Below, piece after piece: positions 1-64,000 of a stretch of DNA of 64,000 nt. The notes beneath the pieces were generated by a model. The model was not told the origin of the DNA. It worked only from the letters and a program-made list of their open reading frames with translations, and did not search any database. Position numbers and translations under genes: made by a program. The DNA comes from Acetivibrionales bacterium. Lineage in GTDB: Bacteria > Bacillota > Clostridia > Acetivibrionales > DTU013. Numbering within the stretch: the stretch's first letter is position 1; each line of letters starts with the position of its first letter. The DNA is taken from the NCBI GenBank assembly GCA_050952225.1, contig JBMNKL010000001.1, positions 238,589 to 302,588 on the forward strand, in the 5' to 3' direction.

Positions 1-68
1 CAGAATATTCTAGTGTTTGGTAAGATGAATTCTAGACTGAAAACTGTTTATTGTCAACTGTTAATAAG

Positions 69-959
69 TTAACGCTCTTTCCCGGCCGCCTTTTTCCTGG
101 CTGCGCTTCCCCTGGCTTCGCCTTCCCTGGCCGCTCTCTTCATGGCCGTTCCCCTGGCACCCGCTCCCGCTTTATTCCCTTTTGTAGCTTCCACGCTGGC
201 TTTCAGCGCCTCCATCAGGTCGATGACATTCGAACGCACTTCCGTAGGACCGGTGACTTCCTTGCCTTCTATTTTCGCCTGGATCAGGTCCCTTAAAGCA
301 TCACGGTATTCATTTTTATAATCCTCGATGTTAAATTCCGAAGTCATATTATCTATGAGGCTTATGGCCATTTTCATCTCGTTGTCGTGAATATCGGCTT
401 TATAATTCAATTCGGAAATATTCTCCGCTTTCCTGATCTCGTCGGGATAATAAAGGAGGTGGAGCAGCATGCCTCCCTTGTCGTAAGGCATTATAACCGA
501 TACGTATTCATTTGAAGTCAGCGTGATTTTAGCAATGCCGACTTTGCCGGCATCCCGCATCGCCCTTTTGAACAGTTCAAAAGCCTTGGCGGCGCCGGGA
601 TTGCCGGGGCTGATATAGTATGCCTTGTCAAGATAAACAGGGTCGATTTTATCTTCCTCTACAAAATGCATTACCGATATGGTTTTTTTAGAGTTGATCG
701 GAAGCTTTTCCAAATCTTCATTTGTCAGAACAACGTACTTGTCTTTCTCATATTCGTAGCCTTTCACAATATCGTCCTGTTGAACTTCCTCGTTACACAC
801 TTCGCAGTATTTTTTATAACGGATGCGGTGGTTGCATTTCTTATGAAGGTAATTCAGCCTGACGCCATCAGCGCCGGATGTGGCAGTATATACGTTTACG
901 GGAAAATAGACCATGCCGAAGCTTATAGACCCTTTCCAGCTTGCCTTCACACATATCAC
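69..959 (-). CDS. ku: Ku protein (bacterial NHEJ DNA-end-binding protein)
   Basis: 296-aa ORF. The N-terminus ASWKGSISFGMVYFPVNVYTAT is the canonical bacterial Ku start, followed by a full Ku core and a Lys/Arg/Ala-rich C-terminal tail. GGAG (962-959) lies 8 nt upstream of an in-frame GTG at 950, so the true start may be 950 (MKASWKG...). No ligD partner is visible in the window. Confidence 0.9.
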   Translation of the reverse strand: MICVKASWKGSISFGMVYFPVNVYTATSGADGVRLNYLHKKCNHRIRYKKYCEVCNEEVQQDDIVKGYEYEKDKYVVLTNEDLEKLPINSKKTISVMHFVEEDKIDPVYLDKAYYISPGNPGAAKAFELFKRAMRDAGKVGIAKITLTSNEYVSVIMPYDKGGMLLHLLYYPDEIRKAENISELNYKADIHDNEMKMAISLIDNMTSEFNIEDYKNEYRDALRDLIQAKIEGKEVTGPTEVRSNVIDLMEALKASVEATKGNKAGAGARGTAMKRAAREGEARGSAARKKAAGKER

Positions 960-1368
960 TCCAATTTCAGCCAGTCCGGCTTTATCGTTTGTTTTCAGCC
1001 GGACCTGCAGTTTGCCGTAAGTTCGTACTTCATTTCATCCCAATTAAGCTGTATTTTGCCGTGGTTGCCCGTGGCTTGCCTGCAGGCCGGCTATAATTAT
1101 TCTGGCTGAAAAGTGATATAATTATGATTTTTTATTTCCACCCAATATGGCTTCTGTTTCTATGAAATTCATACCAGCCGCATTTATCCTTTCGTGGACA
1201 ATGGTCTGCAAATAAATGTTGCCTGCTTAAAAAAAGTAATAATAATGTCATATAAATTTAACATGATTTTAGTTATAAAAGCATATAATAATGTCGATGA
1301 TTTAAGTAGACAAGCTGTTTTTATTTGTATATTTCAAAAGATAAGGGCATTTTAGGGTTGGTGGTTCT

Positions 1369-1491
1369 ATGGAAAGATTTAAAAAATTCATTGAGATGTC
1401 AATCGAATTTATTATTATAAGTTTCATTTACCTGATTATTCTTCCATTCAGGCTGTTATACGGTTTGAGCAACAGGCTGCAATCAAGATAA
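1369..1491 (+). CDS. possible 40-aa hydrophobic peptide (unverified small ORF)
   Basis: ATG at 1369 preceded by GGTGG. Translation MERFKKFIEMSIEFIIISFIYLIILPFRLLYGLSNRLQSR has one predicted TM helix. It sits in an AT-rich intergenic region with no recognisable family, so it could be chance. Confidence 0.25.
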   Translation: MERFKKFIEMSIEFIIISFIYLIILPFRLLYGLSNRLQSR

Positions 1492-1725
1492 TGCGAGCAA
1501 GCACCGGTTAAACCCATAAGATATGGAGAAGACCCGCATAAGCTTTGCCAATACTGTTCATTCCGGCGTAAGGCCATCAATTCGGTTCTTCCAAACGCAG
1601 TGTAACTCTCGCATCTCTGGCGTGGATTTTTGCAAAACTAAATGCAACTTTCTTTGAACTCAGGGTTGCAATAGCTTTTTCAAATGACCGGTGCCAATTT
1701 TACACGGATTACCATACGATGGCGA

Positions 1726-1754
1726 TTGATTGTTACAATACTTTGTAGTATAAT
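1726..1754 (+). promoter_or_regulatory. sigma-A-type promoter upstream of tadA
   Basis: TTGATT (1726-1731), 17-nt spacer, TATAAT (1749-1754), about 45 nt upstream of the tadA start. Confidence 0.45.
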
Positions 1755-1797
1755 CAATTGTGCACGATTTCCCACTTAGGTTCCGGGAGGGCATGGC

Positions 1798-2289
1798 ATG
1801 AAGCACGGTACCGGCTTCCGCTATTACACGCATGAGCAGTATATGGCGCAAGCATTGAAAGAAGCCGGGAAAGCCGCCAAAATTGGTGAAATACCGGTAG
1901 GCGCGGTCGTAGTTAAGGACGGCTCGATCATTGCGAGAGCGCACAATGAAAGAGAGACAAAAAACGATGCGACGCTTCATGCTGAGATTTCAGCAATCAG
2001 GAAAGCAGGCAGAAAGCTCGGGACATGGAGACTGGAAGATTGTGATTTGTATGTGACGCTTGAGCCGTGTACGATGTGTGCCGGCGCCATAATCCAGGCC
2101 AGGATCAGGAACCTGTACATCGGTACGTCCGACCTCAAGGCAGGCGCCGCGGGATCGGTCATCGACGTTTTCAGGGTGGATACATTCAGCCACCGGGTGG
2201 AGGTTACCTGGGGAGTGCTGGAAGAGCAGTGTTCCGGGATATTAAAGGATTTTTTTCGGACCCTGAGAGAACAAAAAGCCGGACAATAG
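1798..2289 (+). CDS. tadA: tRNA-specific adenosine deaminase TadA
   Basis: 163 aa with the CDA-fold zinc motifs HAE (TLHAEISAI) and PCxxC (LEPCTMCAGAI). Size and end-to-end layout are typical of TadA. GGGAGGG RBS upstream. Confidence 0.93.
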   Translation: MKHGTGFRYYTHEQYMAQALKEAGKAAKIGEIPVGAVVVKDGSIIARAHNERETKNDATLHAEISAIRKAGRKLGTWRLEDCDLYVTLEPCTMCAGAIIQARIRNLYIGTSDLKAGAAGSVIDVFRVDTFSHRVEVTWGVLEEQCSGILKDFFRTLREQKAGQ

Positions 2290-2419
2290 GCGAATAAGCG
2301 GCACCGCTGAATAGAATATAACGGCCGGCATCACACTATGATATAACTGGCATTGCCGCGCAATATAACACGCCGGTATTGCCGCATAACATGGCCGGCA
2401 TCCTTACAACAACATATAC

Positions 2420-2508
2420 GGAGAGGTATCGAAGTGGTCATAACGGGGCTGACTCGAAATCAGTTTGTCGGAAACGACACGTGGGTTCGAATCCCACCCT
2501 CTCCGCCA
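2420..2508 (+). tRNA. tRNA-Ser (anticodon CGA), CCA encoded
   Basis: Manual cloverleaf: acceptor GGAGAGG/CCTCTCC, 3-bp D stem, anticodon stem GCTGA/TCAGT with loop CTCGAAA, long variable arm GTCG-GAAA-CGAC (class II), T arm GTGGG-TTCGAAT-CCCAC, discriminator G, CCA. Confidence 0.9.
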
Positions 2509-2517
2509 CAGATCCGC

Positions 2518-2542
2518 AAAAAGCCTTTTTCAAGGCTTTTTT
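2518..2542 (+). terminator. intrinsic terminator after tRNA-Ser(CGA)
   Basis: Hairpin AAAGCCTT-TTTC-AAGGCTTT followed by a T run. Confidence 0.6.
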
Positions 2543-2712
2543 GCATATCTCCCGCTTAATACAAATTGAACCCGCATTCGTCACACCATGTGAAACATAA
2601 GATAAAGTATTTTTAAATTAGAGACGCAATATATGTATAACAAATTGTATACGGTATTTAAGCCATAATTGTATTATATTGCGAATAGTTAATTTCGAAA
2701 GGAAATGGACTT

Positions 2713-3135
2713 ATGGGTACATCAAAAAAACCGCTATTTAGTTATTTGGACTGTATAGAACTCTATACTCCGGACATTAAGCAGGGAATTGAATATTATT
2801 GCAACATTCTTGGATTGAAAGTTTTATGGAAATCAGATTCACAAGCAGGCCTTGGAATGAGTGAAGGAATAACTGAAATTGTCATTCAGAGTGAACGCAA
2901 AGAGCAGAACATAGATATAAAAGTAGATTCAGTAATCGAAGTGGTTAAAGAAATAGAAAAGGCAGGAGGCCAAATTCTATACGGGCCTTTTGACATAAGA
3001 ATCGGGAAATGTGCAGTTGTAAAAGATCCTTGGAACAATAAATATGTAATATTAGACACTACAAAAGGTACTTATATTACTGACAATGAGGGAAATATTA
3101 TTGGACAGAACAAACCTTCCAATAATTCTATTTAG
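2713..3135 (+). CDS. VOC (glyoxalase/bleomycin-resistance/dioxygenase) family protein
   Basis: 140 aa. The N-terminal IELYTPDIKQGIEYYCNILGLKV and C-terminal ILYGPFDIRIGKCAVVKDPWNNKYVIL patterns fit the paired beta-alpha-beta-beta-beta VOC fold. Low-GC gene. Confidence 0.7.
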   Translation: MGTSKKPLFSYLDCIELYTPDIKQGIEYYCNILGLKVLWKSDSQAGLGMSEGITEIVIQSERKEQNIDIKVDSVIEVVKEIEKAGGQILYGPFDIRIGKCAVVKDPWNNKYVILDTTKGTYITDNEGNIIGQNKPSNNSI

Positions 3136-3145
3136 TAAAATATTC

Positions 3146-4004
3146 TCACTTACCCGGATAAACCTTATCGATAGTCCCAATAGCATAAAGAGGCAAGTTT
3201 ATCAGCCAATCCTCTTTTTTGTAATCTGCCATTGAAGTACGCACTGAGATTCTCGGATTGAATTTTTCACGGAAGGTCTTCAAACTTTTTGCCTGCAGGT
3301 TCACTTCGGCTTTTACTTCCAGGGGAATTACATCTTCGCCGTTATCAATAAGAAAATCAATCTCAGCACTATTCCTGTCATTAGTCCAATAATATGTGTT
3401 AATATTTTTAAGCGTTTTCAATTGCTGCAGGACATATTGTTCGGTCAATGCCCCCTTAAACTCCTTAAATAACTCGTTTCTGTCAAGCAGCACATCCTGG
3501 CGCAGGCGAACCATACAGGACAATAATCCGACGTCTAGCATAAATAATTTAAAAGCCTTCAAATCCTCATATGCTTTTTAGAGGCAGATTCGGAGCCGTC
3601 ACCCTGTTAACCATATGCGCAAGCCCGCAATCCGTCAGCCACAACATAGCCATTTCATATTCCTTTGCCCTTGCGCCTTCTTTAATCAAGCCATATATGA
3701 ACTTCTTGTTCTCTTTTGTCAGTTGTGAGGGTATACTGTTCCATAGCATCCTGATGCGTGGAACGACATTATAGGGAGCATGCTTTGAAAAATCCTGCTC
3801 ATAAGCATCCAATATCCGTCCCTGAATTTCTCTTGCCTCGTTAAAATCTTTATTTACAGAAAAATTATTTACCACTTCTGGCATACCGCCTACATAAAAA
3901 TATTGGGAGGTTCCCAAAGCTTTGACCTCCTTGAAATATTTAATGAAAATGCTCCGCAGTATCATATTGTTTGTGCCGGAAGCCTGCTGGGCGTTGCGCT
4001 TCAT
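3146..4004 (-). pseudogene. AAA ATPase with DUF4143 domain, 5'-truncated and frameshifted
   Basis: ORFs 3567-4004 and 3146-3562 together match the middle and C-terminal (DUF4143) parts of the widespread AAA/DUF4143 family (YFYVGGMPEVV, KAFKLFMLDVGLL, YYWTNDRNSAEIDFLI). Reading ...NLPLKS and shifting one frame gives YEDLKAFKLF, so there is a frameshift near 3562-3572. The P-loop N-terminal third is missing. Confidence 0.7.
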
Positions 4005-4118
4005 AAAGGGACATCTTTTCCCGTCGGCAAGGTGCTATAGTCTGAATGAATTTCATGCGGCTAAGACTGCCTCGTCCGGATATTGGACCCAGTGACTTTT
4101 TTTAAGGAAGGGTTAAAG

Positions 4119-4727
4119 ATGATTACATCAGAGAGCATCATGTCAATTCCAAAAAGCGATTTGCAGGAAGCGTCAAAAGCTCTGTGCACGGAAGATATCC
4201 CTCAGCTTGTCGAATGGCTGAACTTGAAGGACGATAATGTCAGATACCATGCATTTCTTCTTTTGCAAAACAGGTCCTTATTCTGTGATGATGTTTATCA
4301 GTATTGGGATACTCTCCGAAGCAAGCTGCGAAGCGATAACTCCTATCAGAGAAGTATCGGACTTATGCTGCTTGCCGAGAACGCAAAATGGGATGCGGAA
4401 AACAGGATGGAAGATACTATTGATGAATTGCTAACGCTGCTAAATGATGAAAAGCCCATAACAATACGCCAATGTATTCAGTCATTAGGCAAAATTGCTT
4501 CATCTAAGCCGGGGTTGAATGAAAAAATAGCTTCCAGGTTAATTTCCTTTGATCTCATGTCCGTCAAAGAGACAATGCGAAAATCCATACTGCTCGATAT
4601 CCTTAATGTACTGAGCGTAATTAGGAAAAAGCTTAAAACAGATGAAATGGAAAGCTTTATCCTAAACGCGTTGTCGGGTGAAATACTTGATAAGAAGTCG
4701 AAAAAGCAAATTGAAGCTCTTCTATAG
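4119..4727 (+). CDS. hypothetical helical-repeat (HEAT/ARM-like) protein
   Basis: ATG at 4119 with AAGGAAGGG RBS 6 nt upstream; the track ORF starts at TTG 4083. All-helical repetitive sequence (VRYHAFLLLQ, IRQCIQSLGKIA). Family not recognised with certainty. Confidence 0.45.
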   Translation: MITSESIMSIPKSDLQEASKALCTEDIPQLVEWLNLKDDNVRYHAFLLLQNRSLFCDDVYQYWDTLRSKLRSDNSYQRSIGLMLLAENAKWDAENRMEDTIDELLTLLNDEKPITIRQCIQSLGKIASSKPGLNEKIASRLISFDLMSVKETMRKSILLDILNVLSVIRKKLKTDEMESFILNALSGEILDKKSKKQIEALL

Positions 4728-4886
4728 CGGGTTTCATGGTACAAGATGAAAGCAGCGTGTTATTACTGTTGAATGATTCCGTATAGCCCATAAAATCGCA
4801 AAAAGATGCATGTGTGTTAAATTGTGCCGCTGGCCCGTTCTTACAGGATAATTGAAGGAATGCCCGGGAAATATTGAGCCGGCGAT

Positions 4887-5759
4887 TTAATTTTCAACAA
4901 TCTCATATCCGCCCCAATACACGGCAAGAGCCTGGTTATCGGTCAGCGAAATGCGTGGCATCTGCGAATCGGCCGTTTGAAGTTTGCTTTCGGGTTGATG
5001 GACGGATATGTAAGCATGGACAAGCGCCAGTCCCGCTGTATTTTTACCGAGCACGCCGCCAATGGTAGGTGTCGCAATAATACTTCCTGCGCTCACGCCG
5101 ACATAGACTTTGTTTGCATATACCATCTTTTTGATAATGGCATCAAAGCCGGTTTCCTTGATACGCCGGAGCAAGTGGCTGGTATCCCCGCCGGTAATAT
5201 AGATTGCGTCAAATTTCATGACTTCATCTTCACTAATGCTGCCGTCAATATCGCAGGTAATAATGTTTTCTTCAGGTATCCCTGCCCTGATAAGCTCACA
5301 CCTGCACATCTCCGCCATTTCTTTCGCTTCGCCGTCAATGGCCGCAGTAGGAATAAACAGCACCTTGGCCTTATTAACCGGCATTCCAAGCATACCTTTA
5401 AACCGGTTCACGATATTCTTTTTTTGCTTTCCGTCCATGTCCTCAAACCCCGCCGAAGTCAGCAAGACATTGCTCCATGCTTGCTTGCCGCTCTCCGCGG
5501 CCCATTTCCGGCAGACTGCTACCCTGGCGCCCTGCGGTTTGTCACCATGCTCGGGATCGAGGTAGGAGTATGCATATAGCTTATCACAGGGTATGATGCA
5601 GCATTCGCCGCAATGGGCATACCCCTTGTCCTGGCAGCATATGGCAATAGGACAATCTCCATGGAAAGGGCGACCCTGCGTTTCAATACATCCGCCGCAA
5701 CCACAGGATTCTTTCCACGGGCAGCCGGTGCAGTGAAGCCCGCAGCGCGAATCAATCAT
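4887..5759 (-). CDS. fusion protein: Cys-rich DUF3795-like domain + peptidase E (S51)-like domain
   Basis: The N-terminal ~75 aa are Cys-rich (CGLHCTGCPW, CGCGGC, CPIAICC, CGECCIIPC). Residues ~105-290 resemble peptidase E/S51 (VLFIPTAA, AIYITGGDTSHLL, YVGVSAGSII with a GxSAG nucleophile elbow). Confidence 0.65.
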   Translation of the reverse strand: MIDSRCGLHCTGCPWKESCGCGGCIETQGRPFHGDCPIAICCQDKGYAHCGECCIIPCDKLYAYSYLDPEHGDKPQGARVAVCRKWAAESGKQAWSNVLLTSAGFEDMDGKQKKNIVNRFKGMLGMPVNKAKVLFIPTAAIDGEAKEMAEMCRCELIRAGIPEENIITCDIDGSISEDEVMKFDAIYITGGDTSHLLRRIKETGFDAIIKKMVYANKVYVGVSAGSIIATPTIGGVLGKNTAGLALVHAYISVHQPESKLQTADSQMPRISLTDNQALAVYWGGYEIVEN

Positions 5760-6169
5760 AGCTGCTCCCTCCTTAAGTTAATAAATTCTTTATCAATCCA
5801 CAGTGTCGCTTCATCTGCCTCAAATTCAAGTATACAATAATTGGGGTCGTCAATCCCTCCCGGAAAATGTTCGATAAACCAGTCAATCCACATTTCTGCC
5901 TTGATAGCAGGGTCTTGTATCACGGACACTTTACCGACCAGGGTTACACTGTTCCCATCCCTGTAAAAACATGCGCTTGCTTTGGGACATGCTTTAAAAT
6001 GCCTTACCTTTACCGATGACAATCCGGTGGCGGCCCAGATTTTCCTTATGCCCTCCGATTTGATTTTTGAAATCACACACGCTCTTGGATAACCGTTTTC
6101 ACTGACGGATGCCAGTATGATCTCGTAGCATTTTTCGAGCATTTCCGAAGCTTTTTTCACGATTTCCAT
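5756..6169 (-). CDS. pyridoxamine 5'-phosphate oxidase-like (FMN-binding split-barrel) family protein
   Basis: 137 aa with a pattern typical of the PNPOx-like/general stress protein 26 family (GYPRACVIS, VTLVGKVSVIQDP, KAEMWIDWF). Its stop overlaps the start of the downstream gene by 4 nt. Confidence 0.65.
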   Translation of the reverse strand: MEIVKKASEMLEKCYEIILASVSENGYPRACVISKIKSEGIRKIWAATGLSSVKVRHFKACPKASACFYRDGNSVTLVGKVSVIQDPAIKAEMWIDWFIEHFPGGIDDPNYCILEFEADEATLWIDKEFINLRREQL

Positions 6170-6330
6170 ATCTAAATACCCCCTTTTTTCCCCAGTATAT
6201 CATACATACCTGACAATAGTATGTCATATTTTCCATGGTTTGTATAATTTTTTATTCAGGCCTATTTTTAAAGTCATGTCGAGTCATGCAGCCTTCGACG
6301 CAGTAAATTGCGCCGTATAATTTGGAACGC

Positions 6331-6359
6331 TTGACAAACCAGGTTAGCATAAGTATATT
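6331..6359 (+). promoter_or_regulatory. sigma-A-type promoter upstream of ccdA
   Basis: TTGACA (6331-6336), 17-nt spacer, TATATT (6354-6359). Confidence 0.45.
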
Positions 6360-6392
6360 GGTAATTACTTAACCGGGGGAAGGAGAGCTGAT

Positions 6393-7058
6393 ATGCAATA
6401 TCTTCTCTTGTTTTTAGAAGGGATTATCACATTCATATCCCCTTGCCTGTTGCCCATGCTGCCCATATATGTTTCCTATTTTGCGGCGGGTGAAACAGGT
6501 AAAAAAAAGGCCTTTACGAACTCGACCGGTTTTGTTTCAGGATTTACCATTATTTTTGTCACCATGGGCGCTTTCGCGGGAACTATAGGAAGACTGTTAC
6601 GCGATTATACAACCGTTTTTAATATCGTGACGGGTCTGATTGTCATCATATTCGGGTTGAATTTTTTAGGGATATTCGAGATAGGTTTTTTGAACCGCGC
6701 AGGCAATAAAAACACCGGTATCAAAAAACCAGGATTTTTCTCCTCCATGCTCTTCGGAATCGTGTTTTCAATTAGCTGGACGCCTTGCGTGGGCGCATTC
6801 CTTGGGTCTGCCTTGCTGATGGCTTCGCTTGGAGGCTCGCCGCTGCAAGGGATTTTAATGCTGCTTGCCTTCTCGTTGGGGCTGGGCATACCGTTTGTAA
6901 TATGCGCGTTGCTCATTGACCGGCTGAAAGGCACATTTGACTTTATCAAGAGAAATTATAAGGTGATCAATATTGTATCCGGCGGGCTGCTCATAGTTAC
7001 CGGCATATTGATGACAACAGGATACATGGGTTATCTTCTTTCATTCTTGACTTTTTAA
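6393..7058 (+). CDS. ccdA: cytochrome c biogenesis / thiol-disulfide transfer membrane protein CcdA (DsbD family)
   Basis: 221-aa polytopic membrane protein. The N-terminal FLEGIITFISPCLLPMLPIY and a second conserved Cys in SWTPCVGAFLG are the two hallmark Cys motifs of CcdA/DsbD-beta. Confidence 0.88.
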   Translation: MQYLLLFLEGIITFISPCLLPMLPIYVSYFAAGETGKKKAFTNSTGFVSGFTIIFVTMGAFAGTIGRLLRDYTTVFNIVTGLIVIIFGLNFLGIFEIGFLNRAGNKNTGIKKPGFFSSMLFGIVFSISWTPCVGAFLGSALLMASLGGSPLQGILMLLAFSLGLGIPFVICALLIDRLKGTFDFIKRNYKVINIVSGGLLIVTGILMTTGYMGYLLSFLTF

Positions 7059-7070
7059 GGAGGAAACATA

Positions 7071-7712
7071 ATGAACAAGAAAGTAAAAACTGTCCTGCTA
7101 ATCATGGCATTTGCCCTGCTTATTGCAATAGCCGTTTTCGCATACAATTCACTCAGCCAAAAGGTATCGCCGCAAAACAATATTGATGTTACGCACAACG
7201 AGGATGAAGCGTCTCAAACGGAACAGGAGACTGAAATGCCTCAAACCGGACAGGAGAATGCAACAGCTCAGACTGAGCAGGATGAGGAAACTGAAAAAGT
7301 GGAAGCGCCTGATTTCACGGTTTTGGATATGGACGGAAATCCCGTCAAGCTGTCTGATATGTTTGGCAAGCCGGTCGTGCTGAACTTCTGGGCAAGCTGG
7401 TGCTCATCATGCAAGACGGCAATGCCCGGGTTTAACGAGGTATACGGGGAAGTCGGGGAAGATATAAGCTTCATGATGGTAAATCTTACGGACGGTCAGC
7501 GCGAAACAACAGAAACCGTCACACAGTATGTAACAGGACAGGGGTTTACTTTCCCCGTCTACTTTGACACGGAACAGGAAGCCGCCTTTGCATACGGTAT
7601 CTGGTCCATACCCACCACTTTATTTATTGATAAGGACGGTTATATTGTAATGGGAGTGCGGGGACCCCTCGATGCGGAAACCTTGAAAAAAGCAATCGAA
7701 TACATAAAATAA
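7071..7712 (+). CDS. membrane-anchored TlpA/ResA-like thioredoxin-fold thiol-disulfide oxidoreductase
   Basis: N-terminal TM anchor, a Gln/Glu/Thr-rich low-complexity linker, then a thioredoxin fold with the active site FWASWCSSCK (CxxC). Lies 12 nt downstream of ccdA, so it is the likely redox partner. Confidence 0.85.
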   Translation: MNKKVKTVLLIMAFALLIAIAVFAYNSLSQKVSPQNNIDVTHNEDEASQTEQETEMPQTGQENATAQTEQDEETEKVEAPDFTVLDMDGNPVKLSDMFGKPVVLNFWASWCSSCKTAMPGFNEVYGEVGEDISFMMVNLTDGQRETTETVTQYVTGQGFTFPVYFDTEQEAAFAYGIWSIPTTLFIDKDGYIVMGVRGPLDAETLKKAIEYIK

Positions 7713-7884
7713 ATATGACATGCCATTCTCCACCGGCCCGCACATGTTCCGGCTTTAAAGACTGTGCCGTTTCCGCATCTGAAAAGGGAATTGCATAAGA
7801 TTATATTAATCATTATAATGGTACTAGTCTTTTGAAAAATTAATCATACTGCACGCAGATAATCTAAAAGGACGGTAAATACAG

Positions 7885-9273
7885 GTGACAAAAGGATTTA
7901 CAGCTTCCATCGAAGCAAAACCGGAGCCAAAAGAGAATAAAATGGGGATAATGCCCATAAACAGGCTTATTATCTCAATGTCCATACCGATGATGATATC
8001 AATGCTCATACAAGCCCTTTATAATATCGTGGACGCAATGTATGTATCACAGCTCGGTGAGAATGCGCTTACTGCCGTCTCCCTGGCTTTTCCGGTTCAA
8101 AACCTGATGATTGCCGCCGGTACCGGAACAGGAGTCGGCGTTAACTCCCTTTTATCCAGGAGCCTTGGTGAAAAAAACAAGGACAGGGTTGACAAAACAG
8201 CGATCAACGGTATATTTCTGATATTCTTAAGCTCAATTTTATTTTTTCTGTCTGGCATTTTCTTCGCGCGCACATTCTTTGAATCGCAGACCAATATTAT
8301 GGAAATCATTGAATATGGCAACGATTATCTTTCAATTGTCACTATGTTTTCGTTCTTTGCAATGGGACAAGTAATATTCGGAAGGCTGCTGCAATCTACA
8401 GGAAAGACATTTTATTCGATGATTTCACAGGCATTTGGCGCAATTGTCAATATTATCCTCGACCCGATTATGATATTCGGCCTTTTTGGGTTCCCACGGC
8501 TGGAAGTTGCCGGCGCCGCGATAGCGACGGTCATTGGACAGGCCATGGCCATGACGCTTGCGATAATCTTCAATATAACATTGAATAAAGAAATAGCCTT
8601 CAGGCTGAAAGGTTTCCGTCCTGACGGTGAAATAATAAAAAAGATTTATATTGTCGGCATTCCGACCATAATAATGATATCCATTGGTTCCATTATGACT
8701 TACGGTATAAACAGGATACTGTTGTCATTCACGCCTACGGCCACCGCTGTTTTTGGTGCATATTTCAAGCTCCAGAGTTTTGTCTTCATGCCGATATTCG
8801 GTTTGAACAACGGGGTGGTACCGATTGTTTCGTACAACTACGGCGCGCGTAAAAAGCAACGGATTATAGAGACAATAAAACTAAGCATAAAATATGCCGT
8901 CTCTATTATGTTAGTAGGATTCGTAATATTTCAGCTGTTTCCCGAAAAATTGCTGTCGATTTTTAATGCATCACCGGATATGATTGAAATCGGCGTGCCG
9001 GCACTCAGAATTATCAGCCTGAGCTTTATATTCGCCGGCTTTTGCATAGTTTCCGGATCAATATTTCAAGGCCTGGGGAGCGGCATTCCAAGCATGACTG
9101 TTTCGCTTGCAAGGCAATTGGCTGCCCTTTTGCCGCTGGCATACCTGCTGTCAAGAATCGGCGGGCTTAAAGCGGTATGGTGGGCTTTCCCCCTCGCCGA
9201 AATCGTTGCCGTTATTTTAATAAGTATTTTCTTGAAATATTTCTATGAAAAAAGAATAAAGACAATCGAATAA
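7885..9273 (+). CDS. MATE family efflux transporter
   Basis: 462 aa, about 12 TM segments, with the typical MATE N-terminus (SIPMMISMLIQALYNIVDAMYVSQLG). An alternative start is ATG 7942 (MGIMPINRL). Confidence 0.88.
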   Translation: MTKGFTASIEAKPEPKENKMGIMPINRLIISMSIPMMISMLIQALYNIVDAMYVSQLGENALTAVSLAFPVQNLMIAAGTGTGVGVNSLLSRSLGEKNKDRVDKTAINGIFLIFLSSILFFLSGIFFARTFFESQTNIMEIIEYGNDYLSIVTMFSFFAMGQVIFGRLLQSTGKTFYSMISQAFGAIVNIILDPIMIFGLFGFPRLEVAGAAIATVIGQAMAMTLAIIFNITLNKEIAFRLKGFRPDGEIIKKIYIVGIPTIIMISIGSIMTYGINRILLSFTPTATAVFGAYFKLQSFVFMPIFGLNNGVVPIVSYNYGARKKQRIIETIKLSIKYAVSIMLVGFVIFQLFPEKLLSIFNASPDMIEIGVPALRIISLSFIFAGFCIVSGSIFQGLGSGIPSMTVSLARQLAALLPLAYLLSRIGGLKAVWWAFPLAEIVAVILISIFLKYFYEKRIKTIE

Positions 9274-9340
9274 CACAAGGCGCTTTTTGCTTGAAGCACC
9301 TGTCGCTGATGATTTCCGCCGCTTCCGGCTGCCCTGCGGT

Positions 9341-10786
9341 TTAAGTCTGCCTGCCGCTCAGGATTGTCCCCTCCAGCCAGTCGACAAACTGTTTTGCCGT
9401 CCGGGGCGATCTTCCGTTGAACCGCAGCTCCCACCTAAGAGCTTCTCTATGCATGAATTCCGTGTCTACCTTCAATCCCCTGTTTCTTGCAATTCCCTCC
9501 ACGATTTCAAGATACCTCTTTTTATCGGGTGATGAAAATACCAGCGTCATGCCAAAGCGGTCCGAAAGGGATAGTTTCTCCTGCATGGTATCCGCAGCCC
9601 GGACCTCGTCATCGGCATTGCCGGATAACAACCCCGCCCTTTCGCTAAACCTCTCCCTGATTAAATGCTTACGGTTGGATGTGGCATAAACCAGTACATT
9701 GGGAGGTTTATTCTCCAGCCCGCCTTCCAGGGCTGCCTTAAGCGCCGTATAATTCGCCTCGTTTTCTTCAATGGACATATCGTCAACAAACAGTATAAAC
9801 TTCAAGCTCCTGCCGGCAAGGCGGCTGACAATGGCCGGGTAATCAGTCAACAGCTTTTTCGGCACCTCGATCATGCGCAGACCCCTGTCGTAATACTCGT
9901 TCACCAGGGCCTTGACGGTGGAAGACTTTCCTGTCCCCCTGTCGCCATAAAGGAGAATGTTGTTAGCCGGGTATCCAGCGAGGAAACGCAGCGTGTTTTC
10001 AATAATCTCCTCCCTCTCCGTCTCGTACGATATCAAGTCGGAGAATTTTACCGGGTCCGGGAATTCGACCGGTTTAAAATAACCGTCGCGGCCTTCCTTT
10101 TCCCATACAAACGCCCTGTACTTCGAGAAAATGCCGCTTCCCCATTTTCTGTGGAACTCCGCAAGGTCTTTTGCGCATTCGCGCCAGGAATCGCTGTTCA
10201 TAAAGCGGTCAAAAATACAGTTATCGGTTAACATACAGGTATTCTTCAGCCCGGTGGCATCTCGACCTCCGCATTCCGGCCATTCCGGCAGGCCGGATAC
10301 CGTCCTCTCCTGCCATCCCGAGGCGTTGCACCGGCCGGAGATCCAGGTTTTTATTGTGCCGGGCTTAAGAGACGCAATAATCCGAAGCTGCTCAAGGTCG
10401 TGTTCCACGGCTTCTCCCATGCGGCCTTCCAGGCAATCTGCACCCTTAGCCTCAGCTTCAAGGGAAAAAGCGTTTTCCGTGTACAGCAGCTTTTCAATAA
10501 TATGCGTCTTCAAGCCGGTCCCCCGCACGAGCAATTCATGGCAGAGAGAGCCGTACATATCAACCGCCCTGGAAATATCCGGGCTGTCTGAATCAAGATG
10601 CGCCAGCAAAGTATCGAGCCCGGCCAACAGCCTATCCAGCAAAACTGGCCTGTATACCGTAAGGGACGATAATGCAAGACGCGCCTGCCTCAAGCCGGAT
10701 TGCCTGCTTTTTACACTGCCCGGCCCGGTTATATCTTTATTATTTTCATCCGCGTATCTCATAACAACCTCCTGCCTGTCTGCCAT
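9341..10786 (-). CDS. P-loop ATPase, DUF815 family
   Basis: 481 aa. The C-terminal ~290 aa match the DUF815 AAA-type ATPase (LLYGDRGTGKSSTVKALV Walker A, FILFVDD Walker B). It also has a ~190-aa N-terminal extension of unknown function. Confidence 0.75.
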   Translation of the reverse strand: MADRQEVVMRYADENNKDITGPGSVKSRQSGLRQARLALSSLTVYRPVLLDRLLAGLDTLLAHLDSDSPDISRAVDMYGSLCHELLVRGTGLKTHIIEKLLYTENAFSLEAEAKGADCLEGRMGEAVEHDLEQLRIIASLKPGTIKTWISGRCNASGWQERTVSGLPEWPECGGRDATGLKNTCMLTDNCIFDRFMNSDSWRECAKDLAEFHRKWGSGIFSKYRAFVWEKEGRDGYFKPVEFPDPVKFSDLISYETEREEIIENTLRFLAGYPANNILLYGDRGTGKSSTVKALVNEYYDRGLRMIEVPKKLLTDYPAIVSRLAGRSLKFILFVDDMSIEENEANYTALKAALEGGLENKPPNVLVYATSNRKHLIRERFSERAGLLSGNADDEVRAADTMQEKLSLSDRFGMTLVFSSPDKKRYLEIVEGIARNRGLKVDTEFMHREALRWELRFNGRSPRTAKQFVDWLEGTILSGRQT

Positions 10787-10788
10787 GG

Positions 10789-11532
10789 TCAGCCCGTCCG
10801 GTTTTTACGCCTCATGCCGCGTATAATTTCCCTTGTTTCCCGGTCCGTCTTCCTGGATTCAATGATTTTCCGGAGCGCCATGTTATGCGTGAAATCATCC
10901 AGGTCGTTATTTTCAAGGTATGCCATCGTTTGCTCCGGGTACTTTGCATAACATGCCGCCAATGCCCAGGCCACGGCCATTTTTACATAGTAGCCGTCAT
11001 GCCTGATTTTATCGAACAAACCCGGAAAGAACCCTATATAGTCGCTTTCAATATAATAATTTATCAGCATAACGACGGCAAACCGTATTTCAAACTCTCT
11101 GTCAGAATTAAAGTAGCCCTGGAGAAATTCCCATACGCGGGCTTTATCTTCCCCTGCAAACTTCAAGCCGGCGCAAAAACTGTCGCATACCGCCCAGTTG
11201 TTTATCTTCGGCAAAAAACCGGCAACCAGACGCAGCTTCTCTTCGATGCTTGTTTTTACCAATCCAATCACTATGCCTTGCAGCATAATTTCTTCAAAGT
11301 ACTCATCATCAGTCTGCGCCAAGTAGCAACGCCAATCCCCGCGGGCTATTTCCCTGCCGAGCCTCCTGAGCAACGGAAGGCGCACGCCCAGTATTTCACC
11401 GGCTTTTGGAGTCAGCTTCGAAATGAATTCACGGTATTTCTTATCGGCCAGCTCCCGGAGCACCGCTTTGATAACTTCTTTTGTCGGTTTTCCCTTGTCC
11501 TTGAGGAAACTCCCTTCGCTTTTCAATACCAT
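10789..11532 (-). CDS. DNA alkylation repair protein (AlkD/AlkC-like HEAT-repeat family)
   Basis: 247 aa, all-helical, with family-typical segments (YREFISKLTP, LGVRLPLLRRLGREI, INNWAVCDSFC, AVAWALAACY). Confidence 0.75.
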   Translation of the reverse strand: MVLKSEGSFLKDKGKPTKEVIKAVLRELADKKYREFISKLTPKAGEILGVRLPLLRRLGREIARGDWRCYLAQTDDEYFEEIMLQGIVIGLVKTSIEEKLRLVAGFLPKINNWAVCDSFCAGLKFAGEDKARVWEFLQGYFNSDREFEIRFAVVMLINYYIESDYIGFFPGLFDKIRHDGYYVKMAVAWALAACYAKYPEQTMAYLENNDLDDFTHNMALRKIIESRKTDRETREIIRGMRRKNRTG

Positions 11533-11589
11533 CTCTCCACCTTGGTCATGTTTCGCCTGTCCGCGATTCGTCCGCTTTATGCCCTGCCG

Positions 11590-12441
11590 CTATACTCTGT
11601 AGGCGCAGCGAAGCATTCTTATTTCTTCAGCGTAGCCGTCCAGATCGTTTGGAGTCTCAAGAAAAAACGGCAAACAGCGGAGCCTCGGGTGGTTAATTAT
11701 TTCTATGAATGTATCCTTCCCGAGTGTACCCTCCCCTATTTTTTCGTGCCGGTCCTTACGGCTCCCGTACTCGTTTTTACTGTCGTTCAGATGGACGGCG
11801 CGGAGCCTGTCCAGCCCGATTACCCGGTCAAATTCATCCAGTACGCCGTCAAGGTCATTTACTATATCATATCCCGCGCTATACACATGGCAGGTGTCAA
11901 GGCATACTCCCAGCTTCTCGTTCAGTTCCACCCTGTCGATTATCTGCCTGATTTCCTCAAACGTGCTCCCTATTTCGCTGCCTTTGCCGGCCATTGTTTC
12001 AATCAGCACCAGCGTGGTCTGGCCAGGTTTAAGAATCCTGTTCAAAAGCCGCGCTGTCAGTTCAATCCCGGTTTCAACGCCCTGTCCTACATGGTTTCCG
12101 GGATGAAAGTTGTAATAATTGCCGGGCGTATACTCCATCCGCGCCAGGTCATCCGCCATTATCCCAAGGGTGAACCTTCTTACACGTTTGTCTTCCGCAC
12201 ATGGATTTAGCGTGTACGGAGCATGGGCCATGACGGGGCAAAATTTGTTTTCAGCGGCAAGCTCAAGAAACGCCGAAACATCATCCATGTCAATTTCCTT
12301 TGCCCGGCCGCCCCTCGGGTTCCGGGTGAAAAACTGAAATGTATCCGCCCCGATGCTGAGCGCTGTTTTCCCCATGTGCAGGTATCCTTCAGATGCGGAC
12401 AGATGACACCCAATATGCAACCTGTTATTTTTACGATTCAT
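11590..12441 (-). CDS. nfo: deoxyribonuclease IV (endonuclease IV)
   Basis: TIM-barrel AP endonuclease motifs: [84 protein letters not shown]. Start set to ATG 12441, which has GGAGG 8 nt upstream; the track ORF extends to 12540. Confidence 0.9.
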
Positions 12442-12958
12442 TGCTGTTTCCTCCGCCATTCGGGTTTGTTCCGGTTCTGTGATTGCTATACCGTTTTTCA
12501 AGCTCCAGGAGTTTTTCCTTGATGCCCACACCACTCGCAAAACCGGTCATGCTCCCATCCGACCCTATAACACGATGACACGGCACAATAATTGCAACCG
12601 GGTTCCTGTTGCATGCCATGCCAACCGCCCGGTATGCCCTTGCCCGGCCGATGCTTTCCGATATTTCCTTGTAACTGCTGGTCTCCCCGTAAGGAATACC
12701 TGACAATGCCTTCCACACGGCCAGTTGAAACGGCGTCCCCTTCATATCCAACGGGATGTCAAATGCTTTCCGTTTTCCTGCAAAATATTCGCTTAGCTGG
12801 AATGCCGCTTCCCTGATCAGCGGTGTTTCTTTTAAAGAACCCGAAACATCCGGATTCAACCTTCCGTCGCCGGCAAAAAACAGGCCGGTTATCGCTTTTC
12901 CGTTATCAGCTATTCCTATGACTCCTACGCATGTTTTGTAATAAAAAACACTATTCAT
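12431..12958 (-). CDS. ogt: methylated-DNA--protein-cysteine methyltransferase
   Basis: Active-site motif IVPCHRVIG plus upstream [20 protein letters not shown]. Its 3' end overlaps the nfo start by 11 nt. Confidence 0.9.
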
Positions 12959-13020
12959 TCTTCCAGGCCGATATCCTCATTCCAACATCATTATCCTGAT
13001 AAATATATGCAAGCAGCAGG

Positions 13021-13806
13021 CTATTTCTCAAAATAGGCTGCAATTTTATCTCTTTTTTCATAATATTTTTTAAGGTAATTTTTACTTAACCCGTATTTGT
13101 CATAACCCCCGGCGCCGCGCTGATAAATGGACAGGGCCACATCCATCCTTTCTTTCCCTTCCAGCCCCTTAACACGTTTATCAGCCAGTATCCAGCTGAA
13201 TAAGGTAGTCCCCCATTTTATATTGACAGCGCCGTCCAGCGGATCATTCGGTGTTTTCAACGCTTTCGTAAGATTCTCCGCATGGACTGTACTGATCTGA
13301 AAATACCCTTTATATCTATTGTTCGAACATTTTTCGTTAAAATTGCTTTCCAGCGATATGAGCGCAAGCATATCTATATAATCCAGGCCCTTTTGCTTGC
13401 AACACTCCCATAACAGTTGCTGGTGTTCCTTTTTCATGGGTATATCGGGAATGTACCATAGGCTTTCATCATTTTCCGCTTCCATGGCATCAACAGCTTC
13501 AGGCGATTCTGCCGCTTCCGCGGCATATTCCCCTTTCGCCGCATCAGCCCCTTCAAGCGCTGCTGCAATATTCTGCGCCGGCGCAAAACAGCCGGTTTCT
13601 TCAGGCGCTTCAAATATAGGCGTGGTATCCGCGGAACCTTGCGGTTTTTTCAAATAGCCAAACGACCGGCCAGGACCATCCGTAAAAATCACAACCGAAA
13701 TAATCGACGGGGTCATGCTTACAGACGCAAAGACCGGAGCAGCAAACAAACAATTAACAATACTCATTAAAGTGAACAGGTATATAAACTTTTTTCGAAT
13801 TTTCAT
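13021..13806 (-). CDS. secreted lytic transglycosylase (SLT-domain) protein
   Basis: Signal peptide (FTLMSIVNCLFAAPVFA), an Ala/Glu-rich linker, then an SLT-like catalytic segment ALISLESNFN ... YKGYFQIS. Confidence 0.7.
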   Translation of the reverse strand: MKIRKKFIYLFTLMSIVNCLFAAPVFASVSMTPSIISVVIFTDGPGRSFGYLKKPQGSADTTPIFEAPEETGCFAPAQNIAAALEGADAAKGEYAAEAAESPEAVDAMEAENDESLWYIPDIPMKKEHQQLLWECCKQKGLDYIDMLALISLESNFNEKCSNNRYKGYFQISTVHAENLTKALKTPNDPLDGAVNIKWGTTLFSWILADKRVKGLEGKERMDVALSIYQRGAGGYDKYGLSKNYLKKYYEKRDKIAAYFEK

Positions 13807-13984
13807 TGCTCTCCCTCATGGTAAAATTATCATTCTCATATTTTACCACGTGCTGTTATTATAATCAAATGCCATATAATCCCAGACATATGTTCCTGGC
13901 TGTACTCCTGTTGACGCAGGTTTTTACTCTTGTGCTCCGGTAATTATCAAGTAATTACCGCTGCCGCTACATCCGGCAACAGCA

Positions 13985-14013
13985 TTGACAATGCTATTTC
14001 AACTGGATATAAT
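13985..14013 (+). promoter_or_regulatory. consensus sigma-A promoter for tRNA-Ser(GGA)
   Basis: TTGACA (13985-13990), 17-nt spacer, TATAAT (14008-14013), 43 nt upstream of the tRNA. Confidence 0.6.
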
Positions 14014-14056
14014 GTAATAGTCGCATAAAGGGCGGAGTGCTCAATATTTATTGCAT

Positions 14057-14149
14057 GGAGGAGTCGCCTAGTCCGGCCGAGGGCGTGCGACTGGAAATCG
14101 CATAGACGTCAAAAGCGTCTCGAGGGTTCAAATCCCTCCTCCTCCGCCA
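14057..14149 (+). tRNA. tRNA-Ser (anticodon GGA), CCA encoded
   Basis: Acceptor GGAGGAG/CTCCTCC, anticodon stem TGCGA/TCGCA with loop CTGGAAA, long variable arm GACG-TCAAAAG-CGTC, T arm GAGGG-TTCAAAT-CCCTC, G discriminator, CCA. Confidence 0.9.
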
Positions 14150-14160
14150 CAGACTGTTCA

Positions 14161-14186
14161 AAAGCCCGCTGTTTTAGCGGGTTTTG
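14161..14186 (+). terminator. intrinsic terminator after tRNA-Ser(GGA)
   Basis: Hairpin AAAGCCCGCT-GTTTT-AGCGGGTTTT with a U-rich 3' side. Confidence 0.5.
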
Positions 14187-14395
14187 GCGTTAAATAGACT
14201 TTGATTCTTTTTCCTTTTTATTTTGCTTAACATGGCAATCAAATACGGTTGCACATTGCAACCTGCTGCCGTCACTGTTAAAAAGATGCTCTCTTATGTT
14301 TCCGGCCAAGAGTCCAGGATGAAAAAGAAAGTATAACCGGTCAATATAACGCAGGCTGCGATGCGATTCAAGTCCAGGAAGGGACAAGCAGACAT

Positions 14396-14431
14396 TTAAA
14401 AAGCCGGTTGCCGAATAAGTCGGCAACCGGC
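14396..14431 (-). terminator. intrinsic terminator of the xylanase gene
   Basis: On the minus strand, GCCGGTTGCCG-ACTTATT-CGGCAACCGGC is followed by TTTTT, 30 nt after the stop codon. Confidence 0.65.
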
Positions 14432-14459
14432 ATAAGTCAGGCTTTGCAAGCTATTGTAA

Positions 14460-15653
14460 CTAATAAGGCCAATGCCAATATAGATCGAAAAAGCCATGAC
14501 TAAACCCTCTATCACCGTTGCATATGCCTGAAAAATTCAGACTCTTGTCATTATAGAGGGATACGAAGCCACAATCGCCGTAAAAATCAAAAAAGTGGAA
14601 TTTCTGTGCTGTTGATATACTGTTGCCGTCCGCTCTTACGGGATTTGTACTGTCTCTTACCGTAACATATTTACCGGTCTTCTTCGACTTTAAAGCTACT
14701 ACGGTAGCCCATTCCGTATAATGATGATAATTTATATGATCCATATATAGGTATTCCATATCAAACATCGCCTCTATGTCTGTCAAATCTACAGTTGACG
14801 AAGGAACCATTCTGTTCGAACTGTCGATGTACATAACCCTGTACCCGTCCGACCAGTTTGTTTCCATGCTTATAGGCCTTGTATAGGGATTGTCTTCATA
14901 ATCATCTATTACGCCGGTCATTCTTATATTAGCGTTTCCAGTGCTTCCATATCCTTCGGTCAGCATGATCTGGTAGTACACACTAAAGTCTCCGATGTCC
15001 AAGCCGGCATTTTGCCACGCCTTAACGTGGTTATTGAAAGTAATTACTCCGCTGATGTTTCCCGTAGGTTTCTTGGGTGAACGGATACTCCAGTACTGGT
15101 AGAAGGTTTCATTCCTACCCCTGACAGTTGGCTGGTTTTCTTGCACCTTTCTGTACATATTGTATGTTGCGCCATCGCTTTGTACTGTGCCCAGGAATTC
15201 CGCGCCACCTCCCGGAGGCGCCCAACTGCCGTGGCTTTCGAGGACATAATACTCTGCCATCTCATAACGCGACCCCGGAGGAAGCACTATCCATCCATAC
15301 AAAGCCAAGTTACCGTTGTTGCCCGGATTGAAGCTGCCTTCGTAGTATACTTTCCTATATCTGTCGCCGCTGCTCCATCCTTTGCCGCAAGTAAAATTGG
15401 CATCCGATGCCCCGTTGTTGCTCCATGTAACTGAATAGCTGCCGATTCCGGTACTTTGGAAGTTTACCGTACCCTTGTTGTTTGTCCAGACAAAATAATA
15501 GTATTGTCCGTCATAACCGTCTTCAAAGCTTGCCGAAACACTTGCCTGGCTAAAAGCCATAATTGCTGTTATTATTGTGAAAGTAATTATCCTTAGCAGT
15601 GTCTTCCTGAAGCGGCTGTTCCTTGATAGTGAAAATGATTTTTTCATACACAA
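14460..15653 (-). CDS. glycoside hydrolase family 11 endo-1,4-beta-xylanase with an uncharacterised C-terminal domain
   Basis: Signal peptide, then a GH11 jelly-roll: YYYFVWTNNKGTVNF, SYSVTWSNN, FTCGKGW, LALYGW, EYYVLES (nucleophile Glu region), GATYNMY, FYQYWSIR, MLTEGYGSTGNANI (acid/base Glu region). The last ~150 aa match nothing I recognise. Confidence 0.85.
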   Translation of the reverse strand: MCMKKSFSLSRNSRFRKTLLRIITFTIITAIMAFSQASVSASFEDGYDGQYYYFVWTNNKGTVNFQSTGIGSYSVTWSNNGASDANFTCGKGWSSGDRYRKVYYEGSFNPGNNGNLALYGWIVLPPGSRYEMAEYYVLESHGSWAPPGGGAEFLGTVQSDGATYNMYRKVQENQPTVRGRNETFYQYWSIRSPKKPTGNISGVITFNNHVKAWQNAGLDIGDFSVYYQIMLTEGYGSTGNANIRMTGVIDDYEDNPYTRPISMETNWSDGYRVMYIDSSNRMVPSSTVDLTDIEAMFDMEYLYMDHINYHHYTEWATVVALKSKKTGKYVTVRDSTNPVRADGNSISTAQKFHFFDFYGDCGFVSLYNDKSLNFSGICNGDRGFSHGFFDLYWHWPY

Positions 15654-15805
15654 ACCTCCTAAAACATGTTAAAATGGTGTAATATAAAATACATGTATTA
15701 TTCTACCATATCGAGGCAAATTATACAATTGTTTAGGAGGATATATTTCGCCCGGGCTAAGTAAACGTTAATCGATAACGATTTATACGACCAGTTCTCC
15801 TGTTG

Positions 15806-16258
15806 TCATTTTTCTTTTTCTTTCCGGTTCTTTTGTTGTTTACGGTATAGCTCCACTTTGATTAGTTTAGGTTTAGCAGACTTGCGTGAAGGATCTTCAT
15901 CTAAACCGTAATTAAGACATTCAATTGCTTTTTTCATATTATCCAGATCTTCATCAGATAGTGAGTCAAGTGCAGAAAAAAATCTTCCAAATATAGTTTT
16001 TGATAATTTATCTGCATAATGCTTGTAGACTTCGATACCTTTTTCCGTTGGTTTCAGAATTATATTTTTCCGGTTTCCCACCATCAGGTATTTATCGATA
16101 AGTCCATATTCCACTACTTGAAAAGCCCGGCTTAAGCCGGGCTTTCTGGACCAGAGATATAGAACTGTTTCACTATTTCCAGCCTCTATCCAAGAAAGAG
16201 GCTGCCACGGAACATGGTATTGGCGACAATCATTATCGTATAAAAGATACCCATACAT
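15806..16258 (-). CDS. MarR-like winged-helix regulator, probably N-terminally truncated or remnant
   Basis: The central PGLSRAFQVVEYGLIDKYLMVGNRKNIILKPTEKG looks like a MarR recognition helix plus wing, followed by a helical dimerisation segment and a Lys-rich tail. The first ~35 aa do not look MarR-like, and the ORF overlaps the upstream ORF by 73 nt. Confidence 0.4.
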   Translation of the reverse strand: MYGYLLYDNDCRQYHVPWQPLSWIEAGNSETVLYLWSRKPGLSRAFQVVEYGLIDKYLMVGNRKNIILKPTEKGIEVYKHYADKLSKTIFGRFFSALDSLSDEDLDNMKKAIECLNYGLDEDPSRKSAKPKLIKVELYRKQQKNRKEKEK

Positions 16259-16926
16259 ATTCCGCCCAGGTAAATGTTGCCTGTCAGTCTGAATAGTTTC
16301 CTGCTTATAATCGTCGCTACGGGTATCAGAACAACCAACGGCAGCAGGTTGAAAACCCTCATGGGGTTCCAGATGAGTAATCCTTTTGAAATTAATGTAA
16401 CATACTGGATTACAATCATTATCAATATCCCCGCTACATTACCAATGCAAGTGAATACGACAGACCTCCAGCCTTTCAGACTGTCTATTCTGTTAAATCC
16501 ATTAACCACCGCAGAATTGACAATATAGAACAGTATGAATGGCAACATGTAAATTAAAGCATACACCAGCGTCTCGGGATTAAAGGCTTTTACCGCAATC
16601 ACCCAGAAACGAAAATCAGTTGCAAATGCCCAATCCGCAAAGAAAGTAATCACGTATATGCCGGTAATAATACTAAGAGCAAGCAGTACCGTTTTGAATG
16701 CTGCAAAAACCAATTTGCCTTTAGTGTCGCTGGGCCCTGGATTTGCAGGTCTAATGTCCACAGCCTGTAGCTCTTTGAAAAATGGGGTTTTCAGAAGTAT
16801 CGCAGCAAAAGGAACGATGAAGATAAATATACCGATTAATCCGAGCAAATTAAAAAGTTCCTTTATGAACCAAACTTGATTGGACGGGGCTATATAGTTA
16901 TATCCTGCCGGGGTTCCAAATGGCAT
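16186..16926 (-). CDS. polytopic membrane protein of unknown function (possibly the C-terminal part of a longer gene)
   Basis: 246 aa with about 6 hydrophobic helices. No good RBS, and the start lies inside the 44-aa ferredoxin-motif ORF in another frame. Confidence 0.45.
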   Translation of the reverse strand: MPFGTPAGYNYIAPSNQVWFIKELFNLLGLIGIFIFIVPFAAILLKTPFFKELQAVDIRPANPGPSDTKGKLVFAAFKTVLLALSIITGIYVITFFADWAFATDFRFWVIAVKAFNPETLVYALIYMLPFILFYIVNSAVVNGFNRIDSLKGWRSVVFTCIGNVAGILIMIVIQYVTLISKGLLIWNPMRVFNLLPLVVLIPVATIISRKLFRLTGNIYLGGICMGIFYTIMIVANTMFRGSLFLG

Positions 16927-17032
16927 GCAGGCCCTTATATATTGAGATTGCGCCCATAGGGCAGCTTTTTACGCAACACCCGCACGCCACGCATTCATCT
17001 GTTAGCAAAGCTGCTTTTTTCTTATTTGCCAT
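16898..17032 (-). CDS. 44-aa ORF with one 4Fe-4S ferredoxin-type motif (probable gene remnant)
   Basis: Manual translation: MANKKKAALLTDECVACGCCVKSCPMGAISIYKGLHAIWNPGRI. It contains a single CxxCxxCxxxCP motif. Too short for the ORF track, and it overlaps the start of ORF 16186-16926 out of frame. Confidence 0.3.
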   Translation of the reverse strand: MANKKKAALLTDECVACGCCVKSCPMGAISIYKGLHAIWNPGRI

Positions 17033-17224
17033 AAAAACCACCTTTAAGTATATTAGTAATTTCTAATATGCTTATATTAATAGGTTTTGTCAAGTGAGTT
17101 TTTCCTATGAAGCAGGTTTTTAAGTTCCGAAACTCTCGGGATTTCACTGTGAAAAAATATAGAAGTTTATTGACAATAAGTAAGAAATATGTAAAGATAC
17201 TGCAAAAGCCAGGAGGGTATCTTA

Positions 17225-17898
17225 ATGAATAAAATTGGATTTATTGGCTTCGGCAGTACGGGAAGCATGCTTATAAAGGCCTTTATAGAATACGGACAGG
17301 TAAGACAGGAGCAGATTGTTGTCACAAGAAAAGATAAAAGCAGGCTTGATGAAATAAAGAAAACCTGGCCCGAAATCAGCATTGCCCAAGATGCCGTCGA
17401 AGTCGTAAGAAACGCGGAATATATATTTATTTGCGTAAAGCCCCTCACTGGTTTGCCATAATGATAAAGTCAACCGAAGAAGCCTCGGGCTGCATAGAAT
17501 CACTGCTTGGGAATATAGGCAGAGTATGGCGGATTGATGAAAGGGATTTTGATTTTGCATCCACGTTTACCAGCTGCGGACCCGGTTTATTTGCTGCCAT
17601 ATTTCAAGAACTTGTTGAAACTGGCTTAAGGTATACCAACAGCTTTGGAAAAGAGGAAATAACAGAAATGATACTTCAAACACTACACGGGACATCCAGG
17701 TTGATGCTGGAAAAAAAGCTGGGCTTCCGCGACGTCATCTTAAGAGTGGCAACAAAAGGCGGTATAACAGAGGAAGGAGTCAAGGTGATTGGAAAAGGCC
17801 TCCCGCGGGTGTTCGATGAAATGCTTGGACAGTGTATGAATAAGCGTAAAGCTATTAGTGAGAAAGTATCCTATGAATTCAGGGATATTTGCAAATAG
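17225..17898 (+). pseudogene. pyrroline-5-carboxylate reductase family gene (ProC/ComER-like) with internal deletion and frame change
   Basis: ORF 17225-17461 gives the NADP-binding N-terminus (KIGFIGFGSTGSMLI ... YIFICVKPL). ORF 17431-17898, in a different frame, gives the C-terminal dimerisation domain (TSCGPGLFAAIFQELVETGL ... VATKGGITEEG). About 50 aa of the conserved middle (the MPN-containing segment) are absent. Confidence 0.75.
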
Positions 17899-17956
17899 CA
17901 TATATTCCCGGATTATCAATAATCCTTGAAATTTGCACGATTCAGGGCTAATGTAG

Positions 17957-17985
17957 TATAATGATATTGAAATAGAAAAAATATA
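17957..17985 (+). promoter_or_regulatory. sigma-A-type promoter of the M-box/corA unit
   Basis: TTGAAA (17957-17962), 17-nt spacer, TATAAT (17980-17985), about 30 nt before the riboswitch. Confidence 0.55.
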
Positions 17986-18015
17986 GGTGTATAATTACAT
18001 TTGCAAATCAATATC

Positions 18016-18214
18016 GTTAGGTGAGGCTACTGTACAGATACACGCTGCTGCCCGGAAACATCGAGAGATGCCAATGGGTTAACAGGTATTACCGAAGTAA
18101 GGTTTTACTTAACGTAGCTGGATTTGGTATTCCAAAGCTGTACAGTGCTAAAGCTCAACGAGTGATAGGTAATATATTGTTTTTAAATCCGTCACTCGGT
18201 GGGACGGTTTTTTT
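18016..18214 (+). promoter_or_regulatory. M-box (ykoK-type) Mg2+ riboswitch with intrinsic terminator
   Basis: Segment-by-segment match to the B. subtilis mgtE M-box: GTTAGGTGAGGCT, ACGCTGCTGCCC, GATGCCAATGGGTTAACAG, GTAGCTGGAT, ACAGTGCTAAAGCTCAACGA. The expression platform is the hairpin CCGTCAC-TCGGT-GGGACGG plus T7 (18189-18214). It lies upstream of a CorA transporter, a typical regulon member. Confidence 0.88.
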
Positions 18215-18388
18215 AATGTATTTAGAACTATTAAAAGGGGTGAACGGTATGGATTGTGACGCCGGTGGAAGTAGTCACTTACGATGCTTTGCTCTGTTCA
18301 GGGTTTTATTTGCCATGCCGTTCGGGTGGCCCGACACGGTATAGGCAAGTAATCCCTCTTAAAAATCTTTGGAGAAGAGGGTGATTAT

Positions 18389-19318
18389 ATGCTTGAAATC
18401 TTCAAGACGGTAAATAATGAAATAGTCAGGACAGATGCTTTCGAAGACGGTGTGTGGGTCAACCTGGTAAACCCGAGTGAAGAGGAAATCAATAAAGTCA
18501 GTTCAGCTTTAAATGTAGAGCACGATTTTCTAAGAGCCGCATTGGACGAGGAAGAAAGGGCAAGAATCGAAAGCGAAAACGGCCAGACGCTTATAATAGT
18601 TGATACACCGGTAACCGAGAAAGAGGACTCCTCGCATTTGTATACAACAATCCCCCTGGGCATTATATTGATCAAACACATAATAATAACGGTTTGCTTA
18701 AGCGGGGATACATTGCTGAATGATTTCTCGAAAAATAAGGTAAAAGCGTTTTTCACTCAGTACAAGGCAAGGTTTGTACTGCAGATACTCTACAGGAATG
18801 CTGCAAAATACTTGCAGTACCTGAGGCACATTGACAAAATAAGTGCCCGTATAGAGCAGGAACTGCATCAGTCCATGAAAAACAAGGAATTGATACAGAT
18901 GCTCCGCCTTCAGAAAAGCCTTGTTTATTTTTCGACCGCGCTGAAATCCAACGAAGTTGTGCTGGAAAAGCTGCTGAAGCACGAATATATAAAAAAATAT
19001 CCCGAGGATACCGAATTGCTCGAGGATGCAATTATTGAAAACAGGCAAGCCATTGAAATGGCGAACATTTACAGCAGCATTCTGACCGGAACCATGGACG
19101 CTTTTGCTTCGGTGATTTCAAACAACCTGAATATAGTCATGAAGTTTCTGACATCCGTGACTATTGTTATGGCTATTCCTACGATTGTATCGAGCTTTTT
19201 CGGCATGAACGTAAAACTTCCGCTGACAGGACCATTTTCCTTCTGGATTATATGTTTGATTTCGCTGGTGCTGTGCGTAATTACCGGGTTTGTTCTATAC
19301 AAGAGGAAACTGTTTTAA
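18389..19318 (+). CDS. corA: CorA family Mg2+/Co2+ transporter
   Basis: 309 aa with a cytoplasmic funnel domain and two C-terminal TM helices carrying the signature FFGMNVKLP (GMN motif). Confidence 0.9.
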   Translation: MLEIFKTVNNEIVRTDAFEDGVWVNLVNPSEEEINKVSSALNVEHDFLRAALDEEERARIESENGQTLIIVDTPVTEKEDSSHLYTTIPLGIILIKHIIITVCLSGDTLLNDFSKNKVKAFFTQYKARFVLQILYRNAAKYLQYLRHIDKISARIEQELHQSMKNKELIQMLRLQKSLVYFSTALKSNEVVLEKLLKHEYIKKYPEDTELLEDAIIENRQAIEMANIYSSILTGTMDAFASVISNNLNIVMKFLTSVTIVMAIPTIVSSFFGMNVKLPLTGPFSFWIICLISLVLCVITGFVLYKRKLF

Positions 19319-19339
19319 AAAGGTCATACAATTCCGATG

Positions 19340-19378
19340 GCTCCTTCTTTAGCTCAGCTGCATTGAAGGAGCTTTTTA
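19340..19378 (+). terminator. intrinsic terminator after corA
   Basis: GCTCCTTC ... GAAGGAGC hairpin followed by TTTTT. Confidence 0.7.
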
Positions 19379-19423
19379 TACCCGCTCGTCACCAATACTC
19401 CCGGTAAAACATGTCCGGTATCA

Positions 19424-19648
19424 TTACCTTTCGCATAAATTCCCCATGCCGTCGTAAAAGCTTTCGTCGGGCTTTCTTAAGATTCCCTGGCTGTCATAGT
19501 ATTCTTCATCTGCCCGTCTCAATATTCCCAGGTAATCAAAATAATCCTCGCCCGGTTCGCGCAATATTCCCTCTTTGTCAAGGTAGCTTTCCCCGGGACT
19601 TCGCAGATTCCCCTGCCCGTCATAAAACTTTTCCTTAAGGGAATACAA
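19424..19648 (-). CDS. 74-aa protein composed of five tandem 14-residue YD-like repeats
   Basis: TTG start with AAAGGAGAG RBS 8 nt upstream. Sequence: KFYDGQGNLRSPGES / YLDKEGILREPGED / YFDYLGILRRADEE / YYDSQGILRKPDES / FYDGMGNLCER. The unit is aromatic-aromatic-D-x-x-G-x-L-R-x-P-G/D-E-x. Confidence 0.6.
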   Translation of the reverse strand: MYSLKEKFYDGQGNLRSPGESYLDKEGILREPGEDYFDYLGILRRADEEYYDSQGILRKPDESFYDGMGNLCER

Positions 19649-19958
19649 AAAATCTACTCTCCTTTATTGTAATACAGTATATATTATATCACAGAAATCG
19701 GATGGTTTTCTTCCATTCTTGTGCCATCGTTTTTGTCAAACCGTACTCCCCCGCCTCATCGTTTTTTGTGCACAGATGTGCCGCCAGTTTGTCCGGCGGT
19801 TTCCCGATATTTTTTATTTCTTGATACCATATGGATAATCAGGCAATAAATTTGTTATAATCTCCTTAGCAGTCAAATCCGTACATGCCGTCCGGCTCCG
19901 CATTACCGCGCGGGAGCGGGATGGGCGACGGGATGCACGGTTTTCAAGGAGAGAAGCA

Positions 19959-20520
19959 ATGAATAACAGCGGAAAATTCATAAAAATTTCTATAACCGGT
20001 GATTTAGGCAGCGGAAAGTCTACCGTATGCAACTATCTTAAGGAACGTTACGGCTTGAAAGTATACTCTACAGGCCAAATACAGCGCTCGCTCGCAAAGA
20101 AGCATAATATGGACGTGCTGGCATTTAACAAGTTCATGGAAACACATCCGGAAATAGATGAGGAAATCGACGCCGAACTTGTAAAGCTGGGCAAACGTGA
20201 CGAAGATATGGTGTTTGATTCCAGAATGGCCTGGCATTTTGTGCCCGATTCATTCAAGGTATACCTCACGGTAGATATTGACGAGGCGGCCCGCAGGGTA
20301 ATGAAGGACCAAAGGGGAGAAGTGGAGAAGTACCCTGAGCGCCGACGCTGCCAGGGCGTCATTGGCAGCAAGGAAAAAAAGCGAGAATCTCAGGTATATT
20401 ACCAAGTACGGTGTTGACTGTTCAAACCTTGATAACTATGACCTTGTAATCGATACAACAAATATTTCGCCCGAGGAAGCAGCAGAAAGAATCATGTCGG
20501 AGTACCGGCGGCGCAGGTAA
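19959..20520 (+). pseudogene. cytidylate kinase-like P-loop protein, frameshifted
   Basis: N-terminus ISITGDLGSGKSTV (Walker A). After ...GEVEKY the annotated frame becomes arginine-rich nonsense and stops at 20417. The +1 frame continues LSADAARASLAARKKSENLRYITKYGVDCSNLDNYDLVIDTTNISPEEAAERIMSEYRRRR* to 20520. The shift lies at about 20331-20336, at a CCC run. Confidence 0.75.
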
Positions 20521-20534
20521 ACCGCCCGGACAGG

Positions 20535-20602
20535 GAGAGACATGGGGACAGTTACCTGAGACATGGGACAAGGTACCTGTTCTCATGTCTCTCTATTTTT
20601 TT
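20535..20602 (+). terminator. long-hairpin intrinsic terminator
   Basis: Arms GAGAGACATGGGGACAGTTACC / GGTACCTGTTCTCATGTCTCTC followed by TATTTTTTT. Confidence 0.7.
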
Positions 20603-20672
20603 CGCATGTTCCCAACCAATAGACCCCTTCATATTATGTACTGTTAGCTTATGTAAATTGAAGGGTGGTCAT

Positions 20673-21495
20673 ATGAATTCATTAAAGATAGGGGATTATG
20701 TGACAAGGAAATCCTATGGCGGCGATATTCAATTCGAAATTACCGATATAATAACCAGGAGCAACGGCAGACGGATATATATATTGCGGGGAGTGCTTTA
20801 CAGGATTATTGCCGATTCCGATGAAAGCGACCTCGAATGGAAAAACCCACAGGAAGTCCGGAACGAGATTGAAAGCAGAATCATGACAAGGGGTATGCAC
20901 CATGTGTCCCGGGGTTTTTCATTCCTCCGCAGTTTTCTGAGGGCAAGGGGCAAGCCCGGCACAATACTCCATATTGACTCAAGCGCGGATTTTCTTGAAA
21001 TGTGCCAAAACTACTACAGCGACGCAAAAATAAAAGCATACGGCCGCGTCATACCGGAGAGCGAACAGCCCGCAAGTATACGGCCGCTGCTGTCCGGGAC
21101 CAAGGCCGACATATTGATTGTTACCGGGCACGACGGCTTTAAGAAAGAACCAGTCGAAAATAAATTCTCTGGATAGCTACAGGAATTCAAAGTACTTTAT
21201 TCAATCGGTACAGGAAGCAAGGAAATATGAGAAAAGCTATGACAAGCTCTGCATATTCGCCGGGGCGTGCCAATCCTTCTATGAAGGCATAATTGAAGCA
21301 GGCGCCAACTTTGCAAGCTCGCCCGCGAGGATATTGATACACGCGCTGGATCCTGCCAAGGTCGGTGATAGAATAGCTCTTACGGATTCCAGGGTATACG
21401 TGACACAGGAGCAAATTGCAAAGCTGACGCAATCAGGCCTCAAGGGCATCGGCGGGATAAAGTCAAGAGGGCACTACATTGTTAATAAAAACTGA
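20673..21495 (+). pseudogene. yabG: sporulation-specific protease YabG, frameshifted
   Basis: Collinear with B. subtilis YabG: IGDYVTRKSYGGDIQFEI, ILIVTGHDGF, then in the +1 frame NSLDSYRNSKYFIQSVQEARKYE, IFAGACQSFYEGIIEAGANFASSPARILIHALDP, GIGGIKSRG. A single-base shift at about 21144-21148 (AAGAAAGAAC) separates the halves. Start ATG 20673 has an AAGGGTGG RBS. Confidence 0.8.
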
Positions 21496-21594
21496 AGAGT
21501 GCTATGGGACGGAGGACAAGTGACAAGGAGGCTGTATCCTTTCCGCCTTGCCCTTCCTGTCCCCCTGTCCGCTTCAGCATGTCCCCTATTAGCA

Positions 21595-23756
21595 CTATAT
21601 TTGCAGGTAGTTATAGATCATTACCGCGCTTTCTCCCCTGGTAATCTTGTCTTTCGGCCTGAAATCCACGTTTCCGCCTTCCACTATTCCAAGCCCGGCC
21701 GCAATAACCGCATAGCCTTCCAGTCCCGGGCTTATGCCGGATTTATCCTTGAAGCTGATATTGAAGATACCCTTGATATCGGCGACCCTGTCAAACTTGA
21801 GAGCCCGTATCAGGTATTTTACCGCTTCTTCCCTCGTTACGTTATTATCGGGCGCCCTTTCGTCCTCTTTTATGACTCCTTCTCTCATCAGGTATGCGTA
21901 TAATCTATTTATATCCTCGTCCGTTCTTTCCGTTATAACGGGCTCGTAATAATTCATGGTCTTTGAAAGCAGCGTCAGAAAATCCAGCTGCGTAATCAAC
22001 GTATCGGGTTTAAACTCCGTGCCTCCCAGGTGTATGCCGTTTTCGGCAAGAACCGTGATTTGTTTCTCGGCCGCATTTCCCTTAATGTCGGTATATCTGA
22101 CCCTCTCAGGCTCTTTGTATTCCGTTCCGTCGCTGTTTAGCAATTTACCGCTGTTTGCCCCGATAATGAACGGCTTGCCTGATTTTAACACGTACACAAG
22201 CATTGCCTTCGCGTTTTCCGGAACATCCGGCGGATAAATATTCTTCGGCGGCTTCCTGGTAATCAAATTTATATTGAAGCTCAAGCCCTACATTTTCAAA
22301 AAGTTTTTGGCAAGCCTCTCCGGCGCCGATAACCTGCTCTTCCGGGAACTCAATGTCGTACCAGTTCAAATTGAAGTTTATAATCATTTCATTTACATTA
22401 TCGTAATAAACGTTAATGCCGTTGTTCGGAAAAGGTATGCCGTTAACCAGCCTGGAATAAACAAGGCTGTACTCCCTTTCAGGCGCCGTACCAGTTATAT
22501 AGTCCTCGCTGGCTATCTTGTCATATTCCAATTGGCTATAATATTGCGGGTAATACCTTTTAAGAAACGTATCCACTTCTGCCTTCACCGCTGTCACGCT
22601 TTTTTTAGGTTTCGCTGATTCGGGCTCCGGAGCTCTCCTGTAGAAGCTGGTTATCACACCGGTTTTCGCGTCGATTGAAACATTGACATAATCATTCACC
22701 GCCGTTTCTTCCGCCGGCTTCCTGAAATTCAGCGACCACACATATTTGCTTTCCTCGGGCCAGCTGGTATTCAGGTTATACCCCTGCAGCTTATGGTTCT
22801 CGGAAATACCCAGGTATTCGGCTCTCCTGGCGATCTTTTCCGCATCTTCCCTGGAAATCAGCTTTGCCGCTTCCCGGACGGCTTCCTGTTCCTCGGGGCT
22901 GAGCTGAACTCCGCCTTCGCCAGCTCGCTTGTAGAGCCGCCTTCTTTTGCATCTCGGCCGTCGCCTCATCGGCGTAAACACCATAATAACCGCCTGAAAT
23001 CCTTCGCCTTTCACCGGTAAACGCGTCAATTCCATACCTGCTGTTTTCATAAATGGGGATATAAGCAAGATAAGTGTTTATCGCATCATCTTTTTTAGTA
23101 TACTTATAAACCAGCCGCATCCCAAGATTTCCGGCATAAGCCTGCTCCGCTTCCTCCATGGACAGAACTCCGTCCGGCGGCGGGAACGACTTGATATCCG
23201 ACCACTGGCGCGAATAATTCTGCAGCGCCCCGGTATCACGGTTTATGTTCACGTATACCCTGTCATTGTAAAACGGTATACCGTCAACTACCCTGTAATA
23301 ATTGAAATAATAACTGGAATCCATAATATTTCCCTGGTAATAATAATCTTCTTCCCTGAGCTCCTTCAAGAGCCCCGGCGCAATTAATTCAATATGCGCC
23401 TCGGCCTTTTCCCTGGCTTCCTGCCTGCTCAGCTTCGGCAGCTTTTTCGCTGTTTTGTAATCATCTCGCGAATATTTATTGTACTCGGTTATCATTCCAT
23501 TCTCGTCTATGCACACATATATGCTGGTTGAATTTATAGTATCCTTACTGTCCCAGCTTAGCCGGTATACCTGCTTACCGCCCGAAGTGCCGATGCTTGA
23601 GCTGAATTTGTAATCGTCGGGTATTGCAAATTTTGTTTTTGCAATCTTGATTGCGTTTTCAAGCCCCTTATCCATGCTTGCCGTCATGCCCCAAACAGGT
23701 GTCGCGAGCATAAAAATGAAAATAAGAGATAATAGAAGCGATAATTTTCTTTTCAC
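21595..23756 (-). pseudogene. secreted YcdB/YcdC (PepSY-like) repeat protein with C-terminal SLH domains, two frameshifts
   Basis: Three overlapping ORFs form one collinear protein: a signal peptide (KRKLSLLLSLIFIFMLATPVWG), repeated PepSY-like modules (YRLSWDS, YVCIDENGMITEY, VNINRDTGALQNY, VSIDAKTGVITSF), and two SLH-like repeats (YTDIKGNAAEKQITVLAENGI, FKDKSGISPGLEGYAVIAAGLGIVEG ... ITRGESAVMIYNYL). Frame changes lie near 22925-22965 and 22265-22275. GTG start at 23756 has an AAAGGA RBS. Confidence 0.7.
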
Positions 23757-23793
23757 CCGGATCAATCCTTTACATTGAATTTGTATTGCCTTT

Positions 23794-24965
23794 TCAGGCC
23801 AATACAATTAATATAGACGCGCTTAACCGGAAATACGTTCCAATTATATGGATACGTACAGAGTGATTATATCTTCTGTCCGCCAGGACAAGTATGCCCC
23901 CGCCGATTGGCCTTTCTTCCCCCTTGTACGACGGCCTGTTTACAAGCTTCCCTTCAAGAAGCATTTCCGTAGAGGCGCCGCCGTCCAGCATGGCTGCGTC
24001 CTTTACGCCGTAGTCTGCCAGGTATTCCGCCAGTTCCTTCCCGGTAAATCCGGCGCTGTACCCGGGCTGCCTGCCGTCCACGGTAAAGAGGATTACCGTT
24101 CCGTCCCATTTGACCCCGACGGCCGTCCTTGGGTCGCGGTTAGTCAACACCCCTACCCACGCATCCTTCTCCTTGACGACCGGCACGCCGTCCTTTACCA
24201 GCCAGCAGCCGCATTCATAAGCTTGCGTATCGCTGCTTATCTCAGGCTGGTGCATAAGTTCAACGGTATCGCCTGCCCTGACAGGCAGTTCTACCCCTGC
24301 GTACCGGCGCACGTCAAAAAAGGATATCAACATGCCGTTTTCCGGTATCCATGCCTCGGCGGGATAATCTGCAACTTTAGTTACCACGCCGTTCTCAACA
24401 GTTGCAGTAATATTTTTTACGTCCGCCCGGTTGGTCATGCCGTAAACGGGCGTATAAACGGCTGTTTGCTTTCCGCCGGCAGGAAAGTTCAGCTTGTCGA
24501 CAGGCAAAATAAAGGCCTCTTCCACGGTTGTGGCCGGGTTCGGTTTGCGGCTGCGGTTTCGGTATCGGTTCGGGGCTCTGCTGCCGGAGAACCCCTCTTT
24601 ACCTTGATGTATAGCTTGCTTTCGATTTCTCTAAACCCGGCTTTCCCGTCGCTTATGAGAAATACGGGATATTCGCCCGTTGACGCCGATATAATCTCGC
24701 CGTCTATAACGACCATCCCCGAAGGCAGCCCGTACTCGCGGAAAAAACCGCCGTTCACGGCGGCGTACGCATTTTTCCGCGATGCCATTTCGCTGAGCTT
24801 TTCAAAACCATATATCAAATCATGTGACAACACCGGCATTATCTTGACACCCGGCGCGCCGGGGTCTATTTCCAAAATGTTGATCTCCTGGTTCAGCCCG
24901 TTGATTGTTTCGGTCCGGTGAATATAGCTGACATGACTTTCAACCGCATCCGGCGTGTTATCCAC
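23794..24965 (-). pseudogene. phosphodiester glycosidase (DUF2233/NAGPA-like) family protein, frameshifted
   Basis: ORF 24489-24965 (INILEIDPGAPGVKI, AAVNGGFF, PSGMVVIDGEII) and ORF 23794-24525 (PRTAVGVKWDGTVILFTVDGRQPGYSAGFTGKELAEYLADYGVKDAAMLDGGAST) are the N- and C-halves of this family, in different frames, with the junction about 24525-24600. A TM/signal segment (MILIMSCTLLYAGLFLF, ORF 24893-25078) sits upstream in a third frame, so a second shift is possible. Confidence 0.7.
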
Positions 24966-25103
24966 AGGTTCCTGTGCGTACAGGCGGGGCTTCTGTCCGG
25001 CCGGCGGGCTCTGCTTCTGCCGCTCTTAAATAAAAAAAGCCCTGCATAAAGCAATGTGCAGGACATTATCAGAATCAAAGAATATGCTAAATACCTTTTT
25101 GAC

Positions 25104-25493
25104 TTAAATTTCTCCCGTTTTCTTCACTTTGCCTTGTGCCATGCCGTATTGCCCGGACAATTGCCTGTAAAGCGACTCTGCCAGGCCGAAGCTTCCCGTT
25201 TTTGACGCCTGCTCCATAAGCTGTTCGTCATACATGGATTCGAAAATACCGGTACCCGGATCCTCCTCGATCAGGCCGGATTTAATAACTGTCGCTTTCA
25301 TCTGTTTATAAAGAATATTAAGTACTATGGCTTCAAACTCCTGGCACGCCCTTTTCAGTTCCTTGTCGTCATTTTTTTGGGCGGCCTCTTCAAGCCTTTT
25401 GGCGAAGCTGTCGTCCTGGGCCCGGGCCGCCGCCCTCGCCGCGTCGCCGGTATAGCTGTCGATTAAATTGTTGCCTGTCATCACGATTTCCAT
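25104..25493 (-). CDS. flagellar rod-binding protein (FlgJ N-terminal domain-like)
   Basis: 129 aa. The ACQEFEAIVLNILYKQMKATV and FESMYDEQLMEQASKTGSFGLAESLYRQL patterns are typical of the rod-binding domain. No muramidase domain. Confidence 0.7.
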   Translation of the reverse strand: MEIVMTGNNLIDSYTGDAARAAARAQDDSFAKRLEEAAQKNDDKELKRACQEFEAIVLNILYKQMKATVIKSGLIEEDPGTGIFESMYDEQLMEQASKTGSFGLAESLYRQLSGQYGMAQGKVKKTGEI

Positions 25494-25530
25494 AGTGCCT
25501 CCGTCAATCCGCGGCTATATTATCATTCTA

Positions 25531-26332
25531 TTACCTTACCAGGTTGTTGGCAATACCAAGCATTTCATCCGATGATAATATCGCCTTGGAGTTCAGTTCA
25601 TACACCCTTTGCGCGACTATCAGCTTTATCATTTCCTCTACCGTCTTTACATTGGAAGACTCAAGAAAATTCTGTATAACCAGGCTTGTCTTTTCGGTTT
25701 CCTGAGCCATGACGGGCTCGCCTGACGCCGCGGTAGCCCTGTAAAGATTGCGGCCGATAGCCTCAAGGCCGTACCTGTTCTCGAAATAAGCCAGCCCTAT
25801 TACCTGGCCTGTCGGAACATTCAGCCCTTCTTCATCGATATAGCTCAATTCCCCGTTCTGAGAAACAATCAAGTCCGACAAGTCAAAATCTATGTAAATC
25901 GGAGCTCCCATATCATCCAGCACGGCATACCCGTCGGAAGTGGTAAGCATTTTGCCCATATCGGTGATGCTGATCTTGAAACTGCCGTCCCTGGTATAAT
26001 TTATCTCTCCGGTCGGCCCCTGTATCATAAAAAAGGCTTCGCCGTCAATATAGAAATCCAGGGCGTTGCCTGTTTCCTCGGGACTCCCCGAGTTCAAAGC
26101 TCCTGACCGTCGCCACCGCGGTAGTGCCATGCCCGACCTGGAGATTGACCGGCCTTCCCCCATCCGGAAGAACGCGTGCCCTGTCCATGGTTTCATAAAG
26201 CAGGTCCTTGAATTCCACCCGCTCCTTTTTATAAGCCGTGGTATTGACATTTGCAAGATTGTTGGCAATAACGTCAACGTTAAACTGTTGCGCGGTCATT
26301 CCTGATGCCGCGGTCCAAAGCGCTCTCATCAT
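25531..26332 (-). pseudogene. flgG: flagellar basal-body rod protein FlgG (FlhP-like), frameshifted
   Basis: The N-terminal ORF has [36 protein letters not shown]. After VRSFELG the frame shifts. Deleting one base of the C4 run at 26086-26089 gives ...[22 protein letters not shown] and continues to the conserved C-terminus LESSNVKTVEEMIKLIVAQRVYELNSKAI. Confidence 0.8.
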
Positions 26333-26357
26333 GATAAATTATCCCCCTAAATCGCAT

Positions 26358-27138
26358 TTATCTTACCGATCCTACCTGGTTTACAGCTTTCTCCAGCGTT
26401 CCGTCCATGGCCTGCAGTATTTTCTGGTTTGCCTCATATAAACGCAGCACCGTAATCATATCGACCATTTCACGTACGATATTAACATTTGACAACTCTA
26501 TAAAACCCTGCTGAACAGTTCCTGTAAATTCTGCAGTTACGGCGCCTTCATCCGCTCTTAACAGGTTATTTCCATGTTTTTTCAGCGCCGAAGTATCCTG
26601 GAATTCAGTTATAAGAAGCTTGTCGATTATTTCGCCATCCTGGGTAATCGTACCATCCTCGCTTACCGTAAATTCCCCGTCCTGAAGAACTATCGGCCCA
26701 TTCTCTCCCAAAACGGCATACCCTTCCCTTGTCACCAGCATATTATTGCTGTTCCTGCCGAAAGCCCCGTCCCTTGTATAGAACACCGTGAAATTGCCGT
26801 TTTCATCGGGTACGGCAATGGTAAAGAACGCATTATCACTATCCCTGATGGCCATGTCATAGTTCATTTTCCGTCTTGTTTAGCTGCCCCTGCGAATAGT
26901 AGGTAAAAACTTCGCCCACATCGCTGCTGTGCCGCATGGTTCCAATATCATCAGGTCTGTAAGACATGCCGTCGAAATCCTTGATCTTTTTTGTCATCAG
27001 TTCCGGAAAGCTCTCCATTACAAGAGTATCCTTTTTATAACCATTGGTGGCGGCATTTGCCATATTGTTCGATATGATATCCATCTTCTTTTCAATTGCC
27101 AGCATGCTCCACCCGGAGGTATACAAACCACGTATCAT
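26358..27138 (-). pseudogene. flagellar basal-body rod protein (FlgF/FlhO-like), frameshifted
   Basis: N-terminus MIRGLYTSGWSMLAIEKKMDIISNNMANAATNGYKK. The frame breaks at ...QGQLNKTENEL* and resumes one frame over as (N)YDMAIRDSDNAFFTI ... ELSNVNIVREMVDMITVLRLYEANQKI. The shift lies beside the A4/T4 run at 26867-26870. Confidence 0.75.
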
Positions 27139-27302
27139 ATGTACTCCTTTGCCCTGTTCGTCATAAATAAAGGCTGATCATATCTTAAGCTATATATATT
27201 ATCGGAAAGTTTTGCCTGCCGGCTTAATACCTTAATAATACAAAAAAGCCGGTATAACCCGGCTTCAAATTACCGGCATTATTGCCGGCAAATATTTAAA
27301 TC

Positions 27303-28343
27303 CTACCTTCCCCTGTATTTGCCTTCGGATATCGCGCTCTGCTCTATCGCTTCAATGTTGTTCAGCGCTTCGCCCGTTCCAAGGGCCACACAAGATATCG
27401 CTTCATCGGCTATAATCACGTTTATGCCCGTCTTTTCCTGGAGCAGCTTGTCCAGGCCATATACAAGGCTTCCCCCGCCGGTCAGGACAATACCCCTGTC
27501 GCTTATATCGGCCGCAAGCTCCGGCGGCGTTCTTTCAAGTACGGCGTGTACCGCTTCTATTATGTTTGACATGGGCTCTTCCAGCGCTTCCATCATTTCA
27601 GTGGAGGTGACAGAAATAGTTTTCGGAAGCCCGGAAATAAGGTTTCTTCCCCTTACATCCATGGCAACTTCCTGCACTCTCGGGTAGACAGTCCCAATAT
27701 TGATTTTAAGCTCTTCCGCTGTCCGCTCGCCAATCATTATATTATGCTTTTTGCGCATATACCTTACGATTGCCTCGTCAAACTTATCTCCGGCAACTTT
27801 AATCGATGAAGAAACAACAGTGCCGCCAAGCGAAATAACCGCAATATCGGTTGTGCCGCCCCCAATATCCACCACCATGCTTCCGCAGGCCTTGGATATG
27901 TCAATCCCGGCCCCGATGGCGGCCGCTATCGGCTCCTCGATCAGGTAAGTCTTCCTTGCGCCGGCCTGCATGGACGCATCTATCACGGCCCTCCGTTCAA
28001 CTTCGGTTACGCCGCTTGGCACGCAAACCATGATCCTGGGCTTGAATAATCTGAACAGCTTATTGCCGCATATTTTATTTATAAAATACTTAAGCATCCT
28101 TTCCGTTATGTCATAATCCGAAATAACGCCGTCTCTTAACGGCCTTATCGCTACTATATTGCCCGGCGTTCTTCCAAGCATCCTGCGTGCTTCTTCTCCT
28201 ACCGCCAAAAGCTTGTCCGTATTTTTGTCAATAGCCACAACAGAAGGCTCACGGAGCACTATGCCCTTTCCCTTGATATAAACCAGGACAGATGCCGTCC
28301 CGAGATCAATGCCAATATCCAGACCCAAGCCCAATAAAAACAC
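27303..28343 (-). CDS. mbl: rod-shape-determining actin homologue MreB/Mbl
   Basis: 346 aa with DIGIDLGTASVLVY (phosphate 1), VVDIGGGTTDIAVISLGG (phosphate 2) and GIVLTGGGSL (adenosine). It occupies the syntenic position after spoIIID, as for B. subtilis mbl. An alternative TTG start is at 28334. Confidence 0.92.
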   Translation of the reverse strand: MFLLGLGLDIGIDLGTASVLVYIKGKGIVLREPSVVAIDKNTDKLLAVGEEARRMLGRTPGNIVAIRPLRDGVISDYDITERMLKYFINKICGNKLFRLFKPRIMVCVPSGVTEVERRAVIDASMQAGARKTYLIEEPIAAAIGAGIDISKACGSMVVDIGGGTTDIAVISLGGTVVSSSIKVAGDKFDEAIVRYMRKKHNIMIGERTAEELKINIGTVYPRVQEVAMDVRGRNLISGLPKTISVTSTEMMEALEEPMSNIIEAVHAVLERTPPELAADISDRGIVLTGGGSLVYGLDKLLQEKTGINVIIADEAISCVALGTGEALNNIEAIEQSAISEGKYRGR

Positions 28344-28651
28344 CCCTTTATTAACCTGTCTATAGAATTTGCCTGTTTGCCCGTAAATGAATATTTATGT
28401 TCAATTTGCTTGTTTGCCAGTAAAAATTTGCTAAACTTGCAAAACCTTAAATTAATATTATCATAATAATACAATTATGCAACATGCAATTATGTATCAT
28501 TTAGTTTCATATATATTAAAAATATATGATTATTTAAAAAATAAGACGAGCAATTACTTTTGCGCGATTAAGCAAAATAAAAAGTTGAAATCAGTATTTA
28601 ACTTGATCCAACTTTGACATGGAAATATGAAATAAACATTTATGGCACAGG

Positions 28652-28806
28652 CTATACAACTCTTACATTCCCGCCCTGATACTTCGCTTTCGTCGCTTCT
28701 CCACCTCTGATATGCCTCTCTGCCTTGTTCTCCTCGAGCACTGCCCTTACACTGCCGGCAAGTTCGGGATTTACTTTAAGAAGCCTCTCAGTGACATCCT
28801 TGTGTA
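28652..28806 (-). CDS. spoIIID: spoIIID 3' segment (codons 38-87 of the reconstituted gene)
   Basis: Minus-strand reading gives ...(I)HKDVTERLLKVNPELAGSVRAVLEENKAERHIRGGEATKAKYQGGNVRVV* with stop at 28654-28652. This matches the C-terminal half of SpoIIID (B. subtilis ...STVHKDLTERL...RHLRGGEATK...). It has no start codon or RBS of its own. Confidence 0.85.
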
Positions 28807-28829
28807 TTGTGTTCAGCATCGGTGTCGGT
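28807..28829. repeat. element-end inverted repeat (recombinase-proximal end)
   Basis: Plus strand TTGTGTTCAGC-ATCGGTGTCGGT. The last 12 nt are the perfect reverse complement of 31972-31983, and the whole 23-mer matches the other end at 18/23. Confidence 0.75.
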
Positions 28830-28840
28830 TTTGTTACAGT

Positions 28841-30415
28841 TCAATGATGCTCCCGGAATATGTCGGATAGCCGGATAACGTAGTTCAGCCCTTCCATGTG
28901 TTCATCGATATTAAAACAGACGTAGATTTCCTCTCCGGACATCACCCTGATTTCCTTTACGATTTTTTTCAAATCGTTATTATCTATGCTTTCGGTAAAT
29001 CTGAAATTATCAAAAGCCTCCCTGAACCTTTTCAGGCATTCCCTGGTATGCCTGCTGAGCTCCCTGGTTTTGTCCGCACTGTTCAGTTTAAAGCTGAGCT
29101 TTTCAATCTCCGCGTTAACAGGCAGCATGTCCTGTTTTGCCTCCTCCATCGGTATCAGCCCGTCCAACGCCAACTCTTTCAAACGTTCGCGCCTGGCCGT
29201 GAGTTTCTCAAGCTGCTCCCTTGCTTCCTCAAGGTCATAGCCCTCGCTTGCCCGGACATATTCCCTGACCAGCGCGCTGCATTTTCGCTCTACTGACTCG
29301 AAGAAGGCGGCTTTATCACGTATGAGGCCGTTAAAGAGCCTGTCCAGTCCCTCTTTAAGCATGTCCTCATTTACCCTCGCGTATTCCGACTCGCAGCGGT
29401 TCTTCCCGTAAGCGCTCCTCTTTGAGCAAGTCCACCATACATATAAATGCCCGTTTGGCGAGTATCTCCTCTGGTACCGCCGGAAGGAAAAACCGCATGA
29501 TCCGCATTTAATCAGGTTGGAGAACAAGTGCTTCTCGCTCCTCCTGGTAAACGCGCAGTTGTATGCTTCGGCATTTAGCTTCATCTGCTCCTGTGCCTTA
29601 TAAAACTGCTCATCCGAGATTATGCGAAATTCCGGCCTTTCGACGACATACCATTTACTTTCAGGATTGTTAACCCTTTTATTGGTGAATATGTCTACGC
29701 TGCTCTGCTTTCCGTTTATAACACGGCCTATGTATATTTCATTTTTCAGTATTTTACCGACGGCCGTCTGCGACCAGTTGCAGCTGGGCTTTCCGTTCAC
29801 CGGCCTTTTGGTTTTAACCCCGCTCTGATACAAGTAGGAGGCAATCCTGGCCATGCCCCATTTTTCCTCGGTATAAAGGTCGAATATTTTGCGGACCCAT
29901 TTGCTTTCTTCGTCATTAGGGACAAGGTTGTAACGGTCAATCCTGTCATAACCGAAAACAAAGTTGGGCACCCTCCCCTTTTCCTTGCCTAACTGCTTGC
30001 CAAACTTGACCTTTTCCGAAATACGCTGGGACTCGCTCTCAGCCAGCATCGCCATCAGGTTTAAAGTAAAGCTGTCAATATCCTTGCCCTCACCCATATT
30101 GACAAGATGCAGGCTGACCCCGTAGGAATTCAGCTCCCTTGTAACGGTGATAAAATCCAGCGTGTTCCTGAAGAGCCTGCTGATATCCTTTACATAGAGC
30201 TTCTGAAACTCAGCGCGTTCAGCTGCCTTTCGCAAGCGCTGCAAGTCCTTCCTGTTCTGCATCTTTGTAGCCGACTTGCCCTTGTCGCAATAAACGGCTA
30301 CCAGCTCATCTCCCCTGGCAGGTATATACTTTTCAAAAAACTCACGCTGGTTTTCCAGCGAGCTTTGCTGTTCTTCCTTATCGGTACTGACCCTGATATA
30401 CGCGGCAGCCCTCAT
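28841..30415 (-). CDS. large serine recombinase (SpoIVCA/serine-integrase class)
   Basis: 524 aa. The N-terminal resolvase catalytic domain has AAYIRVSTDKEEQ (nucleophile Ser) and ISRLFRN. It is followed by a recombinase domain (WGMARIASYL, WSQTAVGKILKNEIYIG), a zinc-ribbon Cys cluster (CGSCG ... WWTCSKRSAYGKNRC) and a long coiled-coil C-terminus. The stop lies 11 nt from the 12-bp terminal repeat. Confidence 0.92.
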   Translation of the reverse strand: MRAAAYIRVSTDKEEQQSSLENQREFFEKYIPARGDELVAVYCDKGKSATKMQNRKDLQRLRKAAERAEFQKLYVKDISRLFRNTLDFITVTRELNSYGVSLHLVNMGEGKDIDSFTLNLMAMLAESESQRISEKVKFGKQLGKEKGRVPNFVFGYDRIDRYNLVPNDEESKWVRKIFDLYTEEKWGMARIASYLYQSGVKTKRPVNGKPSCNWSQTAVGKILKNEIYIGRVINGKQSSVDIFTNKRVNNPESKWYVVERPEFRIISDEQFYKAQEQMKLNAEAYNCAFTRRSEKHLFSNLIKCGSCGFSFRRYQRRYSPNGHLYVWWTCSKRSAYGKNRCESEYARVNEDMLKEGLDRLFNGLIRDKAAFFESVERKCSALVREYVRASEGYDLEEAREQLEKLTARRERLKELALDGLIPMEEAKQDMLPVNAEIEKLSFKLNSADKTRELSRHTRECLKRFREAFDNFRFTESIDNNDLKKIVKEIRVMSGEEIYVCFNIDEHMEGLNYVIRLSDIFREHH

Positions 30416-30666
30416 CCGCTATCATCCTTCCTGCCGCATTCTCCCGCATTTGTCAATGGCGGGACCCCTGGCTTCCCGCAGCTCGCCCGGTTTCCCATGT
30501 CGCCCGGATTACCATCCGCTGAACCGTCAACAGCATTCCCGGTGATATTTTCAACCACCGAATCAACAATATTTCTTGCAACCCCGGAGGACAACGCCTC
30601 CGATATAATTTCCAGGATGGCAGGATCAAGGTTTTCTTTCGTGTTGATTGGCTGAGCTTGTCCCAT
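30412..30666 (-). CDS. 84-aa acidic hypothetical protein, translationally coupled to the recombinase
   Basis: Its stop overlaps the recombinase ATG by 4 nt (ATGA). The sequence MGQAQPINTKENLDPAILEIISEALSSGVARNIVDSVVENITGNAVDG... has a helical acidic N-half and a Gly/Pro-rich tail. The RBS context is poor and an alternative frame exists (see rejected list). Function unknown. Confidence 0.4.
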   Translation of the reverse strand: MGQAQPINTKENLDPAILEIISEALSSGVARNIVDSVVENITGNAVDGSADGNPGDMGNRASCGKPGVPPLTNAGECGRKDDSG

Positions 30667-30695
30667 CTCCCTACCCCCAACGTTGTCTCCTTTTT

Positions 30696-30726
30696 AATGT
30701 ATATTTCCTGGACGGGGGATTTATTC
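30696..30726 (-). promoter_or_regulatory. weak sigma-E-like promoter candidate upstream of the small ORF/recombinase pair
   Basis: Gene strand: GAATAAA, 16 nt, TATACATT. The -10 matches CATACAHT at 7/8 and the -35 fits xxATAxx. The spacer is 2 nt longer than the 14 nt I recall for the B. subtilis sigma-E consensus. Confidence 0.2.
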
Positions 30727-30830
30727 TTATGCCAGCATCCGCCTGCGTGAAAAGATCCGCCTGTATATTTAGCGCACTTCACTTTATCAGCCCTGATTAT
30801 CACTGGCTCGCACATGTCTATGCCATCATA

Positions 30831-30860
30831 ACAAAAGGGAGAATCAGCATTCTCCCCTTT
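30831..30860 (-). terminator. intrinsic terminator after the SDR gene
   Basis: Gene strand GGGAGAAT-GCTG-ATTCTCCC followed by TTTTGTT, 40 nt after the SDR stop. Confidence 0.6.
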
Positions 30861-30901
30861 AATGTACTGGCCTGTTCACTTAAAACCATATATTTATATG
30901 C

Positions 30902-31663
30902 TTATCTCGACGCGTATCCGCCATCTACCTGAATCACGGCCCCGCTTAAATAATCAGACGCGGCGGAAGCAAGGAATATCACGGCACCTTTCATATCCGA
31001 CGGCTCTCCCCATCTGCCGGCCGGGATGCGTGACAAAATATCCCGGTTGCGTTCTTCGTCGTTCTTAAGTGCCATGCACATATCTGTCGCCATATATCCG
31101 GGAGCAATGGCATTTACATTTATGCCTTTGGATGCCCACTCATTCCCCAGGGTTTTTGTCATTTGGGCTAGACCGGCCTTGCTCGCTGTATAAGCCGGTA
31201 TTAAAATTCCTCCGAAATAGATACTCATCGAAAGAATATTTATTATCTTACCCTTCCCTTGCTTCAGCATTTCACGCCCCGCCAGCTGACAGAGAATAAA
31301 TGCTGACCGCAAATTCACGTTCATAATATCATCAAAATCACTCATTAAAAAATCTTCGCTGTTCCTCCTGCGTTGAATGCCTGCGTTGTTTACCAATATG
31401 TCGATCTTTCCGCCAAGCAAATCAAGCGCCTCTTTAAAAACACGCCTTGTATCCTCCTCATAAAGAAGATTGCCCCTTACAGCGTGTGCAGGATATCCGG
31501 CGGCACGAAACTCGCCGGCCTTCTTTTCAGCCTTATCCGAGCTTCCTGTCAAAACCACCTCGGCACCTGCTTCTAAAAGACCTTCCGCTATGCCGCTTCC
31601 CAGTCCGGTTCCTCCGCCTGTGACAAGTGCTTTTTTCCCAGTCAAATCAAACAATTTCATCAT
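30902..31663 (-). CDS. short-chain dehydrogenase/reductase (KduD / gluconate-5-dehydrogenase-like), cargo of the element
   Basis: 253 aa, classical SDR: VTGGGTGLGSG (TGxxxGxG), LVNNAGI, catalytic YTASK (YxxxK), IAPGYMATDM, and a C-terminal VIQVDGGY. Confidence 0.9.
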   Translation of the reverse strand: MMKLFDLTGKKALVTGGGTGLGSGIAEGLLEAGAEVVLTGSSDKAEKKAGEFRAAGYPAHAVRGNLLYEEDTRRVFKEALDLLGGKIDILVNNAGIQRRRNSEDFLMSDFDDIMNVNLRSAFILCQLAGREMLKQGKGKIINILSMSIYFGGILIPAYTASKAGLAQMTKTLGNEWASKGINVNAIAPGYMATDMCMALKNDEERNRDILSRIPAGRWGEPSDMKGAVIFLASAASDYLSGAVIQVDGGYASR

Positions 31664-31962
31664 CTATCATCTCCAGTCGCTAAATATATTATCATTGCTA
31701 ACTACACCATAAACCACGTTTCTTAGCATATACAGTGCGCTTAACAAGCCTGTCCATCGCTTGTGATAGATAAGATTTATGACATCGGTCATTATATTAC
31801 GTACCTGGTGCTATGCAGTGTGCAAGGATATTCTTATGACCAGGATGGCGAGAAAGCCTATATGTCAACAGTATTATACCACCTTTGGATACGCATAACA
31901 AGCAAGCCTTCGAATCCGCCGCTTGTCTGTGCAACCCTCGAAACAGCTGCCGGTGCCGGTCT

Positions 31963-32109
31963 TCAGCGGCGACCGACACCGATCCTTAACACCGTGTGTA
32001 CGGTGCTTTTGCTGATTCCAAATTTCTTAGCGGCCGCCCTTACGGTCGCTTTTTCCTCAATAATGTAATTTGCCAATTCTATAGCCCTCTCTTCAATATA
32101 TACCTTCAA
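31963..32109 (-). CDS. spoIIID: spoIIID 5' segment (codons 1-38) running into element sequence
   Basis: TTG start at 32109 with a GAAGAGGGGG RBS 9 nt upstream. It encodes (M)KVYIEERAIELANYIIEEKATVRAAAKKFGISKSTVH, the conserved SpoIIID N-terminal HTH. After His38 it reads 10 unrelated codons (TVLRIGVGRR) and stops at 31963. Genuine spoIIID sequence ends at 31995. Confidence 0.85.
   Translation of the reverse strand: MKVYIEERAIELANYIIEEKATVRAAAKKFGISKSTVHTVLRIGVGRR
31972..31994. repeat. element-end inverted repeat (spoIIID 5'-proximal end)
   Basis: Plus strand ACCGACACCGAT-CCTTAACACCG. The first 12 nt are the perfect reverse complement of 28818-28829. It sits 11 nt from the core copy, the same spacing as at the other end. 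Confidence 0.75.
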
Positions 32110-32235
32110 TTACGTATACCCCCTCTTCAAGTCATGCTGGTGGAGTTGCGTATAGTTTAGTTGCGCGCAAAGGCGCAAAAGGCCCTTGTTGCCCTGCGGA
32201 ATGCCGTTTTCACGGCATCTGTCACGCTTATTGTA

Positions 32236-32264
32236 TATATATGCCGTCTGCGCCGTCTATATGA
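32236..32264 (-). promoter_or_regulatory. sigma-E-like promoter candidate for spoIIID
   Basis: Gene strand: TCATATA, 14 nt, CATATATA. The -35 fits the xxATAxx heptamer, the spacing equals the 14 nt I recall for the B. subtilis sigma-E consensus, and the -10 matches CATACAHT at 6/8. It lies about 125 nt upstream of the TTG start. Confidence 0.3.
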
Positions 32265-32271
32265 ATTAAAA

Positions 32272-32330
32272 GGGGAAAATCAAAAGAGACGGCACACCTC
32301 CGATTATCCATCGAAAAATGTACCATCTCT
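32272..32330 (-). terminator. probable intrinsic terminator after the spoIIQ-like gene
   Basis: Gene strand AGAGATGGTACA ... TGTGCCGTCTCT (12-bp stem with two G-U pairs) followed by TTTGATTTT. Confidence 0.5.
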
Positions 32331-32393
32331 TTGATGCATGCCATCCGATATACTGAATATATTTATGCTTCCTTTGTGAATTTGTTTACAGCT

Positions 32394-33293
32394 TTATTCT
32401 GCCGCGTTATTTGGCAAGTATGCCATCGGATCCACATTTGCATCATCTTTCAAAACCTCGAAATGCAGGTGGGGCGGTTCCGAGGATTCGTCCATGGCGG
32501 TATTCCCGACACTGCCTATAATCTCGCCCTGCCTGACTTTTTGGTTGACCACAACCGTATCGTCCGATGCCAGGTTCCTGTAAAGCGTTTTGAGGCCATC
32601 GCCATGGTCGATTACCACGGTAATCCCATAATACTGCTCGTTCCTGACATCACAGACCACCCCGTCGGCAACGGCAACAACCGGAGTGCCTCTATCGGCG
32701 GCCAGGTCTACGCCCAGATGCGTACGCCATTCTTCGAGCGTTTTCGAGTATACCAGTTTATCCTTTGCAAACTCAAGCACGACCTCCCCGCTTACAGGCA
32801 TTATGAAGCTTTGCCTTTTCACGGGTGTTGTGCTCTTTGAAGGTTTTGGATCGCTTTTGGGCTTTTCGGAAGTTTCATCCTGTTTATCGGTTTTGTCCTT
32901 CTTGTCTTTGTCTTCATCATCCTTTATCTTTGCGGCGCTTTCACTTTCAAAATTGTCAATGGAAGCGGGGGCGCCGATATCGGATTGTTTCCCGGGTACT
33001 GCGGACGCCTGTGTATCGTCTGGTTCATGGGCGTTTAGCCCTTCCGCCTGATTTAATCCTGCATTCTCCCCAACCAAATCATTTTCCGTTTCATTGCTGA
33101 TATTTCTCGCGTTATAATCAGGCTGCCTGGAAAGTGCGTTACGCGTGCTTACAAATATTGCAGTGCCGGCCACAACCGCTATACACAATAAAAGTATGAC
33201 GTAAAATCCTTTCTTGTCCAAAAACTCTTTAATTCCCTTTTTTGCTCCTTTATCTTCCGGAAACTTCTTCATGTTCACAAATTCCACCTCCAT
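32394..33293 (-). CDS. spoIIQ: membrane-anchored M23/LytM peptidase-domain protein, SpoIIQ-like by position
   Basis: N-terminal TM helix (FYVILLLCIAVVAGTAIFV), an Asp/Lys-rich linker, then a C-terminal LytM domain with intact HLGVD (HxxxD) and HLHFEV (HxH). It lies between spoIID and spoIIID, as in C. difficile (spoIID-spoIIQ-spoIIID-mreB). The start is uncertain (33293, 33278 or 33272). Confidence 0.75.
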   Translation of the reverse strand: MEVEFVNMKKFPEDKGAKKGIKEFLDKKGFYVILLLCIAVVAGTAIFVSTRNALSRQPDYNARNISNETENDLVGENAGLNQAEGLNAHEPDDTQASAVPGKQSDIGAPASIDNFESESAAKIKDDEDKDKKDKTDKQDETSEKPKSDPKPSKSTTPVKRQSFIMPVSGEVVLEFAKDKLVYSKTLEEWRTHLGVDLAADRGTPVVAVADGVVCDVRNEQYYGITVVIDHGDGLKTLYRNLASDDTVVVNQKVRQGEIIGSVGNTAMDESSEPPHLHFEVLKDDANVDPMAYLPNNAAE

Positions 33294-33343
33294 ACTATAT
33301 TGTTTCCGCGTATGGCAACTATATACATATGGAGTGAAATATT

Positions 33344-34351
33344 TTAATTTTGCTTTTCGAAATCCTCTATGGAGATAATATCCACACCGGTATAGTAATG
33401 CCTGAGAATCTCTTCAAAAGTGCCGCCTTTTTTCGCAAGCGAATCTGCGCCCCACTGGCTCATCCCCACGCCATGCCCGTGGCCTGTCGTAGTAACCCTG
33501 ACCAGGTCGTCCTCAATCTGCTCAACCGTGAAGCAGGCGGAACGCAAACCGAACAATTTTCGAAATTCGGTGCCTTTTATTACAATATTCCCGACTTTTA
33601 TCATTTTAACCCTGCGGCCGACAGTCAGGCCCAGTATCTCAATGCTGTCCGAAGATATTGCGTCAATCTTCCTGTCGGGATAAGCTTCCTTAAGTTTTTC
33701 AGCTATTTCGTCCGTTTTAAGCATTACGCTCACAATGTAATCTTTTGATGCTTCTTCCCCCTCGCTTTCAACACTCCTCAAATAAGGCACATATGTACCT
33801 TGCCACACGTTTTCGGCATTCTCGGTCCTGCCCGGGCTGCTGGCATGAAACAGAGTATTGGCAACCGTCCCCTGGTACGTCACTATCATGCCCCTTGTCT
33901 CGTTAACCGCCCTTTCTATTTTGCCCCAATATCTCGGGGCGGATAATATTCCCCATTTTTTCATCGCATCTTTCTTGCTCACCCACGCCTGGCAATGGGT
34001 AGAATCGGTACATATATCGGCATCGTCATGCATTCCCTGCTTTGACGCATAAACCCCGGACATGCGTCCGTATGCAAAAGTGCGTGCCGCGACCGCCTGC
34101 GCTTTTAAGGCTTCCAGGTCAAAACCGGCCGGCATTTCCGCAGCCACGACGCCTTTTATGTATTCCTCGAGGTCCATATCAACAGTCTCGCCCGTGGAAG
34201 CGACATATACAGTTATTTTATAGCTCTCTGCTTCCGTTGTTTTTTCGGGAGGCTCGGGCTCGGGTGCGGTTCCGCAGCCCTTTACGATGATAAGCGGAAG
34301 CAGGACAATGACAACGACCATCACACCGGCATAGTATATAAGTTTTTTCAT
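33344..34351 (-). CDS. spoIID: stage II sporulation protein D (lytic transglycosylase of engulfment)
   Basis: 335 aa with a TM/signal anchor and SpoIID-family motifs: EYIKGVVAAEMP, EALKAQAVAARTFA, CTDSTHCQAW, TLFHASSPGRTENAENVW, GHGHGVGMSQWGA. Confidence 0.92.
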   Translation of the reverse strand: MKKLIYYAGVMVVVIVLLPLIIVKGCGTAPEPEPPEKTTEAESYKITVYVASTGETVDMDLEEYIKGVVAAEMPAGFDLEALKAQAVAARTFAYGRMSGVYASKQGMHDDADICTDSTHCQAWVSKKDAMKKWGILSAPRYWGKIERAVNETRGMIVTYQGTVANTLFHASSPGRTENAENVWQGTYVPYLRSVESEGEEASKDYIVSVMLKTDEIAEKLKEAYPDRKIDAISSDSIEILGLTVGRRVKMIKVGNIVIKGTEFRKLFGLRSACFTVEQIEDDLVRVTTTGHGHGVGMSQWGADSLAKKGGTFEEILRHYYTGVDIISIEDFEKQN

Positions 34352-34403
34352 CCGGACCCCCTGGATCAGCTTTCCTGAATTATCACGTTATATATATTCA
34401 CAT

Positions 34404-34433
34404 AAAAAAAAAGTATGCAGCTTATCCGCATAC
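34404..34433 (-). terminator. intrinsic terminator after murA
   Basis: Gene strand GTATGC-GGATAAGCT-GCATAC followed by T9. Confidence 0.7.
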
Positions 34434-34541
34434 CCCGTCTCCTAGTCTTTTTCATATTTGTCAACGCGCCGGAAGTTCATTTGCCGTTTGTCAGGCAGAT
34501 TCTTTCTATCCGCCGGGGACTTATTCATCTTCACCGGAGAC

Positions 34542-35804
34542 TTATTCGTCTTCAGCCCTGGAAATTTCAGCTCCCAGCCCTTTCAGCTTTTCATCCAGTT
34601 TCATGTAGCCCCTGTCGATATGTTCAATATCAAGTATTTCCGTTATGCCTTCCGCTATCAGCCCGGCAAGGATCAGGGCGGCCCCGGCCCGCAAATCGGT
34701 TGTCTTTACCTTTGCCCCCGTTAGCTTTTTGCAGCCTTCGATTATCGCACTCCGGCCTTCCACCTTGATATTTGCCCCCATCCTCTTCAGTTCGCATACA
34801 TGCATGAACCTGTTTTCAAAAATAGTTTCGATAACCATGCTGGTGCCGCTTGCTATGCTCAGCAGCGAAGTCATTTGGGACTGCATGTCGGTCGGAAACC
34901 CGGGATACGGATGGGTCTTGATATCAACGGCATTCAATTCTCCTCCTCGTACCCGTATGGATGTCAGTTCCTCCGAAACCTCCACCCCTGCCTCCCTGAG
35001 CTTTGCAGTAACGGGCTTCAGGTGGTCCGTGACGACATTCTCCACCACGATATCACCGCCTGAAATAGCCGCCGCCACCATGTATGTCCCGGCCTCAATG
35101 CGGTCCGGTATGATGGTATGGTTCGCTCCCTTTAATTCTTTAACCCCTGTTACCTTAATAGTGTCCGTTCCCGCGCCCTTGATGTCCGCGCCCATGGAAG
35201 TCAGGTACGTGGCCAGGTCTACTATTTCAGGCTCAATCGCGGCATTCTCGATAACCGTCAACCCGTCGGCAAGCGATGCCGCCATCATTATGTTTTCCGT
35301 CGCTCCCACGCTTGGGAAATCCAGGTATACCTTTCCTCCCTTGAGACGCCTGTTCCTCCTTGCTTCGACATAACCATGCCCCTGCGTGATACTCGCGCCC
35401 AATGCCATAAATCCTTTTAAGTGCAGGTCAACAGGCCTTGACCCTATGGCGCATCCCCCCGGGAGCGATATCCGCACATACCCTGCCTTTGCCAGCAGCG
35501 GGCCGGCTACGAGAAAAGACGCCCGCAATTTATTCACCAGCTCGTATGGGGCAACCACTTCCGACAATGATCCACAGCTTATTTCCAGCCTGCCCTGGTT
35601 CTCGTGCATTACAACGGTTGCGCCCAGCGATTTCACAAGGTCACACATTATTTTAACATCGTTAAGATATGGTATTTCATCGATAACACTTTTGCCGTCG
35701 GTAAGCAGCGACGCAGCCAATATCGGCAGCGCGGAATTCTTCGCCCCGCTCACGCGGACCCTGCCCTTCAGGTTCCTGCTTTCTGACACTATCAGCCTGG
35801 ACAA
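34542..35804 (-). CDS. murA: UDP-N-acetylglucosamine 1-carboxyvinyltransferase
   Basis: 420 aa, full-length MurA pattern: VSGAKNSALPILAASLL, PGGCAIGSRPVDLHLKG (active-site Cys loop), HPYPGFPTDMQSQ, ENRFMHVCELKRMGA, DLRAGAALILAGL. Confidence 0.95.
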   Translation of the reverse strand: MSRLIVSESRNLKGRVRVSGAKNSALPILAASLLTDGKSVIDEIPYLNDVKIMCDLVKSLGATVVMHENQGRLEISCGSLSEVVAPYELVNKLRASFLVAGPLLAKAGYVRISLPGGCAIGSRPVDLHLKGFMALGASITQGHGYVEARRNRRLKGGKVYLDFPSVGATENIMMAASLADGLTVIENAAIEPEIVDLATYLTSMGADIKGAGTDTIKVTGVKELKGANHTIIPDRIEAGTYMVAAAISGGDIVVENVVTDHLKPVTAKLREAGVEVSEELTSIRVRGGELNAVDIKTHPYPGFPTDMQSQMTSLLSIASGTSMVIETIFENRFMHVCELKRMGANIKVEGRSAIIEGCKKLTGAKVKTTDLRAGAALILAGLIAEGITEILDIEHIDRGYMKLDEKLKGLGAEISRAEDE

Positions 35805-35843
35805 CTAACCTCTCCCCTTTGCCTCCTCATTTGCAATTTACAA

Positions 35844-36608
35844 TCAGTACTCCGTGACAATTACTGGCGTAGCCAGCCAAATGTAAGTCCTGCCCTCGTA
35901 TGAATTGTACCTGGCCGCCATGTTCACGTTTACACGCTTGCCATTCACCAGCACCGCGCTTTTAATCGAGGGTGAAAACGCCGTTATGCTTACCAGTTCA
36001 TTGCTTCTTGTACCGTCGATTATATCCGCATGAATACTGCTAAGTGCCTTGCCGCACAATTCCTCTATTTCAGATTCCGATAGCTTCCCTTCCATGCTTC
36101 CGGTAACCGACAGGTTCACCTCGGGTTTTGCGCCAAGTTCTTCCGCCAGTCCCACAAGGCCGGCGACGGTACCTGAAGAAAACGGTTGCTGTGAAGTATC
36201 AACAAGGCTTATCACCAGCCTGTATTTTCCCGCAGTATTTCCCTCTTTTTCCTTTAACGCGCCAATATGTATCCTGCAATCTTCATCGATTATGTAATCA
36301 GTTTCCGTGCCTTTGCAAAAATCGGTATCTATAACGGCAAATTCAGGTTCATTGACGGCAATATTTCCGCCGGCCTTTGCAATTACCCTCTTTATCAACC
36401 GCTGTCGTTCAAGCTCATCATCATACAAGCCTGCGTTTAGTTCACCGCATATAAAAACCTCGGAACTGACAATCCTTGCGCCGGTTTTGCCGAACGCCTC
36501 CAGGATGAGTGCCGTTGTTGCCGTTTCCGGTTGGTTTGGATGTATAATTTTAATGAAAATTGAGATAAATAAAACCAAAATAGAAACAATAAATATACAC
36601 TTTTTCAA
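35844..36608 (-). CDS. ywmB: YwmB family (TATA-box-binding-like fold) protein
   Basis: 254 aa with a signal/anchor helix and the family-typical C-terminus NMAARYNSYEGRTYIWLATPVIVTEY. It sits immediately upstream of murA, as ywmB-murAA in B. subtilis. Confidence 0.7.
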   Translation of the reverse strand: MKKCIFIVSILVLFISIFIKIIHPNQPETATTALILEAFGKTGARIVSSEVFICGELNAGLYDDELERQRLIKRVIAKAGGNIAVNEPEFAVIDTDFCKGTETDYIIDEDCRIHIGALKEKEGNTAGKYRLVISLVDTSQQPFSSGTVAGLVGLAEELGAKPEVNLSVTGSMEGKLSESEIEELCGKALSSIHADIIDGTRSNELVSITAFSPSIKSAVLVNGKRVNVNMAARYNSYEGRTYIWLATPVIVTEY

Positions 36609-36764
36609 CGGACATGCCCCCTTATGCCCTGCAAGCTTGTTTACCGTAATGAGTTGCAGGATAATCTTGATTTTAATTATTGCCTCATTAAAGGGGGCAT
36701 ATACATGAAAATATTCTATAAACGGCTTATTTGCTGGATAATAAGCTTGTTTTTATTTAAATTT

Positions 36765-39700
36765 TTAAAGTTCACCTACATATCGAAGCAGTTTTTCAAG
36801 CAGCACCATTGCCTCAGCGCGCGTCACGATATCTTTCGGCCCCAGCGTATCGGAAAACCTGCTTGTAATGACGCCGGTTTCCAGCGCGAACCGGATTTTT
36901 GGCAACAGCCTGGGGTCGGCCTGCCTGATGTCTTTATATATATAAGTTTCATCGCCCGACGCTTTCGCGCTTTGCGAAGTTTTCAGCTCATAGACTCTCA
37001 TAGCCATGGCTATGAGCTTTTCCCTGGTACAGCCCTGGTTCGGCGCTCCGCTGTCCGCAGCAGGGACGATACCCGCCTTTACGGCAAGTGTCATGTAGTT
37101 GCTGCCGTAATCAACATCAAGCATATCGAGCATAAATTTCGCGCAGTCGCCGACAGTGAGGTTTTTTGCAGGTTCAAACCTCCTGCCTGTTATTGATTTC
37201 AGCTTATGCACGGATGCCACGTTGGCAATTGAGTTTCTCGCATAGCTTCCGGATATGTCGTCGTAAAAATCCTTGCCCTGATCCGCTATTGCCAGCCGTC
37301 CCGGAACAAGCGTCTCAAACGCGAGCGTGCCCAGCCCGCGGTCAGGATCAAAGCTTCCCGAGGAAGCGGCTTTTATCCATTCGGCGGAACCATCGGGCAG
37401 CACATACCCAAACGTGGTGCCGGGCTTGTACCATGCAGCGGTAGTGTATTCATATATTATCTTCAATGGTTTATTAAGCTTCTCCACAGTGCTGACGATG
37501 CCGTCCGACAGGCCGATTTCCAGCTTTGAAACCGGGGTTCTGAAAGTAAGGTTCCTCGTGTTGATGTTTTCCGTGTTGCTGTCAAGAACTATCCCGAAGA
37601 TATAGTCGGCATCCCCGGCGGCAGACCGGTAAACCCCGCTGGCATCCGGCATGACACCCGGCCTGATGACAATCATGTTTCTCTTCGTCTTCAGAATCAG
37701 GTTCTCGCCCAGCATACCGAGGGCCTTAAATACCTTGTCGGATATAATGACAGATATTTTTTTCGTACCGTCAGGCATGGTCCTGAGGTCGATAACATAA
37801 TCCAGCACATTATCCGTCCGGACATATTGTATGAAGCGGTCCGCATTGACGCCGACAATCCTGACGGTCCATACCCCGTCCACCGATACCGGGTCTTTCT
37901 GTACAAAGTCGCCTCTTATAATGTCCTCGGTATCTTCGCCGGAATCATATTCGTCGGTGCTGCGGGGCGTTCTCACCACTATGCTCTGCGTAGGTACAGA
38001 CGCCAGTTTTTTAACCGGGTCGTACGCATAAAGCCTGGCAAAGTACCTGAAATTCGACCTGAGGTTTTCCACGGTAAATTCGGACGCGCCTTTTATCTCG
38101 TACCTGGTGCTTTCATGGTAATCCGCCGCGTCGTCTATCTCAAGTATGTAATCCAGGCCTTCCTCGGCAATCCACTCAAAAGTTATGCTGTTCTTCACAC
38201 CGTCACCTTCCGTCCTCTTAACACCGAACCCTTTCGGTGTATCGGGAGGAATATCTTTAGTGGTTTTTACAAGAAAAGAATCGCTGAAATCGGAGCTCTT
38301 CACCTCTCCTGACTCACTTGTCGCTTCAGCCCGTATCCAGAAATAATAAACCGTGTCGGGAGTGAGCCCGGTTACCCTGTAATACGTGGTAAATTCCAAA
38401 TCCTCCGGCGTAATTATTGCTCTGCCCGTCGCTTTCGCACGGTCGTCTTCCGTTCCGTATTCCAGGTAATACACGTACCGGTTGTTGAAATTCCACCCCA
38501 GGTCAATATATACATCTCCCGCATGGCTGTAGTTAAATACCGGCACCGTTGGCTTTTCGACAATATCGGGAAGCTCGGGCAGCGTCGTGACAATTATGGG
38601 GTCCGAAGGCCCGGAAATAAGGCCGACACTGCGCCTTGCCGCCCTGACCCATATAACGTACGTAGTGTTTGGCGCCAGGTCATCAACGGTAATGTTGATA
38701 TTGTGCTTTTTACCGTCAGGTATAGCCCCCGGCGCATATATATCCTCTTCGGGGTCGTTGGGAGTTACAGGTATATTAACCACCTTGTCCGTCGGCAATG
38801 TCTCAATGGTACTATAATCAAAGCCCGGAGTATATATAGCTATACCCACGTCAAGGGTAACCCCTTCGTCATATTCAACCTTTCGGAATTGCAGCGGGTC
38901 TGCAGTGCCATTTTCTATCGCATCCACAAGGTTCTCTACCGGCGGGTCCAGCTCAAGTCCTGCTTCATTTATCTGTTCCGGGGTCCTGTAGACCCAGCAG
39001 GCTCTCCCCCCGGAAAGAGGCGGCATATACTGCTCGTACCATTTGTTCTTAAGCGTTATGACTGCCGAGGTGTTGGTAACCATATCCTTTCCCTGGCTGT
39101 CCCTTTTCAGCTCAAGGGGCGGCCTGCCCGGCACGATGGGCTGGTCAATCGGCCCTAGCGTAGGAGTTATGATGATTTTCATTGCAGCGTCCGACTGCAA
39201 TGTAATATATCTGAGCTCGCCGTCCTCAAATTCGACATAACTCTTTTTAGCGACGATTTTAAAGTAATAAGTCGAGTTGGGCACAAGATCATTTAAGTAA
39301 AACTTATAGCCGAGGAGTTTCGTGCCGCTCATTACCTTGTTGCTCTCGCCCATTTTAATGTCAGACGCAATCATTGTCCCGGGCGGAGGATCATCCAGCG
39401 TGTTGGGGTCGCTTATAAGCCACATGTCGTACATTGTTTCTTCATCAACGCTTCCGTCTCCCTTTAAGGGCGCTTTCCACAATATGACCGCCCTGTCGGG
39501 CTTCAGTTCTTCTTCGTAAGAAATAATCGTAACACCGGCATTTGAAAATTCGGACACCAGTTCAGGGACAGGAGGTGTTGACGGCACTTCGGATTCCCTG
39601 ACATAAATGCGCTGTGACTGTATTCTTATACCCGGGTACAGGTCCTGGCCGTCACGCGTTACAGTGGCTTTTATAACATAGTAATAATTTTCTTCACCCG

Positions 39701-40766
39701 GTCCGAGCACCAGGAAAAACACCGTGTCCGATACAGTGGCTATGTATTCCTCAATGCTTCCTCCTGCGCCCGTACCCCTGTATATCTGGTAGGAAACCTT
39801 GACATTGCCGCCGATACCGGTTACCACGGGGCTCCATTCCAGTTTCCAGACCGTCCCTTCATCCGTAACGGACATTTTTGTCGTCTTTGCAAGGATATAA
39901 CTGCTGACGACAACAACACGGCTTTCCGGAGACCTCTTGAGCTCGGTGTCGGTAGTATCGGGGACTATTTTTATATGGTACACCCTTCCCGGGTCCCTGA
40001 CCGTATGGATATACTCCAGCTTGCCCGCCGCTTCGTTTACCTTGACAGGGCCGTCCTGTCCGATTTGCTCCTGTCCTATATATATCGGGGGACTGTTCGC
40101 AAAAGACTCGTTTTCTGAAATATACAGCTTGTAGTCCATTCTTTTCCCGGAATACCACACATCGTCCCACTCTATTTTTATCTGGTTGGGGCCATACGGA
40201 TAGGCGTTGATGGCAATATCCGTCAGGAACCTTACGGTATTCGACGGGTTCGACTCGCTGCTGGTATATACGACGGAATCCTGTGTATACCTGTAGTACG
40301 CCCTTGAATAAGCGTAGTAAACCGTTCCCGAATTAAGGTCCCGTAACCTGATTTCGTTGTCTCCATCGGTTTTGGCGGGAACATTCCCTTCTTTCAGGAA
40401 CACGGGCCTGCTCGGCCTGTATGGCTTGTTGACCTCCTGGAGGTAATAATTCAGGTATATGTCCGCTCCGGATACGCCATGCGGTGTATCCAGTTTATCG
40501 CACTTCAAATCTGCATAATACTTGTCAAACTCGTTGTAGCCTATCGGGGGTTCCACCCGCGGCGGGGTATCATGTATCGCCTCCACCCTCAATCTCTCCG
40601 GCGCCGGTTGCGGAACGGTGTCCGCTGAAACAGGCATTATCAAACCCTGCAGGAACAGCAGCACCGTTGCCAGCAGAATGGATGCCACCCTTCTGCCTGC
40701 TTTTCCGCCTGGTTTTTTAATAGTTTTGCTTACGGTTCTCCCACCGTTTTTTTTGCCTGGTATCAT
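36765..40766 (-). CDS. giant cell-surface protein: signal peptide, multiple Fn3-like modules, C-terminal SLH-like repeats
   Basis: 1333 aa. Signal peptide (ILLATVLLFLQGLIMPVSA). Recurrent Fn3 F-G strand signatures (LNSGTVYYAYSRA, LVPNSTYYFKIVAK, LAPNTTYVIWVRAA, LTPDTVYYFWIRAE, LRSNFRYFARLYA). The last ~170 aa are SLH-like (FYDDISGSYARNSIANV ... FEPAKNLTVGDCAKFML; ITSRFSDTLGPKDIVTRAEAMVLLEKL). Confidence 0.75.
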   Translation of the reverse strand: MIPGKKNGGRTVSKTIKKPGGKAGRRVASILLATVLLFLQGLIMPVSADTVPQPAPERLRVEAIHDTPPRVEPPIGYNEFDKYYADLKCDKLDTPHGVSGADIYLNYYLQEVNKPYRPSRPVFLKEGNVPAKTDGDNEIRLRDLNSGTVYYAYSRAYYRYTQDSVVYTSSESNPSNTVRFLTDIAINAYPYGPNQIKIEWDDVWYSGKRMDYKLYISENESFANSPPIYIGQEQIGQDGPVKVNEAAGKLEYIHTVRDPGRVYHIKIVPDTTDTELKRSPESRVVVVSSYILAKTTKMSVTDEGTVWKLEWSPVVTGIGGNVKVSYQIYRGTGAGGSIEEYIATVSDTVFFLVLGPGEENYYYVIKATVTRDGQDLYPGIRIQSQRIYVRESEVPSTPPVPELVSEFSNAGVTIISYEEELKPDRAVILWKAPLKGDGSVDEETMYDMWLISDPNTLDDPPPGTMIASDIKMGESNKVMSGTKLLGYKFYLNDLVPNSTYYFKIVAKKSYVEFEDGELRYITLQSDAAMKIIITPTLGPIDQPIVPGRPPLELKRDSQGKDMVTNTSAVITLKNKWYEQYMPPLSGGRACWVYRTPEQINEAGLELDPPVENLVDAIENGTADPLQFRKVEYDEGVTLDVGIAIYTPGFDYSTIETLPTDKVVNIPVTPNDPEEDIYAPGAIPDGKKHNINITVDDLAPNTTYVIWVRAARRSVGLISGPSDPIIVTTLPELPDIVEKPTVPVFNYSHAGDVYIDLGWNFNNRYVYYLEYGTEDDRAKATGRAIITPEDLEFTTYYRVTGLTPDTVYYFWIRAEATSESGEVKSSDFSDSFLVKTTKDIPPDTPKGFGVKRTEGDGVKNSITFEWIAEEGLDYILEIDDAADYHESTRYEIKGASEFTVENLRSNFRYFARLYAYDPVKKLASVPTQSIVVRTPRSTDEYDSGEDTEDIIRGDFVQKDPVSVDGVWTVRIVGVNADRFIQYVRTDNVLDYVIDLRTMPDGTKKISVIISDKVFKALGMLGENLILKTKRNMIVIRPGVMPDASGVYRSAAGDADYIFGIVLDSNTENINTRNLTFRTPVSKLEIGLSDGIVSTVEKLNKPLKIIYEYTTAAWYKPGTTFGYVLPDGSAEWIKAASSGSFDPDRGLGTLAFETLVPGRLAIADQGKDFYDDISGSYARNSIANVASVHKLKSITGRRFEPAKNLTVGDCAKFMLDMLDVDYGSNYMTLAVKAGIVPAADSGAPNQGCTREKLIAMAMRVYELKTSQSAKASGDETYIYKDIRQADPRLLPKIRFALETGVITSRFSDTLGPKDIVTRAEAMVLLEKLLRYVGEL

Positions 40767-40834
40767 TATTACTCCCCCGTCTTTGGTATATCTTTCCTCA
40801 AGCCGGGCGCTATTGAAGCACTTCCGGAACTCTC

Positions 40835-43800
40835 TTAATCAATATCTCCCGTCAGTCTCAGCATTTTTACAAAGGCCGCCACGACCTCCGCCCGCGTCAT
40901 CTGCTCCCCGGGACGGAACCTGCCGTTGCCGTCAAGCTCCATAACTTTCATGTCAACGATCATGACCACCGGCTGGAAATAATCATCCCCGATAGCATTT
41001 TCGTCGGCAATCATTATCCTGCCGCCAGGTTTCAGCCTGTCCATGGCGGCGCCTTTCTTGACGGAAAACAATTTCAGCAGCACCTTGGCCGTCTCCTGCC
41101 GCTTAATGTTTTTTGCAAGCGAATTGGGGTGAATAATGCCGGAAAGCCCCAGCTTCACATTTTTCTGCCGGATATCCAGCCCGGCGTTTTCCGCCGTTTT
41201 ACCTGTCACTTTTTCGTAAAGCAACACTACCTCCCTGCAGGTTGCCTTGTTGTCGGGCATAAAGTTATCGCGTATGCCTGGGAAAACATCGCTGAGGTCG
41301 TACCTTGACGCAATAGCTTCAATATAATCCCTGGCCCAGTGCACCTGTGACACGCCGCCGATAACGGTCTGCGCAGCCATAATGACAAACTTGCCTGTCT
41401 TTACCAGGTTGAAACGCACCATCGAGCCTTCCTGTAAAGTACCGGCAGATATTTTTTGCCAGCTCCTGGAACCGTCATACAGCACGTATGGGATTTTCAC
41501 CCCCCTGGCCGCGCCAACCGCCATTCCTGCCAGCACAGGCGCTCCGGGTTCTTCAATTCTCTCTACGGCGTTATCTATTTTTGCATCCTGCAAAGTATCG
41601 TCAATGTACAATGACAGTTCTTTCTCTATCATGTCCACAATATTTTGCGCATACTTCTCAATCGTGGCGGTTGAACCGGGCCCGCTTCCTACATATGCAT
41701 TCAGCAGTAAATTGAGCTTTTCGCTTACCTGTCCGGTATCTTCATCGTAAAGCCAGTCATGATACATTTTTGCCATGGCTTCATCGGTCATGGACAGGCC
41801 GAAGGCGATAATGTCCAGCTCACAGATACCGGTAATTTTCAGGTGCTCCTGCGGAAGCGGGATTGATGATGAAACCGAACGCAAAATATCAACCTTGACG
41901 TAAATATCCTTTACTTCCTCTCTCGCCAGGATCTCTTTCAGAGGCCCGTTTGCCGACGCATCCAGCGTTGCCGGCCTTAATACCAGTTCCATGCCCTCGG
42001 TCCTTATGACAAGATTCTTTCTGAAAGCATTCATGGTTTTGATGACAGTAATGGGCACGTATATGACATCCGATGCCACATTGATTGAAAGCGGCGTCAG
42101 GTCCACGGTAAACGAGTCCCCCGGTGAATTCCTCATTGCATCGGCAACTCTCATACCCTTGAGCAATATGGTAGTAGCGCGGCTTCTTCCTATTGCGACT
42201 CTCCAATAATAACGCTTTTCCAGCATTTCTATTTTGTCAAGGAATATGGCTTTTTCCCGCTCTTCGCGATCAATGTTGTCGTAATCCTCCTGGCTGAACT
42301 CGGTGCGGATGTTAACCGGGCCTATGTACTTGGAATAGGCGATTATATTGGTATCTACCGCATCAATTTTTACCGACCTTACTTTAATAAAATATTTAAC
42401 ATTGGATTTAAGCGGCTGTCTGGTCACAATGCCGCCCTGTATTACGACATTTGCGCTCTTTATCTTTGCATAATAGCATACTTTGTCGTTATTTATCGTA
42501 TACGCCGTTTCTTCCGTATAATATGGCAATACGGAGCCAGTCTTGTTAATATAATGCTCGAGGTCAGCCGCCGTGAGCACCGTATATTCCGAGCCGCCCT
42601 CTTCCATTATCGCGATTTCATAGCGGGCATATTCATCCAGCGGCTTTCCGATCCACTTAACCTCTATTTCATGGCACGCGTCTCTCGTTTTCACGGACCT
42701 TTTGTCATATACTGTCGTATTGGCCCCTTTAATCACCTTTATATCATAATATGTGTTCAGCTTAAGTTCCCGCACCCTGCCGTAATAGGTCTTTCCGTCG
42801 GTATCCTTTATAACTGTCGCCCTCGACCGGTCCATCAGCTTGTAATCCTTATCGGAAGGGCCTTTTACGTATATTTTATAATCCTCGGCCGTCAAGCCGG
42901 CTGTATCATCCGTCCAGTAGAAGCCCAGTTCCGCGCCCAGTACTGCCTCCAGCGAAAGAGGCGCCTCTATGAGGGCGGTCGTTACCGGGATGGAGACCCA
43001 TACGCTTTCCGATGCCGGCTCCAGCGGTTTCCTGTCGGCATCGACCCTCACTGCCCTGAGGCTGAAATAGTACAGCTTGTTGGGGAATACCCGCCGATCC
43101 ACTGTATAGGTACAAGTGCCCGTTACGCTGTCATACGTAAATTTCCCCGGGTGCGTCGAATCATCAGCAGGGTCAAGATATACAGCGCCGTTTTCGGTAT
43201 TATCGCTTAACAGGTCATATTCCTGCAGGAAACTCAAGTACTCGGGATCGTTGGCGTAATCTTCCGTTTCGGCCGCAGGATTTACCTTTCGCGTAGTTTT
43301 AATCATCTGGTAAATAACATCATTCTCCCGGCGCTTCCACGAAAAAGTCACGCTATAGTCGGAAACAAGCGGCTCTCCGCTTTCTTCATCCACGGCAATT
43401 GCGAAGTCCGTGGGAGCAAGCGGTTTTCTCGCTTCGTCGTCCGGCGGGATTATGTCGAGCCGTACGGTCGTAACAGGCAATACCGTCGTATAGACGGATT
43501 CCTTTGAGCGTACATCCGCCGGGTCGGTTCTGCTTTGAATAACCAGCCTTGTCCTTGCCTTTATATAATATACTGTATTCGGCAGCAGCTTATAGCCGAA
43601 CACATTGACATTTTCCTGTTCCTCAAACCTGGATATGCGCGCCCTGACAGAAGTGCTTTGCGGATCCGCTGCGCCGGTGAAAACTACATCGCCGCCGGGA
43701 TTTTCGGTTGTCCCTATAAGTTTAAAAGAGAGCGGGTCATTTCTTAAGCTCATCAGGATATCGTAGTAAATATGATAGCTGTAATTCCCAGGGTCATAAT

Positions 43801-45826
43801 CGGTCACGTGCTTGTTCCAGTCCAGGTTCAGTATTTTGTCAAACCTTACGCTGATATAGTTTACCGGCGGGTCCTCGGCAGTGTCCTTTCCGTTGGCATC
43901 AAGAGCAAAACTCATGGGCAGCGGGACTTCCAACTCCGCGCCGTCCAGCGTGGTAAAGCTGGTTATGACGGAACGGTCGGACATTTTGCTTGCATTGGTC
44001 GTCCCCCTGTTTTCAGCATTTGTCGTGTACATCTGCAGGAAGTAAACGGTATTGGGCAGCAAAAACCCGGGATAGTCCCCGTGGCCGTCGATAGTGCCGT
44101 TGTCGCTTTCCGTATCGCCTTCCCATGTAAACAGGTCAAACGCGCCCAGCGTATATTCGAGGCGGTTCCCTACTTCCTTTATCTTGTCGGATTTTGCGCT
44201 TATGTATTTTACCAGCCTGTAAACCGCGGGATAATTGCCCCAGTGGTGTTCCCCGACGTAAAGAGGGATATCCTCGGTGATAGCCGTTTGATTTGTACTC
44301 AGCATGAAGTGAAAATATAAATTGTTCTTTATAGTATCCCAGTTAAGCGGCTTGTCCCATGATATGGTTATATCCGTGGATTTTACGTCTATTTCCACGC
44401 CGGACGGTGAAACTACCTTCCCGGAATTGAGAACCCTGTTTGTTACCGTTACGCCCGTGGGGAGCGGCGGCCTGCTGGTGTCCACCGTAAGGGTGTACGG
44501 CATTGCCGGCGATTCCAGCCTGTCAACCGGGCTGTCGGACTTTACGACAATCTTGTAGAAAACCTCGTTTTCAGGACTGACCCCGCTAATCACTGTAATG
44601 GCAAAAGGACCGCTGAAATAAGTGTCATCCATGGTCCCTTTCACGACCCAGTCGCCCGGGATTGAAGGATCGTCGGTTGCCTGCACTTCATAATAAAGCC
44701 TTGGAAGATCGAGGCTTCCCTGGTTTATTTTATATATCTTGACATATATGTTGTTTGCGCTGTCTTTTGTCAGTTGAAACCGTATCGGGGTGCTGGCATA
44801 AGACCTTTCTCCCGACAGCATGCTCCCGTTCTGGTCCTCGGGGCCGCCGACCGTAACCGCTGCCACGTTGTTTCCCATGCTATCCTTGTAAATCGGCTTG
44901 ATGTTCATATAGTACACGGTACCGGGAAGTATGTCGTTATCAGGCAAAATGTAATCAATGCCGGCGGGAGGCTCAGGGACTTCCGAATCATCGTCGGCCC
45001 TGCCCCAGAGCTCAAAGCTCATTGTACCCTCTGCGGCAACAATGGTGGCAGTGTCCGTACCGCCTGAGACTTGCGCGGTGTAATTGTTCCCGCCTGCCTG
45101 TTCAACAAGTACCGATGCTTGCGTAGAACCCGCATTCAGCAGGTTTAAATCAGTAGAAATGTTGATCCTGTAATTTAGTGTCGAAATTTCACGATTGCCC
45201 GGGTAAATCGAATTAAGTGCATTCTGCATGTAAGCCAGGGCATCGCTGCCATTGGCCGGCACAAACTTATTGTTGCCGGGGTTCGGATCGGGATCGGGAT
45301 ACACCTTGTTGTCCGGGTCGCAAAAAATCTTCGGCACTGTCCAGCTTAACCTAAGCCTCGGCATGCTTCCGATTTCACGCCCGCCGCCTTCCAGGTCCAC
45401 GTACGGCTGATCAGGTGTCGCAGATTGAAAGGTCATTTTCGGCATAAAGAAGAGAAGGCCTCTTCCTATCGGGTCACCGACCGGGTTTCCTTCCTCATCC
45501 ACGGCTCCGTAAACGGCAACGCTGATGTCATATATGTAATCATTCCTAAGCCCGCTGATTGTTGCCGTCCGGACGGGCGACAGGATTGTGTCCGATACGA
45601 CCAGCTCGGCGGTATCGTTGGTATCCGGCTTGTGAAAAGCGACTACCGCAGCGGCAGCACCTGAAATATCACTCCAATGAAACTCCAGGGTCCCGTTCCT
45701 GTACGAATCGACCGTAATAACGACAGGAACCGCTGCCGCGTAAACCGCGACAAACAAGCCTCCAAAAAGGCTATATAGCAAAATGGCAACGATTAATAAG
45801 GAAACTGGCTTTCTTATATGGTTCAT
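40835..45826 (-). CDS. giant cell-surface protein: signal peptide, many Fn3-like modules, C-terminal SLH-like repeats (paralogue-like neighbour)
   Basis: 1663 aa. Signal/anchor (VSLLIVAILLYSLFGGLFVAVYAAA). Fn3-type signatures (LRNDYIYDISVAV, ILPGTVYYMNIKP, LLPNTVYFLQMYT, LLPNTVYYIKART, VFPNKLYYFSLRA, LKSNVKYFIKVRS). SLH-like C-terminus (WARDYIEAIASRYDLSDVF ... FMPDNKATCREVVLLYEKV; FRPGEQMTRAEVVAAFVKML). Confidence 0.75.
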   Translation of the reverse strand: MNHIRKPVSLLIVAILLYSLFGGLFVAVYAAAVPVVITVDSYRNGTLEFHWSDISGAAAAVVAFHKPDTNDTAELVVSDTILSPVRTATISGLRNDYIYDISVAVYGAVDEEGNPVGDPIGRGLLFFMPKMTFQSATPDQPYVDLEGGGREIGSMPRLRLSWTVPKIFCDPDNKVYPDPDPNPGNNKFVPANGSDALAYMQNALNSIYPGNREISTLNYRINISTDLNLLNAGSTQASVLVEQAGGNNYTAQVSGGTDTATIVAAEGTMSFELWGRADDDSEVPEPPAGIDYILPDNDILPGTVYYMNIKPIYKDSMGNNVAAVTVGGPEDQNGSMLSGERSYASTPIRFQLTKDSANNIYVKIYKINQGSLDLPRLYYEVQATDDPSIPGDWVVKGTMDDTYFSGPFAITVISGVSPENEVFYKIVVKSDSPVDRLESPAMPYTLTVDTSRPPLPTGVTVTNRVLNSGKVVSPSGVEIDVKSTDITISWDKPLNWDTIKNNLYFHFMLSTNQTAITEDIPLYVGEHHWGNYPAVYRLVKYISAKSDKIKEVGNRLEYTLGAFDLFTWEGDTESDNGTIDGHGDYPGFLLPNTVYFLQMYTTNAENRGTTNASKMSDRSVITSFTTLDGAELEVPLPMSFALDANGKDTAEDPPVNYISVRFDKILNLDWNKHVTDYDPGNYSYHIYYDILMSLRNDPLSFKLIGTTENPGGDVVFTGAADPQSTSVRARISRFEEQENVNVFGYKLLPNTVYYIKARTRLVIQSRTDPADVRSKESVYTTVLPVTTVRLDIIPPDDEARKPLAPTDFAIAVDEESGEPLVSDYSVTFSWKRRENDVIYQMIKTTRKVNPAAETEDYANDPEYLSFLQEYDLLSDNTENGAVYLDPADDSTHPGKFTYDSVTGTCTYTVDRRVFPNKLYYFSLRAVRVDADRKPLEPASESVWVSIPVTTALIEAPLSLEAVLGAELGFYWTDDTAGLTAEDYKIYVKGPSDKDYKLMDRSRATVIKDTDGKTYYGRVRELKLNTYYDIKVIKGANTTVYDKRSVKTRDACHEIEVKWIGKPLDEYARYEIAIMEEGGSEYTVLTAADLEHYINKTGSVLPYYTEETAYTINNDKVCYYAKIKSANVVIQGGIVTRQPLKSNVKYFIKVRSVKIDAVDTNIIAYSKYIGPVNIRTEFSQEDYDNIDREEREKAIFLDKIEMLEKRYYWRVAIGRSRATTILLKGMRVADAMRNSPGDSFTVDLTPLSINVASDVIYVPITVIKTMNAFRKNLVIRTEGMELVLRPATLDASANGPLKEILAREEVKDIYVKVDILRSVSSSIPLPQEHLKITGICELDIIAFGLSMTDEAMAKMYHDWLYDEDTGQVSEKLNLLLNAYVGSGPGSTATIEKYAQNIVDMIEKELSLYIDDTLQDAKIDNAVERIEEPGAPVLAGMAVGAARGVKIPYVLYDGSRSWQKISAGTLQEGSMVRFNLVKTGKFVIMAAQTVIGGVSQVHWARDYIEAIASRYDLSDVFPGIRDNFMPDNKATCREVVLLYEKVTGKTAENAGLDIRQKNVKLGLSGIIHPNSLAKNIKRQETAKVLLKLFSVKKGAAMDRLKPGGRIMIADENAIGDDYFQPVVMIVDMKVMELDGNGRFRPGEQMTRAEVVAAFVKMLRLTGDID

Positions 45827-45970
45827 ATATGACAGACCTCCGGCAAATACATCTGACCTTCTGGTTTTTTATTGAATTATGCATTCCACGCCCGCGGCCT
45901 TTTGCCCCCGGGTAAGTACTATTATTATATCGGCAAAACCCCTGCACAAATTAATAAAAGAACGGGGAAC

Positions 45971-46282
45971 TTACGGTTTCTTGCTTACAAATATCTGATT
46001 CCTTCCGTGCTTTACGGACCTTTTCACGTCATATCCTCTCATTACCAGCGTGTCATATATTTCATCCGCCTGGTTGAAACAATTGTTGCCGATGTCCAAT
46101 ATGAGCGTTTCTCCAGGTTTCAAATTTTTCGAAATATCTTTTAACGTTGTATCAGTCTGAAGACATTCTGCATATATCGACATATCCCCGGTGTTTCCTG
46201 CGCGCTTCCTGTCAGGGCCGCTCCCGTACCCGGAAGTATCTTTTTTGCAGTTCCTGCTTGATTTTTGATTTGACATTGGCAT
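45971..46282 (-). CDS. hypothetical small protein
   Basis: 103 aa with a GGAGGG RBS upstream. It has a basic, disordered-looking N-terminus and a C-terminal ~65 aa (LKPGETLILDIGNNCFNQADEIYDTLVMRGYDV) vaguely like a TusA-type alpha/beta fold but without the CPxP motif. Family not recognised. Confidence 0.4.
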   Translation of the reverse strand: MPMSNQKSSRNCKKDTSGYGSGPDRKRAGNTGDMSIYAECLQTDTTLKDISKNLKPGETLILDIGNNCFNQADEIYDTLVMRGYDVKRSVKHGRNQIFVSKKP

Positions 46283-46421
46283 GTACCCTCCACAATAAAG
46301 TAAAGCTGAAATTGTCCCGGTTTTTTATAAAGATTGTTTGTGATATAGTATAGTATTATCATGAACCATAAATTTTATATGTAAATACTAATGCCAAGAA
46401 CAGTTTTGTCCGGGTTTGGGT

Positions 46422-46934
46422 ATGATGAATAAAAATGTTGTTTTGATAGGAATGCCGGGAGCTGGCAAAAGCACGGTCGGGCGGCTGCTGGCAAAGGCTC
46501 TTGAAATGCCTTTTATCGATACGGATAAATTAATCCGGGACCGGGAAAAAAGCAGCCTCCAGGAGCTGATCAATAAAAAAGGCATCGACGAATTTTTAAG
46601 GATAGAAGAAGAAGTAATCCTGGGCCTCAAAGCAGAAAACCATATAGTCGCTACCGGCGGCAGCGCCGTTTATAGCGAAGCAGCCATAAATCATCTGAAA
46701 TCAGGCGGCATCGTCGTATTTTTGGATGCAAAACCCTACCAGCTGGCAAGGCGTATTAAAAACGCCGAAAAGCGCGGCATAGCAATGAAGAACGGCCAGA
46801 CCCTTGAAGGACTGTACCGTGAAAGGCTTCCCCTTTACAGAAAATATGCAGACATTGAAATCAACTGTTCCGGAAAGCACATCAACGCCATCGTATCTGA
46901 AATCATTGGCTTTTTACGGCACAGCTCCGGTTGA
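46422..46934 (+). CDS. aroK: shikimate kinase
   Basis: VVLIGMPGAGKSTVGRLLA (Walker A), FIDTDKLI, VATGGGSAV. About 170 aa, typical AroK size. The track ORF starts at TTG 46416; ATG 46422 is preferred. Confidence 0.9.
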   Translation: MMNKNVVLIGMPGAGKSTVGRLLAKALEMPFIDTDKLIRDREKSSLQELINKKGIDEFLRIEEEVILGLKAENHIVATGGSAVYSEAAINHLKSGGIVVFLDAKPYQLARRIKNAEKRGIAMKNGQTLEGLYRERLPLYRKYADIEINCSGKHINAIVSEIIGFLRHSSG

Positions 46935-47058
46935 TGGAACCAGAAATCGAAAATTTCCAAAAGCGCGGGATATTTTTTTAAAAATAATGTATAAAGAACA
47001 ATAAAAGGGGGAAATAATAATGTTGACCTCACAAAATACATTTTGACCCCCTTTACAT

Positions 47059-47087
47059 GGTTAGTCGCCAGACTAACCAACTTTTTT
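47059..47087 (+). terminator. intrinsic terminator downstream of aroK
   Basis: GGTTAGTC-GCCA-GACTAACC followed by AACTTTTTT. Confidence 0.55.
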
Positions 47088-47150
47088 GCCTTTTTCAGGC
47101 TATCCTTTGCTTAATCCGGTCTTCGGGTTATATCCTCAGAACGTCCGTTT

Positions 47151-47247
47151 TGTGGATATGCAGTTGTGGATAATGTTGATAAGTCTGTGAATAAGCCCGT
47201 TTTTATTGAATATTTAGCCGTTTATACTGCCGAAAACCTGTGGATAA
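47151..47247. promoter_or_regulatory. cluster of four co-oriented DnaA boxes
   Basis: Plus strand: TGTGGATAT (47151-47159, 1 mismatch), TGTGGATAA (47165-47173, perfect), TGTGAATAA (47186-47194, 1 mismatch), TGTGGATAA (47239-47247, perfect). All are the complement of the consensus TTATCCACA. They lie in a convergent intergenic region between aroK and the GGDEF-EAL gene. Confidence 0.65.
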
Positions 47248-47266
47248 CTAAAAACCCGCCTTAAAT

Positions 47267-49858
47267 CTAAAGGAGCTTGTTCACATCTTCTTCAGGTATA
47301 GGCCTGGAATAGAAAAAACCCTGGACCATGTCACATTTATGCCGGAGCAGGTATTCCACCTGTTCCTCGTTTTCAACCCCTTCCGCGACAACAACAAGTT
47401 TTCTCTGATGGCCTATATGTATGATGGATTCCACCATATTGCTTTCGTCTCCCGGTATGTCGTCGACAAAGCTTTTGTCGATTTTTAAAGTATTGATAGG
47501 TAACTGCTTCAAATAGCTAAGAGATGAAAAGCCTTTGCCGAAATCGTCAATAGATATTTTTACCCCGTTTTTCCTCAGTTCCTGGAGCTTCCTTAAATTG
47601 AAATCAATTGATTCAACGAGCTTGGATTCAGTAAGCTCAAGCTCAAGCAACTCAGGATTAAGGCCTGTCTGCTCAAGTATACCCATAACCGTATCGACAA
47701 AATCGTCCTGCATAAGCTGCATGACGGAAATATTTACAGATATCCTGAAATTGCTCTGCATGCGGTCGTTTATTCTCTTTATAAATTCACAGGCGGTTTT
47801 CAAAACCCACTTGCCTATTCGAATTATCAAACCGGTTTCCTCGGCTATCCTTATAAAATTCAGCGGTGGAATAATGCCGCGTTCAGGATGCACCCATCTT
47901 ATCAAGGCTTCAAAGCCGCATATCTTTCCTGTCGCCAGCTCAATCTGCGGCTGGTAGTGAAGTACAAATTGATTCTCCTCTATTGCTTTATGTAAACCGT
48001 TCTCCATGTTTATCCGCTCGGTTAACTCATCATTCATTTCATTTCTGAAGAAAACCTGCTTGTTCTTGCCTTCTTTCTTTGCGCTGTGCATTGCCAGGTC
48101 GGAATTTCTAAGCATTTCCTCCATACTGCCCGCATCTTCCGGGTATATCGATATACCACAGCTGGCAGTAATATGTACCTGTTTTCCCATTACTGAAAAC
48201 GGTTCGCTGAAAATGGCGCCTATCATGTTAACTTTTTCATCCAGTTCTCTTTTGTCCCGTATGTTATTTAAGAATATGAAAAATTCGTCCCCTTCAAACC
48301 TGGCAACAATGGCGCTTCTTGAAAACGTCTTTTTCAGCCGTTTGCCGATTTCAACAAGAAGCTTGTCCCCCGCTGAATGCCCGAAGGAATCATTTATATA
48401 TTTCAGGTTGTCCAGGTCAAGGTTGAACAGGGCACATTTCCTGGTTCTGCTCCTCCTGGACAAGGCTTTCTTCATTGCCTCGTAAAGAGCATTGCGGTTT
48501 GGCAACCCGGTGAGGGGATCCTTAAAAGTAAACTGCCTTATTGTTTCTTCGGTAGCGGCTAATTCATTATATACAGCTGAGAGTTCTTCAAAGCTGTTCT
48601 GGAGCTTTTTTTCCTGGTCCACCCTATCCGTTATATTGATGCCCAGGATTTCTATCAGGTTGTTGTCTTCCTTGTCGGTGATTACATTGCAGTAAACGTA
48701 GACAGGCTTGCCGCTTCCGCGCTTTAATGAAAGTTCAAGCGCCGTGCAGCTGTTTTGATGCTGGAAATCCGAAATGGCGTCCTTCAGCTTTTCGATGTCA
48801 TCCCGCGATAACAACTCGTAAATATTCTCCACTTTGTCCATCCCGAAGCTGTCAAAGTAATCCAGTATGTCATCGGCATACCTGTTGGTTGAAACGATTG
48901 TGCCGTCCCTTTCAATTTCTATAACCATCAGGTTTGTCATGTCTGTAATTCTCAATGTATTCATCTGCTGCCTTTGCAGATTTATTTTCATCAGGCGCAG
49001 GCGTGTCAGCGCAAATGCTATAATAAGCGACGATACCAGTATAAATATGAATATCACGGCAAAAACATGGTTCAGTCTTTCAAATGCCGCATTTTTAGGC
49101 AGCGTCACCGCTATTGACCATCCCGTATTTTTTATAGGGGAAAAGCCCATTATCCTTTCTTCGCCATCATAAAAGTAACTCCCGGCCCCGCTCTGCCCTG
49201 AAACCATCCTTGTTTCAAGCGCGACCAGATCCTGTAATTCAGGGTCGTCTTTTCCCGTTTTCAAATCATTCCTTATATCGTATATAAACTGCCTGTTTTC
49301 GTGGGCAATTATATCCCCGTCTCTATTCAAAATAAACGTATACCCGTTCTCGTTCAGCCTGATATCGTCCGTCATCCGGCTTAAAACATCAGCATCATAT
49401 GTTATGCAAAGGACGCCGTTTATCCTGCCGTACTCAAAAACAGGAACAGCAACCACATATGCCATCGAATTGTCCTGCCGGCAGATGAACGGATCGGAAA
49501 CCGCCGGTTTCCCGTTCATTGCTTTAACATAATATTCCTGATCGTAAATATTTGATTCCGTACCATCCAGCGACACTGAGATTCCATTTGCGTCCGTAAT
49601 GCTTAAACTTTTGTGCTTATCCGGGTTAAATTGCTTTTTCAGTTCAGCCAGGCGTTCTTCCACCGGTAAACCTGAATTGCTGATTATACTGTTTGAGGAT
49701 ATTGACCCGGCCTCGGACAGGCAGCCGGAAAGATAGGCTTCAATAGTTGCGGCCCTTTGTTCCGCATAGCGTATTAATGTATTCTCCAGGTCGGAATAGA
49801 GCATCCGGGTAACCGTGCTGTAAATAATCAGGCCCGTTATCAAAGCTATAACGGCCAT
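47267..49858 (-). CDS. membrane sensor protein: Cache-like periplasmic domain, PAS, GGDEF and EAL domains (c-di-GMP turnover)
   Basis: 863 aa with two TM helices flanking a ~250-aa extracytoplasmic Cache-like domain, followed by a PAS-like region. The GGDEF domain has a variant active site RFEGDEFFIF (EGDEF). The EAL domain has intact EALIRW, DDFGKGFSSLSYL, KIDKSFV and EGVENEEQ. Confidence 0.9.
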   Translation of the reverse strand: MAVIALITGLIIYSTVTRMLYSDLENTLIRYAEQRAATIEAYLSGCLSEAGSISSNSIISNSGLPVEERLAELKKQFNPDKHKSLSITDANGISVSLDGTESNIYDQEYYVKAMNGKPAVSDPFICRQDNSMAYVVAVPVFEYGRINGVLCITYDADVLSRMTDDIRLNENGYTFILNRDGDIIAHENRQFIYDIRNDLKTGKDDPELQDLVALETRMVSGQSGAGSYFYDGEERIMGFSPIKNTGWSIAVTLPKNAAFERLNHVFAVIFIFILVSSLIIAFALTRLRLMKINLQRQQMNTLRITDMTNLMVIEIERDGTIVSTNRYADDILDYFDSFGMDKVENIYELLSRDDIEKLKDAISDFQHQNSCTALELSLKRGSGKPVYVYCNVITDKEDNNLIEILGINITDRVDQEKKLQNSFEELSAVYNELAATEETIRQFTFKDPLTGLPNRNALYEAMKKALSRRSRTRKCALFNLDLDNLKYINDSFGHSAGDKLLVEIGKRLKKTFSRSAIVARFEGDEFFIFLNNIRDKRELDEKVNMIGAIFSEPFSVMGKQVHITASCGISIYPEDAGSMEEMLRNSDLAMHSAKKEGKNKQVFFRNEMNDELTERINMENGLHKAIEENQFVLHYQPQIELATGKICGFEALIRWVHPERGIIPPLNFIRIAEETGLIIRIGKWVLKTACEFIKRINDRMQSNFRISVNISVMQLMQDDFVDTVMGILEQTGLNPELLELELTESKLVESIDFNLRKLQELRKNGVKISIDDFGKGFSSLSYLKQLPINTLKIDKSFVDDIPGDESNMVESIIHIGHQRKLVVVAEGVENEEQVEYLLRHKCDMVQGFFYSRPIPEEDVNKLL

Positions 49859-50071
49859 TTTAAGCGTTTGTACAATGACAGAGTTTTCATTAAGCCTTTT
49901 CAGAAAATCACCTTCTATTAATCTTTTGTGTTTTGTCCCGCCACTTTATATATCGGAACCAAGGTCAAATTATAGAAGCAATTTGTGCTTAATATTCCAC
50001 AAATTGCCCCCTCCTGGCGTTTTAATCCGGGCCGGACATGCCGGCCGGGACTTAACCCTCCATAAAATGCG

Positions 50072-50311
50072 CTAACTTTTCAATTCTTCCATACAAGCCC
50101 GGCAAATATTCTTACCCCTGTAACTGATAATATCTTTTGCATTTCCACAGAAAATGCAGGCTGGTTCATATTTTTTAAGTACAATACTGGCTCCGTCTAT
50201 AAAAATCTCCAGGGCGTCTTTCTCCGCTATATTCAGAGTCCTTCTCAATTCGACCGGCAATACTATCCTGCCAAGTTCATCAACTTTTCTTACTATACCG
50301 GTAGACCGCAT
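50072..50311 (-). CDS. abrB: AbrB-family transition-state regulator
   Basis: MRSTGIVRKVDELGRIVLPVELRRTLNIAEKDALEIF is near-identical in pattern to the B. subtilis AbrB N-terminal swapped-hairpin domain. The short C-terminus carries CIFCG ... CRAC, as in clostridial AbrB homologues. Confidence 0.9.
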   Translation of the reverse strand: MRSTGIVRKVDELGRIVLPVELRRTLNIAEKDALEIFIDGASIVLKKYEPACIFCGNAKDIISYRGKNICRACMEELKS

Positions 50312-50464
50312 TCAGTCACCTCCCGCTTTATACCAGTATATGCACGCTTCTCACAAAAGTGCCATACATGGAGGAAAGGTATTATCATGTTAATGTAAAT
50401 AATACACTTTATTCCCTAATAAATTAATGAATTTTTTCTAGATTCTACCCTGAAAAATGTCAGT

Positions 50465-51568
50465 TTATGTCTGTTTGTCCGCGCTATTCCTGTATTTGCT
50501 CGGACTCATTCCCATGTATTTCTTGAAAATCCTGCTGAAGTATTCGGCATCTTTATAGCCCATCATCAGGGCCGCCTCATACGTCTTCAAACCGTTTTTG
50601 ACCAGCAGCCTGGACGCTCTTTTCATTTTTACCCTTGTTATATACTCGATCAGCAATTCTCCTGTTTTTTGCCTGAATACTTCGCCCAGGTATTTCCTGT
50701 TCATATAAAGGGCTTTTGATATTCCTTCTATGGAAACCTTGTTATCCACTGTTTCCAGCACATGCCTGGATATTCTGTTCTCGATTTGCCCCCTGTTGCT
50801 ACCATATTCCAGCCCGGTTATCGTCTCAAACAGTTCTCTTACTGATGCCTGAAAGGATTCTGACGCTTCTTTGGCACTGCCCATGCCCGTAAAATCGATT
50901 CCTTTGTATTTTTGAACGTCAACAAACTTTTCCAGCCATTGATAGTACATTGACAGCTGCCTCGTCAACTCGGCCATTGTCCGCTTAAAAACCATGCCCG
51001 CCATTATCATGTTATCCCCGAACACCGCTTCGATGGCATCCGTAAGCCTGCCGGCATTCTTCATAACATCGGGGGACTTGACCTTGAACGCTTCAACCAG
51101 CTGCTCGAGTTCAACTACGGGCAGATGGTCTTCCAGCTTTTCTTCCAATCCTGATTTAAGGCTGTTTACAAATTCCCGCTCTTCCTTTTTTTGCAATAGA
51201 AATTTCCTGGCTCTTTTAAGCATGCCGGCCAGTTCATCCTGGTTCACCGGTTTATTGAGGTAATCAAAGGCACCGTATTGTATACCTTGCTTTGCGTATG
51301 TGAAATCTTCGTGGTCACTCAGAAGCACCACGCAAGGACACAGTTTATCCCTGGTTACCTCCTTTAACAGTTCAATGCCGTCTATTTTCGGCATTTTTAT
51401 ATCGGTTATCAATAAATCGATGCGGCGGCTGCGAAGTATGTCAAGCGCCTCCTGGCCATTCTGCGCCTCCGCTGCGATTTTAAACCCCGTATCTTCATTC
51501 CACAGATTCATCCGTGCAATATGCCTGCGGCTTGTATCCATATCATCAACCAACATAACGCTGTACAA
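50465..51568 (-). CDS. response regulator with AraC-type HTH output (YesN-like)
   Basis: REC domain (MLVDDMD, DLLITDIKMPKIDG, KP) plus a C-terminal AraC/XylS double HTH (IEGISKALYMNRKYLGEVFRQ, YEAALMMGYKDAEYFSRIFKKYMGMSPSKYR). No cognate histidine kinase is adjacent. Confidence 0.88.
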   Translation of the reverse strand: MYSVMLVDDMDTSRRHIARMNLWNEDTGFKIAAEAQNGQEALDILRSRRIDLLITDIKMPKIDGIELLKEVTRDKLCPCVVLLSDHEDFTYAKQGIQYGAFDYLNKPVNQDELAGMLKRARKFLLQKKEEREFVNSLKSGLEEKLEDHLPVVELEQLVEAFKVKSPDVMKNAGRLTDAIEAVFGDNMIMAGMVFKRTMAELTRQLSMYYQWLEKFVDVQKYKGIDFTGMGSAKEASESFQASVRELFETITGLEYGSNRGQIENRISRHVLETVDNKVSIEGISKALYMNRKYLGEVFRQKTGELLIEYITRVKMKRASRLLVKNGLKTYEAALMMGYKDAEYFSRIFKKYMGMSPSKYRNSADKQT

Positions 51569-51718
51569 TAAGAATCACCTCGCCATGACATGTTTCGACA
51601 ACCTTCGATAGACAAAAAGCTATAAACAGGCACACAGATAATATTAGCATAAAATTGCTTGTAATGGTAACAAAAATATTCTGATTTTTTGTAGTGTTTT
51701 ACTGTTAATGAGTAACAA

Positions 51719-52048
51719 ATGTTCATGGGTTTCATGAAAATCGGGGTTTCTTTAATGACAGCATTCACACTAGTCATTTTCCTGGCTGCCTGGCTTGATA
51801 TCAGCGAGTTGCTGTTTATACTGCTGTTGTTATGGTTTTATTCGTTCTTCGACTGTATAAACAGGCGCTATTCAAGTGATGAGGAATTTGCCGCCATGGA
51901 GGATTATTACCTGTTTTCCATAGACAAACTGCTGGCGTCAAGCAGCAAACTGTCAGCGATACGCAAGCCGTTGGCAGGTATACTGTTGCTTCTCTTGGGA
52001 TTATACCTGGTATGGAACAACCTGCTGATGAGCTGCCGCTGGCAATGA
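51719..52048 (+). CDS. small membrane protein, unknown function
   Basis: 109 aa with three hydrophobic helices. No recognisable family. Confidence 0.45.
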   Translation: MFMGFMKIGVSLMTAFTLVIFLAAWLDISELLFILLLLWFYSFFDCINRRYSSDEEFAAMEDYYLFSIDKLLASSSKLSAIRKPLAGILLLLLGLYLVWNNLLMSCRWQ

Positions 52049-52105
52049 AGCCGGTCTGCCCTCATAAGAAGCATTGTTTCCGCTTCGTCAGCAATAAACA
52101 AAGTC

Positions 52106-52140
52106 AGAGCCTGTCAGCTATTATGCCGACAGGCTCTTTT
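52106..52140. terminator. hairpin between convergent units (possible bidirectional terminator)
   Basis: AGAGCCTGTC ... GACAGGCTCT (10-bp stem) with short T-rich tails on both strands. Confidence 0.45.
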
Positions 52141-52148
52141 GCTGTACC

Positions 52149-52225
52149 TGGTGCGCCCAGTAGGACTTGAACCCGCAACCTTCTGGTCCGTAGCCAGACG
52201 CTCTATCCAGTTGAGCTATGGGCGC
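52149..52225 (-). tRNA. tRNA-Arg (anticodon ACG), CCA encoded
   Basis: Reverse complement is GCGCCCA-TA-GCTC-AACTGGATA-GAGC-G-TCTGG-CTACGGA-CCAGA-AGGTT-GCGGG-TTCAAGT-CCTAC-TGGGCGC-A-CCA. All arms fold, apart from one C-A mismatch in the T stem. Confidence 0.85.
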
Positions 52226-52331
52226 GTTATTGTCAGCGCCGCCTTCATGTCCGTCCGGCCATGTCAACGGCGCATATACTATGATAATACATCCGGTTCG
52301 CAAAATCAACTGTATTTATTCGGGACTGGCT

Positions 52332-53390
52332 TCAACCCTTGCCCTTGGCAATAATACTCTTTCTGTAGGCTTCGCCTTCCCAGTTCAGTATAAACCCGAT
52401 ATCCTTGTCCGACATTGTCTTCAGCGTCAAACCGCTTTTCTTGACCCAGCTTATTATATAGAAGTATGCGGCAAGCGTCTCCTCCATACCCATGGCTTCG
52501 TTCAGGGATGCCGTATAGACCAGGTCACCCGTTTTAGGGTTGATGTTCAGCTTTTTACCGGTTCCGTCAAAGGCGAAATTGCCGTGCAGGTAGACCAGCT
52601 GGTCCGGGTAAAGCACGTTGCTGTCAATAAAGTCAGCGTCAAAATCACCGGACCTGAAAATATCAATAAGATACCGGGTGTCGCTTCTGAAAGTATTTTC
52701 GCTGATTTCCCTGAGCCTGATCTCCGGGAATTTCTCATCAATCCCCAGGTAAGCCTTGATGGTGTCGTTGATTTCGTCATGCAGCTCTGCACAGGCTTTG
52801 GCGTCATCATCGGTAACAATCAGCCCGTGGTTTTCCATAAATATAACCTGGGGAAACCTATCGCCGCTGTCCAGGGATTTCCTGACATACTCGTTTATTT
52901 TCAAGGTAAGCGCGAACCCCGGGCTGATATACGGAATCCATACCGTCTTGTAATCCTTGTTTCCGAATATCCGCCGGACCAGCCCGGAACCGTTTTGGGC
53001 GCAGCAAAGAATATTGGCATATACGGCGTGGGTGTGGATGACATACTTTTGCAGGATGGAGTGAAACCCTGCCTCCACCGAGGGACGAAGCCTGGCAAGA
53101 CCTTCGTATTCAACCACGTTGCTCCTTACAAATTCGGCGCTTTCCTTCTCGTAATCCCTGTCGGCACTCAATTCAACATTATTGTGATATTCCTTTATGT
53201 TCTTGTAGTTGATTACAACAAATCCTTCCCTGGCCGTAACCTGTTTTAGCTTGAATCCGGATGCTTTAACCGCCATGAGCGTATCATCCAGCTTGGCGGA
53301 GGTGTTCCCGCCGCCTCCCTGCGTATAGTCACAGCGGTTTCCCGCCTTCTGAGATATATATTCCAGTCCCTCTAAAGCCTTTTTGATCAT
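52332..53390 (-). CDS. class II aldolase/adducin-family protein, putative rhamnulose-1-phosphate aldolase (RhaE-type domain)
   Basis: The N-terminal motif YTQGGGGNTSAKL ... VKASGFKLK is as I remember it from the aldolase half of the Bacillus bifunctional RhaEW (YuxG). It is the last gene of the rhaB-rhaA operon. Start set to ATG 53390, which has GGAGG just upstream. Confidence 0.7.
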   Translation of the reverse strand: MIKKALEGLEYISQKAGNRCDYTQGGGGNTSAKLDDTLMAVKASGFKLKQVTAREGFVVINYKNIKEYHNNVELSADRDYEKESAEFVRSNVVEYEGLARLRPSVEAGFHSILQKYVIHTHAVYANILCCAQNGSGLVRRIFGNKDYKTVWIPYISPGFALTLKINEYVRKSLDSGDRFPQVIFMENHGLIVTDDDAKACAELHDEINDTIKAYLGIDEKFPEIRLREISENTFRSDTRYLIDIFRSGDFDADFIDSNVLYPDQLVYLHGNFAFDGTGKKLNINPKTGDLVYTASLNEAMGMEETLAAYFYIISWVKKSGLTLKTMSDKDIGFILNWEGEAYRKSIIAKGKG

Positions 53391-53402
53391 GGTACCCTCC
53401 AA

Positions 53403-54680
53403 TCACGTCCTCTTTTGAAGCACGGTTTCCTCGTATTTCTGAATCTCCTTCAGCCAGTCAGAGCCCACAGGAACTCCCATTTCGAAACAGAATTTATCCC
53501 ACACGGCTCCAAATGGCAGGCTTTTGAATTCCTCCATCAAGGCAAGTCTGTTGCCGTAATTTCCGGCTTTTTCCGCATCGGTTATAAGATGGGTGGGTTC
53601 GAGCAGTGAAATCAGTATGGACTTCAATGCCGCTCTTGTACCGGTAACCCAGGCGGTAATACGGTTGATGCTTCCGTCAAAAAAGTCAAGGGCGTAATAT
53701 ACCCTGTCAAAGGCATTGCATCTTTTGATTTCCTGGGCCACCGCCAAAAGGTCGTCGTTCAGTATGACTACATGGTCGCTGTCCCAGCGCACCGGCCGGC
53801 TGACATGAAGCAGAAGGTCGTCGGTGTAGGGAAGAACCGCGGATATCTTGTCTGCGATGCTTTCTGTAAGATGGAAATGTCCCATGTCCATGCAAACAGT
53901 AATTTTATTCTTAAGGGCATAGCTCAGGACAAATTCATGGGAACATACGGTGTAGGATTCCACACCAATACCGAACAATTTGCTTTCCAGCGCATCGATC
54001 AGATATTTCCTGTCATATTTCTCTTCCAGTATTTCATCCAGGGATTTCTTCATCTGGAGCCGGTAGCCCAGCCGGTCGGCAGGAACGTCTTTCATTCCGT
54101 CCGGAAGCCATATGTTCATGACGCAGGGAGTGCCAAGCTCTTTGCCGATGTCGGCCGCTATTCTCCGGCAAGCCTTGACATGCCGTACCCAGAAGGAACG
54201 GACCTTTTCATCCTTGCTGCCCAGCGTGAACCCTGATGCAGCCATGGGGTGGCCAAAACAGGTAGGGTTGAAGTCGATACCGATGCCAAGTTTTTTTGCC
54301 CAGTCGATCCACTTTCTGAAATGGCGGGTTTCTATCTGGTCCCTTTCTACGGTTTCACCGTCCGTTTCCAGGTAAATGGCGTGAAGATTGACCCTGTGCT
54401 TACCCGGGATAAGGCTGAAGGCTTTTTCGTAGTCTGCCCTGAGCTCATCGCCGTTTCTCGCCCGGCCGGGGTAGTTTCCGGTGCTTAAAATCCCTCCGTC
54501 CGGCCCCCCGGCATTGGCTTCAAAGCCCCTTACATCATCACCCTGCCAGCAGTGCAGGGATATCTTCATTTCTTTGATTTTCTCCAGGACCGAATCGGTA
54601 TCAACCCCATAAGCCGAATAAACTTTTCTGGCATAGGAATAACCCTCGTTAATCCTTTCTCTCAGGCTGACATCACTCAT
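53403..54680 (-). CDS. rhaA: L-rhamnose isomerase
   Basis: SLHCWQGDDVRGFE, NLHAIYLETDG, FNPTCFGHP, CMDMGHFH and PVRWDSDHVV are typical of RhaA. Start ATG 54680 has an AAGGAG RBS 8 nt upstream. Confidence 0.9.
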   Translation of the reverse strand: MSDVSLRERINEGYSYARKVYSAYGVDTDSVLEKIKEMKISLHCWQGDDVRGFEANAGGPDGGILSTGNYPGRARNGDELRADYEKAFSLIPGKHRVNLHAIYLETDGETVERDQIETRHFRKWIDWAKKLGIGIDFNPTCFGHPMAASGFTLGSKDEKVRSFWVRHVKACRRIAADIGKELGTPCVMNIWLPDGMKDVPADRLGYRLQMKKSLDEILEEKYDRKYLIDALESKLFGIGVESYTVCSHEFVLSYALKNKITVCMDMGHFHLTESIADKISAVLPYTDDLLLHVSRPVRWDSDHVVILNDDLLAVAQEIKRCNAFDRVYYALDFFDGSINRITAWVTGTRAALKSILISLLEPTHLITDAEKAGNYGNRLALMEEFKSLPFGAVWDKFCFEMGVPVGSDWLKEIQKYEETVLQKRT

Positions 54681-54730
54681 TTTAACATCTCCTTCCCCAT
54701 TGGTACTGAAACAACACACACAAACACAAT

Positions 54731-56209
54731 CTAATCGTTTTTCTTTGCTGAAACAACCTTTATAAACCTGTCATAGGCTTCCTCCCACTGATCCGATTCC
54801 TGCGGCATGAACTCTGCCAGGGTTTCGGATCTCTTTACCAGTGTCCTGCCTTCATCCAGGCTCTTGATTTCTTTCAATGCCATCAATTGAACAATAAGAT
54901 TGCCTATGGCAGTTGCCTCCGCCGGGCCCGTAATAACAGGCCGTGCCGTGGCGTTGGCGGTAAACTGATTCAGCATTTTGTTTTTGGAGCCCCCGCCCAC
55001 CACATGCAGCACAGGTATTTTATATCCCACAATCTCTTCAAGGGATTCAACAGCCATCCGGTATTTCAGGGCGAGGCTTTCCATGATGCAACGGACAACC
55101 TGGCCTTTTGACCCGGGTATTTTTTGTCCTGTCTTTTTGCAATACTCCCGGATTTTCCGCGGCATGCCGCCCGGACTGAAAAAGGTGATATCGTCGGGAT
55201 CAATAAACGCCAGGAAAGGTTCGGAGGCGTATGCCATGTTAACCAGGTCATCAAAGGATAAAGCTGCCCCTTCTTTTTCCCATTCTCTTTTGCATTCCTG
55301 GAATATCCACAGCCCCATAATGTTCTTTAAAAGCCTTGTACTCCTGTTATAACCGCCCTCATTTGTATAATTCAAGCTGAAACTGAGATCATTTATAATT
55401 GGTTCCTCGGATTCCACGCCCAGCAGCGACCATGTGCCGCTGCTTATGTAAGCATAAGGCCCTTCTCCCGCGGGAACCGAGATAACGGCGCTTCCGGTAT
55501 CATGCTCGGCAACCGCAACCAGGGGTACCCGGCCTGTTCCGAGCTCACCGGCAACTCTTTCGGTCAATCGGCCGGCCATTTCTCCGGCATCCACGATATT
55601 GGTCAGAATTTCCAGCGGTATACCCAGCTTCTCCAGTAAATATTTGTCCCAGCCCGAGTCCTTGGGGCCAATCATCTGTGATGTGCTGGCTATGGTGTAT
55701 TCGCACGTTTTTTCACCGGTAAGAAAGTACCTGAGCAAATCCGGGATAAACAGCATGGCAGATGCCCTGTCCAGCAGATCCGGGTTGCCAGTTTTCAACG
55801 AAAAGAGTTGGAACAGCGTGTTAAAAGGCTGTAACTGAATTCCTGTCCGCTCATATATAACATTGCCGGGTATCAGCTCAAAGACCTTGTTCATGGTGGC
55901 TTCGGCGGAATTCCTGTAATGATAGGGATTGGCCAAAAGCCTGCCGTCTTTGTCCAAAAGGCCGACATCCACTCCCCAGGTGTCAATTCCAATGGAGGAC
56001 AGTTCCGTTCCCGCTGCCAGGGCCGCTTTTGATATCCCCTGCATCATTTCATGGAACAGTCTTAAAATATCCCAATACAGGCCATCGGCAAGTTGTACCG
56101 GGTCATTGGGGAATCTGTGCAATTCCCGGAGCGACAGCCTTTCACCGTCAAAATCCCCAAGAATGGCCCGTCCGCTTGATGCACCGTAATCGAAAGCCAA
56201 CAGCTTCAA
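54731..56209 (-). CDS. rhaB: rhamnulokinase (FGGY family)
   Basis: 492 aa. AFDYGASSGRAILG (N-terminal ATPase motif), GIDTWGVD, and HVVGGGSKNKMLNQFTANA (C-terminal FGGY motif). Operon context with rhaA. Confidence 0.9.
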   Translation of the reverse strand: MKLLAFDYGASSGRAILGDFDGERLSLRELHRFPNDPVQLADGLYWDILRLFHEMMQGISKAALAAGTELSSIGIDTWGVDVGLLDKDGRLLANPYHYRNSAEATMNKVFELIPGNVIYERTGIQLQPFNTLFQLFSLKTGNPDLLDRASAMLFIPDLLRYFLTGEKTCEYTIASTSQMIGPKDSGWDKYLLEKLGIPLEILTNIVDAGEMAGRLTERVAGELGTGRVPLVAVAEHDTGSAVISVPAGEGPYAYISSGTWSLLGVESEEPIINDLSFSLNYTNEGGYNRSTRLLKNIMGLWIFQECKREWEKEGAALSFDDLVNMAYASEPFLAFIDPDDITFFSPGGMPRKIREYCKKTGQKIPGSKGQVVRCIMESLALKYRMAVESLEEIVGYKIPVLHVVGGGSKNKMLNQFTANATARPVITGPAEATAIGNLIVQLMALKEIKSLDEGRTLVKRSETLAEFMPQESDQWEEAYDRFIKVVSAKKND

Positions 56210-56433
56210 TGTTCACTCCCCCTTCAAACATAAAGATACAGTTCTCATGCCATTCATTGCCTTTATTATAAAACATATTATTGAAAATTGACATAGTGTA
56301 CGTTAATCTTTCCTGGTTCTTTCATGATATATAATATCAGGAATAAACATTTTTGAAAACAATCAATCAAAAATGTGATATAATTTTGATATGATTTTAT
56401 TCAATGAGTTCGGTTTTAACAAGGAGCACACGG

Positions 56434-57204
56434 ATGTTTGCCATTGAGAGACTTAATAAAATCAAGGAAATCTTGTTCAGGGAAAAGCGAGTCGATGTTT
56501 TTGAACTTAGCGAGATGTTTTCCGTAACCGAAGTAACAATCCGGAGAGATCTCGATAAACTTGAGCAGGAAGGCTTTCTTATAAAGACATACGGGGGAGC
56601 CGTTCTAAACGAGAAATACCTGGATAGCCCTTCAATTGCGAGTTTTATGGAAAGGGCCAGTGAAGAAAAGCAAATGATCGGAAAAATCGCGTCCGCGATG
56701 GTCGAGGACGGGGATGCCATATTCCTGAGCCCGGGTTCCACCTGTCTTGAAATAGCCCGTAATATCAAGCAAAAAAGAGTAACCGTTGTGACCAACGATC
56801 TGGTAACGGGCCTTGAGCTTCGTAACAGCCCCGGGGTGAAGGTTATTGTTACAGGCGGTGACCTTATCCAATCCACCTCAACCCTTGTGGGCGGCTTTAC
56901 ACTTCAGGCTCTGCATGGCATTTATATAAGTAAAGCGTTTATTGGCGTCAAGGGAATCAACTTCAATTCCGGGTATACTGTTGACAGCTATGAAGAGGTA
57001 ATGGTGGTTGAAGAAGTGAGGAAAAAATCCAACGACCTCATCATCATCGCCGACTATACAAAATTCAATTATACTGCATTCGCCAGGCTGGGCGATTTGC
57101 AGATGGCCAAAAAAGTAATCACCAATAAGCAAGTTCCCGCTGAATATAAAAAATATTATTTTGAAAACGATATAAAATTATATACAACCTTTGAGTTTGA
57201 GTAA
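56434..57204 (+). CDS. DeoR/GlpR-family transcriptional regulator (rhamnose regulator by context)
   Basis: The N-terminal HTH MFAIERLNKIKEILFREKRVDVFELSEMFSVTEVTIRRDLDKLEQEG plus a C-terminal sugar-phosphate-binding domain. It is divergent from rhaB. ATG 56434 has an AAGGAG RBS. Confidence 0.88.
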   Translation: MFAIERLNKIKEILFREKRVDVFELSEMFSVTEVTIRRDLDKLEQEGFLIKTYGGAVLNEKYLDSPSIASFMERASEEKQMIGKIASAMVEDGDAIFLSPGSTCLEIARNIKQKRVTVVTNDLVTGLELRNSPGVKVIVTGGDLIQSTSTLVGGFTLQALHGIYISKAFIGVKGINFNSGYTVDSYEEVMVVEEVRKKSNDLIIIADYTKFNYTAFARLGDLQMAKKVITNKQVPAEYKKYYFENDIKLYTTFEFE

Positions 57205-57245
57205 GCCTTGATACCGTGGCAATCTGTGGAAAGAGGGTTTATTAG

Positions 57246-58766
57246 TTGGGCAAGTATTTGGAAATGAAAAAAATAACCAAGCGGTTCAATGATAATCTGA
57301 TTCTTGACCGTATAGATTTTAGTGTTGAAAAAGGTCAGGTCCATGCGATTGTAGGTGAGAACGGAGCAGGGAAAACCACCCTTATGAAGATTCTCGCAGG
57401 GCTTTATACCCCCGATTCCGGTGAAATATTTATAGATGGGAAAAAAGTTATTATTGATTCACCCAGGAAAGCCCAGGATCTCGGCATTTCAATGATATAC
57501 CAGGAAATAAGACTGTTTCCAGATTTAAACGTCACCCAGAACATCTTTATCAAGAGGGAACCCCTGGTAAAACCAAAATGGCTGAGGCTTATTAACTGGG
57601 ACGAAGCATACAGGGAAACCATCCGGTACCTGGAAGCCTTCAAGCTGAATATAAACCCCCGGAGCCCGGTGAGCCTGCTTAGCCTGGGTCAGCAAAAATT
57701 TGTGGAAATTATAAAGGCGCTCTCCCAAAAATCAAATATTCTAATCATGGACGAGACCACCGCGGCCTTAACCGAATCAGAGATTCAACTCCTTCTTGAG
57801 GCTGTCAGGTCCATCAAAAAACTGGGAGTGGCAGTCATTTTCATCTCGCACAGGCTGGAAGAAATCAAGCAAATTGCCGATGCGGTAACCGTATTGCGGG
57901 ACGGCAGGGTGATACGCTCCTCGGCCATCGGCGAAGTCGATTACGATGAAATTATCAGGGAGATGGCAGGCGGGGAACTAAAGGACAGGTACCCTAAAAT
58001 AAAAATTAATCCCGGCAATGAAGTTTTACGGGTTGAGAACCTTAATTACAGCGGAATATTGAAAAACATCAACCTGGAAGTTAGAAAAGGCGAAATCTTT
58101 GGGATAACAGGCTTAAGCGGTTCGGGCAGGAGAACACTGGCCAAGGTGCTGTTCGGCATCAACACTCCCTATGAAGGCTGTATCCGTATCAACGGAAAGA
58201 CCTTCAAGTCCATATCCCCGAGAATCGCTATGAAATACGGCCTTTGCTATGTTGCCGGCATCGGTACCGATGAGGGCCTGATTAAGCAGGAAACGGTCTC
58301 AAAAAACATAACCCTGACCAATCTGAAAAGGATTTCCAAGGCAGGTATCATCAGTCCGTCCCTGGAGTCCAGGCATGTTTCGGACCTGATCGAAAGGCTT
58401 GAAATTTCCGCCCGGAACAAGGATATCGTAGGCACCTTGAGCGGCGGCAAGCAAAAGAAGGTCAGCCTTGCCAAGTGGCTTTTCAACAATGCCAAAATAT
58501 TAATTATTGATGAACCCACCGCCGGTATTGATATCAGCTCCAAGGTTGATATTTATAATATCATTAACGAATTGGCTATGTCGGGCGCCTCGGTTATCAT
58601 GATATCCTCGGATCTTTCCGAAGCAATCGGGATGTGTGACAGGATCGCCATCATGTATAACGGCGAAATAAGGAAAACCCTTGATAAAAAAGATGCGACC
58701 CGTGCCAAAATCATACACTATGCGTCGGGTGGAAACGATGACGATATTCCCCTGGATGAAGACTAG
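57246..58766 (+). CDS. sugar ABC transporter ATP-binding protein (duplicated-ATPase, RbsA-like), first copy
   Basis: 506 aa with two ABC cassettes: GENGAGKTT / LSLGQQKFVEI / ILIMDETTAAL, and GLSGSGRRT / LSGGKQKKVSL / ILIIDEPTAGID. Confidence 0.85.
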   Translation: MGKYLEMKKITKRFNDNLILDRIDFSVEKGQVHAIVGENGAGKTTLMKILAGLYTPDSGEIFIDGKKVIIDSPRKAQDLGISMIYQEIRLFPDLNVTQNIFIKREPLVKPKWLRLINWDEAYRETIRYLEAFKLNINPRSPVSLLSLGQQKFVEIIKALSQKSNILIMDETTAALTESEIQLLLEAVRSIKKLGVAVIFISHRLEEIKQIADAVTVLRDGRVIRSSAIGEVDYDEIIREMAGGELKDRYPKIKINPGNEVLRVENLNYSGILKNINLEVRKGEIFGITGLSGSGRRTLAKVLFGINTPYEGCIRINGKTFKSISPRIAMKYGLCYVAGIGTDEGLIKQETVSKNITLTNLKRISKAGIISPSLESRHVSDLIERLEISARNKDIVGTLSGGKQKKVSLAKWLFNNAKILIIDEPTAGIDISSKVDIYNIINELAMSGASVIMISSDLSEAIGMCDRIAIMYNGEIRKTLDKKDATRAKIIHYASGGNDDDIPLDED

Positions 58767-58936
58767 GATGTCGCTGCCGGGTTTTTAGCCATTCTGCTGT
58801 TCCATTCAGCCATTCTGTTGTTCTGTGACATAAACACCAGGAAACATAATCATTCATGACAAGTGAAATTATTCTTGCTTGAGAATATGTTTATAAGATT
58901 AACATGTTAAATTCTTCACTTTTCTATGATTATCTG

Positions 58937-58965
58937 TTGACTTTTTTATCGATTAAGTTTAATAT
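58937..58965 (+). promoter_or_regulatory. sigma-A-type promoter of the transporter operon
   Basis: TTGACT (58937-58942), 17-nt spacer, TAATAT (58960-58965), followed by a CA-rich leader. Confidence 0.5.
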
Positions 58966-59068
58966 AAATATAAAACAACACAAACAAACACAAACGAAAC
59001 ATATTGTTACATGACAATATTCCAAAAAACGAATTTATTTCACAAAAATAATAAACAGGGGTTGCATT

Positions 59069-60577
59069 ATGTCTGATTACATTTTGGAATTGAAAGGAAT
59101 AACAAAGATATTCCCTGGGGTCAAGGCTCTTGACAAAGTCAATTTCCAGCTAAAAAAGGGCGAAATACACGCCCTCATGGGAGAAAACGGAGCCGGAAAA
59201 TCAACTTTCATTAAAATCATAACCGGTGTTCATCAGCCTGAAGAGGGAGAAATCTACATAAACGGAGAAAAGGTTGAAATCAAAAACCCAAAAGACGCTC
59301 AAAGGTACGGTATTGCCGCCATTTATCAGCATATCACCTGCTACCCCGACTTAAGCGTCACCGAGAATATCTTCATTGGCCATGAAAAGGTTGAAAAGGT
59401 TACCAACCGCATCTTGTGGAAAGAAATGCACGCCAAGGCCAGGCAGTTGCTGGACGAGCTCGGGGCGGGGTTTGACCCGAGAACTCAAATGGGTACCCTG
59501 AGTATTGCCCAGCAGCAAATTGTTGAAATCGCAAAGGCGCTGTCTACCAATGCCAAAATAATCATCATGGATGAACCGACCGCCGCCCTTACCAAGAGGG
59601 AGAGCGAAAACCTGTATAAAATAACGGAGAAGCTCCGGGATAACGGAACCTCGATTATTTTCATATCCCACAGGTTCGAGGATATGTACAGGCTGGCAAG
59701 CAGGGTTACCGTGTTCCGCGATGCAAAGTACATAGGCACCTGGCCTGTGGATGGAATCTCCAATGACAAGCTTATTTTTGCAATGGTCGGCCGGGAAATA
59801 ACCCAGTTGTTTCCCAAGAGAGAACCCTGTATGGGCGAGGAAGTGCTTCGGGTTGAAAACCTTAGGAGAATCGGGTATTTTGAGGACATTTCATTTTCAG
59901 TACGGAAGGGCGAGATTGTTTCGCTGACCGGTCTTGTCGGCGCAGGAAGAAGCGAGGTATGCCAGTCAATTTTCGGGATTTACCCTTATAACGGCGGCAA
60001 AATCTTTATTGAAGGCCGCGAGGTTTCCATAAAGCATCCACTTGAAGCAATGAGGCTGGGAATCGGATACCTGCCCGAAGACAAGCAAAAACAGGGACTG
60101 GTCCTTGATTGGGCAATTGCGAAAAATATTACGCTGTCAACACTGGAGAAATTCTCCAAAAGAGGCTGGCTCAATGAGGAAAAAGAAAACGAAAGCTCAC
60201 TGGCCCTTTCAAAAAAAGTAAATGTAAAGACAACCAGCATCTTTAACCCGGCAAGCTCACTGTCGGGAGGCAACCAACAAAAGGTAATCGTAGCCAAGCT
60301 TTTATCGGCTGACCTGAAGCTGATAATCCTGGATGAGCCTACAAAGGGTATCGACGTAGGCGCAAAATCCGCCATATATGAAATTATGAATGATTTGGCA
60401 AACCAGGGCTATGGTATTCTCATGGTTTCTTCAGAGATGCCGGAAGTTCTCGGTATGAGCGACAAGATTCTTGTTATGCGTGAAGGCCGCATAACGGCTA
60501 CATTTATGAGAGGCGAAGCAACACAGGAAGCAATTCTTGAAGCAGCGATGCTTAAGAAAACCATGACCAGTGCGTAG
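59069..60577 (+). CDS. rhaT: sugar (rhamnose-type) ABC transporter ATP-binding protein, second copy
   Basis: 502 aa with two cassettes: GENGAGKST / LSIAQQQIVEI / IIIMDEPTAAL, and GLVGAGRSE / LSGGNQQKVIV / LIILDEPTKGID. It directly precedes two permease genes. Confidence 0.85.
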   Translation: MSDYILELKGITKIFPGVKALDKVNFQLKKGEIHALMGENGAGKSTFIKIITGVHQPEEGEIYINGEKVEIKNPKDAQRYGIAAIYQHITCYPDLSVTENIFIGHEKVEKVTNRILWKEMHAKARQLLDELGAGFDPRTQMGTLSIAQQQIVEIAKALSTNAKIIIMDEPTAALTKRESENLYKITEKLRDNGTSIIFISHRFEDMYRLASRVTVFRDAKYIGTWPVDGISNDKLIFAMVGREITQLFPKREPCMGEEVLRVENLRRIGYFEDISFSVRKGEIVSLTGLVGAGRSEVCQSIFGIYPYNGGKIFIEGREVSIKHPLEAMRLGIGYLPEDKQKQGLVLDWAIAKNITLSTLEKFSKRGWLNEEKENESSLALSKKVNVKTTSIFNPASSLSGGNQQKVIVAKLLSADLKLIILDEPTKGIDVGAKSAIYEIMNDLANQGYGILMVSSEMPEVLGMSDKILVMREGRITATFMRGEATQEAILEAAMLKKTMTSA

Positions 60578-60608
60578 TGTATCAATAAAAAAAGGTGGAT
60601 TGGCATTT

Positions 60609-61616
60609 ATGTTTGGTAAAACTCAGAACAAAACGACAACGGGAGAGAGTATCTCCAGGTTCAGAGAATTAGGAATGCTGATGATTATAATACTTGTCTC
60701 CTTATTGGTTCAATTACGCAATCCGAGTTTCCTAACTCTCGAAAATATCGATGACTTGCTGAAAAACACCGCGATCTTAAGTATCTTGTCTGTGGGCATG
60801 ATGCTGGTTATTGTAACAAGGGGCATTGACCTGTCAATAGGCGCAACCCTTGCGCTGTCAGGAATGATTTCGGCGTTAACGGTTTCCGCCAACCCGGGCT
60901 TAAGCCCGGTTCTGGCCATCCTGCTTGGCATCGGCGTTGGCATTGTCTGCGGATCGCTGGTCGGACTCCTGGTCGCAAAGTTCAACATTCTCCCGATCAT
61001 TGCATCACTGGGTATGATGAATGTGTACAGGGGCCTTACCTATATCTTGAGCGGAGGTAAATGGGTCAGCTCTTACCAGATGCCCGAAAGCTTCAAAAAA
61101 ATAGCTACCGGCAATGTACTGGGGATAAACATGCTGGTTTTCATAGCCATTATTATATACATCATATTCTATTATTTCATTAATCACGTAAGGACGGGAA
61201 GACAGATCTACGCAGTGGGAAGCAATCCCGAATCGGCGAAAATAAGCGGAATAAACAACAGCAAAATATTATTTATTGTGTACGTAATAATGGGTGCCCT
61301 GGCCGGACTGGCCGGTGTCCTTTGGGTATCGAAGTTTGCGTCAGCCCAGGGCGATACAGCCGTAGGGTATGAAATGAATGTCATCGCAGCCTGTGTACTG
61401 GGAGGAGTCAGCATGGCAGGCGGTTCGGGAAAAATTTCCGGACTTATAATGGGATCGGTGCTGCTCGGCATACTAAATAACGCGCTGCCGCTGGTCAAAG
61501 TATCTCCCTTCTGGCAACAGGCAATCCATGGCGTTATCATTCTCGCTGCCGTATTGATCAATACGCTTGTCAAGAGAAGAGTTGACAAAAATAATCTGTT
61601 GAGGAGGAAAATTTAA
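60609..61616 (+). CDS. rhaP: sugar ABC transporter permease (RbsC/RhaP-like)
   Basis: About 10 TM helices and family-typical segments (IVTRGIDLSIGATLALSG, GGVSMAGGSGKISG). ATG 60609 has a GGTGGA RBS. Confidence 0.85.
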   Translation: MFGKTQNKTTTGESISRFRELGMLMIIILVSLLVQLRNPSFLTLENIDDLLKNTAILSILSVGMMLVIVTRGIDLSIGATLALSGMISALTVSANPGLSPVLAILLGIGVGIVCGSLVGLLVAKFNILPIIASLGMMNVYRGLTYILSGGKWVSSYQMPESFKKIATGNVLGINMLVFIAIIIYIIFYYFINHVRTGRQIYAVGSNPESAKISGINNSKILFIVYVIMGALAGLAGVLWVSKFASAQGDTAVGYEMNVIAACVLGGVSMAGGSGKISGLIMGSVLLGILNNALPLVKVSPFWQQAIHGVIILAAVLINTLVKRRVDKNNLLRRKI

Positions 61617-61618
61617 CC

Positions 61619-62617
61619 ATGGAGCAAAGAAGTATGATCGGCAAAAAAGATTTCAGTCTCAAAAGGTTCTTCTTTCAATGGGAATGGATGCTGGTACTTA
61701 TCTTTATCCTTATAAATATAATCAACTCCAACCTGTCCCCATACTATCTTGATGGGAAACAGCTTGTAAGTGCCACCGCAACGTTCCTGGACAAGGCCTT
61801 TATCGTATTGCCCATGGCGTTTGTCATCATCCTCGGTGACATCGATATCTCCGTATCCTCAACTGTCGCCCTGTCCTCGGTAATCATGGCTGTATCGTAC
61901 AACGGGGGAGTTCCCATGGAGCTGGCCATCGTGATATGCCTTGCAGTGGGAACGGTATGCGGTTTTATAAACGGTTTAATAATCGCCAGGTTCAGGGAAC
62001 TTTCCGCAGTAATTGTGACCCTTTCCACTTCAATCATTTACAGGGGAATTGCCTACATCATCCTTGAAGATCAGGCTTCCGGCAAGTTCCCTTCATGGTT
62101 TGGCTTCCTGGGATGGGGAAATGTATTCGGAGTACCGTTCATACTGGTTCTGTTCGCGGTATGCGCGGTAATTTACGGGTTATTGCTGCATAAGACAACC
62201 TTTGGCCGCCGTGTCTATGCAATGGGTAATAACGAGACGGCAAGTAAATTTTCGGGTGTCCAGGTTGACAGGATCAAGATCATCGTGTTTACCCTGGCAG
62301 GTTTAATGTCCAGTGTGACAGCGCTCTTTCTCACCTCACGGATGGGCAGTACCAGGCCCAACGTAGCCAACGGTTATGACCTGGATGTCATTGCCATGGT
62401 CGTCCTGGGAGGCGTCAGCACGGCGGGAGGCAAGGGAAGAATAGGCGGAACAATACTGGCAATCTTCATCATCGGCTTCCTGAGGTATGGCCTTGGCCTT
62501 ATCAATGTGCCGTCCCAGGTTCTTCTGATTATCATAGGCGGCTTGCTGATCGGTTCCGTCCTTATACCTCAGCTTAAAGACATTAAAACCTTCAAAAGTG
62601 TTTCAGCCAAGCAGTAA
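61619..62617 (+). CDS. rhaQ: sugar ABC transporter permease (RbsC/RhaQ-like)
   Basis: 332 aa, the same permease family (GDIDISVSSTVALSS, GGVSTAGGKGRIGG). It starts 2 nt after the preceding stop. Confidence 0.85.
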   Translation: MEQRSMIGKKDFSLKRFFFQWEWMLVLIFILINIINSNLSPYYLDGKQLVSATATFLDKAFIVLPMAFVIILGDIDISVSSTVALSSVIMAVSYNGGVPMELAIVICLAVGTVCGFINGLIIARFRELSAVIVTLSTSIIYRGIAYIILEDQASGKFPSWFGFLGWGNVFGVPFILVLFAVCAVIYGLLLHKTTFGRRVYAMGNNETASKFSGVQVDRIKIIVFTLAGLMSSVTALFLTSRMGSTRPNVANGYDLDVIAMVVLGGVSTAGGKGRIGGTILAIFIIGFLRYGLGLINVPSQVLLIIIGGLLIGSVLIPQLKDIKTFKSVSAKQ

Positions 62618-62694
62618 CACGCGTAACAACCGGTAAGGTATGAAGCAGGAACCTGCTTTATATAAAAAATAAAATTTAAAGGAGGCAAAATAAA

Positions 62695-63780
62695 ATGAAG
62701 GGGAAAAGATTATTATCCGCTGTTATTGCCATCATGCTCATCGCTGCGATGCTGGCAGGATGCGGTGGTGGCGATAAAACTTCACCTGCTGCCACTCCTC
62801 CGGATAAGCCCGCTGACAAAGAGGAGGCACAAGACGCAGCACCCGCCCAGAAAGCCAAAATTGCTCTGATCGTTAAGAGCACCGGTAATCCTTTTATGGA
62901 GAAAATGGCGGACGGGTTTAAGGATGCTGTTGAGGAAACCGGGAATGAAGCTATTATAAAGGCCCCGGATCAGCCTACCGCTGAGGCCCAGATTCAAATG
63001 ATCGAAGAGCTTATCGCTCAGAAAGTCAGTGCCATCGCAGTCTCGGCAAATGATCCCGATGCCCTTCAGCCTGCTTTGAAGAAGGCCATGGATGAAGGTA
63101 TCAAGGTTCTTTCCCTGGACTCCGCCGTCAACGCACAGAGCCGCATGGTTCATATTCAACAGGCAGACCCCGAACGAATAGGCCGCGTCCAGATCCAGGC
63201 CGCCTACGAGATGATCGGCGGAAAAGGCCAGATCGCAGTCCTTAGCGCGACTTCCCAGGCTACCAACCAGAATACCTGGATTAAGTGGATGAAGAAGGAA
63301 CTGGAAGATCCCAAGTACAAGGATGTCGAACTTGTAAAGGTTGCCTACGGGGATGACCTCAGGGACAAGAGCGTTTCCGAAACGGAAGGCTTGCTCAAGA
63401 CATATCCCGACCTGAAATGTATCATAGCTCCTACTACCGTTGGAATTGCCGCTGCAGGTAAAGTTCTCACGGACAAAGGACTGAAAGACAAGGTATACCT
63501 GACAGGGCTTGGATTGCCCAGTGAAATGGCTGAATACATAGAGAGCGGTGTTTGTCCCTGGATGTACCTCTGGAACCCGATTGACCTGGGATATCTTGCC
63601 GGTGCGGCGGCAGATGCCCTGGTGAAGGGAACCATCACTGGCAAGGCCGGAGAAAAGTTCACTGCGGGAAGGCTCGGTGAAAGGGAGGTTGTCACGGTGG
63701 ACGACGGAACTGAAATCATGCTGGGCGACCCGTTCAAGTTTGACGCATCCAACATAGCCGAGTGGAAAACCGTTTATTAA
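62695..63780 (+). CDS. rhaS: sugar (rhamnose-type) ABC transporter substrate-binding lipoprotein
   Basis: Lipobox LAGCGG, an Ala/Pro/Asp-rich tether, then a periplasmic-binding-protein type I fold (KIALIVKSTGNPFMEKMADGF, VSAIAVSANDPDAL, KVLSLDS). Confidence 0.85.
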   Translation: MKGKRLLSAVIAIMLIAAMLAGCGGGDKTSPAATPPDKPADKEEAQDAAPAQKAKIALIVKSTGNPFMEKMADGFKDAVEETGNEAIIKAPDQPTAEAQIQMIEELIAQKVSAIAVSANDPDALQPALKKAMDEGIKVLSLDSAVNAQSRMVHIQQADPERIGRVQIQAAYEMIGGKGQIAVLSATSQATNQNTWIKWMKKELEDPKYKDVELVKVAYGDDLRDKSVSETEGLLKTYPDLKCIIAPTTVGIAAAGKVLTDKGLKDKVYLTGLGLPSEMAEYIESGVCPWMYLWNPIDLGYLAGAAADALVKGTITGKAGEKFTAGRLGEREVVTVDDGTEIMLGDPFKFDASNIAEWKTVY

Positions 63781-63791
63781 TACTCAGTCGA

Positions 63792-63849
63792 CATATGCAG
63801 AATCTTGCTCCTCCTGTAGGCATCTGCTTATAGGAGGAGCAAGCATATG
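63792..63849 (+). other. large intercistronic stem-loop between rhaS and rhaM
   Basis: CATATGC ... CTTGCTCCTCCT-(16-nt loop)-AGGAGGAGCAAG-GCATATG with no T tract. It may be an mRNA processing or stability element, and its 3' arm contains AGGAGG. Confidence 0.4.
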
Positions 63850-63875
63850 TAACCGGTTAACAGGAGGAGGGTAAA

Positions 63876-64000
63876 ATGACCAACAGCAATAAATTTGCAT
63901 GGACATGGTTTGTAAAGGAAGAATGCGTGGACGAGTATGTAAAAATGCACCTGGAACCATGGGAAGAAATAATGGAAGAGCACAGGAAAGCAGGAATCAG
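63876..64000 (+). CDS. rhaM: L-rhamnose mutarotase, 5' part (runs off the window)
   Basis: ATG 63876 with a GGAGGAGGG RBS. MTNSNKFAWTWFVKEECVDEYVKMHLEPWEEIMEEHRKAGI fits the RhaM/DUF718 N-terminus and the locus context. Confidence 0.7.
   Translation, partial: MTNSNKFAWTWFVKEECVDEYVKMHLEPWEEIMEEHRKAGI

Follow-up and report, generated by a model that had tools for sequence, protein, structure and literature searches.

A gene for a small sporulation regulator, spoIIID, lies in two pieces on the minus strand of the window, i.e. the whole 64-kb stretch of DNA that was analysed, which comes from an uncultured Clostridia bacterium. This raises the question of whether the intervening sequence belongs to the elements that are excised in the mother cell during sporulation, or is an island or a remnant that happens to sit in a conserved gene. 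A preliminary description had given the in-frame split and its coordinates, and all its sequence claims were borne out. The 5′ fragment encodes MKVYIEERAIELANYIIEEKATVRAAAKKFGISKSTVH, followed by 10 unrelated codons that belong to the element and a stop at 31963. The 3′ fragment (translated, ...HKDVTERLLKVNPELAGSVRAVLEENKAERHIRGGEATKAKYQGGNVRVV*) ends at 28652. The split point falls after Val37/His38, and the TTG start is common to orthologues in the relatives L010, L061, L066 and L085.

Deletion of 28807–32000 (3,194 bp) yields an in-frame ORF of 264 nt and 87 aa, as predicted, and any register within the 6-bp core found at both element ends gives the identical deletion product. Comparison with the family HMM, which had been proposed as a check, reveals a full-length SpoIIID match. 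The restored ORF scores 142 bits against Pfam SpoIIID PF12116 (profile positions 2–79 of 82) and 133.1 bits against the NCBIfam equivalog TIGR02844 (positions 2–79 of 80; cut-off 111.5 bits), and it aligns with residues 2–82 of B. subtilis SpoIIID (PDB 2L0K) at E = 1.6e-27. The 48-aa fragment alone covers profile positions 2–38 only. A length of 87 aa is also that of the closest intact homologues, to which identity reaches 90%. An AlphaFold model of the 90%-identical intact homologue has predicted helices at residues 2–19, 23–30, 34–48 and 50–80. Because the helix at 34–48 spans residues 37/38, the break is placed inside the third HTH helix, in keeping with the proposal that it disrupts the recognition helix. 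In B. subtilis and C. difficile, spoIIID is expressed in the mother cell. The locus is that of a mother-cell-expressed sporulation gene interrupted in frame, with the frame restored by precise deletion.

Neither half of the gene has a stop or frameshift. Measured against the intact allele of L089, the 5′ half has a dN/dS (omega) of 0.04 and the 3′ half one of 0.10, values that point to strong purifying selection on both. A putative sigma-E-type promoter of spoIIID is also kept in L089. A second spoIIID, for which a search had been suggested, was not found within the 64-kb window.

The spoIID-spoIIQ-spoIIID-mbl synteny noted earlier holds in profile matches of the flanking genes: spoIID scores 331 bits against TIGR02870, the place of SpoIIQ is taken by an M23 peptidase, and MreB/Mbl is the remaining neighbour. 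The sporulation genes among them are intact. The uninterrupted allele that was to be sought in related genomes is present in L089, which is colinear and has identical synteny. Its flanks show 85–89% nucleotide identity to the window, and the window minus 28807–32000 aligns with it gap-free across the junction. All the in-silico checks put forward earlier favour the structural reading, in which a small LSR-bearing element built like skin and its kin splits spoIIID in frame.

The element (Table 1) has a GC content of 0.48, compared with 0.46 for the window. Its ends consist of 21-nt imperfect terminal inverted repeats, the arms of which (31972–31992 and 28809–28829) are 90% complementary, and a shared 6-bp core, TACACA. 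The central dinucleotide of recombination is presumably CA, at 31998–31997 in attL and 28804–28803 in attR. In the family described below, 75 attR and 22 attL junctions show the same att layout.

Table 1. Features of the interrupted spoIIID locus (window positions)
Feature	Position	Strand	Remarks
Putative sigma-E-type promoter of spoIIID	32236..32264	-	TCATATA-N14-CATATATA, read from sequence
spoIIID 5′ fragment	31963..32109	-	TTG start 32109; codons 1–38 = 32109–31996
attL	31971..32020	-	Host B arm ..AGCAAAAGCACCGTA; core TACACA 32000–31995; element P′ arm CACGGTGTTAAGGATCGGTGTCGGT
Intervening element	28807..32000	-	3,194 bp
Sigma-70-type cargo-gene promoter	31873..31901	-	TTGTTA-17-TGnTATAAT; 10/12 matches, extended -10
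Cargo SDR gene	30902..31663	-	253-aa short-chain dehydrogenase/reductase, KduD/gluconate-5-dehydrogenase-like
Intrinsic-terminator-like hairpin 3′ of cargo gene	30838..30857	-	
Sigma-E-like promoter of orf84-recombinase module (putative)	30698..30726	-	GAATAAA-N14-AATATACA; extended box ATATACATTA
orf84	30412..30666	-	Small protein; motif LDPxILxxIxExLxxGIARxIV; upstream of LSR
Large serine recombinase (LSR)	28841..30415	-	524 aa; Resolvase, Recombinase, Zn_ribbon_recom domains
attR	28785..28830	-	Element P arm AACCGACACCGATGCTGAACACAA; core TACACA 28806–28801; host B′ arm AGGATGTCACTGAG
spoIIID 3′ fragment	28652..28804	-	His38 codon to stop

The recombinase reported in the element is confirmed as an intact LSR. 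It does end close to the terminal repeat, although the distance from the stop codon is 10 nt and not 11. All 79 invariant alignment columns are kept, including R8, S10, R80, R83 and the cysteines C304, C307, C330 and C341; relative to the LSR of L010, pN is 0.10 and pS 0.72. Its domains, residues and att layout are those expected of an integrase-type large serine recombinase. The best NCBIfam match is XisF, but identity with XisF or CcrA/B/C was rejected, as scores are far below cut-off (107.8 bits vs 375 for XisF and 94.7 vs 900 for CcrB). The nearest LSR in a phage record is 35% identical, and IMG/VR provides only 13 full-length relatives (34–40% identical) and one weak partial match.

Apart from the LSR, the element codes for the SDR and orf84 only. 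Phage structural, lysis and replication genes are absent, and a prophage or defective prophage was therefore rejected. The SDR scores 305.9 bits against TIGR01832, below the equivalog cut-off of 338.85, and the hairpin behind its gene would keep read-through transcription out of the recombinase module. The stop codon of orf84 and the start codon of the recombinase gene overlap (ATGA), and a small ORF of this type is conserved 5′ of the LSR in most of the family. The orf84 product has no match among Pfam, NCBIfam or PHROG families and no similarity to known recombination directionality factors (RDFs); it is a candidate RDF. Of the traits of sporulation intervening elements, the window element has its own recombinase and a conserved upstream small ORF, here one without homology to known RDFs.

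At nine loci from different host orders, the promoter of the orf84-recombinase module has two invariant boxes around a variable spacer, and it is similar to the promoters of spoIID and spoIIID in the window itself. In B. subtilis and C. difficile these two genes depend on sigma-E. A composite motif of the promoter, derived post hoc from the same three sites, has only these 3 matches in 64 kb vs 0.12 expected. The sigma-E assignment is putative, being founded on consensus resemblance and on this motif. A sigma-A promoter (TTGACN-17-TATAAT) that is found directly upstream of the LSR in most close relatives is missing from the window element.

The arrangement is far from unique. Species-representative genomes yielded 79 related recombinase loci, and in 65 of them the 3′ part of spoIIID follows downstream in the same orientation, broken at the same codon; four more do have a 3′ fragment, but one that the filter overlooked, that a contig end truncates or that lies in the opposite orientation. 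The break point in the family is always at residues 35–37 of spoIIID, and 22 attL junctions match. Carriers comprise dozens of genomes over several orders, with cultured isolates and one complete chromosome among them. LSRs that are 72–80% identical to that of the window occur in Acetivibrionales, Carboxydocellales, Oscillospiraceae, Peptococcaceae and Tissierellia, and since these hosts are of different orders, the family moves horizontally. Cargo genes are miscellaneous (methylases, AAA ATPases, permeases, S-layer proteins). The elements of L061 and L066 bring a replacement full-length spoIIID, which shows that the family is not always reliant on excision. The relative L016 is a contig in which the right end of the L017-type element meets the left end at the predicted core, an attP junction. 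Judged by these sequence comparisons, the window element is a member of a large family dedicated to one spoIIID site.

The preliminary description regarded spoIIID as a new target gene. The target stands and the novelty does not: a 64.7-kb skin-like element that interrupts spoIIID in Ruminiclostridium cellulolyticum H10 appears both in the main text and in Table S3 of Galperin et al. (2022; bioRxiv 10.1101/2022.02.25.481979). No paper describing the scale of the spoIIID-targeting family was found. The target is known, the family scale is barely described, and the window element is a real further case.

The element is probably a minimal, non-phage one that was integrated by its own LSR at the His38 codon of spoIIID and is excised in the mother cell. 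Vegetative cells and the forespore would keep it in place, and it would be inherited through the spore. In the mother cell, sigma-E RNA polymerase would transcribe orf84 and the recombinase from the GAATAAA-N14-AATATACA promoter. With orf84 serving as the directionality factor, the LSR would recombine attL and attR at the central CA and release a 3.2-kb circle, so that an unbroken 87-aa spoIIID would be read from its own sigma-E-type promoter. The SDR gene would be an independent vegetative transcription unit. The likelihood of mother-cell excision follows from the conserved module promoter and its resemblance to the promoters of spoIID and spoIIID. The conserved RDF-like ORF, the attP junction of a relative and the sporulation of R. 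cellulolyticum H10 with its split gene add to this as indirect support. Recombination of attL with attR by LSR and RDF, and of attP with attB, is putative and has an indirect basis in the L016 attP junction of a relative. Exact-pattern scans of metagenome contigs found neither attB nor attP of the window element, in a collection that also lacked this organism's attL and attR; a family-level attP pattern was likewise without a match among metagenome and viral contigs. Synthesis of SpoIIID, and all that depends on it, would wait for a DNA rearrangement, and the checkpoint would lie one tier earlier in the mother-cell cascade, as had been suggested.

The element can also be looked at as an ordinary integrative island that uses the conserved recognition-helix codons as attB, with unprogrammed excision and a carrier that is asporogenous or has another spoIIID. 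The horizontal movement apparent from LSRs 72–80% identical across host orders, the varied cargo and the sigma-A-type LSR promoter of most close relatives would all suit such an island, and the replacement spoIIID in L061 and L066 would be needless if excision always restored the gene. However, the vegetative LSR promoter is lost in the window element, and the conserved promoter 5′ of the small ORF resembles those of host spoIID and spoIIID. Both spoIIID halves are intact and constrained, and so are the neighbouring sporulation genes intact. Moreover, R. cellulolyticum H10 has a split spoIIID, yet forms spores efficiently (~36% heat survival; PMC3936895), and for all characterised elements built in this way the mother cell is where excision takes place (PMC5595907, PMC5025042, PMC4191935). 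Unprogrammed excision is an unlikely account of the locus.

It is quite improbable that the element is a decayed, immobile remnant with a dead recombinase module, and spoIIID a permanently inactivated pseudogene in waiting. Two features do have the look of decay: after a 5-nt length difference, the LSR is without the last ~12 residues present in relatives, and a deletion took the sigma-A -10 box and fused the orf84 frame up to the LSR start. But LSRs elsewhere in the family are equally short (511–518 aa), all invariant residues are present, the inverted-repeat arms remain largely complementary, and the spoIIID halves are undamaged, with the low omega values given above. The same arrangement was also assembled independently from three samples. 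This last point bears equally on an artefact of assembly or binning that joined unrelated sequence inside spoIIID, an explanation that the metagenome-assembled source genome would suggest, but one that is effectively refuted. Three independent JGI metagenome contigs contain the identical 3,194-bp insert with the same junctions, and comparison of one of them with the window gave 100% identity over 4.2 kb; the arrangement is therefore not an assembly artefact. The same architecture in dozens of genomes, cultured isolates and a complete chromosome included, argues likewise.

A broader extension of mother-cell excision is tentative, and somewhat doubtful: the family may represent Clostridia-wide, horizontally mobile, non-phage cassettes specialised for a single spoIIID codon and made up of a sigma-E-type promoter, an RDF-like ORF, LSR, attP and swappable cargo, that time the step from sigma-E to SpoIIID. 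If so, the cassettes would be the earliest DNA-rearrangement checkpoint in the mother-cell cascade. The window copy, with its vegetative LSR promoter lost, would be a domesticated, excision-only version, and sister elements would have solved the same problem otherwise, via a replacement spoIIID.

The R. cellulolyticum H10 element (fragments Ccel_3110/Ccel_3179, recombinase Ccel_3111; bioRxiv 10.1101/2022.02.25.481979, Table S3) resembles that of the window in its spoIIID target and in an LSR (511 aa) adjoining one gene fragment, and its host is a clostridial cellulolytic spore-former. Its fragments measure 144 and 126 nt, sizes that would fit the break point seen in the window. It differs in length (64.7 kb vs 3.2 kb), and is known from a one-sentence mention and a table entry, without att sites, regulation or experiment. 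In B. subtilis, spoIVCA requires sigma-E and SpoIIID (PMC6957869). The window LSR seems, as spoIVCA, dependent on a sporulation-type promoter, but SpoIIID cannot be required for it because spoIIID is the gene being rebuilt. The B. subtilis skin is a 48-kb defective prophage in sigK, whereas the window element is non-phage; skin proper (SpoIVCA, sigK) was rejected as its identity in view of the insertion in spoIIID. The skinCd of C. difficile (CD1231 recombinase and CD1234 RDF; PMC5025042) shares its logic with close relatives of the window element, in which a vegetative-type promoter serves the LSR and a separate, sigma-E-like one a small acidic ORF. It differs in that CD1234 also needs SpoIIID, and in its target, sigK.

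SPbeta with SprA-SprB in spsM is similar as a unit of LSR, small RDF and attP, and in the restriction of RDF expression to the mother cell (PMC4191935, PMC5499854); it is, however, an active prophage, with DNA damage as a further trigger of its excision, while the window element has no phage genes. The XisF/fdxN element of heterocystous cyanobacteria offers a parallel of developmental excision in a terminally differentiated cell, in a different phylum and target. The B. cereus gin element in gerE (GirC/GirX; PMC5595907) is likewise non-phage and interrupts a small (~75–90 aa) mother-cell HTH regulator, and it too has a short overlapping core and pairs an LSR with a small accessory protein, the 42-aa GirX. 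It is 28.6 kb in length and has three recombinases, and the regulator that it interrupts stands last in the cascade, while spoIIID comes first after sigma-E.

The spoIIID gene of the window lies in two pieces on the minus strand. When 28807–32000 (3,194 bp) is removed in silico, these join into an open reading frame of 264 nt and 87 aa. The closest homologues without an interruption have exactly this length and reach 90% identity. The reconstituted frame matches the Pfam SpoIIID family with 142 bits over profile positions 2–79 of 82, scores above the cut-off of the NCBIfam equivalog TIGR02844 (133.1 bits vs 111.5), and can be aligned to residues 2–82 of B. subtilis SpoIIID (PDB 2L0K). The preliminary description had claimed an in-frame split by a large serine recombinase (LSR) element and proposed family HMM scoring of the deleted version; the 87-aa frame and its Pfam and TIGR02844 matches bear the claim out. 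The break had also been placed in the recognition helix. A predicted model of one uninterrupted homologue has helices at residues 2–19, 23–30, 34–48 and 50–80, and because of these positions the break point is located, as modelled, within the third helix of the helix-turn-helix. The neighbours of the split gene are spoIID, an M23 peptidase at the SpoIIQ position, and mbl, in agreement with the spoIID–spoIIQ–spoIIID–mbl synteny originally proposed. No second spoIIID was found in the 64-kb window by tblastn with three SpoIIID queries.

An uninterrupted allele, which was to be sought in related genomes, is present in the metagenome-assembled genome (MAG) GCA_050261495.1 (L089), where spoIIID is intact. 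Gene order is that of the window (spoIIT-murA-spoIID-M23-spoIIID-mbl-flgF-flgG) and the flanks show 85–89% identity. The window sequence without the insert is colinear with L089 across the junction, with zero gaps and zero extra bases, and the promoter region upstream of spoIIID is kept in L089. It is practically certain that an LSR-borne intervening element sits in spoIIID.

The two element–host junctions have the core TACACA in common. Inside the core are two 21-nt arms with 90% mutual complementarity, which form the P and P′ arms of the attP site (the joined element ends). The symmetry centre coincides with the CA of codon His38, which points to this CA as the putative crossover dinucleotide. 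The LSR has Resolvase, Recombinase and zinc-ribbon domains and keeps each invariant residue of a 20-member alignment, Ser10 included. The cargo is a single short-chain dehydrogenase/reductase (SDR) gene, which is KduD-like with a score below the equivalog cut-off and has its own sigma-70-type promoter (extended −10) and terminator. The GC content of the insert is unremarkable, with no compositional anomaly, and no structured RNA was found in the element with Rfam at E ≤ 0.1.

Features of the split spoIIID locus and its insert
Feature	Position	Strand	Sequence or description
spoIIID 5′ fragment	start TTG 32109	minus	residues 1–38, followed by 10 unrelated codons before the stop
spoIIID 3′ fragment	end 28652, about 3.2 kb further on	minus	from His38, HKDVTERL...RHIRGGEATKAKYQGGNVRVV, then stop
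LSR gene	28841–30415	minus	524 aa
orf84	30412–30666	minus	small ORF upstream of the LSR
21-nt arms	28809–28829 and 31972–31992
SDR terminator	30857–30838
Predicted attB	joined host flanks		CAGCAAAAGCACCGTACACAAGGATGTCACTGAG
Predicted attP	joined element ends		..GCTGAACACAATACACACGGTGTTAAGGATCGG..
orf84–LSR module promoter	30726–30698	minus	GAATAAA-N14-AATATACA; sigma-E-like by resemblance
Putative spoIIID promoter			TCATATA-N14-CATATATA; resembles the module promoter
Putative sigma-E-type spoIID promoter	34391–34418	minus	GCATACT-N13-AATATATA; about 40 nt before the start codon

A protein search yields recombinases with 45–88% identity to the LSR of the window. When each GTDB species was scanned with one genome, 352 LSR relatives were found and the best 79 loci kept; 65 of these 79 have a spoIIID 3′ fragment downstream of the LSR on the same strand, and in four more the fragment was missed by the filter, is cut by a contig end or is in reverse orientation. 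In 22 sequences the 5′ fragment lies near enough to be seen as well, and the elements there measure 3.0–13.6 kb. The break point in the family is always at residues 35–37. Among the hosts are Acetivibrionales, Carboxydocellales, Oscillospiraceae, Peptococcaceae, Tissierellia, Lachnospiraceae, Christensenellaceae and one Bacillales MAG. Carriers in culture include Dysosmobacter segnis BX15, Zhenhengia yiwuensis NSJ-12, Acetanaerobacterium elongatum, Lachnospiraceae bacterium 3-1, Caproiciproducens galactitolivorans BS-1, Anaerocolumna aminovalerica DSM 1283, Anaerocolumna sp. MB42-C2 and Clostridium sp. KNHs205. LSRs with 72–80% identity to that of the window are found in different host orders, and therefore the family moves horizontally.

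Two loci depart from the usual arrangement. At L079 (9625–13685) the LSR is inverted relative to spoIIID, such that its 5′ end faces the 3′ fragment. At L013 (2848–3050) there is an LSR (75% identical) with its right arm, but GC-rich sequence of unrelated kind takes the place of spoIIID after it, which may represent an off-target insertion or a chimeric contig.

Many of the related LSRs are translated through the right arm of the element and end in ...DTNTxxxT, and some of the reading frames go on into spoIIID in another frame. In-frame LSR–SpoIIID fusions with PF12116 form three protein clusters, P0111, P0114 and P0117 (loci L007–L009), of 577–590 aa. Integration and excision would therefore leave the enzyme with different C-termini. 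In some relatives the LSR stop codon is host sequence (ACA TAA), as seen at the attR junctions of L004 and L010. In the window (28804–28843, minus strand) the LSR is in the frame of the spoIIID 3′ fragment, with one TGA (28843–28841) and 12 sense codons between them; this shared frame is probably a matter of chance (1 in 3). Read-through of the TGA would yield an LSR–SpoIIID-C fusion similar to those of the relatives.

The cargo of the family is miscellaneous and non-phage; examples are a flavin reductase–rubredoxin fusion, permeases, AAA ATPases, DNA methylases, SNF2 helicases, S-layer proteins and restriction-type genes. The closest genome relative, an Acetivibrionales MAG (L010, 8578–11607), has a 3.0-kb element whose LSR shows 80% identity and whose recombination module is the same; its single cargo gene differs and is the flavin reductase–rubredoxin fusion. 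Cargo seems to be exchanged in cassette fashion. Several larger members carry defence-like genes (L004, 1–7155; L011, 5746–8544; L021, 2152–6999; L024, 2608–6865), e.g. an N6/N4 methylase accompanied by an SNF2 helicase, DUF4391 and a ResIII-type endonuclease; AAA_21 (AbiEii-like) ATPases; AAA_14-DUF4143 ATPases; and an N6 methylase.

A phage origin was considered and rejected. The best LSR from a phage record is only 35% identical and comes from an unannotated 6.4-kb gut record, matches in IMG/VR are few, with nearly no close relatives in either source, and no phage or conjugation functions were found in the cargo genes of 20 relatives. The presence of spoIIID has been reported in clostridial phages phi6013, phi3626 and phiCP51 and in gut viromes (PMC5027557, PMC12713726). 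In view of the present family, some of these calls may possibly go back to replacement copies, or to pieces of the host gene at the border of a prophage or element.

In most family members a small ORF (about 30–140 aa as called) is found immediately upstream of the LSR. In the subfamily of the window it has the motif LDPxILxxIxExLxxGIARxIV, and the window copy is orf84, for which no family was found in Pfam, NCBIfam or PHROGs. By position and size, orf84 is the obvious candidate for a recombination directionality factor (RDF). Upstream of the small ORF, nine loci from different host orders have the invariant boxes GAATAAA and ATATACATTA, separated by a variable spacer. The corresponding window promoter resembles the putative promoters of spoIIID and spoIID in the window as well as the B. 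subtilis sigma-E consensus, kmATAww-N14-CATACAnT. A composite promoter pattern has three matches in 64 kb (module, spoIIID and spoIID) vs 0.12 expected; it was built from those same three sites, and the count is therefore a measure of specificity, not an independent test. The putative spoIID and spoIIID promoters serve as a local reference for mother-cell promoters of this organism. Judging from its position, the SDR terminator would shield the module from read-through. With this terminator and the module's own conserved promoter, it is unlikely that the LSR is driven by read-through from the spoIIID promoter, a possibility raised by the shared orientation of all genes.

Several observations bear on excision. 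A search of metagenome_contigs for the exact attB (the empty host site) and attP of the element, with one IUPAC pattern for attB, attP, attL and attR, gave no matches; since the pattern fits both window junctions, this collection simply lacks the organism. The family-level attP pattern has no matches in metagenome_contigs or viral_contigs. On a 5.1-kb gut metagenome contig (L016, CAAGHA010000057.1, 2470–2610), the right end of an element is joined to its left end exactly at the predicted core, and this element is 92–94% identical to that integrated in spoIIID at L017. L016 therefore holds an attP junction, which stems either from a circle after excision or from a tandem copy. The contig is binned as Bacteroidales, and this binning is probably wrong. 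R. cellulolyticum H10 has a 64.7-kb skin-like element in spoIIID (Galperin et al., 2022; bioRxiv 10.1101/2022.02.25.481979), and the wild type gives 35.7% heat-resistant survivors (PMC3936895). Thus, in at least one strain a split spoIIID does not preclude efficient sporulation.

The best-supported reading, inferred and in our judgement fairly probable, is excision in the mother cell: the sigma-E-type promoter would lead to production of the LSR and orf84 there, and the two together would cut the element out and rebuild spoIIID. The main rival, possible but doubtful, is a non-developmental integrative island that uses a conserved, vegetatively dispensable sequence. Elements at L061 (8263–8749) and L066 (2172–2644) carry their own full-length spoIIID just inside attL; the L061 copy is 94 aa, 51% identical to the host gene, and starts 2 nt past the stop of the 5′ fragment. 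Clostridium sp. KNHs205 (L085) has an intact spoIIID 1.2 kb upstream of the split one (2182–2427; 3637–3765). These copies speak against a universal need for excision, and a ‘bring your own replacement’ spoIIID looks like an alternative to it. That the insert is a decayed remnant is unlikely; dN/dS values relative to the L089 allele are 0.04 and 0.10 for the two halves of the split gene. An assembly artefact is extremely improbable, as independent assemblies of three JGI metagenomes all contain this insert, and one of their contigs (L001) shows 100% identity to the window over 4.2 kb.

SpoIIID is the first transcription factor produced under sigma-E in the mother cell, and in model organisms it is required for sigK expression and skin excision. 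If spoIIID must first be rebuilt, the DNA checkpoint would lie one tier above any studied system and would operate without SpoIIID as co-activator. The family has a practical value of its own, in that the site, a conserved RDF-like ORF and a promoter recur in at least 65 genomes at species level. The carriers include cultured strains, H10 (recombinase Ccel_3111) among them by the published listing, and therefore the hypothesis is directly testable. Annotation of carrier genomes will report spoIIID as missing or as a pseudogene, and their sporulation capacity will be under-predicted. In addition, the compact attB/attP pairs are potential tools for genome engineering.

Intervening elements of this kind are well known from sigK, spoVFB, spoVR, spsM and gerE. 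spoIIID, initially put forward as a new target gene, has been noted once before, in one sentence and a supplementary table (Galperin et al., 2022). The literature searches gave no experimental study of this target and no work on the site or on the recombinase clade with its regulation and distribution, and the family-wide picture appears undescribed so far.

In most close relatives, a sigma-A promoter close to the consensus (TTGACN-17-TATAAT) separates the small ORF from the LSR. About 30 nt are missing from the window at 30416–30480 (minus strand) relative to L004 (7940–8000), L010, L012–L015, L017, L018, L022 and L023, and with them the sigma-A −10 box and half of a small inverted repeat directly before the LSR. 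A similar deletion at L011 has also removed the −10 box. In the window, orf84 extends to the LSR start (ATGA). With the −10 box deleted and orf84 reaching the LSR, both genes would therefore depend on the sigma-E-like promoter. The arrangement of the close relatives is that of the C. difficile skin element and SPbeta, where the recombinase is constitutive and the RDF developmentally controlled (PMC5025042, PMC4191935), and orf84 can be likened in size and position to the RDFs SprB, CD1234 and GirX.

Follow-up and report, generated by a model that had tools for sequence, protein, structure and literature searches.

Sporulation-gene intervening elements have been named as a class, with skin, SPbeta, gin, vfbin and yin among its members. 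The skin element resides in sigK and is served by SpoIVCA in B. subtilis and by CD1231/CD1234 in C. difficile, and its excision requires a small acidic mother-cell factor, CD1234 being 72 aa long and having a sigma-E promoter (PMC5025042). The gin element is found in gerE of Bacillus cereus ATCC10987 together with the GirC recombinase and the 42-aa factor GirX (PMC5595907), and for SPbeta the minimal attP has been measured to be 52 bp with 25-bp arms (PMC5499854). Furthermore, the structure of the LI (A118-family) integrase on an attP half-site, PDB 4KIS, places the zinc-ribbon motif at positions 16-24 (PMC3783163). A skin-like element in spoIIID of Ruminiclostridium cellulolyticum is the subject of one sentence by Galperin et al. 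(bioRxiv 10.1101/2022.02.25.481979), and this passing mention is the one that we found in the literature for a spoIIID-splitting element.

The element described here belongs to the same known kind of system as skin, SPbeta and gin. In the window, by which we mean the whole stretch of 64,000 nucleotides analysed, a 3.2-kb mobile cassette (insert of 3,194 bp) interrupts spoIIID, a minus-strand gene for a sporulation regulator. With a probability of about 0.8 we conclude that this insert is a minimal gene-intervening element, that a large serine recombinase (LSR) mobilises it, that its ends are the P and P' arms of a 52-bp attP, and that it works by the mechanism proposed below.

The interrupted gene

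The gene lies in the context murA-spoIID-M23-spoIIID-mbl, and the following features concern it.

31997-32109, minus strand: 5' part of spoIIID, with the TTG start, codons 1-37 and the CA of codon 38
28652-28804, minus strand: 3' part of spoIIID, beginning with the CA of the His38 codon and ending with the stop (codons 38-87 and TAG)
32236-32264, minus strand: putative sigma-E-like promoter upstream of spoIIID, TCATATA-N14-CATATATA, read off the sequence

Without excision the 5' part of spoIIID reads into the element and terminates as ...STVH-TVLRIGVGRR-stop, whereas the joined halves give an in-frame 87-codon SpoIIID that is split at codon 38. The spliced 87-aa product matches Pfam SpoIIID (4.8e-42) and scores 133 bits against the NCBIfam equivalog TIGR02844 (cut-off 111.5 bits), and it is colinear with the intact spoIIID of the relative L092 and with intact orthologues of the same length. 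As in other sporulation-gene intervening elements, it is thus a mother-cell sporulation gene that is split and a reading frame that is restored by precise removal. The neighbouring sporulation genes, namely spoIID, the M23/SpoIIQ-like gene and murA, are intact. The dN/dS of both spoIIID halves is 0.076 when the window is compared with L088, both being interrupted alleles, which is indicative of purifying selection; since the halves are kept under selection in interrupted alleles, regular reconstitution is needed where the lineage still requires SpoIIID. The sequence upstream of the gene probably represents a sigma-E-like promoter, as judged against the sigma-E consensus, kmATATT-14-CATACAhT.

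Geometry of the element ends

An earlier note on this DNA had proposed that the ends of the insert form a symmetric serine-recombinase site, and all coordinates and sequences on which this rested are confirmed. TGTGTA is present at both junctions (28801-28806 and 31995-32000), the identity between them being exactly these six bases with zero further bases matching on either side, and 11 nt inside each core lies a 12-bp block, ATCGGTGTCGGT at 28818-28829 and its exact reverse complement ACCGACACCGAT at 31972-31983. On the gene strand the dyad centre indeed divides TACACA into three bases on each side, which makes CA the central dinucleotide, and the joined element ends do form a quasi-palindrome of 52 bp. 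The arm symmetry, however, had been given wrongly as 18/23; a recount of the 23-nt arms yields 19/23, and counting about the central dinucleotide yields 20/25. The sites are made up as follows.

28803-28804, unstranded: central and predicted crossover dinucleotide of attR, the recombinase-proximal junction, at the dyad centre; TG on the plus strand, CA on the gene strand
31997-31998, unstranded: central dinucleotide of attL, the distal junction; TG on the plus strand, CA on the gene strand
28805-28829, minus strand: P half-site, element end beside the recombinase gene, 20/25 against the P' arm
28818-28829, minus strand: P outer 12-bp block, ACCGACACCGAT on the gene strand, half-site positions 15-26
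31972-31996, minus strand: P' half-site, recombinase-distal element end, reverse complement of the P arm at 20/25
31972-31983, minus strand: P' outer 12-bp block, perfect inverted partner of the block at 28818-28829
28778-28802, minus strand: B' half-site, attB arm adjoining the 3' part of spoIIID, positions 2-26 as counted from the centre
31999-32023, minus strand: B half-site, attB arm on the spoIIID 5' side

The binomial probability of at least 19/23 arm matches is 1.1e-8, and the best of 2,000,000 position pairs drawn at random from the window had 19 matches, short of 20/25 (mean 6.2). Shifting the register by -6 to +6 bases leaves at most 12/25 matches as opposed to 20/25 at register 0. 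The P/P' pair is furthermore the top inverted repeat returned by a repeat search of 28600-32200 (I1, 21 nt, 90%), and the exact 12-mer occurs in the 64-kb window solely as the two element-end copies. The exon-side (attB) arms are poorly symmetric, as had been claimed, with 7/23 matches in the window, which is the chance level. The inner part of B, GCACCGTA, is similar to the inner parts of P and P' and together with the inner P' arm makes up the local palindrome CACCGTGTGTACGGTG at attL, and all four arms (B, B', P and P') have A10, C6 and T3 in common. The joined ends thus have the form of an imperfect inverted-repeat attP of about 50 bp on a non-palindromic 2-bp centre, and attB has little symmetry and shares with attP the central dinucleotide and limited inner-arm similarity.

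The recombinase and other genes of the element

The insert holds the following features.

28841-30415, minus strand: LSR gene, 524 aa (Pfam, structure model)
30412-30666, minus strand: small acidic ORF, 84 aa, pI 4.2, overlapping the recombinase start by 4 nt
30695-30726, minus strand: promoter-like motif, GAATAAA-N13-AAATATACATTA
30729-31949, minus strand: window-specific cargo module, a segment missing from the closest relative, L088
30838-30857, minus strand: terminator-like hairpin in the cargo module (consensus scan)
30902-31663, minus strand: KduD-like SDR (dehydrogenase) gene, cargo (Pfam and NCBIfam matches)
31873-31901, minus strand: sigma-70-like promoter of the cargo module (consensus scan)

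The recombinase has the Pfam domains Resolvase (PF00239), Recombinase (PF07508) and Zn_ribbon_recom (PF13408), and its R8, V9, S10 and T11 are invariant, Ser10 being so in 15 homologues. The AlphaFold model (mean pLDDT 79) shows long helices at 350-469, and in Foldseek its top matches are the serine integrase cryo-EM structures 9dxd and 9dxh (E 5e-23), with full-length matches to SPbeta-type, PhiC31, Bxb1 and LI integrases. A resolvase catalytic domain with its nucleophilic Ser, a recombinase domain and a zinc ribbon with an inserted coiled coil are accordingly all found in this protein. The gene stops 12 nt short of the P outer block, and homologous recombinase ORFs run through the P arm, some of them continuing into the 3' half of spoIIID.

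The small acidic ORF has zero matches to Pfam, NCBIfam and PHROG families. Its core, LDPAILxxIxxALSxGVAxxIV, is kept in the close clade, where it immediately precedes the recombinase, and phage contigs and about 40 loci of the distant clade have a small ORF that is possibly related. From its position, size, charge and conservation we would guess that it might be a recombination directionality factor. In the promoter-like motif ahead of it both blocks and the 13-nt gap are kept in 8 close-clade loci, the second block reading (A/C)AATATACATTA, and a comparable motif with the standard 14-nt spacing is found upstream in many distant-clade loci; in the window the -35/-10 spacing is about 2 bp longer than in the canonical sigma-E form. 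Mother-cell sigma-E/K promoters have an ATA motif at -35 (PMC3789822), and the motif appears to resemble promoters of this type.

The match of the SDR gene to KduD is under the curated cut-off. Homology with L088 is confined to 32289-31950 and 30728-28566, and at the distal element end it enters to 31950 only, which covers the whole P' half-site and about 20 nt further inward. Cargo is variable in the family and often defence-like, as in mobile islands.

Related loci and searches for excision products

In 70 of the 78 related loci, which are mostly metagenome-assembled genomes that are phylogenetically related and, since they share ancestry, cannot be counted as independent events, the 3' half of spoIIID follows directly after the recombinase with the same starting codon and in ungapped register. 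The arrangement is present in at least 70 species-level genomes, and in L026, where the element has the opposite orientation, the junction is still at the same CA. Comparison with homologous elements bears out the proposed geometry, since in 13/13 loci having both junctions the arms are symmetric about CA, attP arm symmetry being 14-24/30 and that of attB 7-10/30. CA stands at the dyad centre in all 13 and is the sole invariant shared sequence, and in L088, L013, L089 and L010 it is the sole sequence common to both junctions. The shared 6-bp core of the earlier note must therefore be seen in a different light, for although TGTGTA/TACACA is indeed present, its length is incidental, ranging from 2 to 15 bp in relatives with only CA constant; the proposal of CA as the crossover dinucleotide, on the other hand, gains support from the 13 loci, and CA remains the predicted candidate. 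The arms moreover co-vary, those of one locus matching at 17.8/25 and those taken from different clades at 10.8/25.

Six IMG/VR contigs have a homologous LSR that ends at an intact, contiguous P-CA-P' site without spoIIID flanks, and phage genes are present in both contexts that were checked (L094 and L099). The syntenic relative L092 has an uninterrupted spoIIID and hence an empty site, in which one core copy lies within the coding sequence. The assignment of the ends to a serine recombinase is in agreement with the full-length LSR, the 52-bp joined site and the free attP in relatives, and as the element ends are the two halves of a typical LSR attachment site, that interpretation was correct. 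A metagenome scan with the att pattern gave zero circle junctions and zero empty sites of the source organism and returned attL junctions belonging to other elements and uninterrupted spoIIID genes from other organisms, the protein collection held zero 100%-identical intact SpoIIID (best 90%), and two attP patterns for the window's own clade had zero matches in viral contigs.

Proposed mechanism and alternative explanations

We propose that in the chromosome P and P' are fused to the B and B' arms of an attB that would span spoIIID codons 30-46, in the region of the DNA-recognition helix (...SKSTVHKD...). Recombinase dimers would bind attL and attR, and synapsis would take place with a directionality factor, for which the small acidic ORF upstream of the recombinase gene is a candidate. 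Staggered 2-bp cuts would then be made at the CA that opens the His38 codon, which is also where we expect cleavage in the source organism, and rotation followed by religation would release a circle with attP and restore the in-frame 87-codon spoIIID. Excision would probably occur in the mother cell during sporulation, the most likely trigger being a sigma-E-type promoter before the small ORF and the recombinase. If this is true, production of SpoIIID would depend on an irreversible DNA rearrangement.

It could be argued that the att sites are real but belong to a temperate-phage remnant or satellite that uses spoIIID as a conserved site, non-essential in growth, with no developmental switch and with excision, if any, being constitutive at a low rate or prompted by other cues. 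The family does include phage contigs with free attP, its cargo is variable and often defence-like, and the sigma-E assignment of the internal promoter is one of resemblance with non-canonical spacing. This explanation seems unlikely to us, however, in view of the strong purifying selection on both spoIIID halves in interrupted alleles and of the motif with a mother-cell-type -10 that in 8 close loci precedes the recombinase and its small ORF, with its 14-nt-spaced counterpart in many distant-clade upstream regions. In each of the characterised analogues skin, SPbeta and gin, excision takes place in the mother cell (PMC5025042, PMC4191935, PMC5595907). That the locus is a dead relic, with spoIIID inactivated, the organism non-sporulating or using another copy, and the repeats non-functional leftovers, is very improbable, since the recombinase has an unbroken ORF in which none of the catalytic residues is missing, the 12-bp blocks are still perfect, both gene halves have a dN/dS of 0.076 against L088, spoIID, the M23/SpoIIQ-like gene and murA are intact around the locus, and the arrangement persists in at least 70 species-level genomes; what speaks for it is that no excision product was found in the metagenome, protein and viral collections searched, and that the organism is known solely as a metagenome-assembled genome.

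A direct repeat flanking inverted repeats is superficially also what a transposon with terminal inverted repeats would leave, TGTGTA then being a 6-bp target-site duplication made by a transposase. This is hardly credible, as there is no DDE transposase and the LSR is the sole recombinase, the inverted blocks are inset 11 nt from the repeat instead of abutting it, 70 loci have the insertion at one and the same codon, and the empty site in L092 has a single core copy inside the coding sequence. Furthermore, a duplication of fixed stagger would not give a core that varies from 2 to 15 bp among relatives, and the IS/transposon class was rejected on these grounds (no transposase, inset repeats, variable core and single target codon).

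Comparison with known systems

SPbeta, with SprA/SprB and its site in spsM, is an active phage of 134 kb with a 16-bp core and AA crossover, whereas the spoIIID element is 3.2 kb with a 6-bp core and a predicted CA. The attP predicted for the window nevertheless has the same 52 bp as the SPbeta minimal attP, the recombinase finds its best structural match in an SPbeta-type integrase (9dxd, 9dxh; about 17% identity in the structural alignment), and SprB is a small acidic directionality factor, the candidate in the window being likewise small and acidic. In SPbeta, as here, the attP arms are symmetric about the central dinucleotide and attB is without obvious symmetry (PMC5499854). The bipartite half-site, with an inner recombinase-domain region and an outer block (here positions 15-26), is shared with the LI attP, although the outer motifs are unrelated in sequence. 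In attB the zinc-ribbon motif is predicted from LI to lie 5 bp further inward; such a shift is seen as a +5 peak (4.68/9 as compared with about 2) only in the B' arm of the distant clade (59 loci) and is not visible in the 14 close-clade loci including the window.

Like gin, the spoIIID element is small and non-prophage and splits a small mother-cell transcription-factor gene, and both have an LSR with a tiny, motif-less accessory factor (a candidate here) found by conservation among elements. The gin site is a 27 bp imperfect inverted repeat around a short consensus shared with the gene, an imperfect inverted repeat being found here too, and in both cases cleavage is predicted at the dinucleotide on which the symmetric site is centred. 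The target spoIIID is however one tier earlier in the cascade than that of gin, the core sequence is another, and there is a single recombinase gene that is only distantly related; excision of gin has been shown in vivo and in vitro, whereas that of the spoIIID element is predicted from sequence. The R. cellulolyticum element has the same target gene and comes from a related clostridial lineage, the mention by Galperin et al. giving its existence only, without sites, crossover, accessory factor or distribution. In skin the LSR gene is likewise found at the element edge beside the 3' gene half, and the cargo is variable with the recombination unit alone common to the elements, the cargo of the spoIIID family being variable as well. 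SpoIIID however helps to switch on the recombinase or factor of skin, whereas spoIIID is here the interrupted gene, and excision of the window element must therefore be SpoIIID-independent.

Geometry of the attachment sites

We conclude that the site formed by the ends of the 3,194-bp element, which splits the minus-strand spoIIID gene at its His38 codon, is an ordinary attP/attB pair of a large serine recombinase. The earlier note had read these ends as a symmetric serine-recombinase site, and its coordinates are right: TGTGTA occurs at 28801-28806 and 31995-32000, with identity stopping without one further base on either side, and the 12-bp block ATCGGTGTCGGT at 28818-28829 returns as its exact reverse complement at 31972-31983, each copy lying 11 nt inside the core. 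The symmetry claimed for the arms is likewise present, but the count of 18/23 given for it is not, a recount of the 23-nt arms yielding 19/23; about the central dinucleotide 20/25 positions match. This arm pair is the best-ranked inverted repeat of the region in a repeat search, the binomial probability of such symmetry arising by chance is ~1e-8, and 20/25 was reached by none of 2,000,000 random position pairs in the window. Furthermore, sliding the register by -6 to +6 bases leaves at most 12/25 matches, and the exact 12-mer has no further copy in the 64 kb. The gene-side (attB) arms are indeed much less symmetric, as had been stated, their 7/23 being chance level. The predicted attP comprises 52 bp (25 + 2 + 25), with window positions 31972-31998 joined to 28805-28829, and its junction reads ...GATGCTGAACACAATA-CA-CACGGTGTTAAGGATC..., that of the predicted attB being ...AGCAAAAGCACCGTA-CA-CAAGGATGTCACTGAG....

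Two side observations concern the same sequences. An inverted symmetry of 19/25 was met in one of the 2,000,000 random pairs, which suggests that the window may hold a second inverted repeat at a different place. In attL there is moreover a local palindrome, CACCGTGTGTACGGTG (31990-32005, plus strand), which arises because CACCGT is common to the inner B (gene) arm and the inner P' (element) arm; its listing by a consensus scan as a terminator-like sequence of the plus strand is probably incidental.

The interrupted gene

On either side of the element lies one half of the minus-strand gene spoIIID, in the canonical arrangement murA-spoIID-M23 peptidase (SpoIIQ-like)-spoIIID-mbl-flagellar rod, and the split point, ...SKSTV-H38-KD..., falls in the HTH region. 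Joining the halves at the core restores an 87-codon ORF that matches Pfam SpoIIID at 4.8e-42 and, with 133 bits, passes the NCBIfam equivalog cut-off of 111.5; many intact orthologues are of equal length (87 aa), with identity up to 90%. An identical intact SpoIIID was not found in the protein search, the top match (90%) leading to L092, a syntenic locus of another species with an intact spoIIID, an identical gene neighbourhood and no insert, whose DNA is colinear with the two halves of the window, these overlapping only at TACACA. Across both halves dN/dS is 0.076 between the window and its closest interrupted relative, L088, that is between two interrupted alleles, indicating strong purifying selection, and since both halves are under such selection the split gene must be reassembled. 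The arrangement also explains why annotation of genomes of this kind can show spoIIID as missing or fragmented. The start codon of spoIIID is preceded by a sigma-E-like promoter, TCATATA-N14-CATATATA (32236-32264, minus strand), from which transcription would enter the element in the unexcised state.

Contents of the element

All genes of the element are on the spoIIID strand:

28841-30415, minus strand: large serine recombinase, 524 aa, with Resolvase, Recombinase and Zn_ribbon_recom domains
30412-30666, minus strand: acidic small ORF, 84 aa, overlapping the recombinase start
30902-31663, minus strand: KduD-like short-chain dehydrogenase

Ser10 of the recombinase is invariant among its homologues, and an AlphaFold model (mean pLDDT 79) contains a long helical pair at residues 350-469, as expected of the coiled-coil motif. 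The model aligns over its full length with cryo-EM structures of SPbeta-type serine integrase (E 5e-23) and also with the PhiC31, Bxb1 and LI integrases. L088 has a recombinase 88% identical to that of the window, the same synteny and a 2.5-kb element; homology between the two covers the flanks and the final 45 bp of the distal end (to 31950), and resumes from 30728 to 28566 with the promoter-like motif, the small ORF, the recombinase and the proximal arm. The dehydrogenase module at ~30729-31949, which a consensus scan credits with its own sigma-70-like promoter and a terminator-like hairpin, is window-specific cargo in comparison with L088.

The cargo between the distal arm and the recombination unit varies in nearly every related locus (L001, L002, L013, L025, L050, L058, L087, L089) and includes flavin reductase-rubredoxin, AAA_14/DUF4143, AAA_21 with RloB, AAA_15 with DUF4435, N6 methyltransferases, Schlafen/AlbA_2 and a large restriction-modification-like cluster, much of it resembling anti-phage defence genes.

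Related loci and the predicted crossover dinucleotide

The ends were compared with those of homologous elements reached by way of the recombinase, and the comparison supports the symmetric-site reading. Scanning one genome per species gave 544 relatives, and among the best 78 loci, which were kept, the spoIIID 3' half directly follows the recombinase at the same codon (T-x-H-K-D) in 70, the element end aligning with the His38 codon without gaps in all such loci. The outer block is ACCGACACCRAT in the clade of the window and ACCGTTCYAWTT, at the same distance, in the distant clade (36-40% recombinase identity). Both junctions were available for 13 loci, including two added by a further search for encoding contigs, with elements of 2.5 to 7.3 kb and shared cores of 2 to 15 bp. 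CA is the one sequence common to both junctions throughout these 13 loci; with it the His38 codon begins, and in L088, L013, L089 and L010 nothing else is shared. In each of the 13 the dyad of the joined ends coincides exactly with this CA, which supports the crossover dinucleotide proposed in the earlier note, and arm symmetry amounts to 14-24/30 in attP versus 7-10/30 in attB. Furthermore the element arms P and P' co-vary, with a mean of 17.8/25 matches within a locus as against 10.8/25 for cross-clade pairs; A10, C6 and T3 are common to all four half-sites, and the outer block is confined to the element arms. In one related locus (L026, 5540-5900) the element is reversed: TG links its recombinase-proximal arm to the spoIIID 5' half in reverse complement, and the position of the junction is again that same CA. 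Flipping the central dinucleotide of an almost palindromic attP would be expected to give this orientation.

The recombinase ORF of most relatives runs through the P arm, with the outer block translated as T-D-T-D/N (P0111, P0114, P0117; alignment A1). In some relatives it goes on into the spoIIID 3' half without a change of frame, with the result that gene callers report recombinase-SpoIIID fusions with a PF12116 domain.

Inverted repeats together with a target duplication might point to a transposon, but this is excluded by the lack of a transposase, by repeats that are inset, and by a core that varies in length at a constant target codon. The notion that the element is a dead relic seems unlikely, since the recombinase is intact and the 12-bp blocks are perfect, and since spoIIID is under purifying selection and the arrangement persists in many species. 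That the site is real and functions without developmental control is likewise improbable in our estimation.

Free attachment sites and the search for excision products

A pattern that combined the outer blocks, A10, C6 and CA of the distant-clade site at fixed distances, for which ~0.2 chance matches were estimated, matched six IMG/VR viral contigs of 24-126 kb. In all six a recombinase homologue (34-38% identity) ends right at the site and spoIIID flanks are lacking, and three also hold the small ORF; the two contexts checked (L094 and L099) have endolysin, DNA polymerase, ligase, helicase-nuclease and thymidylate synthase as neighbours. Since these six contigs carry the intact site, with P adjoining P' across CA, an unintegrated form occurs in nature for this recombinase family. 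In one IMG/VR contig the inner P' arm equals spoIIID over 16 nt. Two patterns for the attP of the window's clade gave no match on the viral contigs, and a metagenome scan with an IUPAC pattern for attB, attP, attL and attR of the element recovered neither a circle junction nor an empty site from this organism, its eight loci being five intact spoIIID genes of other organisms, two attL of other elements and one unrelated. A 6.4-kb human faecal virome record, MT838016.1 (L093; 'Bacteriophage sp.', unverified phage), was considered as an excised circle and rejected, as the family recombinase is followed by the spoIIID 3' half, which makes it an integrated bacterial copy and not a phage genome.

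The small ORF and the proposed control of excision

If the element behaves like skin, SPbeta and gin, a directionality factor would be required for its excision. The small acidic ORF, a candidate for this role, is the sole other conserved gene of the element and, in the close clade, is placed immediately upstream of the recombinase; it encodes 49-95 aa with a pI of 4.1-5.5 (computed for three close-clade members). A small ORF that may be related to it (KLNYRFHNPN...TADYILK...) is present in ~40 distant-clade loci as well as in the phage contigs. For the small acidic ORF, searches of Pfam, NCBIfam and PHROGs gave nothing usable. In size and charge it is similar to the known factors CD1234 (72 aa, pI 5.5) and GirX (42 aa) and to the yin candidate (53 aa), which are likewise devoid of motifs.

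Upstream of the small ORF and recombinase, GAATAAA-N13-(A/C)AATATACATTA is found with identical spacing in eight close-clade loci; the window copy, GAATAAA-N13-AAATATACATTA (30695-30726, minus strand), is also present in the relatives L001-L006 and L013. The gap of this motif is ~2 bp longer than in the canonical form, and it fits neither the sigma-E nor the sigma-K consensus. Many distant-clade upstream regions contain GACTATT-N14-CATAGTAAT or a close variant. Mother-cell promoters have ATA at -35 and a CATA-type -10 (PMC3789822), and judged by sequence the upstream motifs of both clades resemble such sigma-E/K promoters.

Within 60 nt upstream of the small ORF in the distant clade (L020, L022, L025, L041, L047, L050, L058 and others), GACTATT-N14-CATAGTAAT is followed by (T)GGACAA(A/G), which resembles a SpoIIID-binding box and is positioned approximately at the transcription start. 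GGACA[AG] occurs in 22 of 39 distinct distant-clade upstream regions versus 42 of 780 control windows, and by way of the GGACAA box reconstituted SpoIIID could repress the excision factor in this clade. SpoIIID helps turn on skin excision in B. subtilis and C. difficile (PMC5025042). SpoIIID-driven excision is impossible here, so that control would have to rest on sigma-E alone, a step that we infer.

Interpretation and comparison with known systems

Taken together, we put at about 0.5 the probability of the following joint reading: that these loci, present in at least 70 Clostridia genomes of species level, among them human-gut isolates of Lachnospiraceae and Oscillospiraceae, belong to a large family of elements splitting spoIIID, one that is all but undescribed and extends from complete temperate phages down to 2.5-kb cassettes of two genes; that they impose an irreversible DNA rearrangement gating the mother-cell cascade at the step from sigma-E to SpoIIID, one tier above skin; that they encode a new family of small directionality factors, with a SpoIIID-box-like GGACAA at the factor's promoter in the distant clade letting reconstituted SpoIIID stop excision; and that they carry defence and metabolic cargo.

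The site itself resembles those of characterized integrases closely. The minimal attP of SPbeta was found by experiment to be 52 bp, with 25-bp arms holding three mismatches and an attB without symmetry, and the attP predicted here has the same size and arm length (PMC5499854). The structure of LI integrase on attP shows positions 16-24 read by the zinc-ribbon domain and the inner part by the recombinase domain (PMC3783163); the perfect 12-bp blocks of the element are at positions 15-26. The model based on LI predicts that the outer motif is found again in attB, 5 bp further inward (PMC3783163). Indeed CCGTTC, the outer motif of the distant clade, is met again exactly 5 bp centreward when the attB 3' arm (spoIIID codons ...T-E-R-L...) is read as its reverse complement, the +5 shift giving 4.68/9 matches in the B' arm versus ~2 elsewhere (59 loci). 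In the clade of the window this shifted motif was looked for and not seen. The site architecture is textbook for large serine recombinases, and the understanding of these enzymes is unchanged.

What is gained is a precise definition of the sites, namely an attP of 52 bp, an attB within the spoIIID gene and a predicted crossover at CA, for a barely noted target gene, and the significance lies in this gene and in the breadth of the family, not in the geometry of the site. Members occur widely among Clostridia of the gut and of the environment, and cultured carriers include [Ruminococcus] torques ATCC 27756, Dysosmobacter segnis BX15 and Dorea amylophila. The natural co-variation of site and recombinase, together with this breadth, makes the family a ready-made source of orthogonal recombinase/att pairs, to which a compact candidate directionality factor is added. 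As an intervening element in a sporulation gene, the element falls into a known class. Galperin et al. (bioRxiv 10.1101/2022.02.25.481979) devote a single sentence to a skin-like element in spoIIID of Ruminiclostridium cellulolyticum, spoIIID is absent from a 2023 list of known intervening elements, and full-text literature searches returned no description of the sites, factor or distribution of the spoIIID element. Elsewhere the interrupted gene encodes a regulator that helps skin excision; gating SpoIIID would act earlier in the mother-cell programme, and such a rearrangement must be wired differently from the systems studied so far.
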